A stretch of DNA of 29,230 nucleotides from the NCBI GenBank assembly GCA_029856105.1, contig JAHQWH010000132.1, positions 1-29,230 of the forward strand. Direction: 5' to 3'. The translations under genes were made by a program, and so were the position numbers. The notes below the pieces were generated by a model. That model was not told the origin of the DNA, searched no databases, and worked only from the letters and a program-made list of their open reading frames with translations. Position 1 is the stretch's first letter. Each line of letters starts with the position of its first letter. Source of the DNA: Promethearchaeia archaeon. Its GTDB lineage: Archaea; Asgardarchaeota; Lokiarchaeia; Sigyniarchaeales; SOKP01. Positions 1 to 29,230 of this stretch are shown in pieces.

Positions 1-383
1 ATATGGCAACTTCTTGGACTGATTTTCCGGTCTTTAATTTACATCCTCACGCATGGCCATTATACGACATAACTCGCTTAATTGGTATAAATTTCACGCG
101 AAATGGAGTGAAATTAAATCCTACTTTGCCTAAAGACGAATATAAGTTTAGTACCCCCCTTATTGGACTAGAAAAGACTAAAAATGGATATTTAGGGTGG
201 TACAATCCCAAGAAAGAAGGCACATGGAAGATTTCATTAGTATTAAGTAATGATGATCTTAAAAACATTAAATCTGTTATAATAAATGGAAAGGAAAGTA
301 AATACTCTACAGAAAAAAATCACTTATATTTTTATGGTGAAAATAAACTTAATGAACCATTATCTTGGGAAATAAAATATTAA
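1..383 (+). CDS. 3' end of a gene running in from the left edge; possibly the C-terminus of a GH94/glycoside phosphorylase-like protein
   Basis: Frame is open from the window edge to TAA at 381-383. The segment 'LIGINFTRNGVKLNPTLP' followed by a beta-rich tail resembles GH94/GH65-type C-termini. Family call is tentative. Confidence 0.45.
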   Translation, partial: MATSWTDFPVFNLHPHAWPLYDITRLIGINFTRNGVKLNPTLPKDEYKFSTPLIGLEKTKNGYLGWYNPKKEGTWKISLVLSNDDLKNIKSVIINGKESKYSTEKNHLYFYGENKLNEPLSWEIKY

Positions 384-408
384 TAGAATAAATATCAATC
401 TTTACTAT

Positions 409-1599
409 TTATTTACCATCCAAAGGGGGCAAAGGAGGAACTTCAAAATCATTCCAATTTTCTATAGTTGGATAATCCCACCATTTTGAGGGAATGTTGG
501 AATAAGTTCCATATTTTTCTAATCCTTTTTCAAAAGCTTTGATGTTCTTTCGAGAAACCCTTATTACTTTAGGTTGAGGATAAAAATACGCTCCAAATCC
601 TCCATCTTTCGTACCTAAATTTCGAACCATATGCCAAACTTCTCGCTCGACTTCTTCGGGCGTTCCATGAGTATAAATAGATTGTATGTTAACGCAACCC
701 CAGAACATTATTTTTCCCCGATATTGCTTTAATTCGTTATATCCACTCATTCTAGGACTATCAAATTCGATAGAATCTAAACCACAGTCAATGAGTATGG
801 GTATAAGGCGGTCTACCTTGCCGCAACAGTGAAGGTGTAACTCAGCTCCTAATTCATGTGCTGCGTCTACGATTCTTTTATATATTGGTTCGTAAAATTC
901 TCTAAAAATACGAGGGTTAAAGAACGGTCCGCTTTGTTCTCCTAAATCGTCAGATAGCCAAAAACCATCGGGTTTTAACCCGTACTTAAACGCCATTTTT
1001 ATAGATTCTACATGGAACTCAGTAACATGTTCTAATAAAAGTTTTAACTCCTTAGGATGCCTAATGTGATCGACTAGATAATTAGAAAAACCTCTCATTT
1101 CAGAAACTACATGAGAAGGTCCCTGTGAACTCATAATTACCATGTTGTACAAATCATCACTGAGTAATTTTTTTAAATCTAAAGCCGCTTTATATCGACT
1201 CTTATCTGAAGCATCTAAAGTATATTGTACTAAATAATTATTTATGTTTTTTATATCCGCTAAAGAAGGTCTACCTGGGTGTCCCATATCTTTATCCCTT
1301 CCCTTCATATTCCAGATACAACCCCATTCATCTACTTCTTCATGTGGGATATTTTTCCAATTACCACCTTCAAATTCAGGTCGATTATTTACCCAATCTG
1401 GACTTTCCCAACTTTTAGGATTTTTATTATGGGGAAATAATCCAATTTCATTTTCTACAAAACCCGGATTCCAATCTTTTGAGGGCATAAGTGGCAGGGG
1501 GGCGACATCACCAGATACAATATTAAGTATAGGAACTTTATCTGGGCGATTAAAATGAATTGCTGCTCTCACACGTTCTTTAGAATTCATAACAGCCAC
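409..1599 (-). CDS. Uroporphyrinogen decarboxylase-like (URO-D/MtaA-CmuA superfamily) protein
   Basis: MNSKERV..AIHF.RPD.VP N-terminus, DEWGCIW, RGF, DDLG.Q.GP, FREFYEP.YK, LHCCG, FWGCVNIQ, GTPEEV..EV, GGF motifs. Start is GTG 1599 or ATG 1590. Confidence 0.85.
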   Translation of the reverse strand: MAVMNSKERVRAAIHFNRPDKVPILNIVSGDVAPLPLMPSKDWNPGFVENEIGLFPHNKNPKSWESPDWVNNRPEFEGGNWKNIPHEEVDEWGCIWNMKGRDKDMGHPGRPSLADIKNINNYLVQYTLDASDKSRYKAALDLKKLLSDDLYNMVIMSSQGPSHVVSEMRGFSNYLVDHIRHPKELKLLLEHVTEFHVESIKMAFKYGLKPDGFWLSDDLGEQSGPFFNPRIFREFYEPIYKRIVDAAHELGAELHLHCCGKVDRLIPILIDCGLDSIEFDSPRMSGYNELKQYRGKIMFWGCVNIQSIYTHGTPEEVEREVWHMVRNLGTKDGGFGAYFYPQPKVIRVSRKNIKAFEKGLEKYGTYSNIPSKWWDYPTIENWNDFEVPPLPPLDGK

Positions 1600-1717
1600 T
1601 TAATAATTAATTCTAGTTAAAAGAAAAATTTTTCTTTTTATATAAAAATATCTAGTTGTCATGATATATTAGCGTTTGAATTAAAAAATAGAAAGAATAT
1701 TAGTTGTATATTAGAAT

Positions 1718-1849
1718 TTAGAGTCCTTTTTCTTTCCTTGCTTCTTCCGTTAATTCTGGAGGACTATCATAATTAGATGCGATTTTTGACTTTACGCACT
1801 CTTCACAATATTTTAAAAAAATCTCTTTTTCGGAGTCTTTACTATCCAT
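1718..1849 (-). CDS. Putative 43-aa small protein with CxxC (not in ORF track)
   Basis: Manual translation ATG(1849)..TAA(1718): MDSKDSEKEIFLKYCEECVKSKIASNYDSPPELTEEARKEKGL. It fills an otherwise empty intergenic gap. Confidence 0.45.
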   Translation of the reverse strand: MDSKDSEKEIFLKYCEECVKSKIASNYDSPPELTEEARKEKGL

Positions 1850-2196
1850 GTCAGCATCAACAAGTTAAGTATTAAAACTCATGAAAATAACGTTAATTAT
1901 CTATTATAAAGTTTATTAAAATTGAATTTTTTATACACTAAAGGACAACAAATTACCGACGTAATTAAAAGGTAAAACTCTACTCGTCAGCAACAATTAT
2001 GAATTTTTTTTTTAGGTTTTAGAGAGGGGGAGGGAGATCGGTAAAAGTAAAAGTAAAATAAACTTAAATAAATTAAACGCTAATAAGCCATTCAAAAAAG
2101 CACTTGGATATTAATGTAAGATTATTTCTAAAAACTTATAATTTTTAAAACAAACTTAGAATCATACAATATAATACTTATTTGAGATTAAAAATC

Positions 2197-3597
2197 ATGG
2201 TTGAAAAATGCGATGTTCTGGTCGTAGGCGCTGGAACTGCCGGTATGTATCTCAGTTGGCTATTAGCTAAGAAGGGTTATTCAGTTATAACCATAGAAAA
2301 AGATGAGAGGAAAAAAGTAGGCAAAAGGTTAGATGTTATCCACTTTGAGACCGATAGAATTAAAAAAGCTGGCATACCACCGTTTAGCGTAGGAGAAACT
2401 GATTGTATTGAAATTCGAGAACAATCCACACAAATAACGACGGATTTTACAACAGAAGTTAAAATTACAGCACTTCAAACTATTGTGCGTCTTACACCAT
2501 TTTTAAATAGAATGTTTAAGGTGCTAGAAGCAGATGGAGTAAAGCTCGTTTTTTCTTGTAAATTTTTGGAATTGGTTTTTGACGGCGGAAAGATTGTAGG
2601 GGTTTTAACCGAAAAAAATGGGGAAAGAATTGAATATCATGCTCGTTTAGTTGTTGATGCTTCAGGTACGGGTGCTGCAATCAGAACATCCTTGCCTCAA
2701 GACTACGGAATTGAAACTTTTAAACTGGACCCAAGTAGTGTGATGTATGTACTTCTACAATACATTAAGTGGTTAAACCCAGAAGAAAAACATCCAATAC
2801 CCGACACAGGATTTCAATACTACCTGTTATGGTTTGGTCCGTGTCAGATTGAAAATGGTGCCATTTTGGGAGTTGGCCAACCAGGTTCTTACGAAAATGC
2901 TAGAAAAGCAAGAGAAGAGTTCCTTGGAAAAGCTCACTTACCTCCTTATGAAATTATAAAAGAAGAACAAGGTTTCACTCCTTATAGAAGACCTCCTTAT
3001 ACTCTTGTAGGTGATGGATTACTCTGCATAGGTGATGCTGCAGCAATTACTTATCCATTTTCGGGGCACGGAGTTACCGCTACTTGGAATTTGTGCATGA
3101 TTGCAGCAGATGTTATTGAAAGTACGCTTAAAGAAGTAGGGTATATTTCTAAAGAGAGGTTATGGGACATTAATATAAGGTATTATAGAGATCAAGGTGC
3201 GAAATTTGCGAGCCTATTTATGCAATTATCTGGTATCCTAAACTTTTCAGCAAAAGAATGGGATTATGCATTAAAATCGGGATTACTTTACAAAACTGGG
3301 GACGAAGACGAAATTCCTGAACCTAATAAAGAGTACGAAGAAGACATGAGTCTAGGCGAAATGCTTAAATTTTTGTTTAAATTAATTGGCGGCATGCTAA
3401 AGAGACAATTATCCTTAAAGCACGTGAAAAAATTGCTATCAGCTAATTCACTTGCTGGAAAAATTAAAAAACATTACGAAACCTTTCCAGAGGATCCGAA
3501 CGAATTCGATCAATGGGTTAAGAAAGCAGACCAACTATGGGAGCAAAAACGAGTAGCAACCAAAAAATTAGAAACTTTTTCTATTGAGTACCACTAA
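2197..3597 (+). CDS. FAD-dependent oxidoreductase, geranylgeranyl reductase-like
   Basis: DVLVVGAGTAG Rossmann motif, ARLVVDASG, IGDAA...PFSGHG. ATG 2197 preferred over TTG 2182. Confidence 0.8.
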   Translation: MVEKCDVLVVGAGTAGMYLSWLLAKKGYSVITIEKDERKKVGKRLDVIHFETDRIKKAGIPPFSVGETDCIEIREQSTQITTDFTTEVKITALQTIVRLTPFLNRMFKVLEADGVKLVFSCKFLELVFDGGKIVGVLTEKNGERIEYHARLVVDASGTGAAIRTSLPQDYGIETFKLDPSSVMYVLLQYIKWLNPEEKHPIPDTGFQYYLLWFGPCQIENGAILGVGQPGSYENARKAREEFLGKAHLPPYEIIKEEQGFTPYRRPPYTLVGDGLLCIGDAAAITYPFSGHGVTATWNLCMIAADVIESTLKEVGYISKERLWDINIRYYRDQGAKFASLFMQLSGILNFSAKEWDYALKSGLLYKTGDEDEIPEPNKEYEEDMSLGEMLKFLFKLIGGMLKRQLSLKHVKKLLSANSLAGKIKKHYETFPEDPNEFDQWVKKADQLWEQKRVATKKLETFSIEYH

Positions 3598-3662
3598 AGG
3601 TTGAAATTAAAAATAAAATTAAGTAATGTTCAAATAATAAAGAATTAAAGATTTGGTTAGGT

Positions 3663-4391
3663 TTAATTCAGTGTTGAACCACATTCCCCGCAGAATCTCC
3701 ACTCTCCAGTCATTTTTGCCCCACAATTAGGACAAAAATTAGTATTCGAAGGTGTTGGAGCTGCTGGCGATACTTGTTGTGTACTTGGCACTGGGGTTGC
3801 CCCAGTCGTTTTAGCATAACGAATTGTCTCTTCTAATTTTGCCAATTTTATATAACCTACAACTTGCAAAATAAAACCAATAATAATTGTTATTATTAAA
3901 AACGAAAGAACATTCATTATAGCGGCACTTCTTAATTTATCGCTTCCTTCTGAAGCCTCCAAAGCGATATAGGAAGGGAATAAACTACGATTTTGGTTAA
4001 AAAAATCTGTTAAACTACGCCAAGCGTCCATCTCAATCGCTGCCGCTATGATGCTTGTAATAAAGCTAATGATCGTTGGTACAATAGTAAAAGTACCTAT
4101 ATGGAAAGGATTGCTTAAAGAGTAAAAGGACACAGCTCCAGATATAACAGTACTAATAATCCTGAAAACTATAGCCCTACTATATTTCGAGCGATAATTC
4201 TTTAACGAAGATTGTTTTAATTTATCGTTTGCGTTCCGTATATCGCTTAATGCCATAATAGCAAAAATCGATCCTATGAGACTAAAAATAGTACCAATGA
4301 ATGGAATAATCGCTAGTACGGTCATTATCGCAATAATTTTCATCTTCTTTCCAAATTCCGAAAATTCTTTACTAATATCGATTTTTACCAT
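3663..4391 (-). CDS. Membrane protein with C-terminal zinc ribbon (DUF973/DUF996-like)
   Basis: Several hydrophobic helices, a Pro/Thr-rich linker and terminal FCPNCG...RFCGECG. Confidence 0.75.
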   Translation of the reverse strand: MVKIDISKEFSEFGKKMKIIAIMTVLAIIPFIGTIFSLIGSIFAIMALSDIRNANDKLKQSSLKNYRSKYSRAIVFRIISTVISGAVSFYSLSNPFHIGTFTIVPTIISFITSIIAAAIEMDAWRSLTDFFNQNRSLFPSYIALEASEGSDKLRSAAIMNVLSFLIITIIIGFILQVVGYIKLAKLEETIRYAKTTGATPVPSTQQVSPAAPTPSNTNFCPNCGAKMTGEWRFCGECGSTLN

Positions 4392-4547
4392 TATTTTTAA
4401 CCTTCCTACAAGTCTTTTAATCTAAAATAAACAATAATATTTATATAGTTTTAGAAAGCCAATTTTTTTTAGGTTTATAGAGTAATTATAAAAAAGTAAT
4501 GTAGGCATAATAAAAAAATAAAATAAGAAATAATTTTTATTCATGTA

Positions 4548-5294
4548 TTAACTAATATCCGAACCGCATAAGGGACAGAATTTTCCTAATCCGGATAATT
4601 TGCTTCCACAATTTGGACAAAAATTGCTTGCTACTTCGTTTATGTTAATTGCTCGAGAATCCGGTAAGTTCACTTGTGTCGGCGATGTTTTCGGAACATC
4701 ATATAACATCAAAGTATTCAATTTTGCTAATTTAAAATATCCTATAACTTGATATATAAATCCAATTATTATAGTGATTATTAAAAATCCTAACGCATTC
4801 AATAAGGTAGCCGTTTTTAACTTATCACACCCGTCAATTAATTCATAATTAAGGTGATCTGGAAACATACTCCTATTTTCTTCAAAGAATCGCTTCAAGT
4901 TTTTCCATGCTTTCATTTCAGCAAATACGCTGGTTATCATAAATACTAAACCAATTGGCATAACAATAATACTTATAGAAACGGTTGTCCAATAAGAAGT
5001 GATATCCATCGGTAGATATACAATAACTAAAATATTTATAACTCCTGCTATTAACACGATTGTACCACTTATTCTTAAAATGAAAGCCCTAACATATTTC
5101 GAACGAAATTGCTTTAAATATTCGTTATTTAATTTAAGATTTGCGTTTTTGATATTTCCTAAAGCAACAAACGTAAAGATTAACGCTATTAAGCCCGTCA
5201 CACCAGTTACTATACTTAAAACGGTACAAATTGCTACAATTTGCATATTTTTCCCAAATTCGTAGAAATCTTTTCTAACATCCATATTTGACAT
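4548..5294 (-). CDS. Membrane protein with C-terminal zinc ribbon, tandem paralog of 3663-4391
   Basis: Shares D..K.F.EFGK.M.I.AI.TVL, RSKY.RA, EM.AW..L..FF..NRS.FP, FLIITIIIGFI.QV.GY.KLAKL and NFCPNCG with its neighbour. Confidence 0.75.
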   Translation of the reverse strand: MSNMDVRKDFYEFGKNMQIVAICTVLSIVTGVTGLIALIFTFVALGNIKNANLKLNNEYLKQFRSKYVRAFILRISGTIVLIAGVINILVIVYLPMDITSYWTTVSISIIVMPIGLVFMITSVFAEMKAWKNLKRFFEENRSMFPDHLNYELIDGCDKLKTATLLNALGFLIITIIIGFIYQVIGYFKLAKLNTLMLYDVPKTSPTQVNLPDSRAININEVASNFCPNCGSKLSGLGKFCPLCGSDIS

Positions 5295-5438
5295 TTTTAT
5301 TGATCCATTTTTTAATATATTTACTTAATACATTTTTTTGTCAATTAATATCATTATTGGAGTCCATTATTTGCTTTGAGGATATTTATATTCCTAATTA
5401 AGTTGAGAAATAAGTTTAAATTTTAGATACAAGAATTT

Positions 5439-6268
5439 CTAAAAGAATCGTTGGATATATTCAATACTTTCTGGTAAATCTTCCACTTTATGCAGTTCCA
5501 TAATCATTGCACCTTTATAATTAAATATTTATGCTAATTCAAATACTAATTGAAAATCTACTGAGCCTTTTCCCAGAGTAGGATGTGTATCTAAATTATT
5601 CTTAAAATGTTCAGCTAAATGGATATTTTTAATACGATTATGTAATTTATTCCATAAATCTTCAATATTATCGTTACAAGACGCAGTGTGACCTGTATCC
5701 CACGCTAAGAAGATATCTCTCCGATTAATATCTGAAAAGAATTTACTTAACTCGTCGTGTTTTTGAAAAAAACCAGCATTTTCGGCATATTCTCTAAGGA
5801 AGTAATTAGTTGGAAGTTTTTTATTTTTTCTAGCAATATATTAACAGCGTCTATAAGGCGATTATTAACGCCATTATAGGACTGGTGTAAAAATTGCGCA
5901 TTTCCAGGACGTATAGTAAAGATTTCTGCTCCAATTGCCATGCTTACTTCAGCTGACTTTATGTAACATTCTATTGTAGCGTTTAAAATCCATGGATTAT
6001 GAGTGCATAAGCCTAAATACGCATAAGGCGCATGGAATTGTTTTTTGATAGAAGGGAATGAATTACATAAATCGATAAACGCTTGTTTTTCTTCAGAAAC
6101 TAAGATTTCAGGAGGGTCCAAGATTAATTCACAGATTTTTATATCATTTCTTTCAGCGAAATTAAAAGTTCTCTCAATTGCATTGAGCAATAATTCTTTT
6201 GAATTTTTAAATTTCCCGCGATTAATATTATTGTAAATAAAGGCTATAGAACCAAGTCCAAGTTTCAT
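5439..6268 (-). pseudogene. Sugar-phosphate isomerase/epimerase (AP endonuclease 2/xylose isomerase-like TIM barrel) pseudogene
   Basis: The N-half has QFHAPY and SLENMP. After a 1-nt frameshift near 5766-5782 the other frame continues with WDTGH, IKNIHLAE, DTHPTLGKGSVDF, an in-frame TAA at 5529-5531, then YKGAMIME, ending at TAG 5439-5441. Confidence 0.8.
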
Positions 6269-6540
6269 TAAAATCAAAAATCTGATAAGTTTATTTATTT
6301 AAAAATTCGATAGTATTTATCATTAATTTTAATTAAAAAAATTATGCGTTTATCAATTCTTAATAGAAATAGATTTATACCCATGAATAATCATTATTTT
6401 CAAATAATATTGAGTCAAATTACGAGAAAAAGTTAAATACTCAAATAACTACAATTGATATAATAGAGGTGTTCAAATTAGTAAAAAAACCCAATATAAT
6501 TTAATTTAGAAAATATAGAAATTATAAGAAGTAATTTTAT

Positions 6541-7911
6541 ATGTCTAACAATAAAGCAGAAGTTAATTTATTGGATAATTATACCTTTTTTGTAATACCA
6601 AGTTGGGGAAATTTACTCGGGTATCCAACTTTAGGTAAATATGCTAACCATAAAGTATCGAAAATAACTCAAGATCTAGTTATATTTTTTGGAGGATCTG
6701 AACATGCGGTCTCAACGGAAAGAGGAACTTTATATTATCTTTTTGGCATAGGATATTATTATACTAAATTTGAGCTTCAAAGTGGAAGCTATATTACCGA
6801 CAATAGACAATTAACGGGGTTAATCCTGTCAGATTTCGTGTACGATCATTTAGCAACATCAAAAAATATTACGCTAGAAAACGATCGCGATGTAATCATT
6901 AGTGAGAACCTATTTAAGTTACCAATAGATTTGTCTTATAAATCTGAAACTAAGCGTACATTTATTCAAGGAACGCTTATGAGAAATTTATTTATTCCGT
7001 ATAAAGATATCATTTTAGAATTGATGGATACTTTGAAAAAACCTCAATCTTTCCAAATAGATAAAACTGGTCCCATGCTTTTAAGCACGCACTGGGATTT
7101 TTACAATCAAATTTTAATTTCTTCTGAAATGGATCATAAATTGAAAGCAAATTATACGAGCCCAACAGCGGGATTAAACGGAATTGAAATTGGTGCTAAA
7201 AACCACTTAAAAAACTACTTTTCACAGCGGGAGTTACAAAACATTCAAGAATCGACTATAAAATTGAAAAATGTATATTCTATGATGGAATACGATCCTA
7301 TGTATTTGTTCTCAATAATCAGAAATGCTTCTGCTTTGTTGAGATCAGAAATAGTGTCTACTAACTTTCAAAAAAGCGATAAAGGCAATAAAAGAATACC
7401 AAAAGAATCAATTTTTATCTCTGCTGAACCACAGATTAATTCATTCGTCAATTGGCCAGAACAATTTAGAAGAAAAACAAAAGACGATTTGGAAAAATCG
7501 GTCGTACAAGTAGCTAATAAGATTTATCAACCTAACGAAGTTGATAAAAGTGCATTACCTTTCAAGGAATACAGGAACGAGCAAGACCAATTTGAAATTA
7601 GAACAATGAAGAGACCTATTGTTGAGTTAAAACCACTCCCTAACATGCCAACTAGTAACACATTAGATATTCTTTTAACCGTAAAGGATATTGTAAATAA
7701 AGATTACGATGTTAAATCTATAGGGAATGCGCTTGGAACTGCACGAGATTACATCAAAAGCATGATCTTACATTCAAATATTTTATGGGATATGGGTAAA
7801 TTTGCAAATATCTATCAACACACAGAACCAAATTTAGGGTTAAGCCCCAAAGAGAAATTCGAATTAATAGAAAAAATCAATAAATGGATTAATCTAATAA
7901 AAAAAACATAA
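6541..7911 (+). CDS. Hypothetical protein, 456 aa
   Basis: Long ORF with typical codon use and no motif I recognise. Ends 23 nt before the profilin-like gene. Confidence 0.8.
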   Translation: MSNNKAEVNLLDNYTFFVIPSWGNLLGYPTLGKYANHKVSKITQDLVIFFGGSEHAVSTERGTLYYLFGIGYYYTKFELQSGSYITDNRQLTGLILSDFVYDHLATSKNITLENDRDVIISENLFKLPIDLSYKSETKRTFIQGTLMRNLFIPYKDIILELMDTLKKPQSFQIDKTGPMLLSTHWDFYNQILISSEMDHKLKANYTSPTAGLNGIEIGAKNHLKNYFSQRELQNIQESTIKLKNVYSMMEYDPMYLFSIIRNASALLRSEIVSTNFQKSDKGNKRIPKESIFISAEPQINSFVNWPEQFRRKTKDDLEKSVVQVANKIYQPNEVDKSALPFKEYRNEQDQFEIRTMKRPIVELKPLPNMPTSNTLDILLTVKDIVNKDYDVKSIGNALGTARDYIKSMILHSNILWDMGKFANIYQHTEPNLGLSPKEKFELIEKINKWINLIKKT

Positions 7912-7934
7912 TTATTTTAAATTGGCATCCTACT

Positions 7935-8567
7935 ATGGTAAATTATAAGTCTACTATTAAGAGTTTGCAAAAACACTATTCTGACGCAACCGAAGTAGTA
8001 GTTTTTGGTAATAAAGGGAAAGTAATTCATTCCACTAGTAATTGGAGCGTGTCGAAAGATCTTAAGGCAATCTTAGCTAGTTGGGGTAGTGGCAGTGCCC
8101 AATTTGTGAATATGAATGGTATCAGATATTCCGTACTTCAAATGGCACCCGAAAGATTTATAGCAACTAACAGAAAGAAAAAAGGACACTTAGTTGGAGC
8201 ATCAATTCTTGGTAGTGATATATTTCTCATAGCTCACATAAGACCTAAAGCTAAAGGGTGGATGCACATGGCGTATCCCGCAGTTGCGAGAGCAGCAGCT
8301 ATGATGACAAAAGGATCAAAGTCACAATTTGTTGAAACGGAAGTAGATGTTTCCGTTGAAAACGAACTTATCGCTAAAAGCAGTAGTATGGTACAACCTT
8401 CAATTGATCCATATCTCAAGGCGGAAGTGGAAGGATTTTTGGATTGGATTAACAATCCTCAAGGTTTAACTTCTTATCTCCTTCATTCATTACAAGAAAA
8501 CGATCCATATAGAATCTCCAAACTTGCGGAGATTTATAACGAGTTATATAGATTATTTTATGGATAA
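7935..8567 (+). CDS. Asgard profilin-like protein with C-terminal extension
   Basis: The first ~125 aa follow the Loki-profilin pattern as I recall it (G.VI..T.NW.VS.DL; GIRY.V.....ERFIATN...KGHLV; LIA.I.P.A). A linker and a ~55-aa helical tail follow. Confidence 0.7.
   Translation: MVNYKSTIKSLQKHYSDATEVVVFGNKGKVIHSTSNWSVSKDLKAILASWGSGSAQFVNMNGIRYSVLQMAPERFIATNRKKKGHLVGASILGSDIFLIAHIRPKAKGWMHMAYPAVARAAAMMTKGSKSQFVETEVDVSVENELIAKSSSMVQPSIDPYLKAEVEGFLDWINNPQGLTSYLLHSLQENDPYRISKLAEIYNELYRLFYG
8403..8567 (+). repeat. 165-bp direct repeat, copy 1 (3' end of profilin-like gene)
   Basis: Ungapped manual alignment with 9808-9972 gives 27 mismatches in 165 nt (~84%); the last 35 nt are identical. 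Confidence 0.95.
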
Positions 8568-8629
8568 ATTGTTTATTCTAGGAAAATATAACTCATAATG
8601 ATTTTTATAAAGTTCTTAGGAATTTTATT

Positions 8630-9439
8630 TTATGAATTTCTCTCGCTGAGTTCTTTTTTAACTATTTCCAATAACTCATCTTCTTCATATTCTTTCTCTT
8701 CTATTACTTGAAAATCTTTATTGAGACGATTCTTCAAACATTTTGGCATGATCCAAGCAAAATACATGGATAATGAGTAACATACTGTAAATCCAAGTAT
8801 TATATACCCATAAACGATATTTGGAAAAGCGAACAACCCAATTATGTCATATGGGATGAGATAGTACAAAAAAATACTAAAAGTGTAAATGAAAGATCCC
8901 CATCCAATTAATCCATACCTTAATTTTATCCACGGTTCTATATTTGAAGATTTAATTATTTTATAATATCGTAAAGCTGTAATACCTAGCCAAAGATGAG
9001 AAAGTAGAAATGAAATTGTAATCGAAAAAAGAATATAGTAATAAAAGATCAAATTAGATTCTTCTAAATAATAAGTCATTGGAATAGATATTTGAAAATT
9101 TATTCTAATAATAAAATCGAAAAACCTAACTATTATTAAGATTATTAGAAACACTTTAAATGGACTTTTTTTATGCTTAAAGAAAGTCAATTTGGTAAAA
9201 ATTACAAGTAAAATATTTGGAAATTGGACCATAATTAAAAATATAATCAAAAAAGACGGGGACATAAAAAAAGATATAATTCTTAAGCTGCTAATAAAGA
9301 AAAATAAAATCAGTGGTATAATGTTATATCTTTTAGTTTTTATTACTTTAATTGAAAGGAAAGTGGCTACAATTAATTGTAGAACAATCCAGACTCCTTG
9401 AAGTGAATAATTTATAACAACGATTATTTGAATTAACAT
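8630..9439 (-). CDS. Multi-pass (~7 TM) membrane protein
   Basis: About seven hydrophobic segments, an IEPWIKLRY loop and an acidic/charged cytoplasmic tail. Confidence 0.75.
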   Translation of the reverse strand: MLIQIIVVINYSLQGVWIVLQLIVATFLSIKVIKTKRYNIIPLILFFFISSLRIISFFMSPSFLIIFLIMVQFPNILLVIFTKLTFFKHKKSPFKVFLIILIIVRFFDFIIRINFQISIPMTYYLEESNLIFYYYILFSITISFLLSHLWLGITALRYYKIIKSSNIEPWIKLRYGLIGWGSFIYTFSIFLYYLIPYDIIGLFAFPNIVYGYIILGFTVCYSLSMYFAWIMPKCLKNRLNKDFQVIEEKEYEEDELLEIVKKELSERNS

Positions 9440-9454
9440 TTCCTATTTTTCTCC

Positions 9455-9730
9455 TTATATTTTTTCCATTGTGATTAAAGATTGGTGGGTTATCAATTCC
9501 TTTAAGAGTAAATTCACGATTTCTTCAGAATTACTTATCTTTAAGTCTTGAAGTCTTTTTTTTAAAGAATTATTGAATGTGTCTTGATATTCTCTTATCC
9601 CAATATCACTTATCGGTTTAAAAGGACCAAATTCTTCCTTTATGGATAATTTGATTAACCCTCTTGATGCACTTGCTGATATCCCAATCTTCTCTGATAG
9701 CAAATCTCCTAAGTAATAGATTATTGGCAT
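9455..9730 (-). CDS. Small helical hypothetical protein (~91 aa), probably co-transcribed with the 7TM gene
   Basis: ATG at 9730 (MPIIYYLGDLLSEKIG...RGLIKLSIKEE). The longer 9817 start runs through AT-rich promoter-like DNA and into repeat copy 2. Confidence 0.65.
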   Translation of the reverse strand: MPIIYYLGDLLSEKIGISASASRGLIKLSIKEEFGPFKPISDIGIREYQDTFNNSLKKRLQDLKISNSEEIVNLLLKELITHQSLITMEKI

Positions 9731-9807
9731 ATCATCTTCTGAATTTATTAATATGATTAAATAAGAAATAAAGAAAATAAATTTAAATGTTTCTCTACTG
9801 TTTATAT

Positions 9808-9972
9808 ATCGATCCATATTTCAAAGCTAAAGTGGAAGGCTTTTTAGAACGGATTAAGAATCCTCAAAGTTTAACTACTTATATGTCCAATTCTTTGCAA
9901 CAAAACGATCCTTATAATATTTCCAAACTTGCTGAGCTTTATAACGAGTTATATAGATTATTTTATGGATAA
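9808..9972 (+). pseudogene. Duplicated 3' fragment of the profilin-like gene (direct repeat copy 2)
   Basis: Translates IDPYFKAKVEGFLERIKNPQSLTTY...YNELYRLFYG*, matching the tail of 7935-8567. No profilin domain lies upstream. Confidence 0.8.
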
Positions 9973-10021
9973 GATTTATCCTTTTTAAAATAAGATCTAT
10001 TTAAGATAGTTTTTTACTATT

Positions 10022-11044
10022 TTAATATAGTATGATTCTTGGATCAAGCATACTAAGCACTATATCAGCAATAATGTTAAAAATAACTACATTAACCCCA
10101 AATACGAAAATTAAAGCAACTATAATTGGATAATCTAAATTTAATAAAGCCTCATGAAAGAGTTGCCCCAATCCCTTTAATTCAAAAGCAACTTCTATAA
10201 CAACGGTTCCGGTAAAAACCATTGGAAATCCCATAGCAATAATATTAATTACAGGTGGAAGAACATTTTTAAATGAATGTTTTCCTAGAATATCCTTTTT
10301 CGACACACCTTTTGCATGAGCCGTTCTAATATAGTCTAAATTTAAAACTGTAATATAACTAGATCTAGTTTGTTTTCCAATTATGATAGCTTGAACAATT
10401 ACCATAGCAGAGACCGGGATTAAAAGATGATTTATATAATCTATTAATATATCAAACCTTCCTGCAATAATTGCATCGATTATCCGAGAATAAGTTATTG
10501 GAGGGGGATCTCCAATCCCTGGAGATTTATAGCTAAAAAAGGGAAGTGTGTCAATGTTAGCAACGAGAAGCGATGATATAATAAATAAAGCAAGTACAAA
10601 AGCAGGAATTGAAGCAACAATATAGAGAATAATTCTTACAACATTATCAGATTGTTTATTATGGCGTGCTGCTGTTAACTTACCCATCATTATTCCAAAT
10701 AATATTGAAAAAAACATGGTAATAAACATAATTTCAATCGATCTCGGAAGTCTTTGATTTATAATTACCCAAACATCACTATTGGGCACTAAAGTATGAG
10801 AGAAACCCCAATTACCTGTTAATGCATCTTTAAAAAAAATTATTAGTTGGATTATTAATGGTTTATCTACTCCTAATCGCGCTGCTTCAAGGTCATACAT
10901 TTCTTGTGTAAAAGGAATATGTAATCTTGCCATCACAGGGTCGCCAGGTAATAACCTGCTCACAATAAAAGTGATAATAATAATTCCCACTATGGTGGGA
11001 ATCGAAATTAAAATTCGCTTAATCAGATATCTAATAGTACTCAT
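10022..11044 (-). CDS. dppB: Oligopeptide/dipeptide ABC transporter permease, DppB/OppB family
   Basis: YLIKRIL, PGDP, LGVDKPL..Q, G.WG.S, RLP.S.E, DYIRTAHAKG (EAA loop), H...N.L.P, E..F...GLG, DYP. Confidence 0.9.
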   Translation of the reverse strand: MSTIRYLIKRILISIPTIVGIIIITFIVSRLLPGDPVMARLHIPFTQEMYDLEAARLGVDKPLIIQLIIFFKDALTGNWGFSHTLVPNSDVWVIINQRLPRSIEIMFITMFFSILFGIMMGKLTAARHNKQSDNVVRIILYIVASIPAFVLALFIISSLLVANIDTLPFFSYKSPGIGDPPPITYSRIIDAIIAGRFDILIDYINHLLIPVSAMVIVQAIIIGKQTRSSYITVLNLDYIRTAHAKGVSKKDILGKHSFKNVLPPVINIIAMGFPMVFTGTVVIEVAFELKGLGQLFHEALLNLDYPIIVALIFVFGVNVVIFNIIADIVLSMLDPRIILY

Positions 11045-11311
11045 TTCAATACGGAAATATTAACGATATTATGAGATTACATGTAAGAAAAACTTTTATC
11101 ACTTAAATCTTTAGTTTTCTTTCAAAATTACAGTTCAAGATATCTACTTTTTACATATAGTTGAGTATTGAACAATTTAATCATTAAATCTTAAAAAAAA
11201 TACTATTAGCCTTAATTGAATTTTTAAAGAAGAGATAAAAGTATAAATAAATTAATATTAAGGGTGAATTACATCAACAATTTAAGCAAGAATTCAGACG
11301 ATTCATTCCTA

Positions 11312-12448
11312 CTATCGCTTCAGATAAATCGAAATTATGTCTCCATCCTCAATTACATGATCTAGGTTATCAAATTTTTGACCGGGATGTTTAGCAGATT
11401 TACCCCATACTAACGAGTAGCGATAATCGCTTATGAATCGCTTGTGAATTTTACGACAGAGCTTTTCTAGCGTATCGCCGTGGTGGAGAATTATTGGCTC
11501 ATCCATATCAGCTTCTTGTCTTGGTGGCTTTAAAAACACTCGTATTAAATTCAGCTCCGTGAAGATATTATGCTTAAGCGTGTTGATATTTTCTTTGTTT
11601 TTCGCTGAGATCATAACCCAATGTTCGTGACCAATTGCTTCTGTAATTTCTTCAGGGGAAATTGGAGTTTTCATTAAATCTGATTTATTAATTACTACAA
11701 ATTCTCTTGTGTAGATACGATTTCCAAATACGAAATCTATTAATTGATCGGGTGTAATATCTGGTTCAGAGAAATAAACACCTGCGTTCCGGACTTTAAG
11801 TTCATTCATCAGAGATTTAACTTCATCAGCGTCCATGAGTTGTTGACCTTTGTAAGTAAAATGAATTCCTCCACGTGTACGCTCTTTAATTACAATCTTA
11901 GGCGGTCTTGTATTTAACCGGATTCCTGCGTTATTCAACTCCATTCTAATAGTTTTCAAATCAGAAAGATTAATCGTTCCATCAGAACGAAAACATATTA
12001 TAATTAATACTAACTCTGCCGAGCGTACTGCTGCTAATACTTCCTTTCCGCGCCCTTTACCCGCAGCAGCACCCAGAATTATTCCAGGTAAATCAATAAG
12101 TTGAATTTTCGATTCTTCGATATCCATCATACCAGGTATGGCTGTAACAGTAGTGAAATCATATGAAGCAACTTTAGATTGAGTATTACCTTCAGTTAGC
12201 AAATTTAATAAAGAAGATTTCCCTACTGATGGAAATCCAATGAATGCCACTTGGGCATCCCCTGTTCTTTTAATACCGAAGCCGCCGCCGCCACCTTTTT
12301 TAGAACTGGCAATGCGAATCATATCTTCGCGGAGTTTGGCTAGTTGTGCTTTAATGAAATTTATACTTTTTTGTGTCGCCTTGTTTACCTTGGTAGAAGC
12401 CAATCGTTCTTCTAATTCTTTTATTCGATCTTCGACTTTTTCGGACAT
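11312..12448 (-). CDS. drg: DRG/Rbg family GTPase (OBG class) with TGS domain
   Basis: NKAT...I...KA.LAKLR, GDAQVAFIGFPSVGKS, YDFTT, IQLIDLPGII.GAA.GKGRG, NKSD, VWGKSAKHPGQ. ATG 12448 preferred over TTG 12457. Confidence 0.92.
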   Translation of the reverse strand: MSEKVEDRIKELEERLASTKVNKATQKSINFIKAQLAKLREDMIRIASSKKGGGGGFGIKRTGDAQVAFIGFPSVGKSSLLNLLTEGNTQSKVASYDFTTVTAIPGMMDIEESKIQLIDLPGIILGAAAGKGRGKEVLAAVRSAELVLIIICFRSDGTINLSDLKTIRMELNNAGIRLNTRPPKIVIKERTRGGIHFTYKGQQLMDADEVKSLMNELKVRNAGVYFSEPDITPDQLIDFVFGNRIYTREFVVINKSDLMKTPISPEEITEAIGHEHWVMISAKNKENINTLKHNIFTELNLIRVFLKPPRQEADMDEPIILHHGDTLEKLCRKIHKRFISDYRYSLVWGKSAKHPGQKFDNLDHVIEDGDIISIYLKR

Positions 12449-12563
12449 TTTATACAATTAAAAAAAATAATGCAAATTCAAAAAATTTTTCGAAAACAAT
12501 TGCTAAAAGAGTTGAATATTAAAAAGAGATAAAAGTAAAAAATAAATTAATTCTGTGAGAAAA

Positions 12564-13484
12564 TTAATCTGAATGTGCTGAAATTATCAAATCTGCAAAG
12601 AGAGACATATCTTTTAACAATACATTTAATTTATCTTGAGATTCTCTATCCAACTCTCCTGTTTTCATTACGAGTACCGAAATAATGTATTTAAAGATAT
12701 GGAGCTCGATTTCCTTTCCGTCCTCATTCAACCCTTTAAATTGAGCGGAATCAGACATGAAGATGTTCTCTCTTACCGTATTACACGCGTCGATGAAGTC
12801 TCTTAAGTCTCCACGAAGCGTCAAACCACTGCTTACACCTTGAACGTTATGGACTATGACATTTCCAGAAACATCAGAAATTATTATTTTTGCTTTAATT
12901 TCTTCTAATTGGCTTTCAGCTTTCTCTACGGATTTTTTCAAATCTTTATATGACGAAATTAATATATCCCGAAAAACCTTGGCTAATTCATCTTGTTGAT
13001 AAATGCTCGTTAACATATAATCAAAATTATAATCTTTAAATATGTCCAAGAAGATTTCCTTAGCGTTTTTTACGTTAGTATCAAGTAATTCTTTCTGGTA
13101 ATCTTCAGTATCGTATTTATGTAGGAATAAAAAGATTTTCGGCTTCTCGTTGTTTTTGCGATGAATATCCAACAATCCCTCAAAATATTCTTTTGCTTGA
13201 TCGAAGGAATTTGGGTCGTGTAAATCAACGATACAAATCAAAATATCTGTTCCTCGAAATACTTCGGGCTTTTCCATATATTCGTTGCGGTATTGCTCTT
13301 GACCGCCAAAGTCGAAAATCCCAACTTGAAGACCAAGAAAAGGATGCCTTCGAGTTTCATAAAGTATTGTCGGGCTAAGTCTTTTTGTGTCTTCGGGCGT
13401 TTTTTCAGCAAACGCTACGGAGTAAAGAGACGTTTTACCGCAACCTCCAAGGCCAGTTAAACTTATTTTAATAGTACATTTCAC
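12564..13484 (-). CDS. Rag/Gtr-like small GTPase with C-terminal roadblock/longin-like domain
   Basis: G1 GLGGCGKT, G2 PT, G3 DFGGQ, G4 HKYD (Rag-type HKxD), G5 TSIY, then a tail beginning IIISDVSGNVI. Start is GTG 13484 or ATT 13472. Confidence 0.8.
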   Translation of the reverse strand: MKCTIKISLTGLGGCGKTSLYSVAFAEKTPEDTKRLSPTILYETRRHPFLGLQVGIFDFGGQEQYRNEYMEKPEVFRGTDILICIVDLHDPNSFDQAKEYFEGLLDIHRKNNEKPKIFLFLHKYDTEDYQKELLDTNVKNAKEIFLDIFKDYNFDYMLTSIYQQDELAKVFRDILISSYKDLKKSVEKAESQLEEIKAKIIISDVSGNVIVHNVQGVSSGLTLRGDLRDFIDACNTVRENIFMSDSAQFKGLNEDGKEIELHIFKYIISVLVMKTGELDRESQDKLNVLLKDMSLFADLIISAHSD

Positions 13485-13546
13485 CTTTTTTTATTATGTT
13501 TTTTATAATTCTTTATTTCATTTATTTTTATTTTATTATTCTAATA

Positions 13547-15046
13547 TTATTTTTTTTCTTTAGGTGTCAATTTAAAGGTTTTTGAAAAAACTTTTCCAAA
13601 CGCATCAGTTGAGGCCTCTACTAACACATTTCCGTAAACTATTTCGTTATCTTCATTTTCTAAGGGATATCCTATCTCAATAGATTCATAAGGGAATAAT
13701 TCTCTAATATTAGTTATCCAAGGTTTCTTCTCAAATAATTCTTCGATTGTAGCGATTCTGATTTTGATGTCTTCTAAAAGATAACCTATAGTGTTAGTTA
13801 ACGAGATTTTTAATATCTTTTCTTCTTCATTTACATCTTTAGATACGCGCAAGAATTTTCTAGTCCCGAGTGTTTTCGTAGCAGGTTTCTCTTCTTCAGG
13901 TTTGGTCTCAATTTTCGGTCCCTCTTTCTCCATAGGGTCTCTGACGATAAAGACCTTACGTTTTTGAATGTTGTATTGAGAAACTTTTTTAAGTTTAGCC
14001 AGAAACAATACTGCGTTCAAATTTATAGCGTTATAAGGTTCAATTTTAAGATATCCTTTTTTAGCAGCATCTTCCACAATCTCAGTTCCAATTCCGGTTC
14101 TTGCAAATACTGTATTTTTGTTTGCCCCACTACCTACTGAGCCAACAGAAATATCCGCATTTTCGGCGGTCAGATCTGTGCAAAAATTACAACTTGGAGA
14201 TTTAAACTTATGTAATTGTTTGATGGTATATGATTTTATTGGTTCTCCCTTAGCATCGTGGTATAAGTGAAACTTCCCCTTACTAATATCCATTTTAACT
14301 ACTTTTGAAAGGTCAATCCCATCTTTTTCGAAAAAGGGATAAAGCGCTTCTGGAGCAAAGGAATCCATGCAGAACAAACCTATTTTAAGAATGTGAGCGC
14401 GCATAAAATATTTTAACATTCCCGCCGGAGAACTCATCATTTTATCTACGGCATCGATATTACAAGGCGTACCCACAAAAGCTATAGATCTATAATCTTG
14501 TCGTATAGCATCCATTAATGCTTCGACAGTTTGAGTGTGACTGTAAATCGAACCGGAAGCTTTTATAGCGTCCTCTTTACTGGTAATTATCTGAGAAACT
14601 GGATGCCACGGATTACTAGGATCCTTCATCGCAACGATTGCAGCATCAATTAAATGTTCCTCAAATAAATAAATTAATAAAGAAGTCACAGTTCCTCCAT
14701 CTTGACCCCCAATAACTTCTGGGATATCTGTATTCGCCACATATCCGGTTTTGAACTCTCCCATCAGTTGGATAGGGTCTGTTATAGTTCGGGGACATTG
14801 GTTATAACAGATACCACACCCCGTACATTTTCCTATTAATTTGGGTTGCCCAGCTATATCATCCCACTCTAGAACTGGACAAACTGCGGCACATGTCCCG
14901 CATTCCGTGCATATTCCTGCTCTAACTATCTCCTTCATTAGCATACCGAAAGAATCCTTTTTCCCTTCAAGCTTCTTTTGAATATAATCAAAGGAATAAT
15001 CATATTGAGTAGCCGGTTGCTCTTTTTCCGTATGATTCTCAGTCAT
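13547..15046 (-). CDS. FrhB/FdhB-family F420-dependent oxidoreductase subunit with N-terminal 2x[4Fe-4S] and extra C-terminal domain
   Basis: CTECGTCAAVCP, CTGCGICYNQCP, GQDGGTVTSLL, AFVGTPC, IGLFCMDSF, CNFCTDLTAENADISVGSVGS. Confidence 0.88.
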   Translation of the reverse strand: MTENHTEKEQPATQYDYSFDYIQKKLEGKKDSFGMLMKEIVRAGICTECGTCAAVCPVLEWDDIAGQPKLIGKCTGCGICYNQCPRTITDPIQLMGEFKTGYVANTDIPEVIGGQDGGTVTSLLIYLFEEHLIDAAIVAMKDPSNPWHPVSQIITSKEDAIKASGSIYSHTQTVEALMDAIRQDYRSIAFVGTPCNIDAVDKMMSSPAGMLKYFMRAHILKIGLFCMDSFAPEALYPFFEKDGIDLSKVVKMDISKGKFHLYHDAKGEPIKSYTIKQLHKFKSPSCNFCTDLTAENADISVGSVGSGANKNTVFARTGIGTEIVEDAAKKGYLKIEPYNAINLNAVLFLAKLKKVSQYNIQKRKVFIVRDPMEKEGPKIETKPEEEKPATKTLGTRKFLRVSKDVNEEEKILKISLTNTIGYLLEDIKIRIATIEELFEKKPWITNIRELFPYESIEIGYPLENEDNEIVYGNVLVEASTDAFGKVFSKTFKLTPKEKK

Positions 15047-15173
15047 AGTTAATTAATCATCAAAAACTCTGTATTAGTTTAATTTATTTGTTTGTAGATC
15101 TATGTAATGTAAATTGATTACTAATAATAAAATTTAGTAAAAAATAATCGCTTGCTTTCGATAAAAAAAAGGT

Positions 15174-16775
15174 TCATTCTGCATTTTCAAGTTCCAATTT
15201 CTCTTCTATTTTTTTTATCGCGTTTGACGCGTGGATACGTACTATCCTTGGAAAATCGTTTACTCTCGAAAGCAGAGCGCTTAAAGCGTGTTCTTCTCCA
15301 TACATTTCTAAAAATTTAATTAAACTTACTTTAACTTTGAAATTTTCGTCATCGTTTGTTTTTAGGTAATCAATTATAATAGCTACATCTTTGTTTAAAG
15401 TACGCTTTAATTCCACGTCATCATCTTTTACTTTATACCAATTTCTTTGAAAAATGTTATAGATAGCATCTATTGCTACTTTTTTTATAAGCCAATATGA
15501 TTCAGAGTTCTCTAAAATCTCTATTAGGTCGCTAATTGGTTCAATCTTTCCTATTTTTCCAAGAGCGATGATTGTGTTTTTTTTAACGTCTAAATTCCTA
15601 ATCTTTAATAAACTTTTTAGCGGTTTTACAAATTCCTCATTTCCAATTTCTCCTAAAATAAAAGCAATGCTTTCTTTGATTGTATCGTTATCAGAATTTA
15701 AGTACGATAATAAGGAATCGTAATTAGCGTTTTTATTACTCAGATAAATCTTTTTTATTGCATCTATTACGTAAAGCTTCATATCCAAATCGGAGTACTC
15801 GAAGCTAATATCTTCTATGTCTAATATGCCTAGCATTTCTGGTACTGCCGAAAGGTCCCCGATATCTCCCAAAGCTTCAATTGTAGCTATACTTACTTCG
15901 TTATAAATATTATCTAAATTCTGTGTTAAGAAATCTACAGCATCTCTTAACTTTAATTTTCCAGTAAGGGCTATAGCATTCTTTTTGACGATAAAATCGT
16001 CGCTCAGTAATAATCTAATTACATCCTGGTTAATATCTGGACCTAATAATTTTAGAATCGAAACCGCAGAATCCATTAATTCAGGATCTAATTCTTTTAA
16101 AATTCGTGTAATTTCATTCAATAGAAGCTGTTTATTTTGAATCAAATTAGAGATAACTTCTGGATACTTAACTTTTAGATAACTAATATCTTCAAAAGAA
16201 ATGTTAATGCTCGACAATTCGTATCCTATAAGTTTAATTATCTCTGATTTGTGTTCATTTGAGATGTTTTCGCTTTTTAAAAAACTCAACAATGATTTTA
16301 TTAGAATTTCTGGGCCTATATTTAATAATTGGTTTTTGGCAAAATCTTTAATAGAATTATAATGCGAATCTAATTCATTGATAAATAGGTTTATTTGAGG
16401 TTCTTCGAATTTTATTTTCTTTATAGCTTTCAAAACAGATAATTTAACATCGATATTATCTAATTTCTGTTCCAATATCCACATCAACGGCTTTAGAGCT
16501 TTTTCAAACTTCAATTTACCTAATGCTTTCGCAGCTTCACATTTAATTTCAATACCCTCTTCAGATATTAAAACATTTTCTAACGTACTAAAACATTCTT
16601 TCTTTAGCGAGGGAACTTCTCTACTTACTAATCCTAAATATTTTACTGCTCCTTTCCTTTTATTGTAATCCTTTTCAGTTTCAACAATATCAGTTAATAA
16701 TTTAACTGAATTTTCTAATCCAAGTTCCTCCCTTTTGTTAAAAATTTCTTGTGGTGAAGATTTCGGATCAACCAT
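15174..16775 (-). CDS. HEAT-repeat (PBS lyase-like) protein
   Basis: Recurrent V/IK..A..ALG.IG...A...L...L helix-pair repeats. Ends in TGA followed by an oligo-T tract. Confidence 0.85.
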   Translation of the reverse strand: MVDPKSSPQEIFNKREELGLENSVKLLTDIVETEKDYNKRKGAVKYLGLVSREVPSLKKECFSTLENVLISEEGIEIKCEAAKALGKLKFEKALKPLMWILEQKLDNIDVKLSVLKAIKKIKFEEPQINLFINELDSHYNSIKDFAKNQLLNIGPEILIKSLLSFLKSENISNEHKSEIIKLIGYELSSINISFEDISYLKVKYPEVISNLIQNKQLLLNEITRILKELDPELMDSAVSILKLLGPDINQDVIRLLLSDDFIVKKNAIALTGKLKLRDAVDFLTQNLDNIYNEVSIATIEALGDIGDLSAVPEMLGILDIEDISFEYSDLDMKLYVIDAIKKIYLSNKNANYDSLLSYLNSDNDTIKESIAFILGEIGNEEFVKPLKSLLKIRNLDVKKNTIIALGKIGKIEPISDLIEILENSESYWLIKKVAIDAIYNIFQRNWYKVKDDDVELKRTLNKDVAIIIDYLKTNDDENFKVKVSLIKFLEMYGEEHALSALLSRVNDFPRIVRIHASNAIKKIEEKLELENAE

Positions 16776-16873
16776 AATAGAATAAGATTTAATTTTAACA
16801 AGTAAATTATTTTCTTTATTTACATTTTAGGTTATTAGCTTATAAAAATATTTTCAATTTAATTGCACCAAGT

Positions 16874-17554
16874 CTATATAAAATTACCAAAAAAATACTC
16901 CATAGATAGATTCCTCGCTTCTTTTAAATGACGATTTACAGCAGATTCTGAGATATTGAAATGTTTCGCTATTTGAATTGCACTAATCTTTTTTGGTGAT
17001 TTAAAAAATCCATTTTTAGCGGCGTAAGCGGCAACCTCTTGTTGTCTTTTTGTAAAATTAGGAAAAGGAATAGCGGACTTCCAAATAGTTTCATCGACGC
17101 GATCTATTTTATCTAAATCGGTCATTCCAATGATTTTATAATTTTCTGTAAATGAGGAAATAACTTTGAATAACTGCTTAATGTATTCATTTTGAGAAAT
17201 TATATTAATTAATAGATGTTCCTGTGAAATATGAATAGGAAATAGAAAAGCCCACGGTCCAGAATCAACAATCGGAAAAAATCCTGAAGTATTATTCTGA
17301 TTCATAATGCAAATTATCTCGTTTCCAGTTTGTTTTAATAAGTGGAAAGATTGTGGATTAAACTTAGTTTTAATTAATTCTTCCAAGTTCGTTATTGTAT
17401 TTGGCTTAAAGCGTATTCGCTGAAGAGCAAAGAAGTGGTTTTGGTCGTACTGGAAAGCGTTTAAAATTTCAATAAATTCAAGATTTTCCAATAAATCAGC
17501 AAACCCCACATATTCTAAAAAATTTCCCGGTATTTGTAATCGTATAATTTTCAT
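16874..17554 (-). CDS. Archaeal transcription regulator with C-terminal Bat/HTH_10-type helix-turn-helix
   Basis: FTKRQQEV...A...GFF..PKKIS...IAK.F.ISESAV..HL..A. Confidence 0.82.
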   Translation of the reverse strand: MKIIRLQIPGNFLEYVGFADLLENLEFIEILNAFQYDQNHFFALQRIRFKPNTITNLEELIKTKFNPQSFHLLKQTGNEIICIMNQNNTSGFFPIVDSGPWAFLFPIHISQEHLLINIISQNEYIKQLFKVISSFTENYKIIGMTDLDKIDRVDETIWKSAIPFPNFTKRQQEVAAYAAKNGFFKSPKKISAIQIAKHFNISESAVNRHLKEARNLSMEYFFGNFI

Positions 17555-17619
17555 TAAATTAAAACCCTATACGAGTAATTCTTTCTTTTATTTGAAGTAT
17601 AAATACACATTATTATACA

Positions 17620-17631
17620 TTGCGATCGCAA
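17620..17631. promoter_or_regulatory. Perfect 12-bp palindrome TTGCGATCGCAA, candidate operator
   Basis: GC-rich palindrome in the very AT-rich divergent intergenic region between the HTH regulator and the SDR gene. Confidence 0.45.
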
Positions 17632-17732
17632 CAATTTAACTCTTTAGTATGTATTAATTCTTTTTATATAGGGATTTTGTTTTATTTTTAAATTATAAAA
17701 AAATTAAATTTAAGGTTAAAGGGGAGAATTAT

Positions 17733-18878
17733 ATGAATGTATTATTAACAGGTGCGTATGGAAATGTTGGATTAAGCACTTTAAAAGAATTACTAAATAA
17801 AGATTATAATGTTAGAGTATTTGAAGTATATAACCGGAAAAATAGAAAAATAGCTAAAAAATTCAAAAACAAGATTGATATTGTTTGGGGCGACCTTAGA
17901 AATAAAGACGACGTGGAAAGCGCAGTTAAAGAACAAGATGTTATTATTCATTTAGCAGCCATCATTCCACCGCTAGCAGATGCTAACACAAGCTTAGCTG
18001 ACTCCGTAAATGTTGGAGGAACTAAAAATTTGCTTAACGCAATAAAAAATCAAGCCCAAAAACCAAAATTAATTTTTACTTCTTCTATTGCCGTTTATGG
18101 AGATAGATTAGATAACCCATTGATTAAAACTACTGACATCCTTGCTCCAAGTCGTGGAGATTATTATGCTCTGACCAAAATTACGGCGGAAAAATTGATA
18201 AGGGATTCGGGTGTAGATTTTGCAATATTTAGATTAACATATATTACTTCTGTAAACAAATTAAATATGGACCCATTGATGTTCCATATGCCTTTAGATA
18301 CTTCAATCGAAGTTTGTGATACTAAAGATGTCGGACTAGCGCTCGCTAACGCTGTTGAGAGCGATGAAGTATGGGGTGGTACGTTCAATATAGCTGGCGG
18401 GGAACGATGTAGAATAACTTATAGAGAGTACCTTAATGATATGATGGAAATTTTTGGGTTAGGTCAAAATTTTTTACCTAAAGAAGGATTTGCTGAAAAA
18501 GACTTCCATTGTGGCTTTTGCGACACCCATAAGTCCGAAGACCTATTACATTACCAACGACACACGCTTCACGATTATTATAAAGAAGTTGAAAAAAAAG
18601 TACGAGCGAAAAGACGTTTTGTGCCAATGGTTAAATGGATAATTCGATTAAATCTCTTAAAAAAATCGGAATTTTACAAAAGGTTTAGATTTTTTAAGAA
18701 AAAAGCTGGAGCATTTACAGTCTCGGAAAATAAATTAATTAGAAAAATTCTTTCAACGAATTTTGATAGGATAGAACTTTTAGAACGAAAAATCGAGAAG
18801 TTGGAAGATTTAACTTCTAAATTAGTTGAAAAAAGAAGTGATTTAATGTCTATAAATCAAACTCAATCAATAAGCTAA
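17733..18878 (+). CDS. NAD-dependent epimerase/dehydratase (extended SDR) with C-terminal coiled-coil tail
   Basis: TGAYGNVG, GDLR, IIHLAA, VNVGGT.N, FTSSIAVYG, catalytic YALTK. Confidence 0.88.
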   Translation: MNVLLTGAYGNVGLSTLKELLNKDYNVRVFEVYNRKNRKIAKKFKNKIDIVWGDLRNKDDVESAVKEQDVIIHLAAIIPPLADANTSLADSVNVGGTKNLLNAIKNQAQKPKLIFTSSIAVYGDRLDNPLIKTTDILAPSRGDYYALTKITAEKLIRDSGVDFAIFRLTYITSVNKLNMDPLMFHMPLDTSIEVCDTKDVGLALANAVESDEVWGGTFNIAGGERCRITYREYLNDMMEIFGLGQNFLPKEGFAEKDFHCGFCDTHKSEDLLHYQRHTLHDYYKEVEKKVRAKRRFVPMVKWIIRLNLLKKSEFYKRFRFFKKKAGAFTVSENKLIRKILSTNFDRIELLERKIEKLEDLTSKLVEKRSDLMSINQTQSIS

Positions 18879-19059
18879 ATTTATTAATTCTCTTTATATA
18901 AACTTCTCTTCAAATATTCTTTTAGCGAATATTTTCAGTTTGGTGCTTCTTTTACTAATTGCGTTATTAAAATTAACTTATACCGTTAAATAGAAAATAA
19001 TTTAATATAAATAACATAAGAAATAAAATAACCAATAAATTAAATAAAAAAAATTAGAT

Positions 19060-19093
19060 TTTTCGATATTAGAAAAATTACATGTATCGAAAA
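19060..19093. promoter_or_regulatory. Inverted repeat TTTTCGATA-N16-TATCGAAAA upstream of the seleno-hdrA cluster
   Basis: 9-bp perfect arms at 19060-19068 and 19085-19093, between a TATA-like TTTAATATA (19001-19009) and the SD-like GAGGTGG (19134-19140). Confidence 0.45.
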
Positions 19094-19153
19094 TTAATTG
19101 ACAACTAAATAGAAATTCAAAATTGTAAAATTTGAGGTGGAGTAAGAAAGAAA

Positions 19154-21094
19154 ATGGAAAAATCTGAAAATCATCGGATTGGATACTATGCATGCCAGTG
19201 AGGTATAAATATACGTAGTAAAGTTGATTGCAACGAGTTAGTACAATTTGCCAAAGGCTTAGATGATGTGGTTATTTCAAAAACTCATGCCTTTCTATGA
19301 ACAGAAAGCGGTCAAAACGAGATAATCAAAGATATAGAAGAAAAAAACTTAGATTGTATTGTAGCTTCTGCTTGAACACCTAGGACACACGAACCAATTT
19401 ACAGGGCATCGCTCGCTAAGACCGCTGCGAATCCTTACTTTTTTCAAATGGTTAATGTAAGAGAACATTGTTCTTGGTGTACTGAAGATAACGAAGAGGC
19501 TTTAGAAAAAGCAAAAATCTTGGTTTATGGCGGAGTCAATAGAGCAAGATGTTTGGAGGCCATCCCTATAAGAACAGTTCCCGTTGAAAAAGCAACCTTA
19601 GTGGTTGGTGGAGGAATAGCTGGGATGAACGCCGCGTTAGACCTAGCAAATGGAGGGATAAAAGTTTATTTAGTCGAAAAAAATACCACAATCGGGGGAA
19701 GGATGTCTCAGTTAGACAGAACCTTCCCAACCGACGATTGTTCGATTTGAATTTGCGGACCCAAAATGCTTGAAGTCAATCGCCACGAAAATATCGAGAT
19801 TCTAAGCTATAGCGAAGTGAAGAAGGTCGAAGGATATGTCGGAAATTATATAATCACCGTTGAAAAGAAGTCTCGGTACATAAACAACGATTGTAATGGT
19901 TGTGGTGCCTGTTCTGAAGTGTGTCCGATATATACTTCGAATTATTTTGACGAAAATTTAGGAGTGAGAAAAGCAATAGATATAGCGTTTGGACAAGCAG
20001 TACCTTTTTTGTACGACATTAATAGAGATGTATGCGTTGAATGTTTTAGTTGTGTGGAAGCTTGTGAGTTAGAAGCCATTGACTTCAGTCAAGTGCCTGA
20101 AGAAGTTACGTTTAATGTAGGAACGATAATAATCGCAACTGGATGGGATATTTACGAACCATATGGAGAATACGGATACGGAAAGTTCGAAAATGTGATT
20201 CAACAAGCCCAACTTGAAAGAATCTTAGCGCCGAATGGTCCATTAGAAGGACATGTTCATAGAATTTCGGACACCAAAAAACCTAAGGAAATCGTGTTTA
20301 TTCAATGCGTAGGTAGTCGTAACACGGAAAGACCTTATTGTAGTGGCGTTTGTTGTATGTTATCGTTGAAAAACGGAAAATTGCTTAAACAAGAATTTCC
20401 AGAAGCGAACATTACCATTTGCTACATAGATATGAGAACGAACGAAAAAGGGTTCGAAGAATATTATCAACGAGCTAAAAATTCTGACATCAGGATGATC
20501 CGGGGAAAGGTTGGCGAAATTACTGAAGATCCAGAGACTAAAAACGTAAATATTCGAGTTTATTCGTCTTTAACTGACGAAATTATTAAGATTAGCGCGG
20601 ATTTAGTCGTTCTATCTACAGCTGCATTACCATCAAAAGGTACGGAGCAAATAGCTAAAGTATTAAACTTAGACGTCGATACAAACGGGTTTTTAACAGA
20701 AGCTCACTTTGGATTGATGCCACAAGAGACTAATACTAAGGGAATTTTTATAGCTGGGTTTGCTCAAGGACCAAAGGATATTGCGTATTCGGTTTCTCAA
20801 GCAAGAGCCGCTGCGAGTAAAGTAGCTGAATTAACCGCCCCTGGAAAAATAGATATTGAATTAATAATCGCTGAGGTTTATAAAGAGCTGTGTATTTCGT
20901 GTAAAAGGTGCGAAAAAGCATGCCCTAAAAACGCTATAAAAGTTGTTCGCGACGAAGGTGCTGTTGTAGACGAGATAAATTGCGATGGGTGCGGGATTTG
21001 CGTTACTTGTTGTCCCACTCAAGCAATAGACATTAGATATTATCGAGATTATCAACTATTTACTGAAATTGATGGAATTTTAGGAGGAGGTTAA
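19154..21094 (+). CDS. hdrA: Heterodisulfide reductase subunit A, selenoprotein with four Sec (U16, U49, U74, U199), 646 aa
   Basis: One frame from ATG 19154 to TAA 21092-21094, with in-frame TGA at 19199, 19298, 19373 and 19748. Contexts RIGYYACQ-U-GINI, HAFL-U-TESGQ, IVASA-U-TPRTHE and FPTDDCSI-U-ICGPKM align to CH-C-GINI, MYS-C-SSDSQ, IVAS-C-TPRTHE and FPTNDCSL-C-ILAPKM of the paralog at 25565. FAD motif VVGGGIAG, two ferredoxin units and CVGSR..YCSGVCC are intact. Confidence 0.93.
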
Positions 21095-21099
21095 ACGGA

Positions 21100-21558
21100 A
21101 TGGAGAACAATTATAAAATTGTAATATTTGCTTGTCTAAAGTGAGGATACAGCGCTGCAGATTTAGCAGGAGTCTCTCGTATGAAATATACAGCATCAGT
21201 AAAGATTATTAAAGTAAGATGCACTGGAAGAGTCGATGTAAAGCACATCTTATATAGCATAAAAGCTGGAGCTGACGGAGTTATGGTTGTTGGATGACGA
21301 CCAAATGAATGTCAGTTTAAAGAAGGAAATTTTAACGCCCAAAGACATGTTGATTTTGCTAATAGAATTTTGGAAAAGCGAGGATTCGGTAGTCGAAGAG
21401 TTAATATGTATTGGCTAAGTAGTGCTGAGGCAGAAAAGTTTGTTAAAAGCGTCGAGGATGCCTACGAAAAAGTAAAAAGATCTGGACCCAATCCGTTAAA
21501 AAGCATGGATATTACGAAAGTAAAACAAAAAACATTAACTACTCCCGTAGAAGAATGA
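21100..21558 (+). CDS. vhuD: MvhD/VhuD [2Fe-2S] subunit, selenoprotein with two Sec (U15, U66), 152 aa
   Basis: SD GGAGGAGGT (21083-21091), ATG 21100. In-frame TGA at 21142 (IFACLK-U-GYSAADLAGVSR vs FCCNW-C-SYAGADLAGVSR of 28671) and at 21295 (GADGVMVVG-U-RPNEC vs GADGVLITG-C-HIGDC). RCTGRV is intact. Confidence 0.93.
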
Positions 21559-21616
21559 ATCTTATAAAAAAAATTTAGTTATAAGATGACTTACCTTGCG
21601 AAGGTGGGAGTTTAAT
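21534..21616 (+). promoter_or_regulatory. Eukaryote-like (Loki-type) SECIS element
   Basis: ATGA 21555-21558; stem ATCTTATAA 21559-21567 / TTATAAGAT 21579-21587 (9 perfect bp); loop AAAAAATTTAG; GA 21588-21589. Lower helix ACTCCC 21541-21546 / GGGAGT 21606-21611, extendable by ATTAA 21534-21538 / TTAAT 21612-21616. Lies directly at the end of two UGA-containing genes. Confidence 0.85.
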
Positions 21617-21669
21617 AATAATTTAGTTTGTTAAAATATGTATTAAATAAATAGGTAAATGAAGGAAAT

Positions 21670-23175
21670 ATGGTTCAAGTTGTAAATAACAAGTTATTTA
21701 AGGGTATTTCTCCCAAAGACTTAATGGAGGCTACTTATCAAGCGTCGGGAAATTTTCAAGTAAGAGCTTTCTTTGAAGCAAAAGAAGAGATATTAAAAGT
21801 AGGTAAATTTTCTGAAAACGAATTTTACGAAATCCTAGATGCTATGGTAGAGGCAGAAACTGAGCGAAAATTAGTATTGAAAGAATTAAAGGGTAATAAG
21901 CCGTTGTTTTTAGAAGAAATCGTAAAGATCGTCAAAGATTTCCCTCCTGAAAATGTTATTAGAGACATTATTTATTTAAAAGAACAAGGTTACGTTCAGG
22001 AACACGTGGAAGTCAAGACTAAAACGGTTATAAAAAAAATCAAGGGAGAAGAAAAAGAAGTTGAAGTAAAAGAATTCTTTTACAGATATCAAATAAGGAA
22101 ATTGCCAGACGATTTTATTGAGCACTATTTTGAACCTGTTTCTATAGTTTTTAACGCGGGAGTCTGTTGTCAATGTGGATGGTGCTCTGCGATCTGTCCT
22201 GTAAACGCCATCATAGTGACGGCAGACACTCTTGAAATTGACGAAGACATTTGCATGAAATGTGGGTTGTGTTTTTCGGTCTGTCCTCGTTCCTTTTCGA
22301 TAGATCAAGCTAACGAAAGCATTAAAAAGTTAGACAAATCTTTAAAATGGTCTGACAAAACTGGAGCTTATATTAACGCTTACTCAGCATCAACGACCAA
22401 AGATGATATTAAGAAAGTTCGTCAAGATGGTGGTATTGTAACTTCTATCTTGGAATATCTTTTAGAAAATAATCTTGTTGATGCAATTGTAGCTGTGCAG
22501 CATTCTGAGGAATTATGGAGACCTGAACCTGTAATAGTAGAAAACTTAAAAGATTTATATAAAACAGGTGGAACCAAATATGCAAATTCGCCTTCTTTAA
22601 CCGTCATAGATCAATGTAAGAAATACGAGAAGATAGCTTTCGTAGGAGTACCTTGCATGATGAAAGCTATAGAAAAGGGTGCTATGTTTCCAAGTGGGTT
22701 ACCATTTTTTAAAAATATTAAATACAAGATCGGGCTTTTTTGCATGGAATCATTTCCTTACGACGGAATAATTAATTTAGCTAAAGAACAATTCAATAAG
22801 GACATAAAGGAACTAACCAAAATGAATATTGGAGGCGGTAAATTTATAATAAACTTGAAATCTGGAGAGCAAATGGATGTACAACTTAAAGAAGTGCAAA
22901 AATACGCGCGAGATAATTGTCATTTTTGTGAAGATCTAACATCAGATTACGCCGACATTTCTGTAGGATCAATTGGGTCGCAAGATGGATGGTCTTCTGT
23001 AATAACGAGATCGAAAGATGCAGATAAACTATATAACGATATAGTTAAAGCAGGATTAATCGAATCTAACAGTTTAAAGGATGTGAAGCCCGGGCAATTT
23101 CTAGTAGAAAAAATTGGTGGAATTAAACGAAAAAAATGTAAATCAATAGATTTGAGGGAGAATCAAGATGAGTAA
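21670..23175 (+). CDS. FrhB/FdhB-family protein with ~150-aa N-terminal helical extension and 2x[4Fe-4S]
   Basis: CCQCGWCSAICP, CMKCGLCFSVCP, RQDGGIVTS, GTKY, AFVGVPC, IGLFCMESF, CHFCEDLT...ADISVGSIGS. Confidence 0.9.
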   Translation: MVQVVNNKLFKGISPKDLMEATYQASGNFQVRAFFEAKEEILKVGKFSENEFYEILDAMVEAETERKLVLKELKGNKPLFLEEIVKIVKDFPPENVIRDIIYLKEQGYVQEHVEVKTKTVIKKIKGEEKEVEVKEFFYRYQIRKLPDDFIEHYFEPVSIVFNAGVCCQCGWCSAICPVNAIIVTADTLEIDEDICMKCGLCFSVCPRSFSIDQANESIKKLDKSLKWSDKTGAYINAYSASTTKDDIKKVRQDGGIVTSILEYLLENNLVDAIVAVQHSEELWRPEPVIVENLKDLYKTGGTKYANSPSLTVIDQCKKYEKIAFVGVPCMMKAIEKGAMFPSGLPFFKNIKYKIGLFCMESFPYDGIINLAKEQFNKDIKELTKMNIGGGKFIINLKSGEQMDVQLKEVQKYARDNCHFCEDLTSDYADISVGSIGSQDGWSSVITRSKDADKLYNDIVKAGLIESNSLKDVKPGQFLVEKIGGIKRKKCKSIDLRENQDE

Positions 23176-24280
23176 TAAATCATTTCAGGATTTAATAACG
23201 GAAGTACACGATAGAGGCATTTGTCAAGAATGTGGAGGCTGTGTAAGTTTTTGTAGCTCAGCCGAATTTAATATTATTGGATTTAAAGACCAATATTCGC
23301 CTCCAGAATACATTAACAAGGATAACTGCCTTGAATGTGGAATATGTTATTATATTTGTCCACAAACACATATTTTAGACGATGATCTCAACAAAACCTA
23401 TAAGTTTTCTGATTATACTTCTATGCCAATCGGCTATTACGAGGATATATATTCGTGTCAAGCCACTGACAAGGAATTCTTAGAATATGGAACTGATGGC
23501 GGTGTAGTGAACTCAATAATAAATTATTTGATAGAAAAAAAAATGGTTGATGGAGCAATTGTTTCGAGAACTGATGCTCCTTTTTCCAGAGAAGCAGCTT
23601 TTGCTAATAATAAACCTGATTTAATAAGATCTTCTGGAGCTAAATTGGATATTTCGCCTCAATTAGACGAGATACAGAAGTTTAGTACTTACACTCATTC
23701 AATTCCAGAATTGAATCATTATAAATTCAAAAAACTAGCGGTAGTGGGTACTCCTTGCCAATTATATACTATCAGGTGTATGCAAGATTTAGGAGTAACT
23801 CCTTCTGAAAATGTTGAGATATGTCTTGGCTTATTTTGTTATGAAAATTTCTTTTTTGAAAAATCGCAGATAGAGAAATTTGAGAAAGATTTTAACATAA
23901 AATTTTCTGACATTGTTAAGATCAACATCAAAGAGGATGTGATTTTTAGGTTAAAGAGTGAAGGAACAGGAGAAAAAATAATTCATATTCCATTTAATCA
24001 TTTAAAAGAGTATATGCGTCCAGCTTGCAACGCTTGTGATGACTTCACTAATATTTTTGCTGATATCTCATTTGGAGGGTTAGGCTCACCTGATAAATAT
24101 ACTACTGTTATACCTCGAACTGAGAAAGGTAAAAATATTTTATCTCAAGTAATTAATGCTGGAATAATTAATTGCTTAGATTTAGATTCGAATAAAAAAA
24201 CTAAAATGATTGAGTTAATTTCCCAATTTTCTCAATCAAAAATTAAACGTAAAGAAGATTTTATGAAGAATATAATTTAA
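23168..24280 (+). CDS. FrhB/FdhB-family protein with 2x[4Fe-4S]
   Basis: CQECGGCVSFC, CLECGICYYICP, TDGGVV, AVVGTPCQ, LGLFCYENF, CNACDDFT...ADISFGGLGS. Overlaps the upstream gene by 8 nt. Confidence 0.88.
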   Translation: MSNKSFQDLITEVHDRGICQECGGCVSFCSSAEFNIIGFKDQYSPPEYINKDNCLECGICYYICPQTHILDDDLNKTYKFSDYTSMPIGYYEDIYSCQATDKEFLEYGTDGGVVNSIINYLIEKKMVDGAIVSRTDAPFSREAAFANNKPDLIRSSGAKLDISPQLDEIQKFSTYTHSIPELNHYKFKKLAVVGTPCQLYTIRCMQDLGVTPSENVEICLGLFCYENFFFEKSQIEKFEKDFNIKFSDIVKINIKEDVIFRLKSEGTGEKIIHIPFNHLKEYMRPACNACDDFTNIFADISFGGLGSPDKYTTVIPRTEKGKNILSQVINAGIINCLDLDSNKKTKMIELISQFSQSKIKRKEDFMKNII

Positions 24281-24293
24281 AGAGGAGTCTATT

Positions 24294-25565
24294 ATAACAG
24301 AAACAAAAAGAGATATTGAAAGAAAAAAGTTATTTGGAGATACCTTAGATTATTTAGACAAAATTTACGAACCAGATTTAAGAAAGCTATTAAAGAGATG
24401 CTATCAATGCGCTCGTTGCAGTGGGGTTTGTCAATTAAGTAAGGTACAAAAATACACTCCAAGCAAAATAATTCAGCTAATTTTAGAGGGTTTTGAACAA
24501 AAAGTATTAGAGAGCGAGGTATTATGGGATTGTTTAACCTGTAATCAATGTCTTAAAGATTGTCCAGAGGAAATAAACTTTGCAGATCTTGTTAGAATGG
24601 CCAGATATAAGATGAGGCATTCATACAATCAAAATATTGATGAATCAATAGCACATAAAGGAATCTATACGACGATTTCAGAAATAATGAGTCGTCCATA
24701 TATTAATCCTGATAGATCTCTTGAATGGATTCCTAAAGGTTGCAAAACATCGGAGAAAGGTAATATTTTATATTATGTTGGTTGTTTACCTTATTTCAAT
24801 TACGAATTTGATAATTTAGATTCTATAGCAAAAAGTACGCTACAAATTTTATGTAAAGTCGAAAAAGAACCTATAGTCGTTTTTAAGGATGAAATTTGTT
24901 GCGGACACGATATATACTGGGGTCAAGGAAAGTTAAAAACATTTATTAAGTTAGCAAAAAAAAATATTGAAATGTTTGAGAAAGCAGGAGTCTCTACTAT
25001 CGTAACTGCATGTGCTGAATGCTATAGAACTTTTAAGATTGACTATCAAAAAATTTTTGAAGATTTTAAAGAAAAATTTGAAGTAAAGCATATTATTGAA
25101 TACATTTATGAGATGTGGAAGGAAAGTAGAATAGAATTTATAAATACGAGTCAACTTGAAGAACAGATTTCATTTACATATCACGATCCATGTAGATTAA
25201 GCAGGTTTTTACCCAAAGAAAATAATATTACTGAAAGTGTTCGGGAAATATTTAAGGAATTCAAAAAGTTAGGTTATAATTTTAACGAGATGGAACATAA
25301 CAAGTCAAACTCTTTATGTTGTGGTGTGAATTCTTGGATGAATTGCAACGAGAAATCTAAAGCTCTTAGATATAAAAGAATGTTAGAAGCCAAAGCTGCT
25401 GGAACGATAATGGTAACTTCCTGTCCAAAATGTAATATACACCTTTCTTGTCTCCAAAATGATATCGAAGAAATTTCTTCAATAGAAATTTTAGATTTCT
25501 CTGAGTTTTTAATAAATCATATTAAAGTTATTGATCCTAACAAAAAAGGCGAGGAAAAGGAATAA
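24294..25565 (+). CDS. HdrD-like (HdrC+HdrB-type) Fe-S/CCG-domain oxidoreductase with probable non-canonical ATA/ATT start
   Basis: Frame is open from 24276. The part upstream of the track's ATG 24597 encodes CYQCARCSGVCQ and LWDCLTCNQCLKDCP (two [4Fe-4S] motifs). Downstream CCG motifs: YYVGC, EICCG, TACAEC, YHDPC, LCCG, TSCPKC. SD GAGGAG at 24282-24287. Confidence 0.85.
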   Translation: MTETKRDIERKKLFGDTLDYLDKIYEPDLRKLLKRCYQCARCSGVCQLSKVQKYTPSKIIQLILEGFEQKVLESEVLWDCLTCNQCLKDCPEEINFADLVRMARYKMRHSYNQNIDESIAHKGIYTTISEIMSRPYINPDRSLEWIPKGCKTSEKGNILYYVGCLPYFNYEFDNLDSIAKSTLQILCKVEKEPIVVFKDEICCGHDIYWGQGKLKTFIKLAKKNIEMFEKAGVSTIVTACAECYRTFKIDYQKIFEDFKEKFEVKHIIEYIYEMWKESRIEFINTSQLEEQISFTYHDPCRLSRFLPKENNITESVREIFKEFKKLGYNFNEMEHNKSNSLCCGVNSWMNCNEKSKALRYKRMLEAKAAGTIMVTSCPKCNIHLSCLQNDIEEISSIEILDFSEFLINHIKVIDPNKKGEEKE

Positions 25566-28500
25566 TGGAAGGGTCGGTATTGGTCATTGGCGCTGGTATT
25601 GCGGGAATCCAAACTTCTTTAGATCTAACCGAACTTGGATTTAAAGTTTATCTCGTAGAAAGATCGCCTTCAATTGGCGGAAGGATGGCTCAACTCGATA
25701 AAACTTTCCCTACAAATGATTGTAGCCTATGCATTTTAGCCCCGAAGATGGTTGAGGTGTTTAGAAATCCTAATATTAAGCTAATGACTTATCACGAAGT
25801 CAAGAAAGTTAGTGGAGATGCTGGAAATTTTACCGCTACTATTTTAAAGAAGCCTCGTTATCTTGACGAATCCTTGTGTAAGGGGTGCGGAGATTGCGCA
25901 GCTAAATGTCCTAAAATTGAAGTTCCCAATCTCTTCGATTGTAATCTTGGCAAAAGAAAGTCAATTTATATACCTTTTCCACAAGCAGTCCCTCCAGTAT
26001 ATCTAATTGACCCTGAGCTTTGCCTTAAAATAACTAAAGGTGTATGCGGAGTCTGTCAAAAAGTATGTACGGTTGAAGCGATAGATTTTGAGCAAAAACC
26101 TAAAGATATTATTATTAATTGTGGAGCTGTTGTTGTAGCGACGGGATTTGACATGCCTGCTGAGCGACTCTCTTCTAGATGGGGTTATCAATATCAAAAT
26201 GTAGTGAGCGCTTTAGAATACGAAAGAATATTATGTGCCTCTGGTCCGTTTGAAGGTCATGTCTTACGCCCTAGCGACCAAAAAGAACCTGAGAAAATAG
26301 CTTTCATTCAATGTGCGGGTTCAAGAGATTTACACGAGAAAGTTCCTTATTGTTCAAGCGTGTGTTGCATGTATACTGCAAAGGAGGCAATTATTACTAG
26401 AGAACACTCAGATAATGCTGAATGTTTTGTTTTTAGACACGATCTCAGAGCATACGGAAAGAATTTCTATGAATTTACCCAAAGGGCTCAAGACGAATAT
26501 GGCGTAAAATATTTTCAGACAAAAATAAGCACTATTGAAGAGGAACCGGAAACTAATGATTTAATTATTCGCTATGAAGATTTAAAAAATGGAACATTTA
26601 ACGATTTTCGAGCTAGTTTAGTCGTTTTAGCTACACCATTGGTTCCTACAAAAGGAACTGAAGATTTAGCAAGCATCTTAAAAGTTGAATTAGACAAATA
26701 CAATTTTTTTAAAGAAAAATCTTATTTTAATAAATCCTTGTCATCAAAAGGGGGAGTTTTTCTATGTGGATTCTGTCAAGGACCAATGGACATACCCGAA
26801 ACTGTAGCTGACGCAAGTGGAGTAGCATCTCAAGTCGCAATGTTACTAAATTCAGTAAAATTTAACGAAATTAAAGAAAAGATATATGACGAACCCGAAA
26901 AGGAAATAAAGATAACCGATGACCCTCGTATAGGTGTGATTATCTGTCACTGTGGGATTAACATTGGAAAATATGTTGATGTTTCTAGTGCTGTAGATTA
27001 TGTTAAAACATTACCTTATGTTGTTCATTGTGAAGATAATATGTATTCATGTTCTAGTGATTCTCAAACAAGGATTAAGGAAGTAATAAAAGAACATAAT
27101 CTTAATAGATTTATTGTAGCTTCTTGTACGCCAAGAACCCATGAATCATTATTTCAAGAAACCTGCTTAGAAGCTGGATTAAATAAATATTTATTCGAAA
27201 TGGTTAATATACGCGACCAATGCAGCTGGGTTCATATGAATGAATATGAATTTGCAACTGAAAAAGCTAAAGATTTAATACGAATGGCTGTGGCTAAAGC
27301 GCGGTTACTAAAACCTCTTACTGAAACAAAATTAGATATTACACCAACCGCTTTAGTTATTGGTGGTGGTGTAGCTGGTATGACTGTTGCCCTCAATCTT
27401 GCTAATCAAGGATTTAAAACATATATTGCTGAAAAAGAAGATAAGTTAGGAGGTAATCTTAACAACCTTAACATATTATATCCAATCCACGAGGAGGCTT
27501 CAAATTTTTTAAAAGAGATTATAAACAAAGTTGAGAAAAATAAAAATATTCAGATTCTCCTCGAGTCAGATATTAAAGAAATTAAAGGATATATCGGTAA
27601 TTATAATGTTTCTATTACCGCATCAAATCAAAAAGCTCACGATTTAAAAGTTGGCACAATTATTATTGCTACTGGAGCTCAAGAATTAAAACCAGAAGGT
27701 ATTTTTCAGTATGGTAAAAATAATAAAAATGTACTTACTCAATTAGAATTAGAAAAAAGATTGAAAGAAGAGGGTAAATCTTGGCTCGACAACATAAATC
27801 GCATAACGATAATTCTCTGTGTCAATTCAAGGCAAAAAGAAGGAATAACTTATTGCTCAAATATTTGTTGTGGAGTGAGTATTAAAAATATTAGTATTTT
27901 AAAAGAATTAAAACCAAACCTCGAAATTGTTGTTCTGTACAGAGATATCCAGATGGCTAAAAAGGAGTATGAAGAATACTATCGTGAACGTAGAAAAGAG
28001 GCTATGTTTCTGAGATACGACTTAGAAAACATACCAAAAATAGTGAAAAAAAGTGATAAATCCGAAAAATATCAAGTATCTGTATTCGACACGAATTTAC
28101 AAGATAATCTTCAATTTGATACAGATTTAATTGTATTATCAACTCCTATGATTCCCTCTGACAATTTAGAAGGATTAGCTAGGATGCTTAAAGTACCATT
28201 GGATAAAAATGGTTTTTTCTTAGAAGCACATGTTAAGCTAAGACCTTTAGATTTTGCTACAGACGGTATTTTTCTATGCGGATGTGCTCAATGGCCAAAG
28301 AATATCCAAGATTCAATATCACAGGCAAATGGAGCTGCAGGGAGAGCAAGTAGATTTTTAAGTGCTAAAACAATTACAAGCTCAGGATTGATAGCAGAAG
28401 TAAACCCAGAAAGATGTATAGGTTGTGGGAAGTGTGTTTCCGTTTGTCCATATAATGCTATTGAACTTAAGGAAGCAATTATGGACTTTGAAGAAATTAG

Positions 28501-28651
28501 TTTAAAAGTTTCAAAATCCTTTATTAACTCAGCACTATGTAAAGGTTGTGGCACATGTGCGGCAACATGCCCAAACGGTGCAATATCTGTAAAGCATTAT
28601 GATTTCGATCAAATTTATGCTATGATAGAATCTTATTTATTAGAATCGTAA
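25565..28651 (+). CDS. hdrA: Large all-Cys HdrA-like protein with two fused HdrA flavin modules
   Basis: Module 1: VLVIGAGIAG, LDKTFPTNDCSLC, inserted ferredoxin, CAGSR..YCSSVCC. Then an internal HdrA N-terminal domain (RIGVIICHCG..CTPRTHE..NIRDQCSW). Module 2: ALVIGGGVAG, CVNSR..YCSNICC, then a C-terminal 2x[4Fe-4S]. TAATG overlap with the upstream gene. Confidence 0.92.
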   Translation: MEGSVLVIGAGIAGIQTSLDLTELGFKVYLVERSPSIGGRMAQLDKTFPTNDCSLCILAPKMVEVFRNPNIKLMTYHEVKKVSGDAGNFTATILKKPRYLDESLCKGCGDCAAKCPKIEVPNLFDCNLGKRKSIYIPFPQAVPPVYLIDPELCLKITKGVCGVCQKVCTVEAIDFEQKPKDIIINCGAVVVATGFDMPAERLSSRWGYQYQNVVSALEYERILCASGPFEGHVLRPSDQKEPEKIAFIQCAGSRDLHEKVPYCSSVCCMYTAKEAIITREHSDNAECFVFRHDLRAYGKNFYEFTQRAQDEYGVKYFQTKISTIEEEPETNDLIIRYEDLKNGTFNDFRASLVVLATPLVPTKGTEDLASILKVELDKYNFFKEKSYFNKSLSSKGGVFLCGFCQGPMDIPETVADASGVASQVAMLLNSVKFNEIKEKIYDEPEKEIKITDDPRIGVIICHCGINIGKYVDVSSAVDYVKTLPYVVHCEDNMYSCSSDSQTRIKEVIKEHNLNRFIVASCTPRTHESLFQETCLEAGLNKYLFEMVNIRDQCSWVHMNEYEFATEKAKDLIRMAVAKARLLKPLTETKLDITPTALVIGGGVAGMTVALNLANQGFKTYIAEKEDKLGGNLNNLNILYPIHEEASNFLKEIINKVEKNKNIQILLESDIKEIKGYIGNYNVSITASNQKAHDLKVGTIIIATGAQELKPEGIFQYGKNNKNVLTQLELEKRLKEEGKSWLDNINRITIILCVNSRQKEGITYCSNICCGVSIKNISILKELKPNLEIVVLYRDIQMAKKEYEEYYRERRKEAMFLRYDLENIPKIVKKSDKSEKYQVSVFDTNLQDNLQFDTDLIVLSTPMIPSDNLEGLARMLKVPLDKNGFFLEAHVKLRPLDFATDGIFLCGCAQWPKNIQDSISQANGAAGRASRFLSAKTITSSGLIAEVNPERCIGCGKCVSVCPYNAIELKEAIMDFEEISLKVSKSFINSALCKGCGTCAATCPNGAISVKHYDFDQIYAMIESYLLES

Positions 28652-28670
28652 AATTAAAAGATGAATAATC

Positions 28671-29108
28671 GTGCCAAAAGCAAAGAGAAAAGTAATAAAA
28701 CAAGAATTTAAACCTGAATTATTAGTGTTTTGTTGTAATTGGTGCTCTTATGCGGGAGCTGATTTGGCAGGGGTTTCTAGATTTCAATATCCGCCCAACA
28801 TGAGAATTGTTAGAGTTATGTGCTCTGGAAGAGTCGAACCTTCTTTTGTTTTAAAGGCTTTGAAGGATGGAGCCGACGGGGTCTTAATAACGGGGTGTCA
28901 CATTGGAGATTGCCATTACATAAGCGGTAACGAGTATACGAAAGAAAGGTTTGAAAGATTACATAAAATAATAATTAATCAATTGGGCATAAAAGAAAAA
29001 CGCGTTAGGTTGGAGTGGGTGTCTGCTTCTGAAGGTAAGCTTTTTGCGGAATTAATTATAGAGTTTACGAACGATATAAAAAGATTAGGACCGTTAAAAG
29101 TTTTTTAA
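28671..29108 (+). CDS. mvhD: MvhD [2Fe-2S] subunit, all-Cys form
   Basis: FCCNWCSYAGADLAG.SR.QYP, RVMCSGRV, GADGV...GCHIGDCHY..GN, WVSASEG. Confidence 0.95.
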   Translation: MPKAKRKVIKQEFKPELLVFCCNWCSYAGADLAGVSRFQYPPNMRIVRVMCSGRVEPSFVLKALKDGADGVLITGCHIGDCHYISGNEYTKERFERLHKIIINQLGIKEKRVRLEWVSASEGKLFAELIIEFTNDIKRLGPLKVF

Positions 29109-29230
29109 GAAAATAGTGTTATAATTATTTTAGTTACTTATATTATATCTAAATGGATAGTACTATTTTGAATAATTTAATAAATTATGAGTATCCGTAG
29201 AGCTCTCGCCTTAATTTTTCGGACCACATA

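Follow-up and report, generated by a model that had tools for sequence, protein, structure and literature searches.

The vhuD stop codon lies in the predicted kink-turn core of a lokiSECIS element with a conserved third arm

Background

The hdrA-vhuD locus of a Promethearchaeia archaeon (assembly GCA_029856105.1) raises a question of codon use. Six UGA triplets within its two reading frames are candidates for decoding as selenocysteine (Sec), and a seventh terminates vhuD while lying inside the core of the putative SECIS element that would direct the decoding of the other six. Is this overlap a special device by which termination acts back on recoding, or a layout that the element tolerates?

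Much of the framework has been published. According to the text of Mariotti 2016 (PMC4989117), the lokiSECIS has an AUGA and a GA or AA on the two sides of a 9-bp stem, and its apical loop of 11 nt is A-rich in the first five bases and has G as its last base, mostly after an A. The same text reports that hdrA-vhuD pairs share one SECIS downstream of vhuD, with up to six UGAs over approximately 2 kb, that many Loki selenoprotein genes end in UGA but hdrA never does, and that the AUGA doubles as the stop codon in VhuU.1, with partial overlap of element and coding sequence. It further argues that structural reasons prevent the recoding of a UGA this near to the SECIS. The text of Huang, Xiao and Zhang 2024 (PMC11227280) argues likewise, names the element Asgard type I eSECIS-like element and describes stop codon overlaps as frequent. 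Because the sharing of one element by six UGAs and the stop within AUGA were published in 2016 and 2024, the headline of the present finding is already known: neither the use of UGA six times for Sec and once for stop nor the placement of a stop codon within AUGA is new. The locus is a typical lokiSECIS, to which the analysis adds a clear covarying base pair at position -1 and the distribution of stop codon positions.

Methods

The window, i.e. the whole stretch of DNA that was analysed, comprises 29,230 nt of contig JAHQWH010000132.1. All coordinates are window positions, and all features described at the locus are on the forward (+) strand. The source MAG has a size of 3.66 Mb and a G+C content of 32%, and is 92% complete.

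A covariance model with the three-way structure was built from a seed of nine orthologs, the window's own element being left out. Base pairs were counted in an alignment fitted to the model structure, which comprised 70 distinct elements and represented at least five genera, with slid partners and shuffled sequences as controls. As this alignment was fitted to the model, a model-independent check was run on core-only matches. The core-only pattern, which asked for AUGA, a 9-nt stem with pairing, a loop with G as its last base, and RA, gave 15 matches in the genome scan. The loose form of this pattern, without pairing, yielded predominantly random matches, 53 to 96 per genome compared to 28 to 39 in the reversed control, and became usable only with the stem-pairing filter.

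Results and discussion

The hdrA-vhuD locus

Gene hdrA (19154..21094), assigned from its open reading frame (ORF) and Pfam domains, ends in TAA and carries four in-frame Sec UGAs at positions 19199, 19298, 19373 and 19748. These four positions are UGA in nine out of nine orthologs, and at three of them the aligned residue of the Cys-type paralog at 25565 is Cys. Across the orthologs, hdrA terminates with TAA or TAG without exception. After a spacing of 5 nt follows vhuD (21100..21558), a gene of the FlpD/MvhD family (Pfam PF02662, FlpD; E 1e-43). Frame analysis located three in-frame TGAs in it, two of which (21142 and 21295) are assigned to Sec, while the third (21556-21558) is the stop codon. 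The earlier note on this DNA had stated that one mRNA uses UGA six times for Sec and once for stop, and the frames bear this out, with four UGAs in hdrA, two in vhuD and the vhuD stop as the seventh. The six Sec UGAs are situated upstream of the SECIS at distances of 261 to 2357 nt.

SepSecS was found in the source genome on contig C16 (E 4e-115). A search for tRNA-Sec in the 92% complete MAG gave no match at the cut-off of Rfam family RF01852, and the best two matches below the cut-off were a tRNA-Gly and a tRNA-Leu.

An frhB-like gene in the same orientation was observed at 21670. The gap of 53 nt that separates it from the SECIS (21617-21669) is without a long T run; the SECIS may be intercistronic inside a longer operon, rather than part of a true 3′ UTR.

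Identity of the element

The core AUGA is located at 21555-58. Its UGA coincides with the terminal TGA of vhuD, as the earlier note had read from the letters, and the coordinates were confirmed by the frame analysis. AUGA stands directly 5′ and GA (21588-89, followed by CUU) directly 3′ of a stem of 9 bp (21559-67 / 21579-87). The stem is closed by an 11-nt loop (21568-78) with the sequence AAAAAAUUUAG, which starts A-rich (AAAAA) and has a G after an A as its last bases. There is a single such element after vhuD, placed at the end of a selenoprotein gene. These features agree point for point with the published description of the lokiSECIS.

No Rfam family matched the window at its gathering score, and no SECIS family matched positions 21000-21800 at E ≤ 10; according to the text of PMC4989117, the authors' own SECIS covariance models gave no match to lokiSECIS either. 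Weak Rfam matches were obtained for snoR21 (20.9 bits) and snoU49 (17.9 bits), which would fit a different type of kink-turn RNA, e.g. a C/D-box sRNA or a regulatory site bound by L7Ae, without any role in selenocysteine insertion. However, the gathering scores of these families are 45 and 35, respectively, far above the matches, which arise because the kink-turn motif is shared, and a D box (CUGA) is absent. Moreover, every copy in the genome is placed behind an ORF, and in nine of the ten cases this ORF contains an in-frame UGA. Together with the agreement with the published lokiSECIS, this makes the alternative extremely improbable, and we retain the assignment to the lokiSECIS.

The euryarchaeal SECIS (eaSECIS), which is characterised by a GAA_A bulge that separates two stems and by three consecutive G-C pairs in the upper one, was also considered and rejected, as inspection of the folds and the alignment revealed no GAA_A bulge flanking a G-C stem. 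In contrast, the main stem of the vhuD SECIS of Methanococcales and Methanopyrus has this euryarchaeal bulge, as the text of Mariotti 2016 describes it for Fig. 4B.

With the eukaryotic SECIS (form 1), the element shares the AUGA...GA quartet kink-turn, the A-rich apical loop and a location 3′ of the Sec codons, from which it would act over a distance. It differs from the eukaryotic form by its shorter upper helix, by its third arm and by the overlap with a stop codon and coding sequence. Its kink-turn is canonical (3-nt bulge, G-C closing pair), whereas the eukaryotic SECIS (form 1) has a large internal loop. SBP2 is not known in Lokiarchaeota-type archaea according to the text of PMC4989117.

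Covariation and conservation of the fold

The earlier note had drawn a three-way junction, and the minimum free energy (MFE) fold of the single sequence reproduces it exactly, although the energy as such lacks significance (z -1.74). That the predicted fold is more than chance emerges from the comparison of sequences. The covariance model matched the window at 21532-21617 with 85.8 bits (E 4e-20 in the whole genome), the single match on the sense strand of the window, and gave six further matches elsewhere in the source genome. Matches were present in 130 of the 151 genomes of the order; they covered 129 of the 131 genomes of the window's family and none of the 19 genomes searched in sister families.

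Over the 70 elements, 88.7% of the cells were paired, compared to 67% in the shuffled control and 41-53% when the partners were slid. Double-sided changes were counted in 301 cells versus 77 in the shuffles, and all pairs (22/22) covaried. In the upper (NC) helix, composed of a 9-nt 5′ arm (21559..21567) that includes the in-frame TAA at 21565-67 and a 3′ arm at 21579..21587, 94% of the cells were paired and every pair covaried. The columns for AAA and the terminal AG of the apical loop (21568..21578) were invariant in a 23-sequence alignment (A1). The closing (lower) helix pairs ACUCCC (21541..21546), which belongs to the coding sequence of vhuD (codons Thr-Pro), with GGGAGU (21606..21611). 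It was paired in 84% of the cells with covariation at 6/6 pairs, and orthologs have variants such as ACUCCU/AGGAGU and ACCCCU/AGGGGU.

A longer lower helix, with a 5′ arm at 21534-21546 inside the coding sequence, had been proposed before. Its inner 6 bp (21541-46 / 21606-11) stand, as does the coding character of the 5′ arm, but the outer part does not: the extension AUUAA/UUAAU (21534..21538 with 21612-21616) was paired in 55% compared to 50% in shuffled and 40-45% in slid controls and was rejected. Between the closing helix and the core, the sequence GUAG (21547..21550) is read as an unpaired junction linker. Its pairing with CUUAC (21590-94) was rejected, since orthologs with AUAG or GCAG mismatch while the 3′ side is unchanged.

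RNAalifold on a sequence-only MAFFT alignment of orthologs and paralogs recovered the upper stem, with eight of its nine pairs, and no other arm. Because such an alignment misaligns the other arms by indels, these were tested on the model-fitted alignment with its controls and in the core-only matches. The earlier note had made the SECIS reading depend on a stem that is conserved and covaries among the orthologs, and this is what the alignments display.

The third arm

The hairpin ACCUU-GCG-AAGGU (21593..21605) branches off on the non-bulged strand. The earlier observation that it creates a three-way junction absent from the eukaryotic SECIS model is confirmed at these positions and agrees with the MFE fold. 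It is not a peculiarity of the vhuD element: the hairpin is a general arm of the lokiSECIS, present in 10/10 elements of the source genome and recurring throughout the 70 aligned ones.

The ten elements come from the core-only scan of the genome. Ten of its 15 matches, the window's included, are located at or within approximately 50 nt after the end of an ORF. Nine of these ten ORFs, comprising three vhuD copies, vhuU, prxL and small proteins, hold an in-frame UGA, which aligns with or resembles a Cys/Sec site; for the tenth element (L016) the gene call is uncertain. The side hairpin occurs in all ten, 2-4 bases after the core (G/A)A-C, and its stems differ, with ACCCC/GGGGU, AAACC/GGUUU, AACCAU/AUGGUU and AACUU/GAGUU as examples. 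The closing helix was found in nine elements and is absent from L018.

In the 70 elements the side hairpin was 82% paired. Its third pair is UA in 28, UG in 16, CG in 12, AU in 3 and GC in 1, and the loop nearly always contains GC. An alternative register with a GNRA tetraloop (GCGA/GCAA) was dismissed on inspection, as registers with tri- or penta-loops pair more in most elements.

The side hairpin is present also in six core-only matches from other genomes, which the model had failed to detect or had given weak scores, namely two vhuU elements, three tandem elements on G141:C53 and one vhuD-like element on G141:C117. The closing helix was detected in four of these six and is absent from two of the three tandem elements. 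Flipped hairpin arms occur in some core-only matches (AGGA..UCCU, AUGGU..ACCAU, GG..CC), with the GC of the loop retained. To judge from these comparisons, side hairpin and closing helix are real, covarying and not special to vhuD.

The published texts give a stem with a loop, or an internal loop with a lower stem. Figures and supplements apart, a side hairpin, a three-way junction or the -1b/-1n pair are not described in the lokiSECIS papers (PMC4989117, PMC11227280), and the text of a 2026 review (PMC13188914), with the same restriction, contains no description of a third arm or junction.

Several additional elements were noticed in the course of the scans. At G000:C48 (L018:258-452:-), G000:C122 (L020:1120-1320:+) and G000:C190 (L022), predicted membrane proteins of 65-67 aa have one in-frame UGA each, situated in a GGGU-LC or GGUCC motif, and their own three-armed lokiSECIS downstream. 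They have no Pfam match and are possibly small selenoproteins outside the known Pfam families. A weaker model match with 31.8 bits and an extended apical region was located at G000:C217:12472-12561 (L030:1501-1590:+), 13 nt after a 323-aa ORF with one UGA and no Pfam match. In this element the side hairpin reads CUC-CGCG-GAG, and the C after the core GA is replaced by an A, which pairs with U at -1b. Tandem arrays of three SECIS each, every one after a short ORF, exist at L067 (G118:C99:62084-65169) and L123 (G141:C53:11200-12950). In L067 each ORF has an in-frame UGA and the -1 pair is A-U (core GAU) where most elements have G-C, while the side hairpins of L123 are of flipped polarity (AGGA..UCCU).

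The predicted kink-turn core

In the standard layout of the kink-turn literature, a C helix is followed by a 3-nt bulge and then by G.A and A.G pairs. The same order is found in the element. The bulged strand of the C helix is AAG (21551..21553), with G21553 at position -1b, followed by the bulge L1-L3 (A, A, U; 21554..21556). The stop codon begins in this bulge with U21556 and continues with G(1b) and A(2b) (21557..21558), assigned to tandem G.A pairs. On the non-bulged strand (21588..21592), G(2n) and A(1n) of the core precede C21590 (-1n), U21591 and U21592, which constitute the C helix strand. Hence, the sequence has a Watson-Crick pair at -1b/-1n, a bulge of the type N-A-U and GA opposite GA, as in standard kink-turns.

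The pair G21553-C21590 is kept in 70/70 elements (GC 65, AU 4, UA 1), which makes the core a predicted canonical kink-turn. Position -1n is C in 65 of the 70, and the other five covary with -1b. The next pair down, A21552-U21591 (-2), is formed in 85% of the 70 elements, and A21551-U21592 is clade-specific. Within the bulge, L1 is mostly A (55 elements), with G in 14 and U in one. In alignment A1, L2 is invariably A and the (G/A)A-C is likewise invariant. The core reads AUGA in 68/70, the exceptions being GUGA (L066) and AGGA (L065). The GA at 21557-21558 opposite G21588 A21589 is invariant, and by the kink-turn rules these bases would adopt the sheared G.A geometry. The stop codon of vhuD is L3, 1b and 2b of this predicted kink-turn.

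Position 3b/3n is an A-U Watson-Crick pair here and non-Watson-Crick in 29/70 elements. According to a published folding rule (PMC4382518), a Watson-Crick pair at 3b/3n predicts a kink-turn that does not fold in metal ions alone. From this rule we infer that folding of the vhuD kink-turn would be assisted by protein, and the motif suggests an L7Ae-type protein as candidate binding partner.

The transition from a kink-turn into a three-way junction, with the extra helix on the non-bulged strand, is shared with the k-junction (Wang, Daldrop, Huang, Lilley 2014, PMC4005666; PMC10573300). In the k-junction the third helix is directly opposite the loop, whereas here it starts 3 nt after -1n, below one to three pairs of the C helix. 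Because these pairs intervene between the loop and the third helix, the element is a standard kink-turn abutting a three-way junction, i.e. k-junction-like but not a member of that class.

Position of the stop codon

The core UGA is the stop codon of vhuD in 13 of the 15 loci from species-representative genomes and in 30 of the 34 orthologs of a larger set. In L006, L057 and L058 the stop codon is a UAG at -4, in frame through a 1-nt deletion, with its G two positions ahead of AUGA. In L014 it is a UGA at -3 that directly precedes AUGA and whose G is the -1b G. Outside the vhuD orthologs, stops at +1 were found for vhuU and the paralog vhuD-c. The stops of other selenoprotein genes are at -4 (eight cases), at -3 (three cases) or at -5 to -67, and in about half of the other elements the stop is 12 to 67 nt upstream. 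The consensus of the 5′ strand, UAG-N-AUGA, offers potential stops in two frames and the U-UGA-AUGA variants cover the third; the genes use the one that is in frame. As the SECIS is kept where the stop is UAG at -4 or UGA at -3, the overlap, although common and ancestral in this group of orthologs, is dispensable.

These counts bear on the view that the stop in the core is a selected coupling or feedback device, in which a terminating ribosome melts the SECIS, strips off the bound factor and transiently halts recoding at the six UGAs, which would pace or gate the synthesis of selenoproteins. The layout is indeed retained in 30/34 orthologs, down to approximately 73% protein identity, stops cluster in the kink-turn strand (+1, -3, -4) of many unrelated selenoprotein genes, and about half of all elements have the 5′ arm of their closing helix within coding sequence. 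However, retention among orthologs is automatic, as AUGA is fixed by the function of the SECIS and the frame is fixed by coding. In at least three ortholog lineages the SECIS persists although the stop has shifted to UAG -4 or UGA -3, and since roughly half of the remaining elements carry the stop 12 to 67 nt upstream, the overlap is not a requirement. Stop positions that are interchangeable in this way argue against a required gating of upstream recoding. The special role that the earlier note had considered possible for the overlap is not sustained by orthologs and paralogs that equally end at UAG -4, at UGA -3 or further upstream, and we regard such a device as quite unlikely.

Downstream of the core UGA the frame continues with ATC TTA TAA. 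A TAA two codons after the core UGA occurs in 25 of the 32 elements that end at it. It disappears where the stem has another sequence, and in five of the 32 (e.g. L012 and L039) the frame runs on for 13 to 30 codons before a stop. The TAA belongs to the UAUAA of the conserved stem and is thus a by-product of the stem sequence. The position of this codon (21565-67) and its frame had been given correctly before, but the backup role then assigned to it is at odds with its origin in the stem and its absence from 5/32 elements. The recurrence of the TAA in 25/32 could also be expected if some ribosomes decoded the core UGA as Sec and produced a longer VhuD isoform, with Sec-Ile-Leu added before the TAA at 21565-67. 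Against this stands the loss of the TAA when the stem to which it belongs changes (5/32), and the codon to be recoded lies inside a SECIS that cannot stay folded during its decoding. Such an isoform is very improbable, and the core UGA is best read as a stop codon.

Proposed function

The lokiSECIS features, the location beside the stop of a selenoprotein gene, the covariation and the presence of SepSecS in the genome lead to the SECIS reading. From the sequence comparisons, the region 21541-21611 is very probably the single lokiSECIS of the hdrA-vhuD bicistron, a kink-turn with a three-way junction that serves six UGAs, the seventh being the stop codon in a compact and tolerated layout. It would recruit the Sec-decoding machinery to the six upstream UGAs, as its position, the published family, the conserved UGAs at Cys positions and SepSecS suggest. 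In the proposed structure, the kink-turn would lead into the 9-bp stem with its 11-nt A-rich loop, and the C helix would open one to three base pairs below into the three-way junction. The junction would be formed by the GC-containing side hairpin on the non-bulged strand and the 6-bp closing helix with its coding 5′ arm.

The mRNA entry channel of the ribosome covers approximately 10 or more nt 3′ of the A site. By the time the seventh UGA enters the A site, the ribosome would have melted the closing helix and the kink-turn, together with most, if not all, of the upper stem's 5′ arm. With the SECIS unwound at this codon there would be no recoding and the release factor would win, as in the published argument. 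The overlap would be a compact, tolerated layout and need not be a dedicated regulatory device.

A more far-reaching proposal is conceivable. The UAG-N-AUGA strand might have been shaped to carry a stop in any frame, coupling termination with disassembly of the SECIS, such that each ribosome would reset the bound factor and pace the decoding of up to six UGAs. Linked to it is the proposal that the third arm with its loop GC might be the docking site of an archaeal SECIS-binding factor. We consider this combined scenario unlikely and prefer the tolerated layout.

Conclusions

The eukaryotic SECIS has been proposed to descend from the Asgard element. The analysis would sharpen the published model of the latter by a textbook kink-turn core, by a conserved three-way junction with an extra arm and by an unfolding that would take place at every termination.
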